Shown here: positions 1 to 51,851 of the stretch, piece by piece | Position numbering within the stretch: position 1 is the first letter of the stretch | Layout: each line of letters starts with the position of its first letter | IMG/VR virus record: IMGVR_UViG_2923307698_000007 | Span: 1-51,851 of that record | DNA: 51,851 nucleotides | Reading direction: 5' to 3' (one strand) | Source of the DNA: a virus | Lineage: Duplodnaviria > Heunggongvirae > Uroviricota > Caudoviricetes | Program-made: the position numbers and the translations under genes | Notes under the pieces: generated by a model | Told to the model about the DNA's origin: nothing | Database searches by the model: none | What the model saw: the letters and a program-made list of their open reading frames with translations, nothing else

Positions 1-270
1 CTATTTCATTCCGCCAATATTTTCCCACGTCCCGTCAGCACGCAGGATTTGCAGCGGTCTTACCACGCACTGTATCTGCTTTTTATCCGCATCCAGTATC
101 ACCACCTGCGTGATTACCCTGGCCTGCTCCGGGATAATGCCATTCTCATCGGACTCCAGAATGTCTGCCGGTCCCAGTCGCAGCTGTGCTGTAAGTAACT
201 CCCCGTTTTCACGGTCATCATGCTTTCCGCAACCGCACAGACGCTGCATAAGTTTTTTTAGTATGTTCAT
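1..270 (-). CDS. Hypothetical small protein downstream of side tail fiber (possible tail fiber associated)
   Basis: 89-aa ORF starting MNILKK with AGGAG RBS; ATG at 268-270; stop of stf at 272-274; shares an LRLGP motif with the Stf C-terminus. Confidence 0.45.
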   Translation of the reverse strand: MNILKKLMQRLCGCGKHDDRENGELLTAQLRLGPADILESDENGIIPEQARVITQVVILDADKKQIQCVVRPLQILRADGTWENIGGMK

Positions 271-271
271 G

Positions 272-1585
272 TCATTCTCCTGTTCTGCCTGTATCACTGC
301 CCACTTCATCCAGCCCCTTGACATCCTGCCACGGCCCGTCACCAAACCTGACCTGCAAATGCTGAAAAAACCCCTGAACCCGTGTGGCATCTTTGGGGTC
401 AAGAAAGGTCAGTCCGGTGATGAGTGCGCCATCTGTATCCGGGAACCAGCCATTGCTGTTTGTCTCAATAATGTTTCCCGGCCCCAGACGGAACCGTATT
501 TGTGTCTCCCCCGGGTCGCCCTTCGGTCCCTGAGGTCCGGTTGCCCCCACCGGGCCAGCCGCACCTGTTTCTCCTTTCGGTCCCTGTGGGCCTGCCGGGC
601 CTGCCGCACCGGTATCTCCCTTTGGACCCTGTGGACCTGCATTTCCCGTCAGACCGGTCTCTCCCCGCTCTCCCCTGTCGCCTTTCGGCCCCTGCGGGCC
701 TGCCGGACCAGCATCACCTGCCGGCCCCCGTTCACCGGTTGCCCCTGCCGGGCCGGTGTCGCCACGCTCTCCTTTATCTCCCTTCGGCCCCTGAGGACCC
801 GCGGGCCCCTGTTCCCCCTTTGGCCCGGGAGGCCCCACCACGGTCGGGATTCGGTTTACGGCTTCTTCCGCCGCTATCCTGCTTTGTTCCGCTGACTGTG
901 CGCTTTCTGCTGACTCCCGGGCTTTTTCTGTTGCGGTCGTTGCATCCCTGGCTGCATTACCGGCTGCACTTTCTGCCGTCTTTCTTGACAATTCAGCTTC
1001 TGCTGCACTTTGTGATGACTCACTGGCTTTTTGAGCGGCCGCAGAGGCCGAGGACGAGGACGCCTCCTCTGACTGCTTTGCAGCGGCTGCACTTTCTGCC
1101 GCCTGCCGGGCTGACTCCGATGCATCCCCTGCTGAAGTGTCAGCATTTGCAGCGTTCTCTTCTGCCTGACTGGCTGATATGCCGGCATTCCTCGCGGACG
1201 TCTCTGCTTCTCCGGCATTCTTCTTCGCCTCCTCTGCGTGACGCGCTGCTTCTTCCACCATCAGTTCAAAACGGCGCAGTGCCTCCGGCCGGACGTCATC
1301 CTCCGACATGGCACCGAGAAAATCATTCAGCGTACCGGGTTGAGAATCTTCATACACGGTGATGGTCCCGGCATGTGACGGCGGGAATCCTTCCACCAAC
1401 AGAATGACGCTGTACTGACCGTACTCAACGTCCATGCTGTAACGACCGGCTTCATCCGGATTTTCAGAGGCCACCGTGTTCACCACCACCGTGCTGCTGG
1501 TCCGTCTGGCTTTCAGTTGAATGGTGCAGTTCTGTATTGGTTTTCCTGTGCCGTCTTTCAGCACACCTGAAATCTTTACTGCCAT
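272..1585 (-). CDS. stf: Side tail fiber protein, Stf-like, with collagen-like Gly-X-Y repeats
   Basis: N-terminus [16 protein letters not shown] matches recalled lambda Stf N-terminus; long GPxGxxG repeat tract; ORF track start is GTG at 1591, ATG at 1583-1585 preferred. Confidence 0.8.
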
Positions 1586-1593
1586 ATTCACCC

Positions 1594-1623
1594 CACAAAA
1601 AAGCCCGCCTGAACCGGCGGGCT
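1594..1623 (-). terminator. Intrinsic terminator-like hairpin with U-tract between lom and stf
   Basis: 8-bp GC stem 1602-1609/1616-1623 followed on minus strand by U-run (plus A-run 1597-1601). Confidence 0.5.
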
Positions 1624-1649
1624 GTCATAACACTGTGTTACCTGGCTAA

Positions 1650-2249
1650 TCAGAATTTATAGCCGACACCCACGATGAAACCGTCAGTGCGCCAGTCGCC
1701 ACTGCCGGAACCTTCATAAGCAATATCAATTGCCACGGATTCGGTCGGGTTAAACTGCACGCCAGCTCCCCACGCCAGAGACGTGTTGCTGTGGCGACCG
1801 TCATCACTTCCGGTCAGCACATCGTGCGTTTTCCCCTTGTTGTCAGTTACGCGGAGATAATCCCCGGAAAAAGTCGACACACGGCTGTAAGCCACGCCCG
1901 CCATCGCATACGCACTGAACCATTCATTCACGCGCACAGACGGCCCCGCCATTACGCTGAACCAGCGGTTACGCACGGAATCTTCATGCCAGCGGGTATC
2001 GCTGTAATGGGTCAGCTGGCGATTCCTGTCTCCTGCATAGCTGAACGACGTCACCATCCCCAGTGTGTCCGTAAACTCATAACGGTATTTCACGTTAATC
2101 CCGTTCAGTTCATCGCTGCCGGGAACGCTCGTCGAGACATGAAGATACCCCGCGCTCAGCGTGGACTGATGTTCAGACGCCCATGCAGGCGCACCGGATA
2201 CGGCCAGACAAATGGCTGCGGACAAAATGGCGGCATAAAGTTTACGCAT
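1650..2249 (-). CDS. lom: Lom outer membrane protein (Ail/Lom/OmpX family)
   Basis: 199 aa with signal peptide; C-terminus IAYEGSGSGDWRTDGFIVGVGYKF matches recalled lambda Lom. Confidence 0.9.
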   Translation of the reverse strand: MRKLYAAILSAAICLAVSGAPAWASEHQSTLSAGYLHVSTSVPGSDELNGINVKYRYEFTDTLGMVTSFSYAGDRNRQLTHYSDTRWHEDSVRNRWFSVMAGPSVRVNEWFSAYAMAGVAYSRVSTFSGDYLRVTDNKGKTHDVLTGSDDGRHSNTSLAWGAGVQFNPTESVAIDIAYEGSGSGDWRTDGFIVGVGYKF

Positions 2250-2271
2250 AATTACCTCTCGCTTTTCTGCA

Positions 2272-2297
2272 ATAAAAAAGGCGTCATTTCTGACGCC
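2272..2297 (-). terminator. Intrinsic terminator downstream of J (tJ-like)
   Basis: 7-bp stem ggcgtca/tgacgcc at 2280-2297 followed on minus strand by U6. Confidence 0.5.
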
Positions 2298-2315
2298 CGT
2301 TATGGGTTATAAAAT

Positions 2316-3713
2316 TCAGCTGATACTGATACCTGCTGTGGATTTTTTCATCACCACAACCAGCAGATCGCTGATACTGGTTGTTGGTGTCCAGTTATTC
2401 GCTCCTGATGAAGATACGGTGAATGTCAGTGTCAGCGTCCCCTGTCCGGCAGGCATATCTATAACTGAAGAAAATACGCCCTGAGCATCCGTCGTGGACT
2501 GATTAAAAATCTCCTGACCATTGTGGGTCACTCTTAACCGGCAGGTTGAATACCAGTATGACTGTTGGTTATTACTGTTGAAATTCTCATGCTTACCACC
2601 GCGGAATAACACTGGCGGTATCATGACCTGCCGGTCAAACTTCTGATCATCACTGATTCTTACCGTGATGGTGCCACTGGCATAAGTGCTCGTGCGGGGG
2701 AAAGACTTGCTGACCGTTTTGACAATATCGCCTTCAATCTGGTTGGCTGACAGTTTCCCCTTAATCTGACAGTTCTCATTAATCGTGACGTTGTTGAGCG
2801 TCCCTGAGTTCGCATTCACACTGCCACTGATATCCGCATTTTTCGCCGTCAGTCGCCCGTCCGGCGTCAGGGAAAACGTCGGGGGGTTGCCGGATGACGT
2901 GATACTCACCGCAAACAGTCGTTTCAGGAACACGTCGTTCATGAACAGCTGATTCCCCTGCGCCACAAATAACGGCGTGCTGTTGCCGCTCTCCGGATTT
3001 ATCATCGCGATACGGTCAGCCAGCAGCAGTATGTTGCTCAGTGGCTGGCCATCAGTATCCTCAATCCCTGCACCAATCCCGGCCACATAGGGAATGCCGT
3101 CTTTCGTTTTTTGAACCTTCAGCATGTACAGCGCAGCCAGGTCATCATTTGTGTCCTTCTGCACGCGCTGTATCTGCTGTATGGTGGCGCTCTGGTTCTC
3201 CAGTGTTTTGTTGACCGTCTGTGTGATTTCATTGCGGGTTTCCGTGATGCTGGTCTTCATCTCCGCCATCTCATCTGCAAGCTGGCTGTTATCTATCAGT
3301 TCCCACAACCCCTGAGCCAGATGCAGTTTTCCTATTTTTTCCCGGAAAAATTCCAGATACCCTTCACCATCATTGCTGGGCTGCCCGCTGACTTCCACAA
3401 ACGCAGATTTCCCCACCAGGTTGACGCTGCGCACGTAAAACCAGAAATCCTTCCCGGGCTTAATGTGCGGGCCGGATACACTCCACTGACTGCCGGTCCC
3501 CAGATAACGGGCAGAGGTTTCCACCTGAGATGTGTCTGCGATTTTTGCCTCCGAAAACCAGAATTCAAACTGTACCGTCGGGTCATATACAGCCAGTTTC
3601 GGGACCGCCGTTATCTGAAAATAGCCCGGTGTCAGCTCAATCTGTGACGGCGCTGCCGGTGCGGCAATCCGGAACGATACCGACGCCGGATCGCCCTGCT
3701 GCCCCCCACGCAT
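2316..3713 (-). CDS. J: Tail tip host specificity protein J, C-terminal segment (frameshifted relative to N-terminal segment)
   Basis: Translation [18 protein letters not shown]...[10 protein letters not shown] matches recalled lambda J C-terminal half. Confidence 0.8.
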
Positions 3714-5796
3714 TTACCGCCCGGACTGTCAGCCTGTAGCTCCCCGGCGCCAGTTGCGTGAAGCGGTATGTGGTTTCCGTCGTCCGGGCCGTGCTGACCA
3801 GCCGCTCACTGCCGTCATCCGCGGCCACGGTCAGGCGAAGCATAAAGCTCACGCCCTTCACCACCTTCGGCGTGTCCCATTTCGCCTGTGCCAGATACTG
3901 ACCGTCAGCTGCGCTCACCTCCACCGTCAGGTGCTGCACTGCCGGAGGGATGACGCTGTTCAGGGTGCCTGACTGCGGCTCAAAGCTGGCCCCGTTATCC
4001 ACGATGGCTTCCTTTTCCGGTACGTGCTGCACCGCCGTGATGGCAAAGGTACCGTCCGTGTTTTCCCGGATGGAAACACAGCGGAACAGGCGACGACGCA
4101 GTGACGGCAGGGAGAGTCCCCACACACCGTATGTCTCCACGCCATCCGGCAGGGTACTGACCTGTATCCGGTCCGGCGCGGGGTGTGCGGTGATGTCCAC
4201 ACTCACCGGCTTACCGCTGCCGTTAATCAGGTTCACCGTGGCGGCACCTGTCTCCGGCAGGGTCACCTCACGGTCCAGTGTCAGGGTGCGGCTGGCGGCA
4301 TCAATGGACAGGACACGTCCGCCGGTCATGGTCCCGGCATAGTCGTTATCACAGATTTCAATAATGTCACCGGGTGTGTGACGCAGCCCCTGTGACCCGA
4401 GCGTGAAATCCACCGTCTGCGTTTCCAGCAGTCCGGTCTTTATCACCCACAGCCCGGCACGGTGGGCCTGACCGCGACTGGTGCAACCGAACGCATCCAT
4501 CTTCAGCAGGTTGCGCCCGTAGCGCAGTATGGCTTCCGGGTCTTCCACCAGTTCCGTGGAGGTCTGCCAGCCGTTCTGCGGGTCGGTGTAATTCACCTCC
4601 ACCGCCGTGTGGCGGTCCTTCAGGGCGCTGAAGCTGTAGCGAAACCCCACGCCGTTATCATCCACCACCACATCGCTGTTGGTGTACGGCCACACCACAT
4701 CCGACGGGCGGTCCTGAACGAACGTCAGCGTCTGGCCGTTCCATACCGGCATACAGCGCATCGCCGAGCAGAAATCACTGAGAACGTCCCACGCCTTACG
4801 CTGTTGTGACAGGTACGCATTAAAGGTCATCCGCGGCTCTGTGCCCCCGAAACCATCCGGGACCGTCTGGTCGCAGTACTGCGCAATGGCATACAGCGCC
4901 CATTTGTCCACGTCTGCCGCCCCCAGACGTTTTCCCATGCCGTAGCGCGGGTGGGTCAGCATGTCCCACAGGCACCAGGCTGGGTTGTTGCTGTATGCCG
5001 GTTTCAGACTGCCGTCCCAGATACCACTGTACGTGCGTTTTTCCGGGTCATAGTTTGACGGTACCTGGATGATGCGACCGCGGATATGGTAGTTCACCGT
5101 CATCTGCTGACCGCCAAACTGCTCCGCATCCACCTGCAGCCCCACAATCGCCGTGTTCGGGTAGCACTGTTTCACATCGATGATTTCGGTGTATGACGAC
5201 CAGAGCGTCTTATTCTGCAGCTGGTCCGTGGTGCTGTCCGCCGTCTCCCGGACCATCCGGATGTTAAAGGGACGGGGAGGCAGATTATCCAGAATCACCG
5301 ACGCCAGGTACTGTGAGGTGGTCTTGCCGTTAATGGTGACATCCTTTTCCGTCACCCAGTTACCGTTACGCTGCAACTGAATCAGCAGTCGGACAGAAGA
5401 GGGATTACGGTCGCCCTTTGAGGTGGTCTCCAACAGTGACTGCACCCCGAAGGTGACCCGCAGGCGGTCAATGTTCGCGGACGTAATGGTGCGCGTCACC
5501 GGCTTTGCTTTCGTCACTTCCACGCCCAGTGCGGTTTCAGCTCCGGAGGACTCAAAGCCTTCAGGTGGTGTCTGCTCCTGCTCCCCGGCGCGCCAGACCG
5601 CTGTCACACCATGTATCACAGGATTACCGTCCGTGTCCGTCAGCGGGGTTTTGTTCACCAGGATACTCTGCAGCCCCTTCACCGGACCTTCAATCGGCCC
5701 TTCACCAATCGCATCAATCACGCTCATCATCTGCGTGGACTTAAGATTGTCCTTTGCCTCAACCGGCGTGTGCGCCTTGCCGCCACCTTTGCCCAT
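3637..5796 (-). CDS. J: Tail tip host specificity protein J, N-terminal segment
   Basis: [22 protein letters not shown] start at 5794-5796 with RBS; strong similarity to recalled lambda J through residue about 690; frame ends after the G6 run at 3702-3707. Confidence 0.8.
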
Positions 5797-5828
5797 TGTC
5801 TCACCCTTTACTGTGATAACTGTTACGC

Positions 5829-5860
5829 ACAAAAACAACAGGCATCCCGGAGGATGCCTG
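5829..5860 (-). terminator. Terminator-like hairpin with U-tract just upstream of J
   Basis: 9-bp stem caggcatcc/ggatgcctg at 5839-5860, U-rich tract on minus strand. Confidence 0.4.
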
Positions 5861-5995
5861 TATCATGACTGAATAAAAATTCTGAATATCTTCACATTTT
5901 CTGTACGCCCCCGTGGCAGATATCATTCCCGGGCGTTACAGTTTTTTCGGGCCAATAAAAACAAAACCCCCTGTGGTTAATCTTCATTTTCTGTT

Positions 5996-6033
5996 CCCGC
6001 AGCCTTCGGTCACTGCGGGATTTTTTCGCTTTT
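5996..6033 (+). terminator. Plus-strand terminator-like hairpin with T-run overlapping the 3 prime end of I
   Basis: 7-bp stem cccgcag/ctgcggg with 10-nt loop followed by TTTTTT at 6021-6026. Confidence 0.4.
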
Positions 6034-6712
6034 ATGCCTGCCGCCCGATAACCACCACCTTCCCGTCACCGCCTTCATCACGGGTACTGATGTCCTGAGA
6101 GATTCGCCGGGAGCCAACCAGCATTTCCCCGTAAGGCACCGGCATCGGGTTCCCCTGGGCAATCATGTTATCCAGCGAGGAAAAGTACGTGTTCTGTCTG
6201 CCGTTATCCGTGCTTTTGTACTCCGGTACTTTAGCCTTCGGGGCCAGCATCTGAGCCACACCACCCAGTATCATGCTGGCCCCCAGTGAAAACAGCATCG
6301 TGGTGGCAGAAAAACCACCGGCTGCCAGGGCTGAACCCCATAACGCCATTGATGCCCCGGCAGTGAAGAACGACCCCACGATGGCCGCCGCCCCCAGCAC
6401 AATCTGCAGTCCGCCCTTTCCGGCTCCGGCCAGTCGCGGCACAATATGGATGACCGCCCCCTCACCCAGAGGTTCGTGAAGACGGGCGTACACCGCCTCC
6501 GGTGCCGTGTCCTCACCGCGAATACGTATCTGGTACCAGCCTTCGTTCATCTGACGGCGGAATCCCGGCACCTGTAACGACAGCGCCCGGATGGCTTCCG
6601 CTGCCGTGTTCACATACAGGCTGAGGCGGCGGCCAAATCGTTGTAAATCCCCGTGAAGGCAGATACGTGCCAGTGGCGGTGACGCCAGGCTGAATGCGTT
6701 CGTCGTTGCCAT
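6032..6712 (-). CDS. I: Tail assembly protein I
   Basis: 226 aa; MATTNAFSLASPPLARICLHGDLQRFGRR resembles recalled lambda I; Gly/Ala-rich hydrophobic C-terminal half. Confidence 0.85.
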   Translation of the reverse strand: MATTNAFSLASPPLARICLHGDLQRFGRRLSLYVNTAAEAIRALSLQVPGFRRQMNEGWYQIRIRGEDTAPEAVYARLHEPLGEGAVIHIVPRLAGAGKGGLQIVLGAAAIVGSFFTAGASMALWGSALAAGGFSATTMLFSLGASMILGGVAQMLAPKAKVPEYKSTDNGRQNTYFSSLDNMIAQGNPMPVPYGEMLVGSRRISQDISTRDEGGDGKVVVIGRQA

Positions 6713-7347
6713 TTTTCGGAATACCTCTCCCGTTTACTCAGTTGTTCAGGCAGATGGTGAAGCAGCTCACCGTTGCCGCAGTAAATGGCGGCATGGTTCG
6801 GTACCGAAGCACCAAAGCAGCACAGCAGAATATCGCCCGCCTGTGCAGAGGACAGGGGCACCCGGTAAAAGCCGGTGACCGCCATATTGTCCAGGTAAAG
6901 GTTCTGACCGTTGCGCCACCAGTCATCCCCGCGATGAAAATCCGGCATTTCAGTCCCCGCCAGATGGTATGCATCCCGGAACAGGGTGTAACAGTCCGTC
7001 ACCCCGTGCTCAAAGCGCCGTCCCGTCAGGTGCGGCACGCAGCGGAATTTGTGAATGTCACCCCGGCAGACCAGCCACCAGGGCAGTGCGCTTTTTATCT
7101 GCAGCCGCCGGTCAGCCTCGCTCAGCCAGGGCAGACCACCGGGATGACTGTGGACCAGTGCCACAATCTCCCCCTGCATCTCTGCCCGCAGCCAGTCTTC
7201 CGGTGCAATACGAAAATACGCCTCCGGCTCTGCAGAGATATTCACACAAGGGATATACCGCTCCCCCTCCGGCGTGCTTACCACGAAGCCGCACGACTCC
7301 GCTGGCGCACATCGCCGGGCGTGCGCCAATATATTGCTATAGAGCAT
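6610..7347 (-). CDS. K: Tail assembly protein K (JAMM/MPN and NlpC/P60 domains)
   Basis: HSHPGG metalloprotease motif and Cys/His motifs; start set at internal ATG 7345-7347 with AGGAG RBS; 103-nt overlap with I. Confidence 0.8.
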   Translation of the reverse strand: MLYSNILAHARRCAPAESCGFVVSTPEGERYIPCVNISAEPEAYFRIAPEDWLRAEMQGEIVALVHSHPGGLPWLSEADRRLQIKSALPWWLVCRGDIHKFRCVPHLTGRRFEHGVTDCYTLFRDAYHLAGTEMPDFHRGDDWWRNGQNLYLDNMAVTGFYRVPLSSAQAGDILLCCFGASVPNHAAIYCGNGELLHHLPEQLSKRERYSEKWQRRTHSAWRHRHWHVSAFTGIYNDLAAASACM

Positions 7348-7401
7348 GAGAACTCCTGATAAAAAACCCAGCCGAAGCTGGGTCATTTCGTTGGCAATCT
7401 G

Positions 7402-8406
7402 TTAGTAGTGATGTAGTGAAGGAGGTAATTCTTTGTTCTTAAGCCTTACCCATGCGGAAAGATTCGTTGGTCCGTCTGGCTCATTAATATCAACATCTCG
7501 TGTGTGATTGATTAAAACGTCTCTCGCCATTCCAATAACATACGAGAACTCATGACCGTAGTTGTAACATCTGCCGGAATAGTTCGATTGAATTTGCTTT
7601 AGCGCTGGATACAATTCGCGGAATAATGCCTGTGAGCGGTTGGCATAATCCCATAGCCATACAAGGCTGTTTGCTTCTTTTGCGGAAAGCTCGTTGGTGC
7701 TCTTCTCTTGTTTGCCGATTAACTCTCCTTCAAGCGGAACGCGAGCAGCAAGTGACAGAGCTTCGGTAAACTGCTCCTCGCTGATTTCTTTGTATGAACA
7801 CCCAAAATGAGATTTCAGTGACGACCACATGGTGATCATCGCCTTCGCCTGTTTTTCTTTTGGCAGAGACTGACCGCGACTCATGACGAGTTGTTTAATG
7901 GCTTCCTGCTGTTCAGTGGTGATTTTCCCCGGCAATGCCTTTTTAGCTTTGCGCGGGTTAATCACATGGCCTTTAGTCCAGTACTCGTAGAGCACATCGT
8001 CACACTCTTCCTGATACTGGATTACCTTGTCGCGGATTTCAGGGCGGACTTTGTTTGGTTGAATGCTTGAAAGCCAAGCCGCAAATTTACGAAAGGCAAG
8101 ACATGTCATTAACTGTTTACCGCCAGCAGAAGGTATTTCGATTTCCGAAATACCCTTGACAAACCTCTGTTTTAACTTAACAAATTGAGCAGCCCAAACC
8201 ATCCCCATACCTTCAACAACAGGCTTCATAGGAACATAAGGCTCATTGTTAATTCCAACCAAAAAGAGATTTGTTCCGTGGAATGGAACATTGATTGTGC
8301 GATCTGCAATTGCTAAACTAGTCATATCAGTTTTCTCGTGGTTAACTGGTAATTTAGAAGCCTCAATGGTTGCAGCCATTGAGGCTTCGCTGTTTTTAGC
8401 GACCAT
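7402..8406 (-). CDS. ant: Antirepressor Ant (P22 immI-type)
   Basis: 334 aa; antirepressor-like N- and C-terminal regions; ATG at 8404-8406 with GAGGTG RBS, overlapping the arc stop. Confidence 0.7.
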   Translation of the reverse strand: MVAKNSEASMAATIEASKLPVNHEKTDMTSLAIADRTINVPFHGTNLFLVGINNEPYVPMKPVVEGMGMVWAAQFVKLKQRFVKGISEIEIPSAGGKQLMTCLAFRKFAAWLSSIQPNKVRPEIRDKVIQYQEECDDVLYEYWTKGHVINPRKAKKALPGKITTEQQEAIKQLVMSRGQSLPKEKQAKAMITMWSSLKSHFGCSYKEISEEQFTEALSLAARVPLEGELIGKQEKSTNELSAKEANSLVWLWDYANRSQALFRELYPALKQIQSNYSGRCYNYGHEFSYVIGMARDVLINHTRDVDINEPDGPTNLSAWVRLKNKELPPSLHHY

Positions 8407-8569
8407 TCGCCACCTCTTCCCTAACACCTTTTGCCAGCAAACGAACAATTGCAGAGTTCAGAGATATACAGTCCATTTCCGCCAGGCGGCGAAGGTCTTC
8501 ATTCAGCCGTGATGGAAGGCGAAGGTTGAGTTTGATATTTTTGCGCTCAGTGAAAAGTGTATCTTGCAT
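8396..8569 (-). CDS. arc: Arc-like ribbon-helix-helix repressor
   Basis: 57-aa ORF MQDTLFTERKNIKLNLRLPSRLNEDLRRLAEMDCISLNSAIVRLLAKG (absent from ORF track because under 60 aa); GGAG RBS; stop overlaps ant start. Confidence 0.55.
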   Translation of the reverse strand: MQDTLFTERKNIKLNLRLPSRLNEDLRRLAEMDCISLNSAIVRLLAKGVREEVANGR

Positions 8570-8676
8570 TATCTAATCTCCTTTATTTGGTGCCAAAGTG
8601 ACGCCATGAAGGCCATAATGCCACTATTGAAATCGTATGGCAATATGGCACCATGATTTTTTTTGAGAGATTTGCA

Positions 8677-8997
8677 ATGGCCGAAAAACAAGTAAAAGAC
8701 TACGACAAGTTCAACCTCCGTTTTCCTGACGGAATGCGAGATGCTATAGCTGAACGAGCCAAACGAAACGGGCGCTCTATGAACTCAGAGATTGTTCAGA
8801 TACTGGAAGATGCCTTGAATGCAGAAAATACACTCGGGGAAATAGCAGATAAAATTAACAGCGTCTCGGTTCCGCTAAATGTTGATGCGCTAGTTCAACT
8901 TCAAGCCCAGGTTATCGCCATGCAAAAAGAAATACAGGAAAAGTTCAGAGAGCAGAACGAAAAGTTGAGAGAACTACTAAATAAAAAACCCACCTGA
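8677..8997 (+). CDS. mnt: Mnt-like ribbon-helix-helix repressor
   Basis: FNLRFPDGMRDAIAERAKRNGRSMNSEIVQILEDAL resembles recalled P22 Mnt/Arc N-terminal fold; divergent from arc-ant. Confidence 0.65.
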   Translation: MAEKQVKDYDKFNLRFPDGMRDAIAERAKRNGRSMNSEIVQILEDALNAENTLGEIADKINSVSVPLNVDALVQLQAQVIAMQKEIQEKFREQNEKLRELLNKKPT

Positions 8998-9013
8998 CGG
9001 TGGGCATAATCCA

Positions 9014-9712
9014 TTACTGCGAAAGTTTATTAATGGAAAGGAAACCGCCAAAATTAGCCACCATGCCGCGCATCTCACACCCGCGCATGCACTTGCTGCA
9101 TCTGTCCTTACGGATATCCGTGGTGGGGTTGTCGAACTCATCCGCCACCGCAGGACCGTTATACCCGCATTCATCTCCCCGGTAATCCCACATACAGGTG
9201 TTCGCCAGCATGATGCGACCAGGAAACAGCGCCCCGTCCGTCTCCGTCGGTGTTGCCAGCACAAACGAGGCTGTCATGGCCGTCAGCTCTGACATCTGCT
9301 CCACCACCCAGCGGTCGCTCAGCTCCTGCTCCGGGTCCGCTTCCGGATTGCCCGCCACAAAATTCACCGCATCCAGAAAACGGGCATACACCCGGCGGCG
9401 GACCACCGTGGCCCCCACCAGGCTCTGCAGGTCCTCCGCCATCCCGGTGACCAGACCAAACAGATTGGACACCGTCAGCGACGGTCTGGCACTGCTGCCC
9501 TTCCCGTTCATCTCAAAACCGCTGCCGTCAATCGGGTATACCTGATATTGCCGCCCCTGCCAGGTGACCGCCTTCCCTTTTTCATTCAGCTCATTACAGA
9601 AAAAATACCGCTCACCGCCCTGCACCGTCAGGTCAATTTCCCAGAGCACCACCCGCGGTGACTGCTCTGATTTAACCGACTCGTTCAGGCTTTCTTCATG
9701 AATATTCTGCAT
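9014..9712 (-). CDS. L: Tail tip protein L
   Basis: 232 aa, same length as lambda L; position between M and K; Cys-rich C-terminus. Confidence 0.9.
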   Translation of the reverse strand: MQNIHEESLNESVKSEQSPRVVLWEIDLTVQGGERYFFCNELNEKGKAVTWQGRQYQVYPIDGSGFEMNGKGSSARPSLTVSNLFGLVTGMAEDLQSLVGATVVRRRVYARFLDAVNFVAGNPEADPEQELSDRWVVEQMSELTAMTASFVLATPTETDGALFPGRIMLANTCMWDYRGDECGYNGPAVADEFDNPTTDIRKDRCSKCMRGCEMRGMVANFGGFLSINKLSQ

Positions 9713-10053
9713 CAGTTCACCACCTGCTCAATCGTACAGCTGAAATCACTGTACCGGACGTTATCCGTGACGCTCCACTCCCGGCATACCACCCTGACCA
9801 TCCGGTTATGTTTCGGCGGTCGCCATAAAAAGGCACGGTAACCACCATGCCACGATAAAAATTCATCCAGCCAGCACCGGGTCGCCTCATCCGTCACCCG
9901 GAATACCGCCTGAAATGTCTTCAGTTGAGGATTCAGCCCTGTGGGGCGGCGCTGTTCATAACCGTCACCAAACCGTACCCTCGCCACCGACGGTTTCTCA
10001 CTCACCTGCATCCCTTCACGCGGGACCAGATGCAGCGTTTTTATCTCAGCCAC
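9712..10053 (-). CDS. M: Tail tip protein M
   Basis: 113 aa; RVRFGDGYEQRRPTGLN and C-terminal IEQVVN match recalled lambda M. Confidence 0.85.
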   Translation of the reverse strand: MAEIKTLHLVPREGMQVSEKPSVARVRFGDGYEQRRPTGLNPQLKTFQAVFRVTDEATRCWLDEFLSWHGGYRAFLWRPPKHNRMVRVVCREWSVTDNVRYSDFSCTIEQVVN

Positions 10054-19231: not shown

Positions 19232-21169
19232 TCAGCCGCCGGACGCACTGCCGTAGTTCACTCCGGTGATCACCGCCACCGCCGCGGTACGGCGACGACG
19301 CCAGTTGATCCAGCGCTCCGCACGGATGGCCACGCTGCCTGTCTGGAACATGGAAACCAGCTCCACCGGGGACGGCGTGGTACTGTCGCCGGTCGGCTCA
19401 GACTGCATTTCCAGTGATGCCTCGCGGGACATATCCACTGCCACGCCGCCGTCATCCGCCAGATAAATATCCGGGGCATTCACCAGCACCAGCTGGTCAC
19501 CCACGTACTGGGAGACAATCACCGGCAGCCCCTGGAAGGAGCCACCCAGCAGGGTCATGTCCGGGTATTCCTTCTGACCCAGCGCATTTTTACGCATGGA
19601 CAGTGCCAGGGCATTGGTGCTGGACATCAGCCAGACCGCACCGGTGGGCTGCAGGTTTGCTGCCACAAACTGTCCAAACGCCGCCTCTGCATCCGCATCC
19701 GGGTTACCGGTTGATGCCGTGCCCTTCACATCATGGGTGATGGACGCCGGGGAGACATCTGCCACTGCGGCTTTTTTCGGGTCCACAAAGTCTGTATCCA
19801 GACGCGCCACCACCGCTTCCGCCAGCGCATTACGGACCAGTGCATCAGCAGCCGGACTGGAAAAACGGATCAATTCTTCCGTCAGTACCGCAATGGCCGA
19901 CACTTTCGCATGACTGAAGGTGATGGATTCAAAATCAAACTTCGTCAGGGGTTTTGCCTTACCCTCACCCACCCAGCCGGCAGCACCGCCGGACACCTGG
20001 GCGTGCACACGGATATTGAACGGCACCTGACGAAGTGCAGGGATCCCGCCCTGACCAAATCGCCCGATAATGGTCTGCGGACGCAGGTAATCAATAAAGT
20101 CCTGTGCGTATTCCTGATATTCAGACAGGCTGCCTGCCCACTGCGGATCCGTGGTGGTCCCCGCGCCCACTGCCGATTTCAGGACATGATGCAGACGACT
20201 GTCATCCGGATACTGACGACGGGCCACTTCCAGGGCTTCAGATCGGACGCCTTTAGCCGCAGCCAGCGATTTGGCAAAGCGGGCGAAGCCAATCCCCTTC
20301 TCCAGTTTCTGCTCCACACGGATCACCGGCGCAGAAGCCACCGCGGCCACATTCCCGTTACCGGCCTGTTTCACCGGCTGCGCCGTGGCGGCCTTACCGG
20401 CTTCCAGTTCACGCAGGCGCTTCAGGTGCGCATCCACCTGACGGATTTCCGCTGCGGTGTTGTCGTAGTGCTCTTCCTCCTCCACATCCAGCGTGCGCCC
20501 TTCCTCTGCGGCTTTGGTCATGACCTCCTCAAGGGAGGCTGCCAGCGCTGCACGCTTGTTTTCAAAACTTTTAATCTGTTCGCCAATATTCATTATGGTC
20601 TTTTCCTTATGAAAAACGGTTGTTGACTGTGCCGCAGCGCCGGCAGAAGATGCGATTTTCACCACCGGTTTCCGGTTGCCGGACGCGGCAGAAAACGGGC
20701 GGTCGTAAGATTTAATGGTCCGGATGGTGCATTCCGCATTCGCGGGCACGGTGACGGCAGACACCTCCATCAGTTCCCAGCGCAGAAAATGCAGTCCGCC
20801 TCCGTCCAGAAAGGTGTATTCATGGGGACGGAAACCCACGGACAGCCCCCTGACCAGCCCGGTCTTAATGGCCGCCCAGACCTCATCCAGCCGGGCAGCC
20901 AGTTGCGACGGCATATCCGGTACGGGCTTCACCAGTGTTGCCGTGATTTCCAGCCCTTCGCTGACCCGGCGTACCGTACACTGCCCCACCGGGCGGGAAT
21001 GGTCATGCTGCCAGAGAAACGGGATCGCACTGCCAAACTCCGCGCCCTCCGGCTCCAGGATGTCACCATCCCGATCCGGAGAAGGCGTTGACGCAATCCC
21101 GGTGATCACCCGTTCATCCTCACTGAAGGATTTCACCGTCAGCAGGGAACAGGCCCGTTTAAGAGTCAC
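19232..21169 (-). CDS. Prohead protease (S78/U35) - scaffold-like linker - major capsid protein fusion
   Basis: N-terminus has GDILEPEGAEFG, LWQHDHSRPVG, GLSVGF, ELMEVSAVTVPAN protease signatures; central coiled coil; C-terminal about 350 aa capsid-like; GTG start with AGGAGG RBS. Confidence 0.75.
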   Translation of the reverse strand: MTLKRACSLLTVKSFSEDERVITGIASTPSPDRDGDILEPEGAEFGSAIPFLWQHDHSRPVGQCTVRRVSEGLEITATLVKPVPDMPSQLAARLDEVWAAIKTGLVRGLSVGFRPHEYTFLDGGGLHFLRWELMEVSAVTVPANAECTIRTIKSYDRPFSAASGNRKPVVKIASSAGAAAQSTTVFHKEKTIMNIGEQIKSFENKRAALAASLEEVMTKAAEEGRTLDVEEEEHYDNTAAEIRQVDAHLKRLRELEAGKAATAQPVKQAGNGNVAAVASAPVIRVEQKLEKGIGFARFAKSLAAAKGVRSEALEVARRQYPDDSRLHHVLKSAVGAGTTTDPQWAGSLSEYQEYAQDFIDYLRPQTIIGRFGQGGIPALRQVPFNIRVHAQVSGGAAGWVGEGKAKPLTKFDFESITFSHAKVSAIAVLTEELIRFSSPAADALVRNALAEAVVARLDTDFVDPKKAAVADVSPASITHDVKGTASTGNPDADAEAAFGQFVAANLQPTGAVWLMSSTNALALSMRKNALGQKEYPDMTLLGGSFQGLPVIVSQYVGDQLVLVNAPDIYLADDGGVAVDMSREASLEMQSEPTGDSTTPSPVELVSMFQTGSVAIRAERWINWRRRRTAAVAVITGVNYGSASGG

Positions 21170-21184
21170 ATCAGCCTCCTGAAA

Positions 21185-21207
21185 ATAAAAAAACCGCCGG
21201 AGCGGTT
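21185..21207 (-). terminator. Hairpin with U-tract immediately upstream of capsid fusion RBS (terminator-like)
   Basis: 6-bp stem aaccgc/gcggtt at 21192-21207, plus-strand A-run 21187-21191. Confidence 0.3.
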
Positions 21208-21232
21208 CGTGATGGTTACAGTGTGAACAGGG

Positions 21233-22894
21233 TTATATGAAAAAAACCACATATTCTTTCTTTTTCGGTTCCGGGTTAAGGGACATCAGGGAGACCGCAT
21301 TGAACAGCGCCATCAGCGGGTCAATTTTTCCCCGTCCACTGGCCTGTTTGGTGATAAGAATGGCGTTACCTTTAGGCTCCACCCGGGCATTGCCAACGCA
21401 CCAGGCCATCAGTGGCTGACCACCATGCACCAGCACTCCCTCAGCCAGTTTGCGCTCGGTGGTTTTGATGGCCCCGCCCAGCTTCCAGCCCTGGCTTATC
21501 CCCACCACACTCTCATCGGGGATCCCGGCTTCCGCCAGTGAATCCAGAATCTGCCCCACACCTGACGGGTCAATACCGATATGATCCAGTAACTCAGCCT
21601 CATGAATACGACGCACATACTCTGCCACTTCCGCCGTGTCATCCCCGACCCGACGGACAATCGTCATGTCTCCACAGGCCACAAAATCCTGAAACCGGGA
21701 TACCTCACTCTTCCGTCTGACCACCGCGGTTTCATGCACCCAGGCATGGCCCCAGCCCAGCCATTCGCGGGTTTCCCTGTCACGGCCAATCACGTACATT
21801 CCCAGCAGATCATCCAGGCCCCCGCCGTCAATCCCCACCGTCACCACATCAGCGCGCTGCAGGATATCGTCCAGGCTGACGCGCCTGCCCTGCTGCTCCC
21901 AGAAATCCGCGCCCGCCCAGCGGTCAGAACGCAGGGCAAGACCGATTTCCACATTGGCGTGTTTTGACATGAAGCCACGAAATGCTTCCTCACCAGCCTC
22001 CCGGGCTTTACGGTACTCCCGGTACAGAAAGGCCTCATCCACCGAATAACCGAGATTCGGGTTAACCATGGCGAGGTTTTCCATCAGCAGGTGAGCCCCG
22101 CTTTCCACCATTTCAGGAGGATGCTCAAAAATCACCGGCAGAAAGTGCGGATCATGAATTTTGCCGTCACGGACATCCCGGGCGTACTGCAGTTTCTGCC
22201 TGAACACCCCGGCAGGCGGTTCATTCGACTGGGTGGTTGTGTACACCACAAACCCTTCCGGACGTGAAGCCAGCCCGCCGATGGCTTCACGTAGCATGTC
22301 TTCCGCTTTGTACTGCTTGCCAAACAGCCACAGTTCATCAATCAGTGTCCCCACGGACTTGATACCGGACACCGTATTCGGATCGGCTGCCACCACCTTC
22401 AGGGTGGTGTCCGTCTCCCGATGGGTGATGGTCCGGATATGTGTCTGCACCTGACAGAGGTCATCCAGATCATCGTCCCGTCGTACCATATCCCTGGCAG
22501 GGTTGAAGGCGTTAGCCGCCACCTCCACGGTCGGGGCCAGAATGGTGTAGCCCGCCGCCTGCCGCCAGTTCAGTAACAGCGCCGTCATCATGATCCCCGC
22601 GGCCAGCGTGGACTTACTGTTTTTCTTGGGGATAAGGATAAACACTTCCTTGATATGGCGAACACCGGTCTGCGCATCGTAGGAGCCAAACAGGGCCGCC
22701 ACCAGGTCAAACACCCACGGTGCACAGGACTCCCCGAATGTCGGGCTACCCGGTGCATCCACAATTCGCAGTTGTTTAAAAATCGCCAGTGCATGTGCAG
22801 CCTGGTCCGGATAAATCGGAGCCGGAATAATCGACAGCCCCTTTTTCAGGCGCTCTGCCCAGTCCGGACATGCCGTGCTCCATACAGGTATCAT
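21233..22894 (-). CDS. terL: Terminase large subunit
   Basis: 553 aa; Walker A-like IPKKNSKST and terminase-like nuclease half; 4-nt overlap with TerS. Confidence 0.9.
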   Translation of the reverse strand: MIPVWSTACPDWAERLKKGLSIIPAPIYPDQAAHALAIFKQLRIVDAPGSPTFGESCAPWVFDLVAALFGSYDAQTGVRHIKEVFILIPKKNSKSTLAAGIMMTALLLNWRQAAGYTILAPTVEVAANAFNPARDMVRRDDDLDDLCQVQTHIRTITHRETDTTLKVVAADPNTVSGIKSVGTLIDELWLFGKQYKAEDMLREAIGGLASRPEGFVVYTTTQSNEPPAGVFRQKLQYARDVRDGKIHDPHFLPVIFEHPPEMVESGAHLLMENLAMVNPNLGYSVDEAFLYREYRKAREAGEEAFRGFMSKHANVEIGLALRSDRWAGADFWEQQGRRVSLDDILQRADVVTVGIDGGGLDDLLGMYVIGRDRETREWLGWGHAWVHETAVVRRKSEVSRFQDFVACGDMTIVRRVGDDTAEVAEYVRRIHEAELLDHIGIDPSGVGQILDSLAEAGIPDESVVGISQGWKLGGAIKTTERKLAEGVLVHGGQPLMAWCVGNARVEPKGNAILITKQASGRGKIDPLMALFNAVSLMSLNPEPKKKEYVVFFI

Positions 22895-23454
22895 CCGCTT
22901 TCCTCATTCTGGTTATTCACCACCAGCCGGGGAGGTGGTGGCACCGCAAAACGGTTAGCCGCTTTTTTCGCGGCATCACCTTTTGCCGATTTTTTACCGG
23001 CATCGCCTTTTTTATGGTGTGTGAACTGCGCCAGTCGCCAGGCCGCATCCAGTGCCAGTTTCGGGTCAATTATCAGGTTTTCCACCAGGATCTGCCCCAT
23101 AGCTTTCACCGGATCGGGAAGACCATCCTCCATATATTCAATACCATGAGATATCACCGCGGGCGGAGGCATCTCCGGATTGTTTTCGTCCGGCTGTGGT
23201 ATTGCAGCCACCTCACGGCGACGGGGTTTATCCTCCTGCTCTGATTTTTTCTGCCGGTAAACAGGAACCTCATCCACCTCCACCGTTTCGCACTGTTTAC
23301 GGGCTATAAACGCGAGCACCTCCGGATCTTTTGCCAGCTGCGAGCCTTTAACCCTGGCGGTCTTCGCCGAATAACCGGCGGCAATGGCTGACGCTGTTTT
23401 GTTTTTCCCGGACATGAGCGCCAGCGCAAATTTTCGTTTTTGCGTTGTCAGCAC
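22891..23454 (-). CDS. terS: Terminase small subunit
   Basis: 187 aa with N-terminal HTH-like region, immediately upstream of TerL and downstream of cos-like repeats; GTG start with GGAGG RBS. Confidence 0.65.
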   Translation of the reverse strand: MLTTQKRKFALALMSGKNKTASAIAAGYSAKTARVKGSQLAKDPEVLAFIARKQCETVEVDEVPVYRQKKSEQEDKPRRREVAAIPQPDENNPEMPPPAVISHGIEYMEDGLPDPVKAMGQILVENLIIDPKLALDAAWRLAQFTHHKKGDAGKKSAKGDAAKKAANRFAVPPPPRLVVNNQNEESG

Positions 23455-23526
23455 AGCCTCCTCCCGGGTCCATAACGCACTCAGCCGGGTATGGTTCAGC
23501 CCATTTTTCCCGGCGTCTCATGCCGC

Positions 23527-23654
23527 AAATGTTAACTGCTGCCTGGTTAACATTTGCTGAAAAAGCCAGTTAACATTTTTTTCGCACAACAAACTGAATA
23601 ATAAAGATAAAAACCGAAAAAATGCCCGGGCAGCCAGTTAACATGTTAACTGGC
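23527..23654. other. Putative cos / terminase-binding region with GTTAACAT repeats and a 22-bp perfect palindrome
   Basis: Five GTTAAC-containing motifs at 23527-23578 and palindrome gccagttaacatgttaactggc at 23633-23654, between HNH gene and terS. Confidence 0.4.
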
Positions 23655-23742
23655 CTGAAACAGGAATTTTTTCTCTGCATGAGACGGGGGGCGGTGTCCG
23701 GAGCGATCGTTTTTTACGCCGGATGATACCCCCCCGCTCGGG

Positions 23743-24108
23743 TTACAGTCCGATGATGTCGTCCGCTCTGCCACTACCTCCGGACACCTCCGGCAGCGTC
23801 GGGTCCGGCATACCACCCGCCGCTTCACGAGCAGACTTTTGTCGATGGCATTCGGTACAGAGCGTCCAGAGATTCGTCTCCTCATTACCACCACCGAACT
23901 GAAGTGCAATTCGGTGATCGAGTTCACTGTCACAGAGGTCAACCACACGACCACAGAGACAGCACTGCCCGGCATCCCTGAGCCGGATATGACGCTTGAG
24001 GGAAACACGTGCACTGCCACTGACACGACGCTGTTCACCCTTCAGAATATTCACCCGCCGGGTGTTCAGAGTTTTGATTCTGCCCGGTAACGTACGAAGC
24101 ACAGCCAT
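23743..24108 (-). CDS. HNH endonuclease (terminase-associated, HK97 gp74-like position)
   Basis: 121 aa with CxxC...DHRIALQFGG...CTECHRQK HNH/zinc motif, adjacent to cos and terS. Confidence 0.85.
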   Translation of the reverse strand: MAVLRTLPGRIKTLNTRRVNILKGEQRRVSGSARVSLKRHIRLRDAGQCCLCGRVVDLCDSELDHRIALQFGGGNEETNLWTLCTECHRQKSAREAAGGMPDPTLPEVSGGSGRADDIIGL

Positions 24109-24149
24109 GTAAAATCCTCGCCATATAGCTTGTCACCAGAGGAAAGAAA

Positions 24150-24350
24150 ATGTCATCGAAAAACCGGCCCCGCAGAACAACAACCCGCAACATCCGTTTC
24201 CCCAATCACATGATTGAACAGATCAATATCGCCCTTGAACATAAAGGTTCCGGTAACTTTTCAGCGTGGGTTATTGAAGCCTGCAGGAGAAGGCTGGCAA
24301 CAGATGCAACGCATCTGCGTCCGGCCAGCATGACAAATAACGAGAAATGA
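24150..24350 (+). CDS. DUF3950 (YlcI-like) small protein
   Basis: 66 aa; TTTRNIRFPNHMIEQINIALEHKGSGNFSAWVIEACRRRL resembles recalled E. coli YlcI; GAGG RBS. Confidence 0.6.
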   Translation: MSSKNRPRRTTTRNIRFPNHMIEQINIALEHKGSGNFSAWVIEACRRRLATDATHLRPASMTNNEK

Positions 24351-24481
24351 ACGTTCGGTTACAGGAGCAGGTACCCACTGTCCTCCAACAATATTTCATC
24401 TTCATACCCGGCGGAACAAGACTTACCCAGCCGGAATGTACAGAATAACAACAGAGTGATAATTAATTTCTGATGAAATAA

Positions 24482-24814
24482 TCAGGGTGCAGAAGGACTA
24501 AAGATAAACGTTTTCTTCACGCCTTTACGCGGCCTGTCCTTCTCAAATCGCCATTTTGCCATCGCCTTTACAACCTGCTCATCAAACAGATGGTGCGGCT
24601 CTGAACGGATAAACTCAATTCGGGTGACAGTACCATCAGCACCAATATCAAACTTCACATCAACCCGTCCCTTTATATAATTTGCCGCTGCATAGGCCGG
24701 ATATTGTGGTAATGCCTTAACCAACTGTCGGGGCATATCTGTTTTATGTTGCGTACAGCCCATAACCAGAGAAGACAACAAAATAATTAACGGAAGATTT
24801 CTTTTCATTTTCAT
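24482..24814 (-). CDS. Lipoprotein with TonB C-terminal-like domain (moron at bor-like position)
   Basis: Signal peptide MKMKRNLPLIILLSSLVMGC with lipobox; start uncertain (GTG 24823, ATG 24814 or 24808). Confidence 0.5.
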   Translation of the reverse strand: MKMKRNLPLIILLSSLVMGCTQHKTDMPRQLVKALPQYPAYAAANYIKGRVDVKFDIGADGTVTRIEFIRSEPHHLFDEQVVKAMAKWRFEKDRPRKGVKKTFIFSPSAP

Positions 24815-25146
24815 TCCCGGCACAGATAAGAATAAGTCTTATTCTAACAATGCCACCCTGTCGGCCATCAATCCTCTGCTTAATGGCAACGACAATTATC
24901 CGACTTAAATCACAAATCAGACACATGACATAACAGGTCTTGCGAGGTAACACATCGTCCGGTTTCTTCCACCATCGCACCGAACCAGCGACCATGAGGG
25001 GACAACGCCGCGCTCCGTTAACGCGGTAAACCCCGGTGTGTATCGTTTTTGATTATCCCCGCACACTCGCGCAGAGGAGTCTCCCTGTCGGGCTGCGGTC
25101 TCTGTTAATGAGGGAATACAGCGACGATACGGCGCATCAGCAAAAC

Positions 25147-25605
25147 TTAGTTCAGGCACTGAGTGCGGATATAGTCCTGTGCCCCTTCCAGCTGCTTCTG
25201 CATTGTCATCAACCGTTCTCTGAGGATGAAATAATCCCGTTCAGCGGTGTCTGCCAGTCGGGGGCCGGTTGCATTATCCACGCCGGAGGTGCCGGTGGCT
25301 TCACGCACGGTACCGGAGCAGGTGGCGTTGATCCGCAGGCGCTTACGACCAGCGGCAACATCAGCACGCAGAGTTTCATTTTCAGCTCTCGCATCGGCTA
25401 ATTCCCTCGAGTATTTTGCATCGAGCGCAGCAACATCGCGCTGGCGCACCTGCATATCAGTAATGGTTGCGTTTGCCAGCTCCAGCTCTCTGGCTTTTTT
25501 ATCGCGCTGCGCTTTGTAGGTGATGACGTTATCGCGGTAATGATTCAGCCCCAGACTAAGCGCACCACAGACCACCAGCAGAATAACGGTAAACGCGGAA
25601 AGCAT
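25147..25605 (-). CDS. Rz: Spanin inner membrane subunit Rz
   Basis: N-terminal TM then coiled coil; strong similarity to recalled lambda Rz; start set at internal ATG (MLSAFTVILLVV). Confidence 0.85.
   Translation of the reverse strand: MLSAFTVILLVVCGALSLGLNHYRDNVITYKAQRDKKARELELANATITDMQVRQRDVAALDAKYSRELADARAENETLRADVAAGRKRLRINATCSGTVREATGTSGVDNATGPRLADTAERDYFILRERLMTMQKQLEGAQDYIRTQCLN
25209..25379 (-). CDS. Rz1: Spanin outer membrane lipoprotein Rz1 (embedded in Rz, +1 frame)
   Basis: MKLCVLMLPLVVSAC lipoprotein signal, Pro-rich mature part. Confidence 0.8.
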   Translation of the reverse strand: MKLCVLMLPLVVSACGSTPPAPVPCVKPPAPPAWIMQPAPDWQTPLNGIISSSENG

Positions 25606-25842
25606 TCGGTTTATGCTCACCCCACCAGCCCTGCCGAAGTCAACGCCATCCAGGTTATGGAAAGAAAAAGAACAACCAGCATTAGTGAAAATGAAATACC
25701 GACGATTACACAAAGGCCCTTCGCCAGCATTATGAGTTTGTCTGACATCTTTACCCCTTAATAGCAGTAATTAACCGGGCAACCACCCATAAAAACGGAA
25801 TCAGCCAGACCAGCAAAAATTTCCAGTCCGTTTTTATCATCT

Positions 25843-26538
25843 TCATGCTGCGGTAGCTCTCCATGCAGCAAGCAGACCAGCAATCCACTGAACACCTTTT
25901 GGGGTGAATTTAACCTGCGTAAAAGCATGACCATTGCCCGCCTCGCCCGTTTTCACGCTAAACCGCCCCGCATCCAGGTGATGCGAGTAAGGCGTCATTT
26001 TTCCAGCGAGGCGATACATTATTCCGTTCTCCAACAAAAACAGCCGGAAATCGGTTTCTTTGATACCGAGTAACTTAGCAACTTCCCGGAATCCCATCAG
26101 ACCAGATGCTTCAACATAGTTATCAACAAATTCAGCCTTCGGCGCTGCTATTGCCAGTTGATTTTCCAGCACTGCTTTCTGTTCAGCCAGTTTTGCCGCA
26201 AATCGCAACGCCTCAGGTAAAGTCCGGGGGATCTGAATACCATGCATCGCTTTGAGTCTTGCCAGCACAGAACGACGAACGGCCTTTGACTCCCTCATGC
26301 CAACGAGCATCATCTGGTCAAAATCCAGATCATAGTATGCCGTTCTTGTCTGGTTATTGTTTAACCGGAATTTTTTTCCGGTTCCATCAAGCTCTAGCTC
26401 ATCCTCAATTTTTGCAAGAAACTTACGCGGTTCATGAGGGACTTCTCCGGCTTCTGCCCGGGCTGGATTAATAATGTTATTCAGAAAATCCAGACTACTC
26501 ATGGATATTTCATGATCGATAGAAATCATCTCTTTCAT
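25843..26538 (-). CDS. Putative antirepressor (KilA-C/Ant-like domain)
   Basis: 231 aa between endolysin and Rz; C-terminal region resembles Ant/KilAC domain. Confidence 0.5.
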   Translation of the reverse strand: MKEMISIDHEISMSSLDFLNNIINPARAEAGEVPHEPRKFLAKIEDELELDGTGKKFRLNNNQTRTAYYDLDFDQMMLVGMRESKAVRRSVLARLKAMHGIQIPRTLPEALRFAAKLAEQKAVLENQLAIAAPKAEFVDNYVEASGLMGFREVAKLLGIKETDFRLFLLENGIMYRLAGKMTPYSHHLDAGRFSVKTGEAGNGHAFTQVKFTPKGVQWIAGLLAAWRATAA

Positions 26539-26811
26539 GGTTGATTCCTTTTAGTGATGAACCCTGCGCACAGGAATAACCAGCCCAAAGAGGGTTAACC
26601 AGACCACTGCCGGTTATCCACTAGGGCTCATCCTGAAAGGTTCTTTGGTTTATTTACGCTTGTGCGAAGCGCAGAAATGACAAAGGCACCATTACGGTGC
26701 CTCTGCGTGAAATAATCTGCCTAACTTTATTCACTTACATTTTGCCAGTTCGCAGGATTTCGTGTTATCCGCCCGCGCTGGCCAACGTCATTTTTCAGCA
26801 AAATATTCTGC

Positions 26812-27345
26812 TTATCTGTCGATTCCCCAGCACGCCAGAGCGCTCTCCTGGTCACGACGGGATACCTGACCATAACAGTTATTTGAGCGAATACGGCAGT
26901 CTCTGCCACCGTCCTTAATCCACCAGCGAATCGCCTCGCATGCTCCCCTGCGGTCACCAGCATTAATCCGTCTGTAAAACGTCGACGGGAAACACTTACC
27001 GGGGCCAATGTTGTACGGACAGAATGACGCAATCCCCGCTTTCTGGGGTTCGGTCAGTGGCACTCTGATGTTTTTCGCCACCCATGCCAGCGCCTTATCA
27101 CGCTCAATGGCGTTAACCCGGTCGCATTTTTCCTTCGACAACTTCATGCCCGGAACGACAGGTTTACCATCCACCAGGATGGCACCGCGGCAGATGGTCC
27201 AGATACCCGCGCCATCACGGTATGCCGTGGTGTGGTTACCTTCCTTTTCATCCAGAAACTGGTCGAGGATTTCAGGCGCAGGCGCACCTGCGGCAATCAG
27301 CGCCAGAACGGCAGCCGACAGGCCGTATCTGATTTTGGTGTTCAT
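26812..27345 (-). CDS. R: SAR endolysin (lysozyme, phage 21 R-like)
   Basis: 177 aa; N-terminal signal-anchor-release helix GLSAAVLALIAAGAPA followed by lysozyme-like domain. Confidence 0.85.
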   Translation of the reverse strand: MNTKIRYGLSAAVLALIAAGAPAPEILDQFLDEKEGNHTTAYRDGAGIWTICRGAILVDGKPVVPGMKLSKEKCDRVNAIERDKALAWVAKNIRVPLTEPQKAGIASFCPYNIGPGKCFPSTFYRRINAGDRRGACEAIRWWIKDGGRDCRIRSNNCYGQVSRRDQESALACWGIDR

Positions 27346-27395
27346 GGATATTTATCAGGGTTTATCGATTTCAAATCCCTGGATATGTTAAGTCT

Positions 27396-27740
27396 TCAGG
27401 CCAGCGGTGGAGTCTTCAGAGAACCAGTAATTATTCCCGGTAGTTTTCCTCTGTAGGTTATCAACACATCCTGCGCCTCTAAAATGATGGGCCGCTTTTC
27501 CGGCAACGGACCATCCCCTTCACATAACCCGGCAGCAACATCCATGAAAAACTGCTTCGCCTGCTTTTTCGCCTCAGCTTCGTAAAACTCCAGCGTGGCT
27601 CCTTCAGTACGGTCAAGACTAATCGCCACATCTGGCAACAACAACGACGGATGCCCGCCAATTTCAAGTGCCACAGTAACAGCAATCTTATCCGGGTAAT
27701 TATTTATCTCTTTAACAACCAGTTCGTATTTTTTCTTCAT
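27396..27740 (-). CDS. Hypothetical protein between holin and endolysin
   Basis: 114-aa ORF, MKKKYELVV start 5 nt after S stop; no recognisable motif. Confidence 0.5.
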   Translation of the reverse strand: MKKKYELVVKEINNYPDKIAVTVALEIGGHPSLLLPDVAISLDRTEGATLEFYEAEAKKQAKQFFMDVAAGLCEGDGPLPEKRPIILEAQDVLITYRGKLPGIITGSLKTPPLA

Positions 27741-27744
27741 CGCT

Positions 27745-27951
27745 TTAGTCTCCCCGCGCCGTCTTACGGCGGTCCTCCCTGATTTTGAAATACAGGTTAG
27801 TCAGATACGTCAGCAGGCCAAACAGCAGACTTCCCAGCACACCTATTGCCACCCACTGGGACGGAGAGACTTTGTCCAGCAGCTGCAGTAACCAGTATCC
27901 CGTCCCCACCGCTGACGTGGTGTATGACACACCTGTTGTGATTTTTTCCAT
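27745..27951 (-). CDS. S: Pinholin S (phage 21 S21-like, class II holin)
   Basis: 68 aa; two TM segments; [15 protein letters not shown] resembles recalled S21. Confidence 0.85.
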
Positions 27952-28206
27952 CTGATGTATGTCTCCGTCACCGCCGACAGAAAATGAAAGTAAAGAAAAA
28001 CAAAAAAGCCGCCAGTGTCACCCACTGACGGCCAACGCCGGGAGCCGTGATTATGGCATTCAGGCTCTGCTAAAAATGCCAGATAACATTCCGGCCTCCC
28101 CTGATTCAGGTTATAAATGACACAATATCTTGACAACATCCGTCACTGTCTGTCAGAAAATGTACTGCCAAATATAAGTATCATGTGAAGTACATCTACC
28201 CGTTTT

Positions 28207-28243
28207 AGCCAGCGTCCTTCAGAGTGGACGCTGGCTTTTTTTA
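28207..28243 (+). terminator. Strong plus-strand intrinsic terminator (orphan orientation) between S and nanS-p
   Basis: 11-bp perfect stem agccagcgtcc/ggacgctggct, 8-nt loop, followed by T7. Confidence 0.55.
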
Positions 28244-37491: not shown

Positions 37492-37934
37492 GCAGCCCTA
37501 CCTTTTCGTTGTGACCATTCATACTCTCGCCGGGAGTCATCACTCCACCGCACGTTGCGCTCTGAGCCGAACCAGAACATGATTTCGATAAGCTCAGTCA
37601 TGTTGGCCTTTCGCATTTTGCTGGTACGCACGCCAAGCATGACAACGCCACCGTCGATACCAGGCGCACTTCTTTGCTCCAGTTTTTTGGTCTTAAGCCA
37701 CAGGGCAGTGAACAGGTCTTTCCAGTCTTCCGGCGCCAGCCGTTGACCATGCCATAGCACCTGACGCGAAACATCGTTCAGCATCGGCCACATGCGGTCA
37801 TTCTGCGCTTTGCTGCGCTTGGGTTCTTTAACGTGGACTTCGTGGGGTGACTTGTCGTCGATGGGTAGTGAGAGAATGGCGTCTATGGCGTTATTTCTGA
37901 TTGCTTCGTTGCGAAGCAGAAAGGTTTGCTTCAT
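37488..37934 (-). CDS. ninB: NinB (Orf family recombination mediator)
   Basis: C-terminal half NDVSRQVLWHGQRL...[24 protein letters not shown] resembles recalled lambda NinB; start at internal ATG. Confidence 0.85.
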   Translation of the reverse strand: MKQTFLLRNEAIRNNAIDAILSLPIDDKSPHEVHVKEPKRSKAQNDRMWPMLNDVSRQVLWHGQRLAPEDWKDLFTALWLKTKKLEQRSAPGIDGGVVMLGVRTSKMRKANMTELIEIMFWFGSERNVRWSDDSRREYEWSQRKGRAA

Positions 37935-38127
37935 CTCCTGCTCTCCGGTTCCATTTTTCAGCCGCCGCAGCAACTGATGGTGCCCATGCCCCCCTGGCTT
38001 CACAGAGGTCACATTCTGCATAGCCCCACACATCAATATTTATTCCGGCCTCAACCCACAGACGAGCATTACCGCCGCAAAACGGACATTCTTTTAGCTT
38101 TGGCTGGGTTAATGATAGGTCGCTCAT
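37891..38127 (-). CDS. Lar-like zinc-finger protein (restriction alleviation family)
   Basis: CPFCGG...C..C...WNRR architecture; start at internal ATG with AAGGAG RBS. Confidence 0.5.
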   Translation of the reverse strand: MSDLSLTQPKLKECPFCGGNARLWVEAGINIDVWGYAECDLCEARGAWAPSVAAAAEKWNRRAGDEANLSASQRSNQK

Positions 38128-38137
38128 GCTCACTCCT

Positions 38138-38353
38138 TCACTTAAAATCCAGACTCCGGATAATTCTGTTGCGCTGAAACTCATTGTTGAGTTTGAACAA
38201 CCGTCGAAGAACACGGTCACGCGGATAGCGTCGTGCGGCAGGTGAATGCTCATACAACTCATCAAGCGGCAAACTGGACGATGAACGATACCGATACCAA
38301 CGCACCAACTCTTCACGAAAATTAGCCCTGACAAGCTCAGCTATCGTACTCAT
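38138..38353 (-). CDS. Hypothetical protein
   Basis: 71-aa ORF with GAGGAGG RBS. Confidence 0.5.
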   Translation of the reverse strand: MSTIAELVRANFREELVRWYRYRSSSSLPLDELYEHSPAARRYPRDRVLRRLFKLNNEFQRNRIIRSLDFK

Positions 38354-38485
38354 TTCTTAAAACCTCCTCAAACGCATTCTGACGCATTTTTCATTCTCGC
38401 TGCTTATTGGCATGCCTTGCACGTGCTTACCTCACCACAGAGCGATTGTGATGCCTTAAAAGCGATTTATTGAAGTGATATTTGC

Positions 38486-38764
38486 TTAATCGAAATTCTT
38501 TTCTTTGATTCCTGCGGCCCTGATGGCTTTCATTACTGCAATTACCGTTTTGTCACGCCCATCCTCATAACCCATCGCATAAGCACCTTCTTCACCATCT
38601 TTCCAAAGGTCGTCATTCGATTCGGGCCAGTCGATATCCAGTTCAATAGCAGAGCGCGATGCCTGCCATATCACCCAGGCAAACTCTTTTAATTCATCGT
38701 CTCCCGTGAACTGGCTTTTGTCTTTTGACCACCAGTTTTCAAACTGTCGGTAGCTATCGTTCAC
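38486..38764 (-). CDS. Hypothetical acidic protein
   Basis: ORF with likely GTG start after GGGAGAGGG RBS, directly downstream of a terminator-like hairpin. Confidence 0.45.
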   Translation of the reverse strand: MNDSYRQFENWWSKDKSQFTGDDELKEFAWVIWQASRSAIELDIDWPESNDDLWKDGEEGAYAMGYEDGRDKTVIAVMKAIRAAGIKEKNFD

Positions 38765-38777
38765 TTCCCTCTCCCCC

Positions 38778-38809
38778 AAATAAAAAGGCCTGCGATTACC
38801 AGCAGGCCT
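38778..38809 (-). terminator. Terminator-like hairpin with U-tract
   Basis: 8-bp stem aggcctgc/gcaggcct at 38786-38809, U5 on minus strand. Confidence 0.45.
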
Positions 38810-38834
38810 GTTATTAGCTCAGTGATGTAGATGG

Positions 38835-39125
38835 TCATCTTTTAACTCCATATACCGCCAATACCCGTTTCATCGCTGCACTCTGGCGACACTCCTTAAA
38901 AATCAGGTTCGTGCTCACCTTTCCTTCCCGTTCTTCCCTGGTAGCAAACCGGTAATACACCGTTCGCCAGACCTTACCATCAATGACCAGGATTCCTGCC
39001 CGCGCCATTTTAGCCGCAGCCTGATTTATGCTGGTTACGGTTGCGCCTGTTACCGCGGAAACGTCCTGTGCACAGAAGTTCTTATGCGTCCCGAGGTAAT
39101 GAATAATTGCCTCTTTGCCCGTCAT
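38835..39125 (-). CDS. Hypothetical protein with putative winged-helix DNA-binding fold
   Basis: 96-aa ORF immediately downstream of P; HTH-like segment VTSINQAAAKMARAGIL. Confidence 0.5.
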   Translation of the reverse strand: MTGKEAIIHYLGTHKNFCAQDVSAVTGATVTSINQAAAKMARAGILVIDGKVWRTVYYRFATREEREGKVSTNLIFKECRQSAAMKRVLAVYGVKR

Positions 39126-39823
39126 ACACTTGCTCCTTTCAGTCCGAACTTAGCTTTAATTTCTGCGATCTTCGCCAGAGCCTGTGCTCGATTTAGAGGT
39201 CTGCCGCCCATGACAGGAAGTTGTTTTACTGGTTCAGGTATCGTCTCACCACGGTTAATTCGTGCTGTCATACAGGTCAGTTCATCGGCAGCCTTGCGCC
39301 GTAATTCCGCGTCAGTCAGCGCATTGGCCCGCATGTTCTGGTACAGGTTGGTAACCAGCCAGTAGTGCGCGTTTGATTTCCACGGATAAGACTCTGCATC
39401 CGGATACAGGCCACGCTTCCGGCAATACTCGTAAACCATATCAACCAGCTCGCTGACGTTTGGCAGTCCGACGATAACGGATGCTTCTTCCCGGCACCAT
39501 GCAACAAACTGCCCGGGTGATGGAAGAAATGGTCGATTCTGCCGACGGGCTACGCGCATTCCTGCGTTAACCTGTTCCATCGAGGTGATCCCGTTTTCCC
39601 GGAAAGCCAGAACCCACTGGCGGCGGATTTCATTCAGTTCGTTCTGGTCCCGGTTAGCCAGACTCGCCGGGAAAGTTGCCAGTAACTGGCTGAACACACC
39701 GTTGATGATCTGCGCTACCTGTTGTACCTGCGGCTTTTCGTCGTACTGTTCCGGCATGTTGTTGGCGATCCGACGCATCTGCTCACGGTCAAAGTTAACC
39801 ATCTGTGCGGCGATGTTTTTCAT
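39122..39823 (-). CDS. P: Replication protein P (DnaB helicase loader)
   Basis: 233 aa, near identical to recalled lambda P (MKNIAAQMVNFDREQMRRIANNMPEQYDEKPQ...). Confidence 0.95.
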   Translation of the reverse strand: MKNIAAQMVNFDREQMRRIANNMPEQYDEKPQVQQVAQIINGVFSQLLATFPASLANRDQNELNEIRRQWVLAFRENGITSMEQVNAGMRVARRQNRPFLPSPGQFVAWCREEASVIVGLPNVSELVDMVYEYCRKRGLYPDAESYPWKSNAHYWLVTNLYQNMRANALTDAELRRKAADELTCMTARINRGETIPEPVKQLPVMGGRPLNRAQALAKIAEIKAKFGLKGASV

Positions 39824-40758
39824 AAATCCACCCCGTAAATCCAGTCAGTGTTTGTCAGGTCGAGTTTTGGTTTTCCAGCTGTCACGCCAGCCTGTTGCTT
39901 GTTACGGTTGATTTCGAGTTGGGTCCACTTGTCGCGGAGTTTGGCCGGACTTAGCACGTTACCGGACCAGAAGTTGTCCTGGCATGCCCAGCGGAACAGC
40001 ACGCACATGTCGCGGTGGTTACGTCCGTCACGTTCACGCATCAGGCGGATATCGTTAGCCCACCCTGCAAAATTCGGTTTTCTGGCTGATGGTGCGATGG
40101 TCTTCACCATGTCAAACATCCACTCTGCGGCGGTCAGGTCTTCTGCTGTTCCCCACTTGCTGCCGCTCTGAATTGCAGCATCCGGTTTAACCACAGAAAG
40201 ATCGTTTTCTGGCTGGTCAGAGGATTCGCCAGAATTCTCTGACGAATAATCTTTTCTTTTTTCTTTTGTAATAGTGTCTTTTGTGTCCCCCTGTTTTGAG
40301 GGATAGCAATCCCCTAATTTGAGGGATGTTTTATCCCTCGTTTTAGGGGATTTTCCCTCGTTTTGAGGGATGTCCCTCATTTTAGGGGAACCTCCCTCGT
40401 TTTGAGGGATGCACCATTCTGAGATGTTTTTATTTGGTCCAAACATGCCGCCTTGCTGCTTGATAATATTCATTCTGACGAGTTCTAACTTGGCTTCATT
40501 GCACCGTTTGACAGGTAACTTTGTAATCTCGCTAAGTTGAGAATCGGTGATTCTGTCCATTGGTTTATTCCACCCATAGGTTTTACGCAGAATGGCAAGC
40601 AGCACTTTAAACTGTCGCTTGGTCAGATCTGCGCCTGAATAAGCCTCAATCAGCATATTTGATAGTCTGGCGTAACCATCATCGAGATCTGCCACATTAC
40701 GCTCCTGTTCGGCAAAGTTACCTCTGCCGAAGTTGAGTATTTTTGCTGTATTTGTCAT
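39820..40758 (-). CDS. O: Replication initiator O
   Basis: 312 aa, near identical to recalled lambda O, with extra in-frame repeat in the iteron-encoded linker. Confidence 0.95.
   Translation of the reverse strand: MTNTAKILNFGRGNFAEQERNVADLDDGYARLSNMLIEAYSGADLTKRQFKVLLAILRKTYGWNKPMDRITDSQLSEITKLPVKRCNEAKLELVRMNIIKQQGGMFGPNKNISEWCIPQNEGGSPKMRDIPQNEGKSPKTRDKTSLKLGDCYPSKQGDTKDTITKEKRKDYSSENSGESSDQPENDLSVVKPDAAIQSGSKWGTAEDLTAAEWMFDMVKTIAPSARKPNFAGWANDIRLMRERDGRNHRDMCVLFRWACQDNFWSGNVLSPAKLRDKWTQLEINRNKQQAGVTAGKPKLDLTNTDWIYGVDL
40240..40409. repeat. ori: Origin of replication: six iteron-like repeats plus adjacent AT-rich tract inside O
   Basis: Repeats of tccctc-N6-gaggga type at 40286-40409; AT-rich 40240-40285. 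Confidence 0.8.
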
Positions 40759-40790
40759 AATGACTCCTGTTGATAGATCCAGTAATGACC

Positions 40791-41087
40791 TCAGAACTCC
40801 ATCTGGATTTGTTCAGAACGCTCGGTTGCCGCCGGGCGTTTTTTATTGGTGAGTCCATCAAGCGCATACTTAAAAGCCCTGCTAATCGGACTGATGTCTG
40901 ATGCCATTCCGAAAGCACACAAGACCGAAGCAATAAATCTCCAGTCCGTTCTGCTTATCTTCGATTCATGACAGCCAATCATCTTTGCCAGACCGCGCTG
41001 GGTAATAGCTGACAGATTGATAAGTAAATCTGTTTCTGCGCGATCAACGTCACGCTGTGATAGTTTGCTGTAACTTGTTCTTTCCAT
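40791..41087 (-). CDS. cII: Transcriptional activator cII
   Basis: 98 aa; C-terminus TNKKRPAATERSEQIQMEF identical to recalled lambda cII. Confidence 0.85.
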   Translation of the reverse strand: MERTSYSKLSQRDVDRAETDLLINLSAITQRGLAKMIGCHESKISRTDWRFIASVLCAFGMASDISPISRAFKYALDGLTNKKRPAATERSEQIQMEF

Positions 41088-41146
41088 TTGTTAATTTTCC
41101 TATATTGATATATAGCGGCACACCCAGTGGATTTGCCGCTGATGTT

Positions 41147-41189
41147 TGCTCACCCGGTTAGAGGTGAAAGGCCAGAACTGTTAAAGAGC
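41147..41189 (-). promoter_or_regulatory. nutR: nutR (boxA GCTCTTTAACA plus boxB hairpin with CTAACC loop)
   Basis: boxA identical to the copy in nutL; boxB stem-loop with same 6-nt loop. Confidence 0.5.
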
Positions 41190-41196
41190 AATTTAC

Positions 41197-41382
41197 TTAT
41201 GCCGCTTGGCGGTAAGCACTTTCTTGATACTTCAGGGCGCCAGCTGTAACGATTTCCAATCGATAGGCGTCTTTCTCTGGGATAACTTCTTTCCACTGAG
41301 AGACTGCTGCATCGCTAATGCCTAGTGCTTTAGCAACAGCACGCTGGGTTCCGAAGTGGTCAATAACATCTTTTTTGTACAT
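41197..41382 (-). CDS. cro: Cro repressor (P22-type)
   Basis: 61 aa MYKKDVIDHFGTQRAVAKALGISDAAVSQWKE... matches recalled P22 Cro. Confidence 0.85.
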   Translation of the reverse strand: MYKKDVIDHFGTQRAVAKALGISDAAVSQWKEVIPEKDAYRLEIVTAGALKYQESAYRQAA

Positions 41383-41395
41383 AGACTCGCTCCGA

Positions 41396-41458
41396 AATTA
41401 AAGAACACTTAAATTATCCACCAAGGGAATCTTAAGTCAAGTTTATTTAAGATGTCTT
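41396..41458. promoter_or_regulatory. OR operator region with P22-type palindromic half-sites (pR/pRM)
   Basis: aTTAAAGaacaCTTAAAT and ATTTAAGatgtCTTAACT palindromes between divergent cro and c2. Confidence 0.5.
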
Positions 41459-41462
41459 AACT

Positions 41463-42113
41463 ATGAATACACAACTGATGGGTGAGCGTATTCGCGCTCG
41501 CAGAAAAGAACTCAAGATTAGGCAGGCTGCCCTTGGCAAGATGGTTGGCGTGTCTAATGTTGCTATTTCCCAATGGGAGCGATCTGAAACTGAGCCCAAT
41601 GGCGAAAACCTATTGGCCTTAGCCAAGGCTTTGCAGTGCTCCCCTGATTACCTGTTGAAAGGAGAGGATAGTCTTTCAAACATTGCCTATCACAGCAGGC
41701 ATGATCCAAGAGGTTCGTATCCTCTAATTAGTTGGGTAAGCGCAGGATGTTGGATGGAAGCTGTAGAGCCATATCATAGGCGTGCAATAGATAACTGGTA
41801 CGACACAACGGTAGATTGTTCTGAAGACTCTTTTTGGCTCGACGTTAAAGGTGATTCAATGACTGCCCCGGCAGGACTGAGTATTCCTGAAGGGATGATT
41901 ATTCTCGTCGACCCAGAAGTCGAACCACGTAATGGAAAGCTGGTAGTCGCCAAACTTGAAGGAGAAAACGAGGCGACATTCAAAAAGTTAGTTATTGATG
42001 CCGGTAGAAAATTCCTGAAACCACTCAATCCACAATACCCAATGATTGAAATCAATGGGAACTGTAAAATCATTGGCGTTGTCGTTGATGCCAAGCTAGC
42101 AAACCTTCCTTAA
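41463..42113 (+). CDS. c2: C2 repressor (P22-type, LexA-like autopeptidase fold)
   Basis: 216 aa, near identical to recalled P22 C2. Confidence 0.95.
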   Translation: MNTQLMGERIRARRKELKIRQAALGKMVGVSNVAISQWERSETEPNGENLLALAKALQCSPDYLLKGEDSLSNIAYHSRHDPRGSYPLISWVSAGCWMEAVEPYHRRAIDNWYDTTVDCSEDSFWLDVKGDSMTAPAGLSIPEGMIILVDPEVEPRNGKLVVAKLEGENEATFKKLVIDAGRKFLKPLNPQYPMIEINGNCKIIGVVVDAKLANLP

Positions 42114-42134
42114 GGGGCTTTCGCCCCTTTTTTA
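42113..42134 (+). terminator. Terminator-like hairpin after c2
   Basis: ggggc-ttc-gcccc followed by T7. Confidence 0.45.
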
Positions 42135-42277
42135 TTTCCCGTTAAAAATCAAAGACAAACTAAATTCGCGCCCATAAAATTAAGTTTTCTTCAAAAATGC
42201 ACTTGACCAACAAATTAAGAGGTCTTAAATTTAAGCCGTCAGCAGGAGGCTGGAAGCCAAACGGAACAGATTGGCAG

Positions 42278-42317
42278 GCTCTTTAACATCGACGAACTCT
42301 CAACCTAACCGTTGAGA
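42278..42317 (+). promoter_or_regulatory. nutL: nutL (boxA GCTCTTTAACA and boxB hairpin tctcaac-CTAACC-gttgaga)
   Basis: Shares boxA and boxB loop with nutR; upstream of N. Confidence 0.5.
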
Positions 42318-42427
42318 CCAGAACTTGAGTGGTTTTGGGGATGGCGCGAATTGCAGCTGCAAGACAGCGATCGAGAAGATAAGCACCTCGACGCGTCATG
42401 CGCCAAAGCCACTTAAAGGAGACCATC

Positions 42428-42733
42428 ATGGTAACCATTGTCTGGAAAGAATCCAAAGGTACGGCAAAAAGCCGCTACAAAGCTCGCAGAGCAGAACTTA
42501 TTGCCGAGCGACGCAGTAATGAAGCACTGGCGCGAAAAATTGCGCTAAAGCTCTCTGGTTGCGTCAGAGCAGACAAAGCAGCATCACTAGGAAGCCTTTG
42601 CTGCAAGAAGAAAGAAGAAGTTGTTCGAAAAAATAGAAGTATTTATTACAAGGATTCAAACCCATTAGGAAACAAAATACATGCAGTCCAAAAAATAAAA
42701 TTGTACAGTAAACTACCGTACGGTGCTTATTGA
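42428..42733 (+). CDS. N: Antiterminator N (phage 21-type arginine-rich motif)
   Basis: GTAKSRYKARRAELIAERR arginine-rich motif near N-terminus; AAGGAG RBS; downstream of OL/nutL. Confidence 0.7.
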   Translation: MVTIVWKESKGTAKSRYKARRAELIAERRSNEALARKIALKLSGCVRADKAASLGSLCCKKKEEVVRKNRSIYYKDSNPLGNKIHAVQKIKLYSKLPYGAY

Positions 42734-42735
42734 GT

Positions 42736-43074
42736 ATGCTTATGGTGAAAAAGACTATTTATGTTAATCCTGACCGCGGACAAAACAGAAAAGTATCTGA
42801 TAGAGGTCTTACATCTCGAGACAGGAGGAGAATAGCGAGATGGGAAAAGAGGATAGCATATGCATTAAAAAACGGTGTAACACCTGGATTTAATGCTATA
42901 GATGACGGTCCTGAATATAAGATTAATGAAGACCCAATGGACAAAGTTGACAAAGCATTAGCAACACCATTTCCTCGCGATGTCGAAAAAATTGAAGATG
43001 AAAAATATGAGGATGTAATGCACAGAGTTGTTAATCACGCTCACCAACGAAATCCAAATAAAAAATGGTCATAG
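42736..43074 (+). CDS. nun: Nun transcription termination / exclusion protein (HK022-type)
   Basis: DRGLTSRDRRRIARWEKRIAYALKNGV arginine-rich motif and C-terminal ...NPNKKWS match recalled HK022 Nun. Confidence 0.85.
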   Translation: MLMVKKTIYVNPDRGQNRKVSDRGLTSRDRRRIARWEKRIAYALKNGVTPGFNAIDDGPEYKINEDPMDKVDKALATPFPRDVEKIEDEKYEDVMHRVVNHAHQRNPNKKWS

Positions 43075-43084
43075 CCCACTTCGG

Positions 43085-43106
43085 TGGGTTTTTTATTGGC
43101 TGAACT
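43085..43106 (+). terminator. Intrinsic terminator after nun
   Basis: cccacttcggtggg hairpin followed by T6. Confidence 0.6.
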
Positions 43107-43207
43107 AACCGAATTTATTACAGCAAGCCACGCAGTGAAATGGGTGTGACTTGTGTTGGTCGCCAGAAAATGAAATTAGGCAGCAAACCACTTATTTGAG
43201 GTGAGAT

Positions 43208-43678
43208 ATGACAAAATCATGGAGCGTACCTTTTCCTGAATCAGAAACTGAACATGATGGAATGCCTGTTTTCTGGAGATTCCAGGCGACAGTTGAAGAA
43301 GATGGGATAAAAATATTCGCACTTCAATATATAGCTTTTCATCAGACAGAGCATTATGCATGGTTGGTTCCTGCGCATTGGATTGTTAATTTTAAACCAG
43401 CACCAAATCAGTGGTTACAGGAATGGAAACAAAGGAGAAATAGATATGCAATTAAGAAAGTAGCAAAAAATGCAGAAAGATCTTTTGCATTCCCAACGAA
43501 GAAACTTGCCATTGAGAGTTTATTGCGCCGGAAGAAATACCATTTAATGAGAATCAAACAAGATTTGGCTGTTGTATCAACTCTTGTTGATGGGATGAAG
43601 AATATTGATACATCAACACCAGATATTGAATATAACTTTGGGCACAACCAAGAAACAGAAAATTGGGTATTTTATTAG
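43208..43678 (+). CDS. Hypothetical protein (ORFan at sieB/ral-equivalent position)
   Basis: 156-aa ORF with GAGGTGAGAT RBS; no recognisable motif; lower GC than flanks. Confidence 0.5.
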   Translation: MTKSWSVPFPESETEHDGMPVFWRFQATVEEDGIKIFALQYIAFHQTEHYAWLVPAHWIVNFKPAPNQWLQEWKQRRNRYAIKKVAKNAERSFAFPTKKLAIESLLRRKKYHLMRIKQDLAVVSTLVDGMKNIDTSTPDIEYNFGHNQETENWVFY

Positions 43679-43782
43679 TACGAGTAAGCACTGTGTATTC
43701 ATTCCAACGAGTGAATACACGGAGCAATGTCGCTCGTAACTAAACAGGAGCCGACTTGTTCTGATTATTGGAAATCTTCTTT

Positions 43783-43809
43783 GCCCTCTAATGTGAGGGC
43801 GATTTTTTT
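43783..43809 (+). terminator. Terminator-like hairpin with T-run between the two ORFans
   Basis: gccct-N8-agggc followed by T7. Confidence 0.35.
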
Positions 43810-43827
43810 CTGTGAGGATATGAACAG

Positions 43828-44196
43828 ATGTCAAACATCAAAAAATACATCATTGATTACGACTGGAAAGCATCAATAGAAATTGAAATCGACCATGACG
43901 TAATGAAAGAGGAAAAACTTCACCAGATTAATAATTTCTGGTCAGACTCTGAATACCGACTAAATAAACACGGCTCTTTATTAAATGCTGTATTAATCAT
44001 GCTGGCGCAACATGCTCTGCTTATAGCAATTTCGAAAGACTTAAATGCATATGGTGTTGTGTGTGAGTTCGACTGGAATGATGGAAATGGTCAGGAAGGA
44101 TGGCCTCCAATGGATGGTAGCGAAGGAATAAGAATTACCGATATCGATACATCAGGAATATTTGATTCAGATGATATGACTATCAAGGCCGCCTGA
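43828..44196 (+). CDS. Hypothetical acidic protein (ORFan)
   Basis: 122-aa ORF with GAGGA RBS; Asp/Glu-rich C-terminus. Confidence 0.5.
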   Translation: MSNIKKYIIDYDWKASIEIEIDHDVMKEEKLHQINNFWSDSEYRLNKHGSLLNAVLIMLAQHALLIAISKDLNAYGVVCEFDWNDGNGQEGWPPMDGSEGIRITDIDTSGIFDSDDMTIKAA

Positions 44197-44268
44197 GTGC
44201 GGTTTTACCGCATACCAATAACGCTTCACTCGAGGCGTTTTTCGTTATGTATAAATAAGGAGCACACC

Positions 44269-44433
44269 ATGCAATATGCCATTGCAGGGTGGCCTGTTGC
44301 TGGCTGCCCTTCCGAATCTTTACTTGAACGAATCACCCGTAAATTACGTGACGGATGGAAACGCCTTATCGACATACTTAATCAGCCAGGAGTCCCAAAA
44401 AATGGATCAAACACTTATGGCTATCCAGACTAA
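44269..44433 (+). CDS. cIII: cIII (FtsH inhibitor)
   Basis: 54 aa [54 protein letters not shown] matches recalled lambda cIII. Confidence 0.9.
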   Translation: MQYAIAGWPVAGCPSESLLERITRKLRDGWKRLIDILNQPGVPKNGSNTYGYPD

Positions 44434-44545
44434 ATTCACTATCGCCACTTTTATTGGCGATGAAAAGATGTTTCGTGAGGCCGTCGACGCTTATAAAAAA
44501 TGGATATTAATACTGAAACTGAGATCAAGCAAAAGCATTCACTAA
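44402..44545 (+). CDS. kil: Kil (FtsZ inhibitor)
   Basis: 47 aa [47 protein letters not shown] matches recalled lambda Kil. Confidence 0.85.
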
Positions 44546-44916
44546 CCCTCTTTCCTGTTTTCCTAATCAGCCCGGCATTTCGCGGGCGATATTTTCATAG
44601 CTATTTCAGGAGTTCAGCCATGAACGCTTATTACATTCAGGATCGTCTTGAGGCTCAGAGCTGGGCGCGTCACTACCAGCAGATCGCCCGTGAAGAGAAA
44701 GAGGCAGAACTGGCAGACGACATGGAAAAAGGCCTGCCCCAGCACCTGTTTGAATCGCTATGCTTCGATCATTTGCAACGCCACGGGGCCAGCAAAAAAG
44801 CCATTACCCGTGCGTTTGATGACGATGTTGAGTTTCAGGAGCGCATGGCAGAACACATCCGGTACATGGTTGAAACCATTGCTCACCACCAGGTTGATAT
44901 TGATTCAGAGGTATAA
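44500..44916 (+). CDS. gam: Gam (RecBCD inhibitor)
   Basis: 138 aa [16 protein letters not shown]...[21 protein letters not shown] matches recalled lambda Gam. Confidence 0.9.
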
Positions 44917-44921
44917 AACGG

Positions 44922-45707
44922 ATGAGTACAGCACTCGCAACGCTGGCAGGGAAGCTGGCTGAACGTGTCGGCATGGATTCTGTCGACCCACAGGAACTGA
45001 TCACCACTCTTCGCCAGACGGCATTTAAAGGCGATGCCAGCGATGCGCAGTTCATCGCATTGCTGATCGTCGCCAACCAGTACGGCCTTAATCCGTGGAC
45101 GAAAGAAATTTACGCCTTCCCTGACAAGCAGAACGGCATCGTTCCGGTGGTGGGCGTTGATGGCTGGTCCCGTATCATCAATGAAAACCAGCAGTTTGAT
45201 GGCATGGACTTTGAGCAGGACAATGAATCCTGCACATGCCGGATTTACCGCAAGGACCGTAATCATCCGATCTGCGTTACCGAGTGGATGGATGAATGCC
45301 GCCGCGAACCATTCAAAACCCGCGAAGGCAGAGAAATCACGGGGCCGTGGCAGTCGCATCCCAAACGGATGTTACGGCATAAAGCCATGATTCAGTGTGC
45401 CCGTCTCGCCTTCGGATTTGCTGGTATCTATGACAAGGATGAAGCCGAGCGCATTGTCGAAAATACCGCATACACTGCAGAACGTCAGCCGGAACGCGAC
45501 ATCACTCCGGTTAACGATGAAACCATGCAGGAGATTAACACTCTGCTGATCGCCCTGGATAAAACATGGGATGACGACTTATTGCCGCTCTGTTCCCAGA
45601 TATTTCGCCGCGACATTCGCGCATCGTCAGAACTGACACAGGCCGAAGCAGTGAGAGCTCTTGGATTCCTGAAACAGAAAGCCACTGAGCAGAAGGTGGC
45701 AGCATGA
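44922..45707 (+). CDS. bet: Bet (Red beta single-strand annealing protein)
   Basis: 261 aa, near identical to recalled lambda Bet. Confidence 0.95.
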
Positions 45708-46384
45708 CACCGGACATTATCCTGCAGCGTACCGGGATCGACGTGAGAGCAGTCGAACAGGGGGATGATGCGTGGCACAAATTACGACTCGGCGTCATCA
45801 CCGCTTCAGAAGTTCACAACGTGATAGCAAAACCCCGCTCAGGAAAAAAGTGGCCTGACATGAAAATGTCCTACTTCCACACCCTGCTGGCTGAGGTTTG
45901 CACCGGTGCGGCTCCGGAAGTTAACGCTAAGGCTCTGGCCTGGGGAAAACAGTACGAGAACGACGCCAGAACCCTCTTTGAGTTCACTTCCGGCGTTAAT
46001 GTTACTGAATCCCCGATCATCTATCGCGACGAAAGTATGCGCACCGCCTGCTCTCCCGATGGTTTATGCAGTGACGGCAACGGCCTTGAACTGAAATGCC
46101 CGTTTACCTCCCGGGATTTCATGAAATTCCGGCTCGGTGGTTTCGAGGCCATAAAATCGGCTTACCTGGCCCAGGTGCAGTACAGCATGTGGGTGACACG
46201 AAAAGATGCCTGGTACTTTGCCAACTATGACCCGCGTATGAAGCGTGAAGGCCTGCATTATGTCGTGGTTGAGCGGGATGAAAAGTACATGGCGGGTTTT
46301 GACGAGATGGTGCCGGAGTTCATCGAAAAAATGGACGAGGCACTGGCTGAAATTGGTTTTGTATTTGGGGAGCAATGGCGATGA
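45704..46384 (+). CDS. exo: Exo (Red alpha 5 prime to 3 prime exonuclease)
   Basis: 226 aa, near identical to recalled lambda Exo. Confidence 0.95.
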
Positions 46385-46563
46385 AGCATCCTCACGATAA
46401 TATCCGGGTAGGTGCGATCACTTTCGTCTACTCCGTTACAAAGCGAGGCTGGGTATTTCCCGGCCTTTCTGTTATCCAAAATCCACTGAAAGCCCAGCGG
46501 CTGGCTGAGGAGATAAATAATAAACGAGGGGCTGTATGCACAAAGCATCTCCTGTTGAGTTAA
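46381..46563 (+). CDS. Lambda orf60a-like small protein
   Basis: [26 protein letters not shown]... resembles recalled lambda orf60a. Confidence 0.65.
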
Positions 46564-46727
46564 GAACGAGCATTGAGATGGCACATAGCCTTGCTCAAAT
46601 TGGAGTCAGGTTTGTGCCAATACCAGTAGAAACAGACGAAGAATTTCATACGTTAGCCGCATCCCTTTCACAAAAGCTGGAAATGATGGTGGCGAAAGCA
46701 GAAGCAGATGAGAGAGACCAGGTATGA
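46536..46727 (+). CDS. Lambda orf63-like small protein
   Basis: 63-aa ORF following orf60a, lambda b-region synteny. Confidence 0.65.
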   Translation: MHKASPVELRTSIEMAHSLAQIGVRFVPIPVETDEEFHTLAASLSQKLEMMVAKAEADERDQV

Positions 46728-46803
46728 CAACCACTGAATGCATTTTTCTGGCAGCGGGCTTCATATTCTGTGTGCTTATGCTTGCCGACATGGGACTTGT
46801 TCA

Positions 46804-51851: not shown

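Follow-up and report, generated by a model that had tools for sequence, protein, structure and literature searches.

The 51,851-nt stretch analysed here (the window) holds a lambdoid prophage whose gene order matches that of annotated relatives gene for gene. The gene set comprises tail fibre, lom, J, I, K, L, M, tape measure, G/T chaperones, major tail, head, terminase and lysis genes, together with a nanS-p-like esterase, Q, the nin region, O/P, the immunity region, red/gam, xis and int. About 60 annotated genes of two relatives were translated and compared with the window, and these gave full-length matches in one frame, with J as the sole exception. In the window, the J sequence is written in two reading frames, which meet at a run of six G on the coding strand, and the genes on both sides of J, lom and I, are intact (Table 1). 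Near the other end of the window, the gene for a tyrosine integrase precedes the 5' portion of host torS, which covers 412 of the 914 profile positions. Integration is therefore beside torS; the right end of the prophage is at ~50.5 kb, and its left end lies beyond the window.

Table 1 Coordinates of J, its parts, its neighbours and other features of the window.
Feature	Coordinates	Strand	Remarks
Side tail fibre N-terminal protein, ORF	1591..272	-	collagen-like Gly-X-Y repeats
45-bp tandem repeat in side tail fibre ORF	550-640
lom-like outer-membrane protein gene	1650..2249	-	directly downstream of J; intact; 98.5% to a relative's Ail/Lom, full length
Gene J (tail tip attachment / host specificity protein)	2316..5796	-	3481 nt as written, one base too many for read-through
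Downstream ORF, 465 aa, +1 frame	2316..3713	-	ATG 3713-3711, four non-J residues MRGG, then J residues 699-1159 from 3701
Upstream ORF, 719 aa	3637..5796	-	J residues 1-698 (hub domains, most of FNIII-1) + 21 out-of-frame residues
Homopolymer G6 (C6 on + strand)	3702..3707	-	GG of Trp697 (3707-3706), Gly698 GGG (3705-3703), surplus G (3702)
Tail assembly protein I gene	6038..6613	-	directly upstream of J; intact; 99% over residues 1-192 of 193
T-like ORF	13620..13342		next after the chaperone gene
Tail assembly chaperone gene	14018..13647	-	heptamer A_AAA_AAG at ~13655-13647, just before the stop
ORF, 461 aa	17659..16274	-	directly after the portal ORF; no Pfam match
162-bp tandem repeat in 461-aa ORF	16743-17443		4.3 copies, 96% match
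Portal ORF	19020..17656
tRNA gene	31254-31329	-	downstream of Q
Hexanucleotide array AGAAAC/AGAAAT	34128-34192		~10.8 copies, intergenic
ORF, 590 aa	34509-36278		function unknown
Replication gene O	39820-40758
~20-bp repeats inside O	40334-40411
Tyrosine integrase gene	49430-50503
Host torS, 5' part	50598-51851

Several other features of the prophage were recorded. The side tail fibre gene has NCBIfam matches to Scl/Lcl collagen-like adhesins and differs in length from its 95NR1 counterpart by 9 bp (3 codons) at 587. The portal gene, labelled 'frameshifted' in the 95NR1 annotation, was considered as a second lesion and rejected, as the window has two clean overlapping ORFs like most relatives. 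PGAP joins the 95NR1 counterpart of the 461-aa ORF to the portal gene as 'frameshifted', and gene callers give a shorter ORF, or no ORF, in some of the relatives shown; in the window the 162-bp repeat runs in frame through this ORF (54 aa per unit). The antirepressor gene is intact in the window and frameshifted in the relative 95NR1. Between Q and the nanS-p-like esterase no stx gene was found, and genes for a TerB-family protein and a DUF3927 protein lie there. The single tRNA gene was called tRNA-Met (CAT) by ARAGORN, and its counterpart in 14EC001 is annotated as tRNA-Ile; judged from these calls, it is probably a lysidine-type Ile tRNA. The copy number of the hexanucleotide array, which lies upstream of the 590-aa ORF, departs from that of relatives by 6, 12 or 18 bp, and the repeats inside O resemble lambda-type origin iterons.

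Reading frames and domains of J

The + strand at the site reads ...CTGCTG CCCCCC ACGC..., corresponding to GCG TGG GGG GCA GCA on the coding (-) strand. The sequence-only reading had placed a frameshift in J at exactly this C6 run, with the two parts of the gene in different frames, an ORF overlap at 3637-3713 and one G more than a lambda-like sequence would need, and all of this was borne out. The intact gpJ of 95NR1 (1159 aa) matches the window in two collinear pieces, residues 1-701 (frame -3, 99.0%) and residues 698-1159 (frame -1, 99.6%). Hence, the two ORFs are collinear J sequence in different frames and not a chance pair. The upstream ORF begins at the J start codon at 5796 (open frame 5838/5796..3637), and its out-of-frame codons at 3702-3640 are followed by a premature TGA at 3639-3637, so that no single continuous frame spans the whole of J. 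Alignment with intact J genes, which had been proposed as a check, gave a single gap at 3702-3707, where close relatives and lambda-type J have G5. A second, compensating indel near the run was ruled out, since the alignments show one gap only.

When one C was deleted in silico, the gene became 3480 nt long and encoded a full-length J of 1159 aa with zero internal stops, where a continuous protein of about 1130 aa had been anticipated from the sequence. The repaired protein aligned end to end with lambda J (PDB 8iyk) at E = 0, and a 22-residue stretch across the junction was identical. As written, the locus thus reads as a J gene by descent and a pseudogene in its present form.

In Pfam searches, the 719-aa ORF matched FNIII-A_GpJ (PF24801, 6.7e-42), Phage-tail_3 (PF13550, 8.3e-39) and Ig_J, the last of which ended early, at profile position 93 of 104. 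The 465-aa ORF matched Ig_J_second, Phage_Tail_Tip and the receptor-binding Ig_GpJ_C, and J residues 1-835 aligned with residues 1-836 of 8iyk_J. The locus thus contains the N-terminal hub, the two FNIII/Ig-like domains, the central fibre and the C-terminal receptor-binding Ig domain of a lambda-type J, at the position of J in the tail cluster. In lambda J, the domain order is hub domains, FNIII-1, FNIII-2, alpha-helical shaft, central straight fibre and receptor-binding domain (PMC11101478). This order, combined with the break in the Ig_J profile, places the shift in the last strand of FNIII-1. Taken at face value, the predicted 719-aa product would keep the hub domains and lose everything from FNIII-2 to the C-terminus, including shaft, central fibre and receptor-binding domain.

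The window J shares with lambda gpJ (PDB 8iyk/8iyl/8k35/8xcg/8xci) the domain order, the gene context (I upstream, lom downstream) and an identical sequence at the shift site. However, lambda gpJ has 1132 aa in one frame, whereas the window J has 1159 aa when repaired and two frames as written. The C-terminal third of the window J (2316-3200) is much nearer to PDB chain 9wca, 'A8 gpJ 713' (E 4e-205), than to the lambda C-terminus (8xcj, E 3e-139). As its receptor-binding part is closer to 9wca than to lambda, the receptor need not be LamB, and the specificity of the window J may differ from that of lambda.

Run length in identical, related and divergent J genes

When ~15 billion proteins were searched for exact matches, the repaired 1159-aa J was present in several E. 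coli assemblies (UniRef n = 12). The 719-aa (AUX03274.1) and 465-aa (AUX03273.1) products occurred once each in the same collection, under adjacent accessions on one 5,052,887-bp contig, evidently the chromosome from which the window comes; the split proteins were not found in the gene-position index. Six independent draft E. coli assemblies encode an intact J, and five of these have 0 other differences over the 3,480 nt. In the loci L131, L132, L134, L135 and L136, J differs from that of the window by nothing but one gap at 3702-3707, and L132 is identical to the window over 7,711 nt apart from the extra G. All seven closely related loci that cover the run have G5. The change is thus a single step of one base in run length with no other rearrangement, as in a pseudogene made by a homopolymer indel. 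The closest allele in a complete genome is that of OkiPb01683, in which gpJ is intact and the J DNA 99.6% identical. From the shift to the end of the gene, each of the 461 codons is the same as in OkiPb01683 gpJ, indicating that no decay has followed the shift.

The possibility that the assembly carries many homopolymer errors was examined and rejected, as no other gene is shifted and no other indel was found in tiles with at least 99.9% identity to the window (~29 kb in total; L132, L137, L140 and L153). Closer relatives of the right half were sought via the repressor protein; this allele is extremely widespread, and the loci retrieved were at most 98.5% identical, which made them useless for counting private indels. 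Two intergenic homopolymers differ in length from relatives, A6 against A5 at 28002-28007 (4/4 relatives) and C7 against C8 at 23728-23735 (3/3 relatives; 95NR1 also has C7). These lengths may be natural variation or may hint at the accuracy of the consensus, and are uninformative on the J question.

Run length at the J site was then counted in 5,426 complete E. coli genomes with queries of 44-46 nt, in which every 28-nt megablast seed spans the whole run, in any flanking context. These queries replaced an 81-mer search, in which 'G5, no mismatch' was indistinguishable from 'G6, one mismatch'. G5 was found at 4,687 places in 3,097 genomes, G6 at 3 places in 3 genomes and G4 at 6 places in 6 genomes. 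Runs of other length than five thus account for 9 of 4,696 copies (0.2%) and depart in both directions. Judged from these counts, the J site varies as any short homopolymer would, and neither as a contingency locus nor as a recoding site under conservation. J contains twelve further runs of at least five bases. The exact G6 81-mer of the window was absent from the 5,426 complete E. coli genomes. With a 601-nt query, the best 40 matches listed each span 600 nt, corresponding to a single gap. An exact 24-mer with G6 had no match in IMG/VR, in one-genome-per-species contigs or in metagenome contigs. IMG/VR yielded no G6 against at least 120 G5, and phage records yielded no G6. A degenerate G6 pattern hit three contigs of 66-70% G+C (one a Streptomyces genome); these have no similarity to the window and were set aside as chance matches.

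The three complete genomes with G6 are RM11911, PSS-15 and SCU-484, and in each of them gpJ is annotated by PGAP as a frameshifted pseudogene (F7D04_RS03745, AABJ97_RS06425 and HHJ53_RS25845, respectively), with the same G5-to-G6 change at the same codon as in the window. Their J alleles have 74-79% DNA identity to the window J, which makes them independent events. G6 is the sole shift in J in RM11911 and PSS-15. In RM11911, in contrast to the window, a tail gene beside J has a lesion as well, an internal stop; as a substitution-type lesion, this points to real decay at that locus. In SCU-484, unlike in the window, J is shifted many times, and the genes beside it are frameshifted too. Hence, the G5-to-G6 slip is independent in at least two divergent J alleles and is also present in a third, error-rich locus, having either arisen or been mis-called in each.

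Escherichia phage vB_EcoS_phi330 (PV189401.1, 3001-6416) was considered as a case of the same split and rejected, because its J is in two pieces but the break lies near codon 117. This J is 98.2% identical to that of the window and is annotated as two overlapping CDSs, and the side-fibre region of the phage is in three pieces; phi330 is either a defective phage or a record with indel errors.

Origin of the sixth G

We read the split as a non-programmed one-base expansion from G5 to G6 in codons Trp697-Gly698 of J, which would be a very recent event in the lineage of this single strain, and we give this reading a probability of about one half. Strand slippage during replication would be the kind of event behind such an expansion. 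The serious competitor, at odds just short of even, is a sequencing or consensus artefact, in which case the run in the strain would truly be G5 and its J an intact 1159-aa protein, with a homopolymer over-call in one assembly accounting for the sixth G. Between real mutation and consensus error the balance is near even, and sequence by itself does not separate the two.

On the side of a real mutation, the gap is the sole indel across J and its flanks. The assembly does not appear indel-prone, because the ~29 kb of near-identical tiles contain no other indel and the ~60 other genes are intact; a low indel error rate of this kind argues against an over-call. In short G/C runs, moreover, long-read consensus errors are more commonly under-calls than over-calls, and in two other complete genomes the same change is the sole lesion in J. 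Mis-mapped short reads from other J copies, if there are any, would be expected to pull the consensus towards G5 rather than G6, since all other copies found have G5. Against a real mutation, G6 stands in a single closed chromosome, whereas the identical allele has G5 in each of its draft assemblies, including the five with 0 other differences. A residual long-read consensus error would yield the same one-record pattern, with the split proteins in exactly one record and G6 in the flanking context of the window absent from the 5,426 complete genomes, IMG/VR and the phage records. Neither a second lesion nor downstream decay marks the gene as dead independently; the 461 downstream codons are untouched, as they would be in an artefact. 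On a rough estimate that was not computed, the zero substitutions in 7.7 kb relative to L132 leave little time for a real indel, which mildly favours error. The G6 of SCU-484 lies inside a frameshift-rich locus, so errors land at this run too, and the intergenic A6 at 28002-28007, which is possibly private to the window as well, would fit with an artefact.

Two further readings would give the split arrangement a function. In one of them, a useful full-length J would be made by recoding, through a +1 ribosomal slip on GGG-G or through transcriptional slippage, or the run would act as a phase-variable switch of infectivity. If tRNA-Gly slipped by +1 from GGG onto the GGG that overlaps it, exactly ...AWGQQGD... 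would be restored, and run-length variants recur independently at this site (three G6, six G4). Recoding or switching is nevertheless very unlikely. The two-frame arrangement is not conserved, given the 9 off-length runs among 4,696 copies, the PGAP pseudogene label of all three G6 copies and the lack of G6 in phage records. Nor does the site, UGG GGG GCA, present a shift-prone motif with a stimulator at the codon, Shine-Dalgarno or heptamer level: the next codon, GCA, is neither slow nor a stop, no properly spaced Shine-Dalgarno-like stimulator is present, and there is no X_XXY_YYZ heptamer. Six G are also short for RNA polymerase slippage or for a contingency locus, and off-length runs amount to 0.2% overall and to 0/7 among closely related loci, unlike a phase-variable locus. 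The same prophage offers a direct comparison in its tail assembly chaperone gene, where the canonical -1 heptamer A_AAA_AAG is the expected signal for the programmed -1 frameshift of the lambda G/GT type. The J site resembles the G/GT type in being a frameshift in the tail cluster. However, the slippery heptamer of G/GT is conserved and present in all relatives, whereas both features are missing at the J site, where a shift of +1 would be needed.

The other functional reading, which we regard as hardly credible, is a two-piece J, in which a 719-aa hub and a 465-aa fibre/receptor-binding protein would be made apart and joined non-covalently. Some phages do have hub and fibre as distinct proteins, an ATG of its own opens the downstream ORF at 3713, and this ORF is a close counterpart of 'gpJ713', the soluble receptor-binding lambda fragment of structural work (PMC11101478; PDB chains). 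However, this ATG is also present in the +1 frame of every G5 allele, which makes it incidental, and the sole Shine-Dalgarno-like bases (GGGCGG) end 3 nt before it. With this poor spacing and a distance of 74 nt from the ATG to the downstream stop of the first ORF, translational coupling is unlikely. Moreover, the break falls inside FNIII-1 (Pfam position 93 of 104) and not at a domain boundary, and the arrangement is kept by no relative. Together, the recoding or switch reading and the two-piece reading carry a very small share of the probability. Thus, the two alternatives named in the sequence-only reading, an inactivated J or a sequencing error, both hold, and no other credible reading is left.

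A broader version of the switch would make the conserved G5 run (Trp-Gly, TGG GGG) a recurrent, reversible slippage site that toggles lambdoid prophages between infectious and non-infectious states. The off state would be kept recoverable by +1 slippage on GGG-G at a low level or by G6-to-G5 reversion, and could free the 465-aa soluble receptor-binding fibre. We consider such a toggle highly improbable. The G6 and G4 alleles, found independently of one another in divergent J genes, are compatible with it, and equally with ordinary mutation or sequencing error at any homopolymer.

Consequences for the prophage

The split of J is an ordinary one-base homopolymer frameshift that involves no new mechanism, and identical lesions have already been labelled as frameshifted gpJ by annotation pipelines. 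A familiar parallel is stf (side tail fibre) of lambda PaPa, which is inactivated by a one-base frameshift that leaves two ORFs; the likeness lies in a tail-fibre gene inactivated by a mutation. Plaques can form without stf, whereas adsorption requires J, as does tail assembly in lambda. The structural work on lambda mentions the stf mutation of laboratory lambda and does not give its nature (PMC11101478). A literature search on J frameshifts found nothing specific.

Should the sixth G be an artefact, the case would be a reminder that lone homopolymer frameshifts in closed assemblies need read support before they are given a biological reading.

If, as we infer for the main reading, the sixth G is present in the DNA of the cell and not just in the consensus, translation would go out of frame beyond Gly698, within the final strand of FNIII-1, and stop 21 codons on. 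Any tails made would then lack the part for receptor binding and for triggering DNA ejection. The prophage would be non-infectious unless it obtained J from another lambdoid prophage, was repaired by recombination or slipped back from G6 to G5. The sequence itself shows the indel, its restriction to one record, the loss of domains, the lack of downstream decay and the intact genes around J, whereas these effects on tails and infectivity, like the presence of the sixth G in the cell, are deduced. In the study of O157 Sakai, a 'defective prophage pool' is described, consisting of lambdoid prophages with small lesions in morphogenesis or host-specificity functions, and such defective EHEC prophages can still be induced, packaged, complemented or recombined via co-resident prophages (PMC2669165). 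The prophage in the window differs in having a single, putative lesion in an otherwise complete prophage.

With a real sixth G, an otherwise complete, torS-adjacent lambdoid prophage would thus make no infectious particles alone, which bears on predicting the spread of prophage cargo. It would illustrate cleanly how prophage decay begins, with one lesion and no follow-on damage. The inactivation would be very young, and rescue by co-resident lambdoid prophages may be possible, as described for EHEC (PMC2669165).

Follow-up and report, generated by a model that had tools for sequence, protein, structure and literature searches.

The 235-bp spacer between the tail genes I and J of this phage is, with a probability that we put at about 85%, a small RNA (sRNA) moron, that is, one self-contained cassette lying between I and J in the opposite orientation and representing a divergent allele of PasB and of EcOnc22/EcOnc23/EcOnc24. 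Judged from its sequence, the copy described here agrees with the family in position and strand, terminator stem, seed, overall homology and promoter spacing.

The spacer and its neighbours

According to the ORF list, I and J are both coded on the minus strand of the window (the whole stretch of DNA analysed, 51,851 nucleotides), and the interval between them is delimited as follows.

6032-6712, minus strand: I, tail assembly gene of 226 aa (ORF list; stop codon TAA at 6034-6032; Pfam Lambda_tail_I at 6035-6712, E = 3e-15)
5797-6031, no strand assigned: I-J spacer, predicted from homology to the E2348/69 PP6 spacer to hold one PasB-type sRNA cassette and a J-proximal sense hairpin
3637-5796, minus strand: J (tail tip/host specificity), N-terminal frame (ORF list; Pfam FNIII-A_GpJ, Phage-tail_3 and Ig_J)

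The start codon of J (ATG at 5796-5794) is preceded by the Shine-Dalgarno sequence AGGGUGAG at 5807-5800, and GpJ domains were found by Pfam in 3640-5796 and 2319-3713. The I stop and the J start thus bound a spacer of 235 bp, as the original prediction had it. That prediction also held that in lambda the I stop abuts the J start, which proved incorrect, as the lambda genes are separated by a 60-nt gap (15445-15504) with a sense-strand hairpin and U-tract of its own. In strain 14EC007, where the region is identical, I is annotated as 'tail assembly protein'.

Curated Rfam models at gathering thresholds gave no match in the spacer, and the same was true of related loci. At E <= 10 the only matches were to snoRNA models, all of them sub-threshold (best E about 0.06; snR67 at E = 8.8 over 5809-5887), and these were treated as chance. 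Since a PasB model was absent among the matches, the Rfam result is uninformative rather than negative.

Homologous sRNA genes

PasB (pathogenicity-associated sRNA B) was described in prophage PP6 of EPEC O127:H6 E2348/69 (Pearl Mizrahi et al. 2021, PMC8550237) as an RNA of 83 nt, coded on the minus strand of NC_011601 from 1466343 to 1466261 (table S6 of that study). It was validated by Northern blot and RIL-seq, is Hfq-dependent, and forms Hfq-mediated chimeras with 37 interaction partners, many of them unlinked mRNAs in EPEC; the Northern probe spans the hairpin homologous to the sRNA terminator described below (PMC8550237). In the same genome the tail assembly gene ends at 1466255 and gpJ starts at 1466496, with PasB antisense to both. 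The window spacer aligned with the I-J spacer of PP6 from end to end, at a mean column identity of 87%, and the sRNA itself is 65% identical to PasB of E2348/69 and 60% identical to the Sakai copy. The two loci have in common the I-J slot, the antisense orientation, a CCCGCAG/CUGCGGG stem with a U-tract adjoining the I stop, the seed (UUGAUCUUC in PasB, UUAAUCUUC here), a similar RNA length (83 versus ~80 nt), and collinear promoter blocks with a CRP-like box at identical spacing. They differ in the 5' half and in the terminator loop, both of which have diverged. Because the longest exact word common to PasB and the window allele is 17 nt, the latter would escape the PasB survey of Zhu, Shabalina and Storz (2026, 10.64898/2026.05.13.724894), which used BLAST with a 28-nt word.

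A second group of homologues comes from EHEC O157:H7 Sakai, in which EcOnc22, EcOnc23 and EcOnc24 were listed as orphan peaks of Hfq-CRAC, with a Northern band of ~85 nt that is destabilised in a delta-hfq strain (Tree et al. 2014, PMC4104026, Table S2). In the Sakai prophages Sp15, Sp14 and Sp11 they lie inside the I-J spacer and are antisense to both genes. These homologous spacers share their terminator stem, seed and CRP-like box with the window; the differences are an RNA identity of 60% and the fact that no targets are known for the Sakai RNAs.

The match to EcOnc22/23/24 depends on an inferred shift between versions of the Sakai genome. AgvB1 was located in NC_002695.2 at +140 bp from its tabulated position, and EcOnc10 and EcOnc11, which lie in identical inverted repeats of 901 bp, yielded two shifts forced to sum to 275 bp (about +135 bp). 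PasA/EcOnc51 was ambiguous as a calibrator between shift values, PasA having a short and a long form. After a correction of ~135-140 bp the EcOnc22/23/24 peaks span nt ~1-59 of the PasB homologue. The uncorrected coordinates, in which EcOnc22-24 would be antisense to the hairpin in front of J, were rejected on the basis of the AgvB1 and EcOnc10/EcOnc11 calibration. PasB and EcOnc22/23/24 appear to be one family under two names, an equivalence that is stated in neither source paper (PMC8550237, PMC4104026).

Predicted transcript, seed and terminator

Conservation was assessed in alignment A3, which holds 20 distinct spacer variants, including those of E2348/69 and Sakai. The elements of the predicted antisense transcript are listed below.

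About 5948-6026, plus strand: predicted sRNA of the PasB/EcOnc22 family, ~79-80 nt, antisense to the tail operon (homology to PasB)
5977-5985, plus strand: putative seed UUAAUCUUC, single-stranded, directly upstream of the terminator (conserved in A3; unpaired in the centroid fold)
5996-6026, plus strand: predicted intrinsic terminator of the sRNA (stem CCCGCAG at 5996-6002 with CUGCGGG at 6013-6019, 10-nt interior, A, U6 at 6021-6026)

The 5' end was set by the published 5' end of PasB (+/- 2 nt), carried over through alignments A2 and A3; alternatively, the sRNA would start near 5933 if the TATCAT box described below is its -10. RNA folding gave a single-stranded body followed by the terminator hairpin and U6. 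Taken at full length, the sRNA folds no more stably than shuffled sequences do (z = -0.25), as is usual for open-bodied sRNAs. In the seed region ATCTT is invariant and TTAATCTTC nearly invariant over the 20 variants, and the PasB seed proposed by Zhu et al. 2026 (10.64898/2026.05.13.724894) is the region that matches UUAAUCUUC here.

The plus-strand hairpin folds at -14 kcal/mol (z = -3.1), one of 200 shuffles being as stable, and was overlooked by the consensus terminator scan because its loop is longer than 8 nt. Its 7-bp stem is invariant in 20/20 variants, in contrast to a loop in which both sequence and length are hypervariable. Since the stem never varies among close relatives, no covariation can be seen there; a distant relative (locus L180) has the compensatory terminator stem CCCACAG/CUGUGGG. 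Only 5 nt separate the end of the terminator from the I stop codon, and the length of the sRNA across the family ranges from 76 to 87 nt.

Putative promoter and CRP-like box

Upstream of the predicted 5' end, four conserved elements were recognised.

5878-5899, plus strand: CRP-like box AATTCTGAATATCTTCACATTT (core TCTGA-N6-TCACA at 5881-5896, centre at 5888.5)
5913-5918, plus strand: putative weak -35 GTGGCA, 18 bp upstream of the -10 (GTGGC block conserved in A3 and in the cassette profile)
5921-5926, plus strand: TATCAT (ATnAT) box (AT-AT invariant in the 20 variants; informative over 68 cassettes)
5937-5942, plus strand: putative -10 TACAGT (TAnnnT in every variant), lying 6 nt before the 5' end that corresponds to that of PasB

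The TAnnnT motif stands at the same position in 20/20 variants and has a high information content over 68 unique cassettes. The TATCAT box could be an alternative -10 of the sRNA or the -10 of a sense-strand promoter. A strict sigma-70 scan of positions 5000-7000 found no consensus promoter, which fits a promoter that depends on an activator.

The CRP-like box agrees with the 22-bp consensus AAATGTGA-N6-TCACATTT at 9 of the 10 core positions; its right half and flank are perfect and its left half-site is TCTGA instead of TGTGA. It is the sole match to TGTGA-N6-TCACA with at most one mismatch in the 51.8-kb window. Both half-sites are invariant in 20/20 variants, the central 6 bp vary, and the distance between the box and the sRNA start is identical in all 20, without indels. 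Counted from the PasB-equivalent 5' end the centre of the box lies at -59.5, and counted from the next purine at -60.5, compared with a canonical -61.5 (class I CRP centres were taken as near -61.5, -72.5, -82.5 and -92.5). The published 5' end of PasB was read from RNA-seq coverage, not from start-site mapping (PMC8550237). If the conserved TATAAT-like box 15 nt further upstream is the real -10, the centre falls at a non-canonical -44.5. This spacing, together with the fit of the published 5' end to the downstream TAnnnT, led us to place a class II CRP model, in which TATCAT would be the -10, behind the class-I-like one. The conserved block was also inspected by eye for Fur and IHF sites, and TGGCAG-N-ATTCC for a sigma-54 promoter; these readings were dropped, key bases being missing or not conserved.

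From the box we infer that the sRNA promoter may be under cAMP-CRP control. DMEM is taken to contain glucose, and Spf is repressed by CRP. PasB was reported to be more abundant in overnight LB than in DMEM and Spf showed the opposite, being higher in DMEM (PMC8550237); the difference seen for PasB may equally reflect stationary phase.

Occurrence in other genomes

Of 5426 complete E. coli genomes, 705 contain the spacer, with as many as 9 places in one genome; it is also present in 147 phage records, most of them from Stx-converting phages. A comparison of I-J junctions in related phages, which had been proposed as a check, separated two kinds of loci: those with a window-type gpI and a detectable J have the PasB gene in 77/77 cases (the complete cassette with its box in 53), whereas lambda-type gpI loci show a gap of 59-60 nt only and no cassette in 80/80. 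Spacer length among the 77 loci is 235-260 bp in 51, 342 bp in 3 and 851-852 bp in 23, the last group carrying sodC. A scan of genome contigs for the conserved motif yielded nothing but two tiny contigs assigned to unrelated species, which are likely E. coli phage contamination.

In some relatives the spacer contains three to four tandem cassettes (up to four in loci L227, L216 and L222). In each cassette a CRP-like box and a weak promoter are followed by a variable 5' region, a seed and a terminator; at least 3 seed classes occur, and the CRP-like box forms the upstream edge of each repeated unit. Such arrays are described neither in the PasB papers nor in the EcOnc paper.

The hairpin in front of J and competing explanations

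The J-proximal end of the spacer carries one further element.

5827-5861, minus strand: terminator-like element before J (10-bp stem 5861-5852/5847-5838, loop UCCG, tail UUGUUUUUGUG at 5837-5827)

On sequence grounds this element is a separate, conserved, predicted intrinsic terminator of the sense strand of the tail operon. It was picked up by the terminator scan, has G-C pairs at 6 of 10 stem positions and reaches a fold energy of -19.3 kcal/mol (z = -4.15), which none of 200 shuffles equalled. Over the 20 distinct variants the stem is 99% paired, with one compensatory pair (C-G in 9, U-A in 8), and its G-U wobbles are legal on the sense strand only. The 4 terminator-like matches in positions 5000-7000, with 2.2 +/- 1.5 expected, are not significant alone, and the hairpins are judged real from their conservation across variants, not from the number of matches. 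Folding and conservation in the 20 variants thus uphold both hairpins that had been predicted. They had been called convergent, which is mistaken: each lies at one outer end of the spacer and points away from its middle, so transcripts ending there would start in mid-spacer and diverge. The sense hairpin adjoins J, is present in a single copy per spacer outside the repeated sRNA cassette, and ends up replaced by a different sense-strand terminator in the 342-bp variant. It is not essential to the operon, since the sodC-bearing spacers have no hairpin before J.

We consider it unlikely that the spacer holds two divergent sRNA genes, in which case a second RNA of ~85 nt would run on the minus strand from near 5914 to the 5861-5827 terminator, with AAAUGUGAAGAUAUUCAGAAUUUUUAUUCAGUCAUGA as its seed and Hfq-binding module. 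Such a gene would account for a textbook terminator after a U-rich stretch, for the stability of an 88-nt candidate (-28.2 kcal/mol, z = -3.3), for wobble pairs that show selection of the hairpin as sense-strand RNA, for a conserved ATnAT box usable as a sense-strand -10, and for the exchange, not loss, of the terminator in the 342-bp variant. However, the Hfq-CRAC list has no sense-strand peak in any I-J spacer of Sakai, the EPEC interactome table has PasB as its only I-J intergenic entry, and the sense promoter would have neither a -35 nor an extended -10. The proposed seed is better read as the CRP-like box, as it recurs with each cassette and the sense hairpin occurs once; moreover, the hairpin before J of lambda exists without such an upstream sequence.

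The sRNA could also be thought to act in cis, pairing with the I-J late mRNA of its own or of an incoming phage and leading to cleavage and less J and tail, with an effect on lytic yield or superinfection immunity. Its full complementarity to an I-J stretch of ~80 nt in the late transcript speaks for this, as do the several related spacers (up to 9) in many E. coli genomes and the precedent of STnc6030 of BTP1, which lies opposite tail genes and blocks infection by homologous phage (PMC7067206). We regard such a role as improbable, as the 37 partners of PasB, with many unlinked mRNAs among them, argue for action in trans, the sRNA overlaps neither the coding sequence nor the ribosome-binding site of I or J, and the strong divergence of the 5' halves around a retained 9-nt seed is the signature of a trans-acting seed.

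Very little speaks for the suggestion that both hairpins are alternative structures of a late-mRNA leader that tunes J, with no separate RNA gene. A strong sense terminator does lie 31 nt before the J start codon, and lambda has a hairpin at the same position; the J-proximal sense hairpin, taken by itself, could be a J attenuator. As an account of the whole spacer, attenuation is unsupported. The hairpin near I has, on the sense strand, an A-run before it and no U-run after it, so it would terminate in the antisense direction only; the original prediction had not recognised this plus-strand terminator as part of an RNA that runs antisense to I and J. Homologous spacers make a discrete antisense sRNA, folding predicted no alternative pairing between the two hairpin regions, and the relatives with sodC are again without the hairpin before J.

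A small protein can practically be dismissed, even though a 31-aa ORF (minus strand, 5987-5892, start AUGAAGAUUAAC) opens in the most conserved stretch of the spacer and ORFs of 41 aa (minus strand, 5926-5801) and 61 aa (plus strand, 5913-6098) also exist, because in related spacers the start codon of the 31-aa ORF has become ACG or ACA or is missing, its frame closes after 22, 31 or 39 codons, many spacer indels have lengths that three does not divide, the 41-aa ORF has its ATG in the variable ATnAT box, and the conserved stretch is accounted for as the complement of the sRNA seed. The original prediction had likewise seen no convincing ORF, which the lack of conservation of start codon and frame bears out.

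Discussion

Of the options first raised for this spacer, a small RNA gene is the one favoured by its homology to the spacers of PasB and EcOnc22/23/24. In the homologues the RNA is made in the lysogen, bound by Hfq and found in chimeras with tens of core- and accessory-genome mRNAs (PMC8550237). By analogy with them, the window sRNA would be a trans-acting, seed-pairing Hfq sRNA produced from a silent prophage, and its seed would pair at AUGAAGAUUAA-like sites in the targets. To judge from the position of the box, cAMP-CRP may activate the promoter from a class-I-like site, and expression of the sRNA would then be tied to carbon status. At the other end of the spacer, the 5861-5827 terminator may stop RNA polymerase that is not modified by Q before it reaches J and the downstream cargo genes. 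Antitermination by Q is an established mechanism in lambda, and if the same mechanism operates here the Q-antiterminated late transcript would read through 5861-5827.

The cassette resembles a phage moron, in a sense of the word that reportedly also follows Juhala and colleagues (2000), as it is an independent promoter-to-terminator unit between two late-operon genes and is missing in lambda-type phages; its terminator was confirmed, and its promoter is deduced from the conserved -35/-10 blocks at the published 5' end. The earlier suggestion of a remnant moron was therefore right as to the independent unit that lambda-type relatives do not have and wrong as to a remnant, given that the cassette is intact and conserved. 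A moron gene, sodC (Cu,Zn superoxide dismutase), occupies the same I-J slot in 23 of the 77 related loci. The present cassette differs from morons as described by Cumby et al. 2012 (PMC3594210) in that its cargo is a non-coding RNA, not a protein, and points against the operon.

Two other kinds of prophage RNA invite comparison. AgvB and AsxR (Tree et al. 2014) are also short, Hfq-dependent prophage RNAs at a conserved lambdoid site; their 5' region is allele-specific and their 3' terminator module is conserved. However, these anti-sRNAs are located downstream of PR'/stx and not in the tail operon, and identity with them was rejected given their moron site at PR' and their different sequence. 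STnc6030 of the Salmonella prophage BTP1 (Owen et al. 2020, PMC7067206) is likewise antisense in the tail-gene region and expressed in the lysogen, but it is longer than 700 nt, overlaps coding sequence and confers superinfection immunity as a cis/antisense RNA. The predicted I-J RNA, unlike STnc6030, is ~80 nt long, lies wholly between genes and shows the features typical of an Hfq sRNA that acts in trans.

A wider reading, which we offer tentatively and do not favour, is that the I-J junction of lambdoid prophages serves as a landing pad for sRNA cassettes that are modular and can be duplicated, that the box binds cAMP-CRP, and that the late mRNA sponges the sRNAs. If the box does bind cAMP-CRP, a prophage sRNA family would be wired to the carbon-status signal of the host. 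If the reading is true as a whole, the Q-antiterminated late mRNA, being complementary to every cassette, would be a built-in sponge that switches the sRNAs off upon induction.

The finding is real but largely explained by the known PasB/EcOnc22 family, and the basic picture, in which prophages carry Hfq sRNAs at conserved moron sites, was already known and is unchanged. Its value lies in annotation: an unannotated 'gap' of 235 bp can now be labelled as a probable sRNA gene of the PasB/EcOnc22 type, and divergent alleles like this copy are ones that the published BLAST-based survey misses. The CRP-like box, the cassette arrays and the presence of sodC in the same slot provide testable hypotheses on how prophage sRNAs may take part in host regulation.

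The I-J spacer and its hairpins

The lambda-like tail module is encoded on the minus strand of the window, and both the 235-bp interval between its genes I and J and the two hairpins originally predicted in it were recovered.

6032-6712, minus strand: gene I (Pfam Lambda_tail_I)
start at 5796, minus strand: J (Pfam GpJ domains)
5797-6031: I-J spacer, 235 bp
5861-5838, minus strand: 10-bp stem of the pre-J sense hairpin, then UUGUUUUUGUG (terminator scan)
5881-5896: CRP-like box, TCTGA-ATATCT-TCACA, with A/T-rich flanks
5996-6002 and 6013-6019, plus strand: sRNA terminator stem, CCCGCAG/CUGCGGG, then A and U6 (6021-6026)

The pre-J hairpin folds at -19.3 kcal/mol (z = -4.15) and the plus-strand hairpin at -14 kcal/mol (z = -3.1); the latter is missed by a simple terminator scan because its interior is 10 nt long. 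The hairpins had been described as convergent, but they point outward from the middle of the spacer and would stop divergent transcripts. Nor does the lambda I stop abut J, as had been stated, since the lambda gap is 60 nt with its own sense-strand hairpin plus U-tract. An Rfam scan found no match in the spacer. Three short ORFs in the ORF list overlap it and, in keeping with the view that no convincing ORF lies there, none is conserved across the spacer variants. The start of the 31-aa ORF is the complement of the sRNA seed (ATGAAGATTAAC), other variants have ACG or ACA in place of its ATG or lack that codon, its frame spans 22, 31 or 39 codons, and spacer indels are common and not multiples of three.

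A predicted antisense sRNA related to PasB

PasB is one of five prophage sRNAs of EPEC E2348/69 that Hfq RIL-seq recovered and Northern blots confirmed (Pearl Mizrahi et al. 2021, PMC8550237). It is listed on the minus strand of NC_011601 from 1466343 to 1466261 (83 nt), in prophage PP6, with E2348C_1436 and E2348C_1437 as neighbours (PMC8550237). There, 1466255 is the last position of the tail assembly protein gene and 1466496 the first of gpJ, both on the plus strand, which places PasB in the third of an I-J spacer nearest to I and makes it antisense to both genes. A distance of 5 nt separates its terminator from the I stop codon (6 nt between the last base of I and the RNA 3' end), and PasB and the predicted window sRNA are alike in position, orientation and terminator placement at I. 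The PasB Northern probe (AATCCCGCAGTGATCGCGGAGCT; PMC8550237) matches the plus-strand hairpin of the window in position, and the two spacers align end to end with 87% mean column identity. The window RNA itself is 65% identical to E2348/69 PasB and 60% to the copy in EHEC Sakai, and its longest exact word in common with them is 17 nt, so that the 28-nt-word BLAST of the 2026 survey (Zhu et al. 2026) would miss this allele. Judged by these alignments, the predicted window sRNA is a divergent allele of a known kind of sRNA, described as EcOnc22 in 2014 and as PasB in 2021, and surveyed in 2026.

Alignments A3 and A4, of 20 distinct short spacers, show the following conserved blocks in order on the sRNA strand: the complement of the pre-J hairpin; AATAAAA-TTCTGA-N6-TCACATTT; GTGGC; ATnAT; GC(G/A)TTA with TAnnnT; a T-run; then, after a very variable region of ~35 nt with indels, TTAATCTTC, the invariant stem CCCGCAG/CTGCGGG and T6-7. 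The published PasB 5' end falls 6 nt downstream of TAnnnT in all 20 variants, giving predicted RNAs of 76-87 nt. The window RNA (~80 nt) folds with a mainly open body and an unpaired seed, followed by the terminator hairpin and U6. The loop inside the invariant stem is hypervariable (10-16 nt). No covariation of this stem was found among the 20 close variants, and in L180, a spacer less closely related, both arms of the stem are changed (CCCACAG/CTGTGGG).

EcOnc22, EcOnc23 and EcOnc24 as probable members of the same family

These homologous orphan Hfq-binding sites of the Sakai prophages Sp15, Sp14 and Sp11 were reported on the plus strand, with a Northern band of ~85 nt that is destabilised in delta-hfq (Tree et al. 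2014, PMC4104026, Table S2). In NC_002695.2 all three fall inside I-J spacers whose genes lie on the minus strand, and these spacers are mutually identical and homologous to that of the window. Since Table S2 was built on an older version of the Sakai genome, two calibrations of the coordinate shift were made. AgvB1, placed by the sequence given in PMC4104026, now lies ~140 bp beyond its tabulated position. EcOnc11 (Sp10) and EcOnc10 (Sp12) lie within a 901-bp, 100% identical inverted repeat that forces their shifts to sum to 275 bp, hence ~+135 bp at 2.234 Mb, a point between the Sp11 and Sp14 sites. After correction the peaks occupy offsets ~+159 to +219 in a spacer of 240 nt and so cover nt ~1-59 of the PasB homologue, as far as its terminator; Hfq peaks are not recovered on terminators, hence such positions are typical (PMC4104026). 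On this basis we treat EcOnc22/23/24 and PasB as a single family, a link made neither by Pearl Mizrahi et al., where the PasB note field is empty, nor by Zhu et al. 2026, where 'EcOnc' is absent from the text.

Without correction, the EcOnc22-24 coordinates span +22 to +84 relative to the J start, opposite the pre-J hairpin, a placement that the calibration speaks against. For Sakai (L005, L091, L092) the offset between Table S2 and NC_002695.2 is ~+135 to +140 bp, from 1.94 to at least 2.23 Mb, and EcOnc sRNAs mapped onto NC_002695.2 without correction are assigned to the wrong feature.

A candidate CRP-dependent promoter and tandem cassettes

The CRP-like box shares 9 of the 10 core positions of the consensus TGTGA-N6-TCACA, and the 51.8-kb window has no other match of this quality (2.0 per window expected by chance, ~0.01 per 235 bp). 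In the 20 variants both half-sites are constant and variation is confined to three of the six positions between them, and the distance from box centre to sRNA 5' end is always 59.5 nt. The class I CRP position is -61.5, and the box would be close to it if transcription started 1-2 nt further downstream. A strict sigma-70 scan of the spacer region returned no promoter, which, with the weak -35/-10 elements, fits an activator-dependent promoter. The box also accompanies the antisense unit in an IMG/VR motif scan, and in the arrays L216, L222 and L227 every unit opens at its own box, with differing sequence upstream. Spf is a CRP-repressed RNA. PasB was more abundant in overnight static LB than in exponential DMEM, and Spf the reverse (PMC8550237). 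This contrast agrees circumstantially with CRP control, but the two samples also differ in growth phase. Moreover, one half-site is imperfect, the spacing is off by 1-2 bp, and the actual -10 could be a conserved TATAAT-like box lying 15 nt upstream, which would leave CRP at an odd -44.5. We thus propose CRP control of the sRNA promoter tentatively, at slightly less than even odds.

Three or four tandem sRNA units are present in the spacers of L216, L222 and L227. That of L227 (314-1230, ~915 bp) holds four antisense cassettes, each with its own CRP-like box, -10 and terminator. Their seeds fall into three classes, UUAAUCUUC, GGUUAGUCAACAUCG and CUCCUUAAGGUGACUAUUCG, the last with another terminator stem (CUCCCGU/ACGGGAG), and no Rfam family matched the cassettes. 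The PasB papers do not seem to describe arrays with three seed classes.

The pre-J sense hairpin

In the 20 aligned variants, the pre-J hairpin is paired in 99% of cells. One pair alternates between C-G (9) and U-A (8), and the other stem changes turn A-U into G-U or C-G into U-G, legal only with the minus strand as RNA. The hairpin adjoins J in a single copy per spacer, even in four-cassette arrays, and so stands outside the sRNA cassette. The 342-bp spacer variant has another sense terminator in its place, and the sodC-bearing variant has no pre-J sense terminator. Lambda-type phages carry a different yet analogous hairpin plus U-tract at the same place. In lambda the gap is L093 846-905 (lambda 15445-15504), and the lambda-type hairpin reads AAACCGCC-N4-GGCGGUUU, then UGUC(A/G)UUU; across 80 loci (L094-L173) its stem is almost invariant (three exceptions) and its loop variable. 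We know of no described function for it.

We interpret the pre-J hairpin as a predicted operon-strand terminator. The mechanism of lambda Q antitermination is established and, by that model, Q-modified polymerase would pass this terminator while other transcription would be kept out of J. That the hairpin instead ends a second, sense-strand sRNA is unlikely, given that neither the Hfq-CRAC list nor the EPEC interactome table supports such an RNA and that it has no convincing promoter.

Distribution and variants of the spacer

The spacer occurs in 147 phage records, chiefly Stx1a- and Stx2a-converting phages, and in 705 of 5426 complete E. coli genomes (median three places per genome, maximum nine), in none of which is it annotated. 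Among 80 IMG/VR loci with gpI at least 95% identical to that of the window, J was recognisable in 77, and all 77 have an extended spacer, of 235-260 bp (51 loci), 342 bp (3) or 851-852 bp (23). The 80 lambda-type loci all have a 59-60-nt gap with the sense hairpin only. The cassette is therefore accessory to tail assembly, which is the outcome of the suggested check for relatives that lack the spacer without effect.

The 851-852-bp spacers (L012 877-1727 and 22 further loci, e.g. L006, L018, L021) contain sodC, coding for a 175-aa Cu,Zn superoxide dismutase with a signal peptide (Pfam PF00080), on the sRNA's own strand and directly upstream of it. As sodC stands in place of the CRP-like box and pre-J hairpin, the sRNA there lies in the sodC 3' region. 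The J leaders of L020 and L075 have one to three extra copies of a 7-nt unit (TCAGACA / CAGACAT) just upstream of the J Shine-Dalgarno, homologous to window ~5810-5825 in other alleles. The I-J region also appears in two tiny contigs of unrelated bacteria, Asaia platycodi NZ_BAKW01000035.1 (L086, 546 bp) and Parendozoicomonas haliclonae NZ_FWPT01000051.1 (L087, 460 bp), with 99% identity to E. coli phage over 98 bp and 82% over 460 bp, respectively, most likely through contamination of those assemblies.

Other features of the prophage

J is split into overlapping frames of 720 and 465 aa (ORFs 3637-5838 and 2316-3713, minus strand) by one extra G in a G6 run at 3702-3707 (minus strand), whereas in strain 14EC007 an otherwise almost identical J with G5 is unbroken (1159 aa). 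Either the prophage is tail-defective (cryptic) or the extra G is a homopolymer sequencing error. A P22 immI-like module lies inside the tail operon between L and K (~7402-8997), with the antirepressor Ant (Pfam P22_AR_N, P22_AR_C) and, encoded on the other strand, an Arc-family repressor; an identical Arc/Arc/Ant arrangement is annotated in 14EC007. Three further features were found:

30235-30401, minus strand: STnc100 sRNA (Rfam, 101 bits)
31254-31329, minus strand: tRNA-Met (CAT)
44256-44314, plus strand: lambda cIII RNA thermometer (88.5 bits)

Proposed function

The PasB-EcOnc22 equivalence, the conserved CRP-like box, the arrays with three seed classes and the slot common to sRNA and sodC appear undescribed; they are extensions of a known kind of sRNA, not a new category. 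Homologues are transcribed in the lysogen, bound by Hfq and dependent on it for stability (PMC8550237, PMC4104026), and PasB forms chimeras with 37 core- and accessory-genome partners (PMC8550237). Like them, the window copy would act in trans through its seed. Because the sRNA and the late I-J mRNA are perfect complements, an additional effect in cis is possible, for which STnc6030 of BTP1, an antisense RNA in the tail region that confers immunity, is a precedent (Owen et al. 2020, PMC7067206).

Follow-up and report, generated by a model that had tools for sequence, protein, structure and literature searches.

What is a set of regulatory genes doing among the late tail genes of a lambda-like prophage of E. 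coli? In the window, the whole 51,851-nt stretch of DNA analyzed here, the tail genes L and K are separated by about 1.69 kb. This gap holds three genes, all on the strand of the tail genes except the Mnt-like one. The initial annotation had read them as an antirepressor module of the P22 immI type, with two divergent ribbon-helix-helix repressors and an antirepressor inserted into the tail operon, and the three reading frames lie where it had placed them. We consider positions 7359-9012 to be, with good probability, a complete and mobile immI-type 'ant moron', the working of which can be proposed from its homology to P22.

Table 1. Features of the cassette, its flanks and the immunity and lysis regions of the window
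Feature	Position	Strand	Evidence or remark
Mobile cassette, terminator to terminator	7359..9012		~1.65 kb; near-identical copies in other phage contexts
Tail gene K	6610..7347 (ORF to 7386)	-	Downstream flank; Pfam Prok-JAB 9e-16, NLPC_P60 3e-12
Terminator-like hairpin + T-run	7365..7384	-	3' of ant; terminator scan and sequence
ant, antirepressor Ant, 307 aa	7402..8325	-	Pfam P22_AR_N 1.3e-39, P22_AR_C 4.8e-29
Candidate Psar	8311-8319	+	Extended -10 TGcTAAACT
sar-like antisense RNA, ~72 nt	~8326..8397	+	Complementary to ribosome-binding site and start codon of ant
Arc-like ribbon-helix-helix repressor, 57 aa	8396..8569	-	First gene of arc-ant operon; Pfam Arc
Divergent control region between arc-like and mnt-like	8570..8676		Promoter scan and repeat finder
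Candidate Pmnt	-35 8590-8595, -10 8614-8619	+	Promoter scan
Candidate Pant	-35 8643-8638, -10 8620-8615	-	Promoter scan
Mnt-like ribbon-helix-helix repressor, 106 aa	8677..8997	+	Alternative ATG 8653; Pfam Arc 1.8e-20
Terminator-like hairpin + T-run	8988..9005	-	Just past L stop; terminator scan; putative function
Tail gene L	9014..9712	-	Upstream flank; Pfam Phage_tail_L 6.9e-91
KilAC-domain gene, outside cassette	25843..26538	-	Pfam ANT/KilAC PF03374 2.7e-28, residues 125-224 only
imm21-type primary immunity region	41197..42113		99.7% nucleotide identity to coliphage 21, lambda imm21, DE3
cro	41197-41382	-	Cro 98% identical to P22 Cro
OR	41383-41462		97% identical to P22 OR
Repressor	41463-42113	+	94% identical to P22 C2; Peptidase_S24 and HTH_3 domains

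Comparison of tail operons across relatives bears out a true insertion: many close phages have L and K adjacent. The Stx1 phage EH1995 represents such an empty site, with 5 nt from the L stop to the K start, and in the alignment its homology to the window breaks off at 7328 and restarts at 9014. Since the homology of K to the empty-site phage begins only at 7328, the first few codons of K came with the insert. The sequence provides K with a new ribosome site (AGGAG) and the ATG at 7347, placed after the ant-side hairpin, and the equivalent start is used by the RefSeq relatives. Nor is the insert a standard tail feature: a 2.6-kb query spanning L, cassette and K matches 4468 of 5426 complete E. 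coli genomes in some part, but only 265 of them at the coverage of at least 80% that we took as full presence at the same L/K junction. The cassette is thus present or absent among syntenic genomes and has predicted promoters and terminators of its own, both of which are used to recognize morons. In one genome, E. coli OkiPb01683, this query has a hit that rounds to 100%; since the window is collinear with that genome only around the cassette, a map of the window onto it was dropped. The tail-tip gene J of this prophage is split into two overlapping frames.

The arrangement L-cassette-K is found in 19 phage records at 96.6-97.9% nucleotide identity. An identical layout is already annotated in the Stx phages 1717, 2851, YYZ-2008, Stx2a_WGPS8 and others, and in prophages of E. 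coli O111/O157, where the existing labels read 'antirepressor Ant' and 'Arc family DNA-binding protein'. To the extent that it was inspected, the window does not represent an Stx phage, and the Stx phages that carry the cassette differ from it in having immunity regions other than imm21. Copies also occur away from L and K. Phages JLK-2012 and L027 match 7359-9012 at 98.7% identity and have it in the nin region, and L018, L020, L021 and L029 match 7360-9004 at about 96.5-96.6%; the flanks of L018, the only ones inspected among these four, belong to a myovirus baseplate module. Close ant alleles lie ahead of the tailspike gene in P22-like prophages. The same cassette in a nin region and a baseplate operon, together with ant alleles before the tailspike, identifies it as a mobile 'ant moron', a concept described for P22-like phages (PMC2629481). 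In tail operons, the cassette or an ant allele is met in four tail types. Across loci in which the flanking L protein retains only 76-79% identity, the three proteins of the cassette (Arc-like, Mnt-like and Ant) are conserved at 97-100%. A literature search covered the P22 'ant moron' and the targets of Ant, and found no description or test of the L/K location.

In profile searches, each of the three proteins matches the family first proposed for it. Ant carries both antirepressor domains, P22_AR_N and P22_AR_C, and matches PHROG 245 'anti-repressor Ant' at 1e-107. BLASTP aligns it with P22 Ant at 55% identity over 315 aa (E 6e-118), the ATG at 8325 falling on Met1 of the P22 protein. The full reading frame spans 7402-8448 (-), and there is an alternative in-frame ATG upstream, at 8406, in overlap with the arc stop; starting there, Ant would have 334 aa. 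A sequence search of the PDB found no relative of Ant. Compared with alleles 84-96% identical, ant has a dN/dS of 0.10-0.24.

The divergent ribbon-helix-helix pair is likewise upheld, both members matching Pfam Arc. For the Arc-like protein the match is a marginal pass (1.4e-4; 22.1 bits, with the cut-off at 20.4). It shares 30% identity over 40 aa with P22 Arc and 59% with the Arc-like gp18 of phage Oslo, and its best E against Arc chains in the PDB is 0.12. It is 98-100% conserved at all loci with regulators of the window type, at L/K and in other contexts, and its gene has the Shine-Dalgarno sequence AAGGAG at 8582-8577, read from the sequence. The Mnt-like protein shares 50% identity with P22 Mnt across 42 aa of the ribbon-helix-helix part and matches the PDB entries 1mnt (1.4e-7) and Arc 1arq (3e-5); RefSeq relatives use the equivalent of its start at 8677. 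Past residue 48, its C-terminal half has no detected similarity to the tetramerization domain of P22 Mnt; the C-terminal 55 aa have a helical look, judged by eye alone.

The control region between the two regulators, proposed earlier as a place to look for operators, is enriched in operator-like repeats that overlap the candidate promoters. These predicted sites include four TGGCA/TGCCA pentamers within the 107 bp of the region (P<=3e-4), an inverted repeat matching at 11 of 12 positions (8612-8623 / 8638-8649, P ~0.01-0.02) and, from the repeat finder, a perfect 8-bp inverted repeat (8588-8595 / 8646-8653). Which repeats go with the Arc-like and which with the Mnt-like protein we can only infer. 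Candidate Pant and Pmnt are consensus-level predictions with 9 of 12 matches each and have their -10 region in common. Another minus-strand match at 8596-8568, with 10 of 12 positions, was ruled out as Pant since it would have a -10 overlapping the start codon of arc.

Two kinds of element are absent from the initial annotation, the terminator-like hairpins at the cassette ends and a sar-like RNA. The Rfam sar model RF00262 matches 8325-8391 (+) over its full length with 29.5 bits, below the gathering score of 43, and with an E of 0.0022 after correction for 4227 families; the positive controls P22 and PhiR12 score 97.8 and 69.4 bits. The predicted RNA folds into two hairpins (-34.5 kcal/mol, z -5.9), and the terminator scan scores the hairpin at 8357-8388 with its T-run as a plus-strand terminator. 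The extended -10, the two hairpins and an anti-Shine-Dalgarno loop are kept across seven sequence types, with compensatory changes. Applied to a MAFFT alignment, RNAalifold recovers stem 2 only; stem 1 is too variable for alignment, so the sequence types were folded one by one. Of the terminator-like hairpins, the one beside L consists of seven pairs followed by TTTTTTAT in the terminator scan; it is embedded in the 3' end of the oppositely oriented Mnt-like gene and belongs to the shared cassette.

The cassette has the gene order and strands of P22 immI, where mnt is divergent and arc-ant is co-directional with a downstream tail gene. Both stand in a late operon directly ahead of a tail gene, both lack LexA control, and both combine orthologous Ant proteins (55%) with Arc- and Mnt-type regulators; over the ant ribosome site P22 has, and the window is predicted to have, a two-hairpin antisense RNA. 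The locations differ: the P22 site lies between gene 16/sieA and the tailspike gene 9, that of the window between L and K of a lambda-like E. coli siphovirus. The regulators of the window are of another specificity type than those of P22, the Mnt-like protein having 106 aa against 83 in P22 Mnt. Its candidate operators are TGGCA repeats, and the control region has no similarity to the P22 operators Oarc and Omnt. Further peculiarities relative to P22 are the overlap of the arc stop with an in-frame upstream ant ATG and the score of the sar-like RNA below the Rfam threshold. Variant ant cassettes are found in PhiR12 phages, also at the L/K junction and with a bona fide sar, and in the ES18-like phage Oslo, ahead of the tape measure gene. 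At the nucleotide level PhiR12 has in common with the window only the C-terminal half of ant and the K flank, and its regulators differ. The Mnt-like protein of Oslo is 53% identical to that of the window over the N-terminal 49 aa. In PhiR12, Oslo, JLK-2012 and the window alike, a small gene precedes ant and one or more regulators are divergent.

The P22-type c2 and cro genes noted initially are present, and the immunity region is precisely of the imm21 type. In the passage of PMC3121763 that cites Susskind & Botstein 1975, P22 Ant is said to inactivate the repressors of P22, L, lambda and 21. Given this report and the imm21 type of the window, it is plausible that Ant would act on the prophage's own phage-21-type repressor. 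The Stx2 phage 1717 carries the same cassette, and its repressor is only 36% identical to that of the window; the cassette is therefore not tied to imm21 or specially matched to the resident repressor. A second antirepressor-like gene had been placed in the lysis cassette, at 25843-26538. It does lie there, between Phage_lysozyme (26812-27345) and Rz (25147-25713), and it does have a KilAC/ANT domain, but it belongs to another family than Ant: the Pfam search found no match to PF03374 in the Ant encoded between L and K.

By analogy with P22, the Mnt-like repressor of a lysogen would be made from its own promoter, bind the TGGCA-rich putative operators and keep the arc-ant promoter silent. Once the cassette reaches a cell that has no cognate Mnt, Pant would be active and give a burst of Ant, after which the Arc-like repressor, encoded first in the operon, would turn Pant off. 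The sar-like RNA may pair with the ant ribosome-binding site and curb translation. Ant would then bind CI/C2-type repressors non-covalently and inactivate them, possibly including the prophage's own; repressors of co-resident lambdoid prophages are probable further targets. The end hairpins may shield the cassette against ordinary read-through. Late transcription modified by Q is expected to cross them, so that L and K-I-J remain expressed.

Might the cassette instead be an inert passenger in a prophage that itself looks defective, as the split of J suggests? The life cycle of P22 can do without Ant, the natural role of which is unclear even there (PMC3121763), and for the partial Ant homologue of Stx phage phi24B no effect on superinfection could be measured (PMC3064807). 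Three intact reading frames, the low dN/dS of ant, the conservation of the cassette proteins beside a divergent L and the compensatory changes that keep the RNA pairing argue against a passenger without role, and a defective prophage could still act in trans; we regard this reading as unlikely. A main selected role in cis, in which terminators and repressor-bound sites tune late transcription into K-I-J, seems very unlikely to us. It would account for two terminator-like hairpins in the path of late transcription and for the placement in tail operons of four tail types, and a similar effect on tailspike dosage has been suggested for P22. However, the identical cassette also sits in the nin region, away from tail genes, tails are assembled in many close relatives whose L and K are neighbors, and the same placement is expected of any moron tolerated in an antiterminated operon.

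Other antirepressors are switched by the SOS response. The Gifsy proteins GfoA/GfhA/GftA, N15 AntC and 186 Tum are LexA-controlled, bind and inactivate a repressor, make cross-talk between prophages possible and are encoded outside the main immunity region (PMC3121763), a location that the antirepressor gene of the window shares. That LexA would repress ant here until DNA damage is scarcely credible: no LexA box (CTGT-N8-ACAG, at most one mismatch) is found within 7300-9100, Ant is of the large P22_AR type and differs in family and size from the small antirepressors of those systems, dedicated Arc- and Mnt-type regulators are present, and the resident repressor has its own S24 self-cleavage domain. 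The regulators also have weak secondary matches to HicB, FitA-like RHH and 'partition protein' PHROGs, which could point to a module that has nothing to do with ant, of the toxin-antitoxin or partition type. Their best matches are to Arc and Mnt, 7359-9012 holds no gene for a toxin or a ParA-type ATPase, and the synteny with ant and the sar-like RNA fits immI, which leaves that reading a negligible chance. The P22 immI-type moron remains our preferred interpretation.

A module of this kind is well understood, ordinary and already annotated at the L/K position, and the value of the present case is mainly that of a clean, correctly read example. It presents, in a lambda-like E. coli prophage, a full two-part immunity system in the style of P22, with a phage-21/P22-type repressor and an immI cassette, and it documents a 1.65-kb module that travels between very different phage backbones. 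Because proteins of the Ant type can inactivate repressors from several lambdoid phages, these cassettes are candidates for cross-induction among the many prophages of Shiga-toxin-producing E. coli, with a bearing on toxin release and phage spread. Speculatively, and with no more than a slim chance of being right, their recurrence in tail operons (lambda L/K, ES18-like, myovirus baseplate, P22-like) might reflect more than the tolerance of morons, with Ant inducing heteroimmune co-resident prophages, Stx phages included. The Ant for this would be made by late read-through at the lytic end, or on entry without cognate Mnt. If true, the cassette would link, across the phages of polylysogenic E. 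coli, the induction of prophages with the release of toxin.

The region between the tail genes L and K of the window contains a genuine, intact and mobile immI-type antirepressor cassette; the initial annotation read the region correctly. Three ORFs occupy the interval within a lambda-type tail operon, at the coordinates claimed for mnt, arc and ant, and all three products match the named families in profile searches (Pfam Arc, P22_AR_N and P22_AR_C). The ant product also has a PHROG match at 1e-107 (PHROG 245, "anti-repressor Ant"). Its alignment with P22 Ant spans 315 aa at 55% identity (E 6e-118) and places P22 Met1 on the ATG at 8325. The Mnt-like protein matches the sequences of solved Mnt and Arc structures; its 50% identity to P22 Mnt is limited to the 42-aa ribbon-helix-helix part, and its C-terminal half has no recognisable likeness to P22 Mnt. 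P22 Arc and the 57-aa protein share 30% identity, and the assignment of the latter as Arc-like is a profile call near the curated threshold.

Features of the cassette, the tail operon and non-coding elements of the window
Feature	Position	Strand	Evidence or remark
Tail gene I	6032-6712	-	lambda-type tail operon; J after I
Tail gene K	6610-7347	-	lambda-type tail operon; Pfam
Terminator-like hairpin + T-run	7365-7384	-	directly after ant; cassette end
ant, long ORF	end at 7402; ATG at 8325	-	P22_AR_N 1.3e-39, P22_AR_C 4.8e-29
sar-like antisense RNA	8325-8391	+	Rfam sar model, full-length match
Arc-like, 57 aa	8396-8569	-	Pfam Arc 22.1 bits, cut-off 20.4
Perfect 8-bp inverted repeat	8588-8595 / 8646-8653		control region
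11/12 inverted repeat	8612-8623 / 8638-8649		P about 0.01-0.02
Mnt-like, 106 aa	8677-8997 (upstream ATG at 8653)	+	Pfam Arc 1.8e-20
Terminator-like hairpin + T-run	8988-9005	-	directly after L; cassette end
Tail gene L	9014-9712	-	lambda-type tail operon; Pfam
Tail gene M	9712-10053	-	lambda-type tail operon
Tape measure	10046-13288	-	lambda-type tail operon
sRNA STnc100	30235-30401	-	Rfam, 101 bits, above gathering score
tRNA	31257-31329	-	Rfam, 72.5 bits, above gathering score
lambda cIII thermoregulator element	44256-44314	+	Rfam, 88.5 bits, above gathering score

Judging from sequence comparison, the cassette is an insertion. In the Stx1 phage EH1995, K starts only 5 nt from the L stop, which bears out the claim of an interrupted tail operon, and its nucleotide homology to the window ends at 7328 and restarts at 9014. 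The insert therefore provides the first few codons of K together with its Shine-Dalgarno sequence and ATG (7347). The opening codons and ribosome site of K (7329-7347, minus strand) are inserted DNA rather than part of the ancestral gene; the window protein begins MLYSNIL..., and likeness to the empty-site K is found only from 7328.

As a comparison of related tail operons shows, the cassette is present at L/K in a subset only. The 2.6-kb L-cassette-K stretch is covered to at least 80% in 19 phage records at 96.6-97.9% identity, including the Stx phages 1717, YYZ-2008, 2851 and Stx2a_WGPS8, and also in 265 of the 5426 complete E. coli genomes searched, of which 4468 have at least a partial match to the query. 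Taken by itself, the cassette is present in full in 266 E. coli genomes, so the E. coli version lies almost always at the L/K junction. Its genes are annotated in these Stx phage records as antirepressor and Arc-like proteins; the cassette is thus already on record at L/K in published genomes and belongs to a well-known kind of module, while our literature search found no paper discussing or testing this location.

Related cassettes occur in other contexts. In phage JLK-2012 and one further locus (L027) the counterpart of window 7359-9012, 98.7% identical, lies between ninE and roi in the nin region. Four loci (L018, L020, L021 and L029) share window 7360-9004 at about 96.6% identity; L018 (IMG/VR UViG_3300045988_018960), the one whose flanks were examined, has a myovirus-type baseplate module (Baseplate hub gp41, Baseplate_J, DUF2612). 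Its 1.65-kb cassette (2822-4465, 96.7% identical) lies within the baseplate operon; on one side are a spike-like gene and, next to it, a lipoprotein-like gene, on the other the genes for Baseplate_J and DUF2612. In most of 80 viral contigs encoding an Ant 83-100% identical, a P22-tailspike-like gene follows ant at a distance of about 100 bp, and ant is paired with P22-type or other Arc/Mnt regulators, an arrangement known as the "ant moron" of P22-like phages (PMC2629481). The ES18-like phage Oslo has a related cassette ahead of the tape measure gene, and the PhiR12 phages have a variant with other regulators at the same L/K junction. In PhiR12_1 (locus L004, 2003-4015) the variant comprises ant, a 46-aa ORF and a sar RNA (69.4 bits, above the Rfam threshold); where the window has its single Mnt-like gene, PhiR12_1 has two divergent ORFs (82 and 178 aa). 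Cassette proteins are 97-100% identical in loci whose flanking L protein is just 76-79% identical, and ant, with dN/dS of 0.10-0.24, is under purifying selection. We regard the cassette as a discrete mobile module.

The sar-like match runs antisense to the arc-ant junction, over the ribosome site and start codon of ant. Its 29.5 bits fall short of the gathering score of 43, and its E-value, corrected for the full set of 4227 families, is 0.0022; the positive controls PhiR12 and P22 reach 69.4 and 97.8 bits. Two hairpins make up the fold of this stretch (-34.5 kcal/mol, z -5.9); the second, with its T-run, scores as a plus-strand terminator. Across all loci the aligned junction has a conserved TTGCTAnACT, an extended -10, followed by the complement of the ant ATG and the two hairpins. 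All seven sequence types adopt the same fold, whose loop 1 holds UUCUC or UUCCU as an anti-Shine-Dalgarno sequence, and 6 of the 13 pairs of stem 2 show compensatory changes. This architecture supports 8325 as the main start of ant. An in-frame ATG at 8406, overlapping the arc stop and found in Oslo too, makes a longer Ant isoform possible. The ant frame is open through the sar terminator hairpin up to this ATG (window 8326-8406, minus strand; Oslo locus L006, 3501-3584), and substitutions between the two alter amino acids while keeping the RNA pairing, so that selection seems to act on the hairpin.

In the 107-bp control region (8570-8676), where the initial annotation suggested a search for operators, repeats are enriched, including four TGGCA/TGCCA pentamers (P<=3e-4), and overlap candidate back-to-back promoters with common -10 DNA; these promoters and operators, and the assignment of operators to proteins, are predictions only.

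By analogy with P22 immI, the cassette would most likely work as follows. The Mnt-like repressor of the prophage would keep Pant off, and entry into a cell lacking cognate Mnt would release a burst of Arc and Ant. Arc would then shut the promoter and the sar-like RNA stop ant translation, while Ant would bind and inactivate CI/C2-type repressors. The flanking terminators would insulate the cassette as a unit; judging by how morons generally behave in lambdoid late operons, Q-antiterminated late transcription should pass them, allowing the tail genes to escape a polar block. The absence of a LexA box within the cassette excludes an SOS design of the Gifsy/N15 type.

The window is a mosaic, absent as a whole from the complete-genome set. 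A second "antirepressor-like" gene (25843-26538, minus strand) does lie in the lysis cassette, between lysozyme and Rz, but it is not of the Ant family: KilAC is the only domain of its product, and nothing in Pfam matches the first 120 aa. The lysis cassette seems to end in a moron, a small gene (24482-24823, minus strand) directly downstream of Rz whose product starts like a lipoprotein and carries a TonB domain at its C-terminus (Pfam TonB_C 5.8e-15). The tail-tip gene J (2316-5838, minus strand) is split into two overlapping frames of 733 aa (3637-5838) and 465 aa (2316-3713). This suggests a frameshift, and the prophage may be unable to form infectious particles, barring a sequencing error.

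The main immunity region, described initially as P22-type c2/cro, is indeed so and more exactly imm21: at the nucleotide level, positions 41197-42113 share 99.7% identity with coliphage 21, lambda imm21 and DE3, and only 84% with P22, with repressor, Cro and OR 94%, 98% and 97% identical to P22 C2, Cro and OR. The repressors that P22 Ant is reported to inactivate are those of P22, L, lambda and 21 (PMC3121763, citing Susskind & Botstein 1975). What Ant does in nature is unclear even for P22 itself (PMC3121763), and a partial Ant homologue of phi24B gave no phenotype (PMC3064807). Given the reported activity on the phage 21 repressor, it is plausible that the cassette Ant acts on the window's own repressor. 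Every phage record with the L/K cassette is an Stx-converting phage or a phage from an Stx-producing host, and no Stx phage is among the 60 listed phage records with imm21-type immunity; Stx2 phage 1717 has the same cassette and a repressor only 36% identical to that of the window. The cassette is thus not tied to a single type of immunity, and its spread across immunity types fits a broad-range antirepressor.

What the first reader, a model, noticed from the sequence alone, without database searches (positions are those of the whole stretch)
23527..23654. Cluster of GTTAACAT repeats and a 22-bp perfect palindrome upstream of terS
Five GTTAAC-containing motifs in alternating orientation and the palindrome gccagttaacatgttaactggc lie between the HNH endonuclease gene and terS. 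This is where the cos site and terminase small-subunit binding sites are expected in an HK97-type packaging module.
Basis: partly seen in the sequence, partly recalled or inferred. Interest (0 to 1): 0.45.

Follow-up and report, generated by a model that had tools for sequence, protein, structure and literature searches.

The report
Terminase docking repeats beside cos site
The GTTAACAT repeats are real and are most likely the docking sites (a cosB) where this Shiga-toxin-type prophage's small terminase binds, just inside the virion DNA end; the cut site itself lies 30 bp outside the flagged interval, so this is an ordinary kind of element, though unannotated in a very common E. coli prophage family.

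Summary
Five of the window's seven GTTAACAT copies lie in 23529-23650, and 23633-23654 is a perfect 22-bp palindrome, the longest in the window.

The cos cleavage site is not in the interval. By homology to Stx1 phage Lys8385Vzw, whose virion ends were mapped (3' cohesive end CGCCCCCCCT), the 10-nt overhang is at 23684-23693, 30 bp beyond the palindrome.

The repeats occupy +34 to +155 of the virion left end, between the cut and terS, which is the cosB position. TerS binding is inferred, not shown.

The main evidence is co-variation between the repeat and the TerS recognition helix (residues 33-41):
- RVKGS goes with GTTAAC.
- RCKGS goes with GTTTAC/T, with all five half-sites switched together.
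- RVKG[W/C] goes with GTTACAC.

There were no exceptions in 115 loci selected only by the cleavage-site sequence. The GTTACAC group includes PICI-like satellites that share this phage's cut site, encode their own TerS, and lack TerL and HNH.

Hairpin, terminator, IHF and known-RNA readings found little or no support.

Verdict: a new, unannotated member of a known kind (a cosB-like terminase recognition array), present in about 23% of complete E. coli genomes. Moderate interest.

The parts
23684..23693 (-). Predicted cosN overhang: CGCCCCCCGT in gene orientation, a 10-nt 3' cohesive end. +1 of the virion left end corresponds to window 23683, counting downward.
   Evidence: The Lys8385Vzw record ends ...ggacacCGCCCCCCCT and restarts ctcacgcagagaaaaaatt..., with PhageTerm 3' cos (PMC7946995). 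Bcep176 carries a 10-nt terminal repeat at the homologous position.
23655..23735 (-). Conserved cos core. It includes the G-run (23729-23735 as C7 on the + strand), GGACAC, the overhang, CTCATGC and the A6 tract (23667-23672).
   Evidence: Conserved upstream of terS in 22 loci from other Enterobacterales genera and Burkholderia, and in satellites. HK97 has a similar G-run+ATCA about 42 nt before its end.
23633..23654 (.). Proximal site: 22-bp palindrome made of two inverted half-sites (GTTAACAT at +34..+41, ATGTTAAC at +40..+47).
   Evidence: The first repeat starts at +33/+34 in every lineage, whatever its sequence.
23577..23632 (-). A/T-rich spacer with T-tracts about 9-10 bp apart (+62, +71) and an A7 tract (+102). 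A likely intrinsic bend.
   Evidence: the tract phasing is kept in L088 and L217 although their sequences differ. There is no IHF consensus here.
23569..23576 (-). Distal half-site Ra (ATGTTAAC, +108..+115). It shares 13-14 nt, including the 3' flank, with the right half of the palindrome.
   Evidence: (D3, D6).
23546..23553 (-). Distal half-site Rb (ATGTTAAC, +131..+138).
   Evidence: (I5).
23529..23536 (+). Distal half-site Rc (inverted; GTTAACAT at +148..+155 in gene orientation). With Rb it forms a 12-bp inverted repeat with a 9-bp gap.
   Evidence: (I5).
22891..23454 (-). terS. Pfam Terminase_2; N-terminal HTH DNA-binding domain (residues 1-56) with recognition helix 33-41 (ARVKGSQLA).
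21233..22894 (-). terL (ATPase plus nuclease domains), a distant homologue of HK97 gp2.
23743..24108 (-). HNH endonuclease gene immediately upstream of cos.

Best explanation
The five GTTAACAT half-sites are the cosB of this prophage. They form the array of recognition sites for the helix-turn-helix domains of the oligomeric small terminase (TerS). The array sits at +34 to +155 of the virion chromosome, between the cleavage site cosN (10-nt 3' overhang, window 23684-23693) and terS.

Proposed mechanism:
- TerS binds the proximal palindrome (two half-sites) and the distal trio.
- The intervening T-tract DNA bends so that one TerS ring can touch both clusters.
- This positions TerL and the HNH nuclease on cosN, about 30-45 bp away, to make the staggered cut.
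- Packaging then proceeds toward terS and terL (lower window coordinates).

Shown here: the repeats, their non-random clustering, the position of the virion end in a near-identical relative, the TerS fold, and the co-variation.

Inferred: physical TerS binding, bending or wrapping, and the direction of packaging.
For: 1. Position. Lys8385Vzw virion ends (PhageTerm, 3' cos, CGCCCCCCCT; PMC7946995) fall exactly at the sequence homologous to 23684-23693. The record restarts 33 nt before the GTTAAC palindrome. Bcep176, PhiBt-E264.1 and vB_E184 record ends agree.

2. Fixed register. Across Enterobacterales phages, a Burkholderia locus and the satellites, the first repeat starts at +33/+34 whatever its sequence.

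3. Co-variation with the TerS recognition helix (helix 33-41 of a model with pLDDT 92-96, whose best fold match is the SF6 TerS DNA-binding domain, TMt 0.84):
- RVKGS goes with GTTAACATGTTAAC.
- RCKGS goes with TATAAACATGTTTATA plus distal ATGTTTAT/C, so all five half-sites switched together.
- RSKGS goes with [GA]TAAACATGTTAAC.
- RSQGS goes with GTTAACGTGTTAAC.
- RVKG[W/C] goes with AAGTTACAC.
- In 119 IMG/VR loci selected only by the cosN core, there were no exceptions among the 115 with a TerS.

4. The repeat follows the TerS N-terminal domain rather than the other packaging proteins.
- Satellites have N-terminal identity of 50-58% but C-terminal identity of 60-70%, and a new motif.
- Phages of other genera have N-terminal 71-81% and C-terminal 32-40%, and a similar motif.
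- L217 has TerL 96% identical but a switched motif. L088 has TerL 83% identical and keeps the motif.
- The one satellite read in full (L230) has no TerL and no HNH, but its own TerS.

5. Purifying selection.
- 0 of 24 columns in the three distal 8-mers vary, against 53 of 182 columns in the region (P = 1.3e-4).
- Where the site overlaps the terS start, Leu2 (Phe in L022) is read from TTA/TTT and never CTG: 19 of 23 loci start ATGTTAAC, and three more start GTGTTAAC or GTGTTTAC.
- Where the start is displaced, the codon is CTG (7 loci).
Against: - No binding experiment exists for this TerS family.
- The loci compared are related, so the co-variation counts are not independent events. About five specificity classes were seen.
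- HNH also differs between the GTTAAC and GTTTAC lineages (84% identity).
- The flanks shared by Ra and the palindrome within each lineage (and the sequences) could reflect gene conversion rather than protein contacts.
- HK97, the best-studied HNH-type cos phage, needs only one TerS site (PMC11331095), so the distal trio may be dispensable.
- No IHF consensus lies in the spacer, unlike lambda cosB.
Confidence: 0.75

Rival explanations
1. The inverted repeats act as nucleic-acid structure rather than protein sites. They could be a hairpin in the late mRNA (terminator, attenuator, processing site or translational control of terS) or a DNA cruciform.
For: The minus-strand RNA folds with both inverted repeats as hairpins, MFE -83.6 kcal/mol, z = -2.9. 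Both arms change together in L217 (GTAAAC/GTTTAC) and in L088 (GGTG/CACC flanks), which keeps the pairing.
Against: - The unpaired direct copy Ra changes in concert too.
- Satellites use direct repeats 12 bp apart that cannot pair.
- Most distant relatives have only a 14-bp quasi-palindrome over the start codon.
- There is no canonical terminator at the palindrome. The one weak terminator-like hit is a 5-bp stem at 23614-23629, and hits are at chance level.
- There is no Rfam match.
- The outer palindrome arms are not conserved.
Confidence: 0.08
2. The sites are read by another protein, such as the HNH nuclease, TerL, a host nucleoid protein (IHF, Fis, H-NS) or a phage regulator.
For: HNH differs (84% identity) between the GTTAAC and GTTTAC lineages. 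A/T-rich bent DNA attracts nucleoid proteins.
Against: - A satellite with a different repeat carries TerS but no HNH or TerL.
- TerL is 96% identical across the motif switch.
- A host factor cannot explain lineage-specific motif switches within E. coli.
- There is no IHF consensus.
- Only 2 other GTTAACAT copies occur in the window, as chance predicts, so no regulon-like distribution is seen.
Confidence: 0.08
3. The array is a functionless relic. Duplicated or recombined 5' ends of terS (ATG TTA ACx = Met-Leu-Thr) were left behind when the start of terS moved about 190 bp downstream.
For: - The palindrome lies exactly where relatives have the terS start codon.
- Rb plus its spacer (ATGTTAACCAGGCAG) resembles terS 5' ends such as ATGTTAACAGGGCAG.
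- A 24-codon open frame without a Shine-Dalgarno sequence starts at the palindrome's ATG (sequence).
Against: - This may well be the origin, but it does not explain the maintenance.
- There is zero variation in the distal cores (P = 1.3e-4).
- All five half-sites switched in concert.
- The T-tract phasing is conserved.
- Satellites carry their own arrays that match their own TerS.
Confidence: 0.07
4. The 22-bp palindrome is itself the cos cleavage site.
For: Symmetric sites are typical nuclease targets, and the palindrome lies in the right intergenic region.
Against: The mapped end of Lys8385Vzw lies 33 nt upstream of the GTTAAC core. Bcep176 and the related Burkholderia phage records end at the homologous place.
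Confidence: 0.02

Closest known systems
Phage lambda cosB (R3-I1-R2-R1 sites bound by the winged-HTH of gpNu1)
   Same: Both are an array of short repeats in both orientations, lying between cosN and the small-terminase gene on the side packaged first. Both have bendable DNA between a proximal and a distal cluster, read by an N-terminal HTH of TerS. As in lambda-type PICIs (EcCICFT073: same cosN, different cosB; PMC6092414), specificity resides in cosB.
   Different: - No sequence or protein homology: Nu1 versus Terminase_2.
- 3' 10-nt overhang with an HNH helper, versus a 5' 12-nt overhang made by gpA alone.
- No IHF consensus; phased T-tracts instead.
- The proximal site here is a palindrome.
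HK97 cos and packaging module (gp74 HNH, gp1 TerS, gp2 TerL)
   Same: - Gene order HNH - cos - terS - terL.
- 10-nt 3' overhang.
- TerL homologous (23% identity, E = 9e-12).
- Similar cos-core layout: G-run+ATCA about 42-45 nt before the end, and a cut after 'AC' before 'CGC'.
- TerS site downstream of the cut, next to an A-tract.
   Different: - HK97 TerS is unrelated and binds a single 15-bp site at +15..+29 through arms and a central channel (PMC11331095).
- Here there are five half-sites from +34 to +155 and an SF6-like HTH.
- The HNH proteins share only the HNH motif.
- Head genes here are a protease-capsid fusion followed by the portal.
SPP1/SF6 G1P small terminase and its pac region (repeated boxes in pacL/pacR flanking the cut site)
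   Same: Same TerS family (Pfam PF03592). Same N-terminal DNA-binding fold (4zc3, TMt 0.84, rmsd 1.6 A). Multiple repeated boxes with intrinsically bent DNA, by my own knowledge of the SPP1 literature.
   Different: Those phages package by the headful (pac) mechanism without an HNH partner. Here the ends are precise cohesive ends.
Satellite packaging hijack: SaPI-encoded TerS (pac), SaPIbov5 Ccm (cos/HNH helpers), and EcCICFT073 Rpp with its own cosB
   Same: The PICI-like islands found here keep the helper's cosN, down to an identical overhang CGCCCCCCGT. They carry a different cosB, plus a capsid homologue without a protease domain.
   Different: They combine a cos-type site with a satellite-encoded TerS, and they lack TerL and HNH. 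This differs from EcCICFT073 (no TerS, uses Rpp), from SaPIbov5 (no TerS), and from cf-PICIs (full TerS+TerL+HNH set).

Membership tests
HNH-dependent 3'-overhang cos packaging module (HK97 type, Kala et al. 2014) | HNH endonuclease gene directly upstream of cos and of terS-terL | tested here: met
   HNH (PF01844, E = 7e-7) at 24108..23743, terS at 23454..22891 and terL at 22894..21233, all on the minus strand.
HNH-dependent 3'-overhang cos packaging module (HK97 type, Kala et al. 2014) | Defined cohesive ends with a roughly 10-nt 3' overhang in the HNH-terS spacer | tested here: met
   The evidence is indirect. Relative Lys8385Vzw has PhageTerm 3' cos CGCCCCCCCT, and its record ends there (PMC7946995). 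The window differs by 1 nt in the overhang (23684-23693). This prophage's own virions were not examined.
HNH-dependent 3'-overhang cos packaging module (HK97 type, Kala et al. 2014) | TerL of the HK97 gp2 / Terminase_1 lineage | tested here: met
   PF03354 plus PF20441. 23% identity to HK97 gp2 over 490 aligned columns, E = 9e-12.
HNH-dependent 3'-overhang cos packaging module (HK97 type, Kala et al. 2014) | TerS homologous to HK97 gp1 with a single +15..+29 binding site | tested here: not met
   BLASTP E = 1.1. TerS is Terminase_2 with an SF6-like HTH. There are five half-sites at +34..+155.
HNH-dependent 3'-overhang cos packaging module (HK97 type, Kala et al. 2014) | HNH protein stimulates TerL cleavage at cos | not testable with these tools
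   This needs an in vitro cleavage assay.
cosB-type small-terminase recognition array (lambda paradigm) | Repeated sites between cosN and the TerS gene, on the end packaged first | tested here: met
   Half-sites at +34, +40, +108, +131 and +148; terS starts at +230.
cosB-type small-terminase recognition array (lambda paradigm) | Site sequence co-varies with the TerS DNA-binding domain and determines packaging specificity | tested here: met
   Five TerS helix classes match five motif classes, with no exceptions in 115 loci. Specificity in vivo was not tested.
cosB-type small-terminase recognition array (lambda paradigm) | IHF site between proximal and distal repeats | tested here: not met
   No WATCAANNNNTTR match with up to 1 mismatch in 23455-23742. 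Phased T-tracts are present instead.
cosB-type small-terminase recognition array (lambda paradigm) | Direct binding of TerS to the repeats | not testable with these tools
   This needs EMSA or footprinting.
SF6/SPP1 G1P-like small terminase (Pfam Terminase_2) | Sequence membership and an N-terminal HTH DNA-binding fold | tested here: met
   PF03592, 36 bits against a cut-off of 26.1. Model residues 1-56 have pLDDT 92-96. Match to 4zc3: TMt 0.84, rmsd 1.6 A, probability 1.00.
SF6/SPP1 G1P-like small terminase (Pfam Terminase_2) | Headful (pac) packaging | tested here: not met
   The relative has defined cohesive ends.

The most novel reading that the evidence does not exclude
The TerS recognition helix and the repeat form a small, evolvable packaging-specificity code that sits on top of an invariant cleavage site. 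A family of about 8-12 kb PICI-like E. coli islands exploits this code. Each has an integrase, a replication ATPase, its own TerS, and a capsid homologue without a protease domain. These islands keep the cosN of Stx-type phages (identical overhang) and a TerS C-terminal domain that fits the helper's TerL, but they switch the HTH and the repeats to GTTACAC. They would therefore parasitise Shiga-toxin-type phages through a TerS swap at a cos site. That combination matches none of the satellite types I compared it with (EcCICFT073, SaPIbov5, cf-PICIs).
Probability: 0.45. Interest if true: 0.6.

Novelty: new member of a known kind. Interest (0 to 1): 0.4.

Why it matters
This intergenic region is present, without annotation, in 1,249 of 5,426 complete E. 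coli genomes, with 2,953 copies and up to 7 per genome. It occurs in many Stx1, Stx2a and Stx2c converting phages.

Knowing cosN (23684-23693) and a candidate cosB has several uses:
- It gives a defined packaging signal for this family.
- It helps predict which prophages and satellites can be mobilised together.
- It helps in designing cos plasmids or transduction assays for STEC phages.
- It helps explain why defective prophages that keep cos and terS may still be packaged. An example is PPompW, which carries an IS beside the G-run.

The co-variation table gives precise, cheap mutational predictions: V35C should shift preference to GTTTAC, and S38W to GTTACAC. No surprising new principle is involved.

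Tried and rejected
- Ends of deposited Stx prophage records. Almost all are cut from chromosomes, so their ends say nothing. The phi330 record is opened arbitrarily at the terS/terL boundary, and its paper says nothing about packaging.
- Literature search for the overhang strings themselves. Nothing relevant was found. Kala et al. 2014 is not held.
- IHF consensus. None lies in the region, and window-wide hits are at chance level.
- Promoter and terminator scan. It found one promoter-like hit on the wrong strand and one weak 5-bp stem, at chance level.
- Rfam. No match with E up to 1.
- GTTAAC in distant relatives. The initial scan seemed negative. Reading the sequences showed that the related GTAAAC/ATGTTAAC site overlaps the terS start.
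- HK97 gp1 and gp74 as homologues of TerS and HNH. Not supported.

Full report
**Setting.** The genes around the finding are on the minus strand.
- The HNH endonuclease gene is at 24108..23743 (PF01844).
- terS is at 23454..22891 (PF03592, Terminase_2).
- terL is at 22894..21233 (PF03354 plus PF20441).
- Upstream in the direction of transcription are lysozyme, an Ant-like gene and Rz.
- Downstream are a prohead-protease/capsid fusion, the portal, connector proteins and the tail tube.

The window is a lambdoid prophage of the BP-4795 / 2851 / Stx1a-phage type, 92-98% identical across 23300-23900 to 93 phage records. Its 288-bp HNH-terS spacer is 100% identical to E. coli O145 RM9872. That spacer occurs in 1,249 of 5,426 complete E. 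coli genomes (2,953 places), with no annotated feature under any listed match.

**The observation.** It holds.
- GTTAACAT occurs 7 times in the window (1.5 expected; 0 of 100 shuffles reach 7). Five copies lie in 23529-23650.
- GCCAGTTAACATGTTAACTGGC (23633-23654) is a perfect 22-bp palindrome and the longest in the window. Only 2 of 200 block shuffles reach 22 bp.
- The orientations are -,+,+,+,- on the + strand, so they do not strictly alternate.

**Where the cos cut is.** In 22 distant TerS relatives fetched from other Enterobacterales genera and a Burkholderia genome, a roughly 75-bp element lies just upstream of terS: G-run, GGACAC, a C-rich decamer, then CTCAYGC-AGAAAAAAT. The same element is in the window at about 23660-23735, next to the flagged interval but not inside it.

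Three sets of physical-end evidence place the cut inside this element:
- Burkholderia phage Bcep176 carries the same 10 nt (CGCACGTTCC) at both record ends. PhiBt-E264.1 and vB_E184 break 2-4 nt away.
- HK97, which has 10-nt 3' overhangs (PMC9410871), ends in a similar context: G-run+ATCA about 42 nt upstream, and ...gaC|CGCCGCCAAA.
- Decisively, Stx1 phage Lys8385Vzw was sequenced from virions and typed by PhageTerm as cos with 3' cohesive ends CGCCCCCCCT (PMC7946995). Its record ends ...ggacacCGCCCCCCCT and restarts ctcacgcagagaaaaaattcccgtttcagggcaGTTAACatGTTAACtggc.

The window reads ggacacCGCCCCCCGTctcatgcagagaaaaaattcctgtttcaggccaGTTAAC... The homologous overhang is therefore 23684-23693, and +1 of the left end is 23683.

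The ends are in the same spacer but 30 bp outside the interval, and they are not the palindrome.

**Anatomy of the array in packaging coordinates.**
- A6 tract at +12.
- Proximal palindrome with half-sites at +34 (inverted) and +40.
- About 60 bp of A/T-rich spacer, with T-tracts about 9-10 bp apart at +62 and +71, and A7 at +102.
- Distal half-sites at +108, +131 and +148 (inverted).
- terS GTG at +230.

The same layout recurs in diverged E. coli lineages (L088, TerS 65% identical; L217, TerS about 78%). The T-tract phasing is kept although the spacer sequence differs.

**What reads the repeats.** The TerS model has a confident N-terminal four-helix domain (pLDDT 92-96; helices 4-14, 19-25, 33-41, 44-56). 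Its best structural match is the SF6 small-terminase DNA-binding domain (4zc3, TMt 0.84, rmsd 1.6 A). The residues that vary among relatives (35, 38, 39) lie in helix 33-41, the recognition-helix position of the HTH.

The repeat sequence tracks these residues:

| TerS helix | Found in | Repeat |
|---|---|---|
| ARVKGSQL | window, L219 (and L088, with R39) | GTTAACATGTTAAC plus distal ATGTTAAC |
| ARCKGSQL | L217/L218, L087 | TATAAACATGTTTATA plus distal ATGTTTATA, ATGTTTAC, GTAAACAT |
| ARSKGSQL | many genera | [GA]TAAACATGTTAAC |
| ARSQGSRL | L022, L024, L025 | GTTAACGTGTT[AT]AC |
| ARVKG[W/C]QL | satellites, a Hafnia phage | AAGTTACAC |

In the ARCKGSQL lineage all five half-sites switched TTAAC to TTTAC/T together.

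In an unbiased sample of 119 IMG/VR loci chosen only by the cosN core, the association had no exception among the 115 with a TerS. The first repeat always starts at +33/+34.

**Why TerS and not another protein.**
- TerL is 96% identical between the window and L217 although the motif switched. It is only 83% identical in L088, where the motif is kept.
- The GTTACAC elements are small islands. The one read in full (L230) has an integrase, an AAA_25 replication protein, TerS and a capsid homologue. It has no TerL, HNH, portal or tail genes, and it lies between a yejM-like gene and narP/ccm.
- Some of these islands carry the same overhang as the window (CGCCCCCCGT).
- Their TerS is mosaic: the N-terminal domain is 50-58% identical to the window's, and the C-terminal domain 60-70%. 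Phages of other genera show the reverse, 71-81% and 32-40%.

The only packaging protein that changes with the repeat in every comparison is therefore the N-terminal domain of TerS.

**Evidence of constraint at the DNA level.**
- Among 56 distinct close relatives, 53 of 182 columns between the palindrome core and terS vary. None of the 24 columns of the three distal 8-mers does (P = 1.3e-4).
- In relatives whose terS start codon sits at +40, the site overlaps codons 1-3. 19 of 23 loci start ATGTTAAC, and three more start GTGTTAAC or GTGTTTAC. Codon 2 is TTA (TTT in L022), never the common CTG.
- In the seven lineages whose start lies elsewhere, including the window, that codon is CTG.
- The window palindrome is at the position of the ancestral terS start (blastn aligns through it). 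The array probably arose from duplicated terS 5' ends and was then kept.

**Rivals.**
- A hairpin or terminator reading explains the two inverted pairs (fold z = -2.9). It does not explain the co-varying direct copy, the direct repeats in the satellites, or the non-conserved outer arms. There is also no canonical terminator and no Rfam hit.
- A host factor cannot explain motif switches within one host species, and no IHF consensus is present.
- The palindrome as the cut site is contradicted by the mapped ends.

**Comparison with known systems.**
- The arrangement works like lambda cosB: repeats in both orientations, a bend, and an HTH TerS, with specificity in cosB and cleavage in cosN. There is no homology to lambda, and the bend has phased T-tracts instead of an IHF site.
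- It is embedded in an HK97-like HNH/3'-overhang module. TerL is homologous to HK97 gp2, but TerS is not homologous to gp1.
- It is read by an SF6/SPP1-type TerS that in those phages serves headful packaging.

**Limits.**
- No binding, bending or packaging experiment exists for this family.
- The virion ends come from a relative that is nearly identical across this spacer, not from this prophage.
- The co-variation classes number about five and are phylogenetically nested.
- The role of the distal trio, as opposed to the proximal palindrome, is unknown.

**Verdict.**
- The element is an unannotated member of a known kind.

Overall interest is moderate at 0.4. The satellite connection is the most novel lead.

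Noticed in passing
L230:3446-11944 (E. coli GCA_012987925.1); also L091-L093, L223-L224, L089-L090, L231, L234: PICI-like islands of about 8-12 kb (integrase, AAA_25 replication protein or AlpA, own TerS). They carry the same cos core as the window, in some with the identical overhang CGCCCCCCGT, but GTTACAC repeats. In the one island read in full (L230) there is no TerL, HNH, portal or tail gene. The 307-aa gene after terS is a capsid homologue without a protease domain (PF05065, 28 bits; 23% identity, E = 1e-19 to the capsid part of window 19232-21169), reminiscent of SaPIbov5 Ccm.
   Followed up: partly
L227:2925-4388 (PPompW_132418, LC567822); homologous to window ~23729-23735: An IS110-family ISEc20 abuts the cos G-run in all 7 listed PPompW-carrying records. 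Upstream of it come tRNA genes and Q, so the lysis genes and HNH are missing, while cosN, the repeats, terS and terL remain.
   Followed up: partly
L003-L019, L022, L024, L025 around position 2501 (terS start): In most relatives the TerS site overlaps the terS start codon (gtaaacATGTTAACag). Codon 2 is then TTA (TTT in one locus) rather than CTG. This is a DNA-site constraint on codon choice, and possibly a route to autoregulation.
   Followed up: partly
window 23573-23647 (minus strand): A 24-codon open frame (MLTGCPGIFSVFIFIIQFVVRKKC) starts at the palindrome's ATG and stops in the TAA of repeat Ra. It has no Shine-Dalgarno sequence and looks like the relic of the ancestral terS start.
   Followed up: no
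L226:640-733 and L225:1-50 (HK97 cos): The HK97 cos region shares the G-run+ATCA about 42 nt before the end and the '..aC|CGC..' context at the left cut with this family. The A/T-rich 'ATCATTTCA/TGAATGAT' stretch upstream is also seen in L015, L017 and L019. The cos cores of these otherwise distant modules appear to be homologous.
   Followed up: partly
window 24150-24350 (+) and 24482-24823 (-): Two small genes lie between the lysis cassette and HNH. One is a DUF3950 gene on the opposite strand. The other is a 113-aa protein with a lipoprotein-like N-terminus (LVMGC) and a TonB_C domain (E = 6e-15). Both are possible morons in the late region.
   Followed up: no
window 16274-17659 (-): A 461-aa ORF lies between the portal and the head-tail connector genes. 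It has only weak, fragmentary Pfam hits and its function is unknown.
   Followed up: no
window 19232-21169 (-) and 17656-19020 (-): The prohead protease (Peptidase_S78) and the major capsid protein are fused in one 645-aa ORF. This ORF precedes the portal gene, an order different from HK97 (portal, protease, capsid).
   Followed up: no
L021:2330-2400 (Morganella morganii) and L020:2440-2500 (Pantoea): These relatives start terS with ATGCTGAC and carry GTTAAC/ATTAAC/GTTAAT-type copies in other places. In Morganella a cluster lies upstream of the G-run. The array position may not be universal.
   Followed up: no

Follow-up and report, generated by a model that had tools for sequence, protein, structure and literature searches.

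A YdfR-family gene between the S21-type holin and SAR-type endolysin genes of a lambdoid prophage: modular architecture, deletion origin and possible function

The lysis cassette of lambdoid phages is otherwise very well understood, and one of the few unexplained genes within it is the subject of this work: an ORF lying between holin gene S and endolysin gene R in the IMG/VR virus record IMGVR_UViG_2923307698_000007, of which the whole stretch of 51,851 nucleotides (positions 1 to 51,851) was analysed and is referred to below as the window. A sequence-only reading of the same DNA had left this ORF without a family and had proposed either a modulator of lysis timing or an unrelated passenger riding the lysis transcript. 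The locus raises the question of what the gene is, how it acquired its present form at the S-R junction and whether it has any part in lysis. The genes that frame this question are as follows.

31643-32131, minus strand: Q antiterminator gene, upstream of S and ydfR
28244-30094, minus strand: NanS-p-like sialate O-acetylesterase of 616 aa (DUF1737, SASA esterase and DUF6645), directly upstream of S
27745-27951, minus strand: S, S21-type class II holin (pinholin type) of 68 aa, assigned by Pfam and by identity to phage 21 S
27396-27740, minus strand: ydfR-family ORF of 114 aa, supported by Pfam DUF1327, PHROG 406, the RefSeq name and dN/dS
26812-27345, minus strand: R, SAR-type lysozyme of 177 aa, assigned by Pfam Phage_lysozyme and comparison with phage 21
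25843-26538, minus strand: KilAC/Ant antirepressor-family gene, between R and Rz/Rz1
25617-25748, minus strand: ORF of 43 aa, between R and Rz/Rz1
25209-25394, minus strand: Rz1, embedded in Rz

The flanking genes had been taken for a pinholin S and a SAR endolysin R, and Pfam and comparison with phage 21 agree with both identifications. S matches the Pfam family Phage_holin_2_1 ('Bacteriophage P21 holin S') with an E-value of 1.4e-32 and has 75% identity with S of phage 21. R, which shares 33% identity with the annotated phage 21 SAR endolysin, displays in its translation a Gly/Ala-rich N-terminal segment (YGLSAAVLALIAAGA) as well as an E-x8-D-x5-T motif. Between them, the minus strand carries an ATG-initiated frame of 114 codons. 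Along this strand the order is Q, tRNA-Met, a TerB protein gene, the esterase gene, S, ydfR, R, ant and Rz/Rz1, with NinG and a phosphatase gene also upstream of ydfR; since this whole set, from NinG and Q down to Rz/Rz1, shares one strand with the ORF, the latter belongs to a Q-dependent late operon, that of a lambdoid prophage. Over its 3.15 kb, the lysis region shares 99.7% identity with prophages of E. coli O145:H28 and of further strains, and no stx genes were found in the stretch examined, including the interval between Q and S in the window.

Several smaller features of the surroundings deserve mention. The lysis cassette is interrupted twice, by ydfR between S and R and by the KilAC/Ant gene with the 43-aa ORF between R and Rz/Rz1; the latter arrangement is also annotated in O145:H28 prophages and in Stx phages. 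The placement of an esterase gene directly before S is likewise as in Stx phages. Two terminator-like hairpins with T-runs lie in the interval that separates S from the esterase gene, one at 28007-28033 on the minus strand, just upstream of S, where a Q-modified polymerase would need to read through, and one on the plus strand at 28207-28236, in the opposite direction.

The ORF does have a recognised family. It matches Pfam DUF1327 (PF07041) over residues 1-112 with an E-value of 1.8e-43 and 147.1 bits (cut-off 25) and PHROG 406 with an E-value of 2.5e-63, and RefSeq names the equivalent gene of the 99.7% identical region 'YdfR family protein', an annotation that also appears in the records of several Stx phages, BP-4795, Stx2-converting phage 86 and Stx2a_WGPS2 among them. 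The earlier label of an unassigned gene does not survive these matches: the ORF belongs to the YdfR/DUF1327 family and lies at the standard site of that family in E. coli. The prototype, ydfR of the cryptic prophage Qin of E. coli K-12, holds the same position in the order essQ-ydfR-rrrQ-rzpQ/rzoQ, with an identical 4-nt junction. As gene, family and position already stand in Pfam, PHROGs, RefSeq and the K-12 annotation, their identification here is a rediscovery; the small additions of the present analysis are the modular structure of the protein, the deletion origin of the 114-aa allele and a mobile pair formed by the N-domain gene and an antisense neighbour.

Comparison with the closest relatives reveals where the family is constant and where it varies. 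K-12 YdfR (b1555, P76160; PF07041, PHROG 406/2091) shares with the window protein the family, the position between holin and lysozyme genes and the 4-nt junction, and the two proteins are 45% identical over aa 1-74 (E 3e-21). Beyond aa 74 they are unrelated, K-12 YdfR ending in a tail of 29 aa whereas the window protein carries a different segment, module B. The genes also end differently: the K-12 ydfR stop codon overlaps the rrrQ start (ATGA), whereas in the window a gap of 50 nt precedes R. Two longer forms are closer to the window protein, the 183-aa form (P0018) being 89% and the common 176-aa form (P0088) 63% identical to it over aa 1-112, with the same S junction in both. These 176/183-aa variants, found in E. 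coli and Shigella prophages (PHROG 2091), possess an extra C-terminal module of about 65 aa, module C, modelled as helical with low confidence, and are followed by a gap of about 320 nt holding an antisense ORF of 86 aa; the window allele has neither the module nor the ORF.

The window protein can be divided into the following parts.

27519-27740, minus strand: N-domain (module A), aa 1-74, three beta-strands and one helix (AlphaFold2 model, alignments)
27405-27518, minus strand: module B, aa 75-112 (GDGPLPEKRPIILEAQDVLITYRGKLPGIITGSLKTPP), delimited by conservation, with pLDDT below 50
27396-27404, minus strand: deletion junction, codons 113-114 (L, A) and TGA stop taken from the R leader (DNA alignment)

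In the AlphaFold2 model, module A begins with three antiparallel strands and ends in a single long helix; over aa 1-70 the block-mean pLDDT is 74-90. It is the conserved core of the family: in an alignment that includes standalone relatives of 72-76 aa, Y5 is nearly invariant and Y53-E54 invariant. Module B (...PEKRPIILEAQDVLITYRGKLPGIITGSLKTPP) is among the most conserved parts of the protein, is confined to YdfR loci in 83 phage records and is predicted to be disordered in the 114-aa and the 183-aa forms alike (pLDDT below 50). Other combinations of the same building blocks exist, namely module A alone (72-76 aa), the 103-aa form of K-12, in which module A carries another tail, and a module-C-like sequence joined to module B. 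This last protein (P0154, 112 aa) has an N-terminal module-C-like coiled-coil sequence and a C-terminal module B in the absence of the N-domain, an architecture which shows that YdfR modules are shuffled independently. The isoelectric point is 5.4 for the whole protein and 5.1 for module A, and the highest Kyte-Doolittle mean over 19 residues is 1.08, which leaves no hydrophobic segment; being acidic and devoid of such a segment, the YdfR of the window should be a soluble cytoplasmic protein, as judged from its composition.

Alignment of the window DNA with loci of the long form indicates how the short one arose. The 114-aa allele is a deletion derivative of the 176/183-aa form, from which about 0.5 kb was lost between two CCACC(G/A)..GGC microhomologies, together with the C-terminal module C and the antisense 86-aa ORF (PHROG 2572). 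In long-form loci this ORF follows ydfR at the following places.

L008, 997-1257, minus strand: antisense 86-aa ORF (PHROG 2572) after a long ydfR allele
L009, 3479-3739, minus strand: antisense 86-aa ORF (PHROG 2572) after a long ydfR allele

The PHROG 2572 ORF overlaps the 3' end of long ydfR and is unrelated to PHROG 25324, the family of another neighbour found beside more distant relatives of ydfR. These relatives, of 72 aa, consist of module A only. One setting, in a Pantoea prophage, is the interval from Q to a lambda-type holin gene; a second lies between the I and J tail genes, and in a third the neighbours are a hicAB pair and a holin gene of another type. In every case a convergent PHROG 25324 ORF of about 100 aa accompanies the relative, and in phage Evi the same pair follows S. 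The scan of genome contigs yielded a single Pantoea locus, so that the taxonomic breadth of these distant relatives is poorly sampled.

L004, 2744-3040, minus strand: PHROG 25324 ORF convergent with a 72-aa N-domain gene
L012, 4249-4548, minus strand: PHROG 25324 ORF convergent with a 72-aa N-domain gene
L015, 4240-4542, minus strand: PHROG 25324 ORF convergent with a 72-aa N-domain gene
L016/L017, 4240-4542, minus strand: PHROG 25324 ORF convergent with a 72-aa N-domain gene

Found in four late-operon contexts, the pair looks like a mobile two-gene passenger module. The PHROG 25324 ORF had no match in Pfam, NCBIfam or PADLOC, and neither it nor the PHROG 2572 ORF matched a known family or defence system. 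Since the 72-aa relatives sit elsewhere in late operons, the YdfR family is not tied to lysis genes; what its members have in common is the orientation of the late operon and not a place beside S and R.

The YdfR family is of small size, with nearly all of its members in prophages of Escherichia and Shigella. Homologues form 277 clusters at 90% identity (among 5.8 billion proteins) and 95 representatives at 50% identity (among 1.84 billion), and relatives are encoded in at least 559 IMG/VR stretches. The 114-aa allele itself is widespread, with clusters of 759 and 464 members, and 65 of 80 examined IMG/VR loci retain its 114-codon frame intact. Pairwise dN/dS is 0.23-0.45, rising to 0.45-0.54 in close comparisons and staying below 1 in every one, and an alignment of 30 diverse members retains 26 invariant columns, with modules A and B strongly conserved; the gene is under moderate purifying selection. 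The view that a well-formed ORF separates S and R is borne out by this spread of homologues and by the dN/dS values, and nothing indicates that the frame is untranslated. Many alternative C-terminal ends and fused or frameshifted versions are deposited in databases. The two main allele types of the N-domain differ by a dS that is high to saturated (1.67, or not computable), whereas module B shows a dS of only 0.18 against an allele whose N-domain dS is 1.67; the contrast is ordinary lambdoid mosaicism.

The presence of the gene is facultative. YdfR occurs in 101 phage records against 427 with an S21-type holin, about a quarter, and ydfR is absent from phage 21 and from Stx1 phage NC_004913. 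In these two sister phages R comes right after S, which places the insertion exactly at the S-R junction, as had been suggested. With classical morons ydfR shares a facultative presence among otherwise collinear phages, but it does not share their other traits, a promoter and terminator of their own and a deviant base composition: its GC content of 0.50 is comparable to that of the flanks, and in the S-R region no promoter-like or terminator-like site bracketing the gene exceeded the shuffled expectation. No Rfam match to an RNA element was obtained for the region.

The junction with S is the most regular feature of the locus. The start of ydfR, which the earlier reading had put 5 nt after the S stop, lies there indeed: four bases (agcg) follow TAA, and the ATG begins at the fifth. 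This 4-nt spacing recurs in 78 of 79 IMG/VR loci and in all annotated loci examined, and an S21-type holin gene precedes ydfR in every E. coli locus inspected, those of Qin, mEp460, Evi and PhiR42_1 among them. The translation signals on either side of the gene are as follows.

27750-27755, minus strand: Shine-Dalgarno sequence GGGGAG for ydfR, within the 3' end of S, 9 nt upstream of the ATG
27346-27395, minus strand: R leader of 50 nt, A/U-rich and without recognisable Shine-Dalgarno sequence (sequence, locus comparison)

In Stx1 phage NC_004913, which has no ydfR, R starts 4 nt after S from a Shine-Dalgarno sequence equivalent to that of ydfR, whereas in phage 21, also without ydfR, S and R overlap. 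Because R of NC_004913 uses the same spacing and the same signal, the ydfR insert takes over the translation start site of R. The 50-nt R leader is conserved in cassettes that bear ydfR, with R starting 50 nt after ydfR in 61 of 80 IMG/VR loci, and the small hairpin that it contains does not exceed shuffled sequence in stability (z 0.32). The insertion probably has a cis effect, in which R, left without the S-proximal Shine-Dalgarno sequence, would be translated less or uncoupled in comparison with cassettes lacking ydfR.

Remote homology searches yielded no further functional clues. Foldseek returned no fold match at E <= 0.001 against PDB and BFVD; sequence searches of PDB gave no match with the single protein and one, at E 0.19, with the family profile. 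NCBIfam and PADLOC had no match for the window protein, and PADLOC none for the long variant or the antisense ORFs. Neither a known lysis accessory protein nor any other lysis-category family was matched by the ORF in Pfam, PHROGs or NCBIfam, and no fold or sequence link between YdfR and a lysis regulator was found. A double-stranded RNA-binding domain was considered and rejected, as an alpha-beta-beta-beta-alpha fold with a significant structural match and a basic surface was not found. A regulator of the holin or antiholin type was likewise rejected on account of the missing transmembrane or periplasmic domain (hydropathy mean at most 1.08) and the missing lysis-family match.

The sole experimental lead on the function of the family comes from the study of K-12 YdfR and RNase E by Gopel et al. 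(RNA Biol 2026; PMC13232886). In a bacterial two-hybrid screen the first 72 codons of K-12 ydfR were recovered three times, residues 1-72 being enough for a signal with RNase E constructs, and the full-length protein gave signals with Rne(1-597) (PMC13232886). FLAG-tagged Rne(1-598), the N-terminal catalytic half, co-purified with Strep-YdfR, as did DNase-resistant nucleic acid, for which the authors do not exclude a contaminant as the source; overproduction of YdfR caused no growth defect and changed few transcripts (PMC13232886). Elsewhere, a screen for envelope leakiness (CPRG) includes the Keio ydfR mutant in its lists (PMC3879167 supplement), a signal that may equally well arise from the kanamycin cassette driving the downstream rrrQ lysozyme gene. 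In a plasmid-library screen, ydfR was among the genes giving a threefold rise in streptomycin MIC (PMC12924614).

The reading that we place first, regarded as quite possible rather than probable, makes YdfR a facultative accessory protein of the cytoplasm, expressed late, whose N-domain would act on the catalytic half of RNase E, in the service of RNA turnover and not of lysis timing. By analogy with K-12, the acidic beta-beta-beta-alpha N-domain would dock on the N-terminal catalytic half of the host enzyme, possibly together with RNA; such docking is proposed for the window protein because the 45% identical K-12 N-domain was shown to bind. Docked YdfR would then modulate the turnover of host RNA during expression of the long late transcript, and the disordered but conserved module B could serve as a second binding segment. 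YdfR would accordingly be neither a component nor a dedicated regulator of the holin-endolysin machinery. Between the two roles raised in the sequence-only reading, the evidence leans towards the passenger, because the gene is facultative (about 101 of 427 records), has relatives outside the S-R interval, encodes no membrane segment, belongs to no lysis-category family and has in K-12 the experiments on RNase E and RNA to its credit.

Several points speak against the RNase E reading. The data come from a homologue whose identity is 45% over aa 1-74 and whose C-terminus is unrelated; they derive from overexpression, two-hybrid and pull-down experiments, with few transcripts changed by overproduction; and acidity is not typical of RNA-binding domains. 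The strict adjacency to S21-type holin genes in E. coli, together with the Keio signal, could point to a role in lysis instead, and the window allele, without its C-terminal module, may not be fully functional. The phiKZ protein Dip, whose sites reportedly lie in the C-terminal scaffold of RNase E, offers a functional analogy only, without sequence or fold similarity to YdfR. If the K-12 result transfers, both are small acidic phage proteins that bind RNase E, but Dip modulates the enzyme and the likeness covers binding, not inhibition, by YdfR; moreover, Dip associates with RNA-binding sites of the degradosome (PMC4980113), whereas K-12 YdfR associates with the N-terminal catalytic half (PMC13232886).

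It is tempting to extend this reading to the YdfR family as a whole, as previously unrecognised effectors made together with the lysis proteins and acting at the RNase E catalytic half on the late transcript, a generalisation that we consider doubtful. Such effectors would target the catalytic half or deliver RNA to it, protecting or processing the long late transcript (in Stx phages the toxin mRNA is part of it), with module B as a second docking peptide; in a variant of the same idea, the family would comprise cytoplasmic timing regulators of the pinholin or the SAR endolysin, of a hitherto undescribed kind.

For the window gene, a direct part in lysis timing is unlikely, in our estimate, but has arguments on its side. 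YdfR would in that case bind the charged C-terminal tail of the pinholin or the unreleased SAR endolysin and tune the time or sharpness of lysis. In phages of E. coli the gene is invariably placed 4 nt behind an S21-type holin gene and translated from signals in the 3' end of the latter, an arrangement that would fix its stoichiometry with S; module B, conserved yet disordered, resembles a segment that folds upon a partner; and there is the Keio mutant on the CPRG lists (PMC3879167 supplement), the signal of which is as easily ascribed to the kanamycin cassette driving rrrQ. Only about one quarter of phage records with an S21-type holin carry YdfR, however, and its relatives are also found beside holins of the lambda and other types, or flanked by tail genes. 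The protein has neither a membrane segment nor a lysis-category family match, N-domain and S alleles are shuffled with no visible co-variation, and K-12 YdfR can be overproduced with no growth phenotype (PMC13232886). The S21-71 antiholin, T4 RI, P1 LydB and BSPM4 ORF52 are encoded within or next to a lysis cassette, like ydfR, but none is homologous to YdfR, which lacks both a hydrophobic segment and a signal peptide. The S21-71 antiholin and T4 RI have their site of action in the membrane or the periplasm. BSPM4 ORF52, a lysis-optimising protein, disrupts the membrane and interacts with the holin (PMC11657625); it was rejected as a parallel to YdfR, being an unrelated membrane protein.

That the window gene is the orphaned half of a two-gene passenger seems to us distinctly improbable. 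The partner of the N-domain would be the convergent PHROG 25324 or PHROG 2572 gene, deleted in the window, and YdfR could be, for example, the late-expressed counterpart of a protein made in the lysogen. The recurrence of the 72-aa N-domain gene with PHROG 25324 in four contexts (Evi, L012, L015 and L016/L017 from Pantoea) agrees with this, as do the different antisense 86-aa ORF, PHROG 2572, preceded by the long E. coli forms and its removal by the deletion behind the window allele. Yet the two candidate partners share no relationship, and neither gave a match to a known family or defence system; an antisense partner is missing from K-12 Qin and mEp460 and from the very common 114-aa allele, and YdfR evidently persists alone, given how widespread the 114-aa allele is (clusters of 759 and 464). 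Least plausible of all, and in our view very unlikely, is a decaying remnant, a truncated allele without function that would be kept only for the translation signals and spacing between S and R. Its origin by deletion, the lost C-terminal module, the many alternative, fused or frameshifted C-terminal ends in databases and a dN/dS that is only moderately low (0.45-0.54 in close comparisons) could be understood in this way, but the frame is intact in 65 of 80 IMG/VR loci and in large protein clusters, dN/dS is below 1 in all comparisons, and modules A and B with their 26 invariant columns are strongly conserved.

The interest of the RNase E reading extends beyond this prophage, as ydfR is found widely among the lambdoid prophages of pathogenic E. 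coli, Stx1 and Stx2c prophages included, and its function has become testable through the recent RNase E lead. If the link holds for phage alleles, YdfR would be an RNase E factor of temperate phages, directed at the catalytic half of the enzyme, and might influence expression of the late transcript and of the toxin; if it tunes the pinholin or SAR endolysin instead, it would represent a new kind of soluble lysis regulator.

A final observation concerns the start of S. At 27949-27963 on the minus strand the window reads GAC ATA CAT CAG ATG, whereas most relatives read GGT ATG TAC CAG ATG, so that the S allele of the window is without the upstream ATG of the dual-start (antiholin/holin) motif of S21-type holins. 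A coupling between the presence of ydfR and the loss of this antiholin start was considered and rejected, as most ydfR cassettes keep the dual start. The single-start allele is common to about 21 of roughly 90 loci examined, and cassettes that carry it may, from their start codons, make only the 68-aa form of the holin.

What the first reader, a model, noticed from the sequence alone, without database searches (positions are those of the whole stretch)
42278..43074. Phage-21-type N and HK022-type Nun encoded in tandem, with matching nutL/nutR
The pL operon carries an N with the GTAKSRYKARRAELIAERR arginine-rich motif, followed directly by a Nun-like protein with the RDRRRIARWEKR motif and C-terminal KKWS. 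nutL and nutR share boxA GCTCTTTAACA and boxB hairpins with a CTAACC loop. In HK022, Nun occupies the N position and excludes lambda; here a functional N-type antiterminator and Nun-type exclusion appear to coexist.
Basis: partly seen in the sequence, partly recalled or inferred. Interest (0 to 1): 0.5.

Follow-up and report, generated by a model that had tools for sequence, protein, structure and literature searches.

The report
N antiterminator plus Nun exclusion cassette
This E. coli prophage carries a phage-21-type N antiterminator followed directly by an intact copy of the HK022 Nun protein that blocks phage lambda; the pairing is real, but it is already annotated in sequenced phages and is the usual setting of nun in E. 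coli genomes.

Summary
nutL and nutR are phage-21-type: boxA GCTCTTTAACA, then a 7-bp boxB stem with a CUAACC loop. N (42428-42733) has residues 1-57 identical to phage 21 N. Nun (42742-43074) is 108/109 identical to HK022 Nun.

About 490 bp (~42616-43106) is inserted into the 3' end of a phage-21-type N. It holds a diverged N 3' end that contains the annotated nun promoter, then nun, then an intrinsic terminator. The displaced phage-21 N 3' end survives as a pseudogene (43107-43199). So N is a hybrid, not purely phage-21-type.

HK022 keeps 38 codons of the same N 3' end upstream of nun. Of 218 complete E. coli genomes with nun, 210 have this phage-21-type N-nun tandem, 6 an HK620-type N-nun tandem, and 1 the HK022 put-nun layout. 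mEp235, mEpX1 and PA28 are already annotated as N plus Nun.

Coexistence is expected, because Nun targets lambda-type boxB and not the CUAACC hexaloop. Function is inferred, not tested. Verdict: real, ordinary, already in databases, though I found no paper discussing it. Side lead: Nun-family paralogues elsewhere carry other arginine-rich motifs.

The parts
41179..41189 (-). nutR boxA (GCTCTTTAACA)
   Evidence: Exact match, one of only two in the window. Identical to the boxA-R annotated in phage 21.
41149..41168 (-). nutR boxB hairpin (TTCACCTCTAACCGGGTGAG; CUAACC loop)
   Evidence: Folds as a 7-pair stem with a 6-nt loop, -7.6 kcal/mol. Identical to phage 21 nutR.
42112..42137 (+). Intrinsic terminator after the cI-like repressor gene (41463-42113)
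   Evidence: Terminator scan. Fold -12.1 kcal/mol followed by a T-run. It limits read-through from cI towards nun.
42203..42231 (+). pL promoter (TTGACC, 17 nt, TAAATT)
   Evidence: Promoter scan. The position corresponds to the pL/OL region of phage 21.
42278..42288 (+). nutL boxA (GCTCTTTAACA)
   Evidence: Identical to phage 21 boxA-L.
42298..42317 (+). nutL boxB hairpin (TCTCAAC-CTAACC-GTTGAGA)
   Evidence: 7-bp stem and 6-nt loop, -8.0 kcal/mol. Identical to phage 21 nutL. The CUAACC hexaloop is the phage 21 boxB solved with the N peptide (PDB 1NYB; PMC12550061).
42428..42733 (+). N gene, 101 aa. Residues 1-57 are identical to phage 21 N. From about residue 63 it is cassette-type (...EVVRKNRSIYYKDSNPLGNKIHAVQKIKLYSKLPYGAY).
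   Evidence: C-terminal variant. dN/dS against the PA28 allele is 0.32 overall and 0.21 for codons 61-99. Weak Pfam PF25694 hit, below cutoff.
42616..43106 (+). nun cassette (moron): N 3' end with P_Nun, then nun, then terminator. Absent from phage 21, present in HK022.
   Evidence: blastn: window 42616-43091 matches HK022 at 96.6%. Phage 21 homology runs to 42650 and resumes at 43107 (alignment A1).
42641..42650 (+). Left copy of the 10-bp direct repeat ATTTATTACA (the I-Y-Y codons of N)
   Evidence: Read from the sequence and alignment A1. The phage 21 N gene has one related copy (ATTTACTACA) in the corresponding IYY codons.
42681..42709 (+). P_Nun: -35 ATGCAG (42681-42686) and -10 TACAGT (42704-42709), inside the N ORF
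   Evidence: Identical to the 'nun gene promoter' -35 and -10 annotated in phage O276 / HK022 DNA, mapped through alignment A1. The promoter study by King et al. 2000 is cited in PMC5386594.
42742..43074 (+). nun gene, 110 aa including the initiator Met. One substitution relative to HK022 Nun (S11R in mature numbering).
   Evidence: ARM 26/26 identical to the 1HJI peptide. H98, K106, K107 and W108 are present. dN/dS 0.04-0.16.
43073..43098 (+). Intrinsic terminator directly after nun
   Evidence: Terminator scan. Fold -10.3 kcal/mol plus TTTTTTATT. HK022 keeps the stem through compensatory changes, CCCGC/GCGGG against CCCAC/GTGGG.
43107..43199 (+). Displaced 3' end of phage 21 N (NRIYYSKPRSEMGVTCVGRQKMKLGSKPLI*), a pseudogene remnant
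   Evidence: 96% identical to the phage 21 N 3' end; translation. PGAP marks the same stretch in O55:H7 CB9615 as an incomplete 'regulator' pseudogene.
43113..43122 (+). Right copy of the direct repeat ATTTATTACA
   Evidence: Sequence and alignment A1.

Best explanation
This is the early-left regulatory region of an apparently complete lambdoid E. coli prophage. It uses the phage 21 specificity class of N antitermination and also carries the HK022 nun gene as a self-contained cassette inserted into the 3' end of N.

Shown by the sequence:
- nutL and nutR are identical to those of phage 21.
- The N RNA-binding motif is identical to that of phage 21.
- Nun is 108/109 identical to the protein whose arrest mechanism has been solved.
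- The annotated nun promoter lies inside the last third of the N ORF.
- An intrinsic terminator directly follows nun.
- The original phage 21 N 3' end is left as a remnant downstream.

Inferred mechanism in the lysogen: the repressor shuts pL, so N is not made. P_Nun constitutively transcribes nun alone, and the transcript ends at the terminator. Nun binds lambda-type boxB (GAAAA or GAAGA pentaloop) on the nascent RNA of a superinfecting lambda or lambda imm434. Its C-terminus (H98, K106, K107, W108) jams RNA polymerase translocation, and the incoming phage is excluded.

Inferred mechanism after induction: pL transcripts carry nutL. N binds the CUAACC hexaloop boxB and, together with the host Nus factors, converts polymerase to a termination-resistant form. 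That polymerase reads through the nun terminator, which acts as the first pL terminator, into cIII, kil, gam, bet, exo and int.

The two factors can coexist because the resident nut sites are not Nun targets.
For: Identity of the parts.

P_Nun annotation in HK022-derived DNA. The existence of the promoter study is shown.

Nun mechanism, required residues and low lysogen concentration: PMC5386594.

Nun specificity: its only known role is to exclude lambda and lambda imm434, which share nut sites. nun is dispensable for HK022 growth and lysogeny: PMC4124055 and PMC4496710.

CUAACC hexaloop as the cognate phage 21 boxB, with distinct loops mediating cognate specificity: PMC12550061.

No lambda-type boxB lies in the pL or pR leaders.

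Purifying selection on both genes.

The same tandem is found in the phages mEp235, mEpX1, Kapi1, PA28 and Stx1a phages, and mEp235 and mEpX1 were grown and titred by plaque assay. It is also in 210 complete E. coli genomes.

The prophage context looks complete, with int, exo/bet/gam, kil, cIII, cI, cro, cII, O, P, nin genes, Q, lysis genes, terminase and capsid in the near-identical O55:H7 prophage.
Against: No experiment on this prophage or on any N-nun tandem phage was found in the held literature.

The N C-terminal third, by analogy with lambda N the polymerase-contacting part, is only about 57% identical to phage 21 N. Activity of the hybrid is therefore assumed, supported only by phage viability and dN/dS from small counts.

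N scores below the Pfam N_peptide cutoff, and Nun has no Pfam or NCBIfam family.

That Nun ignores phage 21 nut rests on the published exclusion range plus my recollection of Robert et al. 1987. It is not a binding test.

After induction nun is also transcribed from pL, and Nun is toxic and arrests non-specifically at high concentration. How the phage tolerates that is not addressed.
Confidence: 0.85

Rival explanations
1. Only nun is under selection. The hybrid N is a crippled relic of the cassette insertion, and the prophage relies on something else for early gene expression or is defective.
For: The insertion replaced the last ~35 codons of phage 21 N with a sequence only about 57% identical. 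In PA28-type alleles a 1-bp deletion changes the last residues and extends the ORF into nun, so the extreme C-terminus is not tightly constrained. N is below the Pfam cutoff.
Against: The ORF is intact in the window and in all phage alleles examined. dN/dS is 0.21 for the cassette-derived codons 61-99. The replaced segment is homologous to the C-termini of functional N proteins of Salmonella phages (ES18 gp54 and P22-like gp24, 65-75%). Plaque-forming phages mEp235, mEpX1 and Kapi1 carry it with matching nut sites and no put RNA. A strong terminator sits between pL and the rest of the operon, which makes an antiterminator necessary.
Confidence: 0.08
2. Nun in this context has a job other than lambda exclusion. 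For example, it might modulate the resident phage's own pL or pR transcription, or host transcription, with N as its partner or antagonist.
For: Nun arrests elongation complexes without any lambda sequence in vitro and is toxic when overproduced (PMC4124055). It is co-transcribed with N from pL after induction. This N C-terminal variant at 85% identity or more is found only next to nun in the phage collection.
Against: The protein is 99% identical to HK022 Nun, including the whole ARM. nun mutations do not affect HK022 growth or lysogeny. The linkage of the N 3' end with nun is explained more simply by P_Nun lying inside it. Related N C-termini occur in nun-free Salmonella phages.
Confidence: 0.05
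3. The tandem is a chance juxtaposition of ORFs or an assembly artefact.
For: None found.
Against: The same 1091 bp is found at 99.7-100% identity in many independent complete genomes, and at 98.7% in the separately sequenced phage mEp235.
Confidence: 0.01

Closest known systems
Coliphage HK022 Nun (transcription arrest / lambda exclusion factor; PDB 6ALG, 1HJI)
   Same: The protein is 108/109 identical, including the full ARM and the C-terminal H98, K106, K107 and W108. It has the same P_Nun -35 and -10 sequences, the same downstream terminator stem-loop, and the same 114-bp N 3' segment upstream.
   Different: In HK022 the segment upstream of that N 3' remnant is putL RNA and there is no N. 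Here it is an intact nutL plus the 5' two-thirds of a phage-21-type N, giving a complete N ORF. One substitution (S11R) lies outside the ARM.
Phage 21 N / nut antitermination system (PDB 1NYB)
   Same: boxA and boxB of nutL and nutR are identical. N residues 1-57 are identical. Same imm21-type repressor region and pL (96% DNA identity over 42100-42650).
   Different: N residues from about 58 onward are replaced by the cassette version (~57% identity). A ~490-bp insert carries nun. The authentic phage 21 N 3' end is left as a pseudogene. The gene after N is a 156-aa ORF with no Pfam or NCBIfam match instead of ral.
Phages mEp235, mEpX1, Kapi1, PDP110P1, PA28 / 06-3462 and Stx1a-converting phages
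   Same: The same nutL(21)-N-nun tandem at 91-98.7% DNA identity. mEp235, mEpX1 and PA28 are already annotated as 'antitermination protein N' plus 'Nun / Nun-like transcription termination factor'.
   Different: They differ in immunity regions (mEpX1, PA28) and downstream genes. PA28-type N has a frameshifted, extended tail. No published functional work on the pair was found.
Morons of lambdoid phages (promoter-gene-terminator cassettes expressed from the prophage)
   Same: Own constitutive promoter, one gene and its own terminator. Present or absent between otherwise homologous phages. The product benefits the lysogen.
   Different: The promoter and left end of the cassette are embedded in, and complete, an essential phage ORF (N) instead of lying between genes.

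Membership tests
Lambdoid N antiterminator, phage 21 specificity class | Arginine-rich RNA-binding motif of phage 21 N | tested here: met
   22/22 identical to the peptide in PDB 1NYB. Residues 1-57 are identical to phage 21 N.
Lambdoid N antiterminator, phage 21 specificity class | Cognate nut sites (boxA plus boxB with a CUAACC hexaloop) in both the pL and pR transcripts | tested here: met
   identical to phage 21 nutL and nutR. Hexaloop identity: PMC12550061.
Lambdoid N antiterminator, phage 21 specificity class | First gene of the pL operon, downstream of nutL | tested here: met
   pL 42203-42231, nutL 42278-42317, N 42428.
Lambdoid N antiterminator, phage 21 specificity class | Full-length homology including the C-terminal region | tested here: inconclusive
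   The C-terminal ~40 residues are ~57% identical to phage 21 N and 65-75% to Salmonella phage N / gp24 proteins. They are homologous but of a different subtype.
Lambdoid N antiterminator, phage 21 specificity class | Pfam N_peptide (PF25694) gathering score | tested here: not met
   18.4 bits against a cutoff of 27.9, E = 0.0032. Phage 21 N was not scanned, so its score against this model is unknown.
Lambdoid N antiterminator, phage 21 specificity class | Nus-dependent antitermination activity | not testable with these tools
   Needs a reporter or phage genetics.
HK022 Nun transcription arrest factor | Full-length sequence identity to Nun | tested here: met
   108/109 identical to 6ALG chain N, E = 2e-71. 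99.1% by tblastn to HK022.
HK022 Nun transcription arrest factor | ARM that binds lambda boxB | tested here: met
   26/26 identical to the 1HJI peptide solved with lambda boxB.
HK022 Nun transcription arrest factor | C-terminal residues required for arrest (H98, K106/K107, W108) | tested here: met
   All present. The requirement is stated in PMC5386594.
HK022 Nun transcription arrest factor | Constitutive prophage promoter P_Nun just upstream, and a terminator just downstream | tested here: met
   The -35 and -10 hexamers are identical to those annotated in O276 / HK022 DNA. Terminator. Promoter activity itself was not tested.
HK022 Nun transcription arrest factor | Exclusion of lambda by the lysogen | not testable with these tools
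   Needs a plating assay.
Moron (prophage-expressed insertion cassette) | Own promoter and terminator, and presence/absence polymorphism between homologous phages | tested here: met
   Absent from phage 21, with clean flanks and a 10-bp direct repeat. The same cassette sits behind phage-21-type N, HK620-type N and HK022 putL.

The most novel reading that the evidence does not exclude
The textbook picture that Nun replaces N at the N locus may be backwards for natural populations. On this reading nun is a cassette that normally rides inside an intact N gene of a non-lambda specificity class, and HK022, where putL replaced the N 5' part, is the rare derivative.

A further step: the Nun arrest domain may be a module retargeted by swapping arginine-rich motifs. 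Relatives found here combine the invariant C-terminus (VNHxHQRxPxKKW) with three motif types:
- the HK022-type ARM;
- a lambda-N-type ARM (P0022);
- a phage-21-N-like ARM, in a 97-aa subfamily from Klebsiella, Enterobacter and metagenomes, sometimes in tandem with a Nun-type gene.

If the third type arrests phage-21-class transcription, prophages like the one in this window would be its targets. Nun would then be one member of an arms-race family rather than a one-off.
Probability: 0.3. Interest if true: 0.55.

Novelty: already known. Interest (0 to 1): 0.27.

Why it matters
For this window it mainly corrects annotation. RefSeq labels N and Nun in hundreds of pathogenic E. coli genomes (O26:H11, O55:H7, O111, O157 Stx1a phages) as 'hypothetical protein'. 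In fact they encode a well-understood antiterminator and a well-understood lambda-exclusion factor.

More generally, Nun has been studied almost only in HK022, where it stands alone. Knowing that it nearly always sits behind a working N of another specificity gives natural systems (mEp235, mEpX1) for two questions. How do N-modified and Nun-arrested polymerases interact when both factors are made from one operon? What does Nun do for lysogens in the gut?

Tried and rejected
- Family libraries: Pfam and NCBIfam scans gave no family for Nun and only a sub-threshold N_peptide hit for N. Membership therefore rests on direct comparison with phage 21, HK022 and PDB chains.
- Rfam over 40700-43400 found nothing relevant, only a chance snoRNA hit at E = 0.2.
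- Seven literature searches gave no paper discussing N and Nun in one phage. Two of them were wasted on ambiguous terms ('Nun', 'PA28').
- The Kapi1 paper and the lambdoid co-transfer paper do not mention Nun or antitermination.
- King et al. 2000 (P_Nun), Casjens and Hendrix 2015, and Cilley and Williamson 2003 are not held. P_Nun therefore rests on the O276 GenBank annotation and my memory of the abstract.
- Co-adaptation: I considered that the nun-linked N C-terminus protects the phage from its own Nun. I rejected this as unnecessary. P_Nun lies inside that segment, which explains the linkage, and related C-termini occur in nun-free Salmonella phages.
- Self-targets: I looked for a lambda-type boxB that resident Nun could hit. 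The only match (18762-18776, minus strand) lies inside a 454-aa ORF, has no boxA, and is at chance level.

Full report
**What is in the window.** The region is the immunity and early-left part of a lambdoid prophage, with the pL operon on the + strand. A LexA-like repressor gene lies at 41463-42113 (+), cro at 41382-41197 (-) and cII at 41087-40791 (-). The repressor gene ends at an intrinsic terminator (42112-42137). pL is TTGACC, 17 nt, TAAATT at 42203-42231.

boxA GCTCTTTAACA occurs exactly twice in 51.8 kb, at 42278 (+) and 41189 (-). Each copy is followed by a 7-bp hairpin with a CUAACC loop, at 42298-42317 (+) and 41168-41149 (-). boxA and boxB of both sites are identical to phage 21 nutL and nutR; only one spacer base differs. 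The CUAACC hexaloop is the phage 21 boxB solved in complex with its N peptide (PDB 1NYB; PMC12550061).

**The two proteins.** N is 42428-42733 (101 aa), and the start matches the phage 21 annotation. Residues 1-57 are identical to phage 21 N. The 22-residue peptide of 1NYB matches 22/22.

Nun is 42742-43074. It is 108/109 identical to the Nun chain of the cryo-EM arrest complex 6ALG and 26/26 identical to the peptide solved on lambda boxB (1HJI). The single change (S11R) lies N-terminal to the ARM. H98, K106, K107 and W108, which are required for arrest (PMC5386594), are all present.

blastn gives three segments:
- window 42100-42650 matches phage 21 at 96%;
- window 42616-43091 matches HK022 at 96.6%;
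- window 43107-43210 again matches phage 21, namely the 3' end of its N gene.

So about 490 bp (~42616-43106) is inserted relative to phage 21. The insert contains a diverged version of the last ~38 N codons, then nun, then an intrinsic terminator (43073-43098). The insert completes the N ORF. The original phage 21 N 3' end (NRIYYSKPRSEMGVTCVGRQKMKLGSKPLI*) is displaced to 43107-43199 as a remnant. PGAP independently calls that stretch an incomplete pseudogene in O55:H7 CB9615. A 10-bp direct repeat, ATTTATTACA, covering the I-Y-Y codons of N, flanks the insert at 42641 and 43113. N is thus a phage-21/cassette hybrid, and its C-terminal ~40 residues are only ~57% identical to phage 21 N.

**The promoter for nun lies inside N.** The GenBank record of phage O276, a lambda/HK022 hybrid, annotates the 'nun gene promoter' -35 and -10. 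Through alignment A1 these map to window 42681-42686 (ATGCAG) and 42704-42709 (TACAGT), with every base conserved, within the last 20 codons of N. The underlying study is King, Madsen and Weisberg 2000, J Bacteriol 182:456. It is cited in PMC5386594 but not held. My recollection of its abstract is that P_Nun is constitutive in the repressed prophage and that its transcripts should stop downstream of nun. The terminator stem is kept between HK022 and the window by a compensatory pair of changes (CCCGC/GCGGG against CCCAC/GTGGG). The cassette has the anatomy of a moron, except that its left end is part of an essential phage ORF.

**HK022 is the exception, not the rule.** HK022, HK75 and O276 keep 38 codons of the same N 3' end between putL and nun. 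Counts among 5426 complete E. coli genomes:

| Arrangement | Genomes |
|---|---|
| nun present (≥80% of the gene) | 218 |
| phage-21-type nutL + N + nun, contiguous | 210 |
| HK620-type nutL + N + nun | 6 |
| HK022-type putL + nun | 1 |

In the HK022-query search every other listed match starts exactly at the N-remnant junction. In the HK620-type variant the nutL and ARM are replaced but the rest of N and nun are the same.

Among phage records, 22 of 30 nun-bearing entries have the tandem: mEp235, mEpX1, Kapi1, PDP110P1, PA28 / 06-3462 and eleven Stx1a phages. mEp235 (2012), mEpX1 and PA28 are already annotated as 'antitermination protein N' next to 'Nun / Nun-like transcription termination factor'. 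Hence my novelty rating of 'already known'. I found no paper in the held library that discusses the pairing, and much of the older phage literature is not held.

**Are both genes functional?** This is inference, on four grounds.
- Both ORFs are intact.
- Between the window allele and the 91%-identical PA28 allele, dN/dS is 0.32 for N, 0.21 for the cassette-derived codons 61-99, and 0.15 for nun. The counts are small, so this is indicative only.
- mEp235 and mEpX1 are grown and titred as plaque-forming phages (PMC3442831). They carry the same N and nut sites and no put RNA.
- The nun terminator stands between pL and cIII, kil, gam, bet, exo and int, so an antiterminator is needed.

The extreme N tail is not critical. 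PA28 has a 1-bp deletion that alters the last residues and extends the ORF into nun. The cassette-type N C-terminus is most similar to N / gp24 of nun-free Salmonella phages (ES18, P22-like; 65-75%). It is therefore a normal N C-terminus subtype.

**How it most likely works.** In the lysogen, pL is repressed and P_Nun makes a short nun transcript. Nun, at the low concentration reported for HK022 lysogens (~100 nM; PMC5386594), is tethered by its ARM to lambda-type boxB on the transcripts of a superinfecting phage and blocks polymerase translocation. The published exclusion range is lambda and lambda imm434, which share nut sites (PMC4124055). I recall that lambda imm21 is not excluded (Robert et al. 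1987, from memory). The resident phage uses CUAACC boxB and has no lambda-type boxB in its early leaders, so it is not a target. On induction N is made, binds its own boxB and carries polymerase through the nun terminator. Coexistence is thus the expected design for a nun carrier. HK022 reaches the same compatibility by using put RNA instead.

**Rivals.** An N that is a dead relic is unlikely (about 0.08) for the reasons above. A different role for Nun is not excluded, but nothing requires it (about 0.05). An artefact is excluded by hundreds of independent assemblies.

**Seen beyond the window.** The Nun family is small, with 22 clusters among 5.8 billion proteins. The main cluster has 556 members, named only 'transcriptional regulator'. 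Relatives at 61-67% identity, in Citrobacter and in metagenomes, keep the ARM and the C-terminal HEDVMHRVVNHAHQRxPxKKW.

Their gene contexts differ:
- putL-like, then nun-like, then an N 3' remnant (Citrobacter braakii);
- putL-like, then nun-like, then a second Nun paralogue, then a terminator, then a complete N with a lambda-type ARM (L014).

The second paralogue belongs to a conserved 97-aa subfamily. It has the invariant Nun C-terminus but an ARM (SKNRRYKxRGELIAKRKAE) resembling that of phage 21 N. P0022 joins a lambda-N-type ARM (Pfam N36) to the Nun C-terminus. This suggests that the arrest module is retargeted by ARM exchange. It is untested and lies outside the window.

**Verdict.** The finding is accurate and its interpretation is supported. 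The locus is a known gene pair in its commonest natural arrangement, already annotated in phage records. Interest is low to moderate. The added value is the cassette anatomy, the census showing HK022 to be atypical, and the lead on Nun paralogues.

Noticed in passing
window 43107-43199 (+): A 3' remnant of the authentic phage 21 N gene (...NRIYYSKPRSEMGVTCVGRQKMKLGSKPLI*) lies downstream of nun. It shows that the nun cassette was inserted into a phage-21-type N. PGAP marks it as an incomplete 'regulator' pseudogene in O55:H7 CB9615.
   Followed up: yes
L002 (HK022) 1375-1500; also HK75 and O276: HK022 keeps 38 codons of an N 3' end (EVVRKNRSIYCKDSNPLGNKIHAVQKIKLYSKLPYGAY) between putL and nun. 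The segment carries P_Nun and is unannotated in the HK022 records. It implies that HK022 descends from an N-nun tandem, or recombined with one.
   Followed up: yes
L008 (E. coli HCM-22C-2) 1255-2053, plus 5 other genomes: This variant tandem has the nutL and ARM of the HK620 / CUS-3 / mEp213 class (DDNARNRRRARRQAQREQ; boxB tcccgcCGAAATgcggga) joined at N codon ~33 to the same N C-half and nun. Its Nun has R-to-Q, I-to-M and K-to-E changes in or near the ARM, as in HK75. Whether that GAAA-containing boxB is a Nun target is open.
   Followed up: partly
L014 3324-3617 (metagenome contig); relatives P0023-P0036: A conserved 97-aa Nun paralogue subfamily occurs in Klebsiella, Enterobacter and metagenomes. 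It keeps the invariant Nun C-terminal motif but has a phage-21-N-like ARM (AKDNSKNRRYKxRGELIAKRKAE). In L014 it overlaps the end of a Nun-type gene, and both lie behind an HK022-like putL. It may be a Nun retargeted to phage-21-class nut sites.
   Followed up: partly
L010 3001-3267 (protein P0022): An 88-aa protein at the N position joins a lambda-N-type ARM (MDAQARRREKRKEKQEEWKRQN, Pfam N36) to the Nun C-terminal domain (...HEDVMHRVVNHAHQRNPKLKW). Whether it acts as an antiterminator or an arrest factor is unknown.
   Followed up: partly
L014 4117-4440: A complete N with a lambda-type ARM, and a C-terminus like the window's N (ERKNRRTWYKDSNPFGNKIHAVQK), lies in a phage that has put-like RNA and two Nun-type genes. 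I saw no lambda-type boxB between the nun terminator and this N on reading the sequence (no pattern search was run). What this N acts on is unexplained.
   Followed up: no
L006 (phage PA28) 1470-1530: A 1-bp deletion near the end of N removes its stop codon and extends the ORF 12 codons across the nun start. Some records miscall nun as a shorter ORF as a result.
   Followed up: partly
window 43208-43678 (+): A 156-aa ORF with no Pfam or NCBIfam hit occupies the place of ral, the first gene after N in phage 21. The next gene (43828-44196) is DUF2528, in the position of the lambda Ea10-like gene in phage 21.
   Followed up: no
window 18762-18776 (-): GCCGTGAAAAACGGC is a lambda-boxB-like hairpin with a 5-bp stem and a GAAAA loop, and its two mismatches to lambda are compensatory. 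It lies inside a 454-aa ORF with no boxA nearby. 19 of 100 shuffles give a match of this quality, so it is probably chance.
   Followed up: partly
PMC3442831 (literature): Inducing double lysogens of lambda with HK022 or mEpX1 (both nun carriers), or with mEp213, strongly reduced the titres of both phages. Adding mEp235 or mEpX2 restored the partner but not lambda. The authors gave no mechanism, and Nun is an obvious candidate for the effect on lambda.
   Followed up: no
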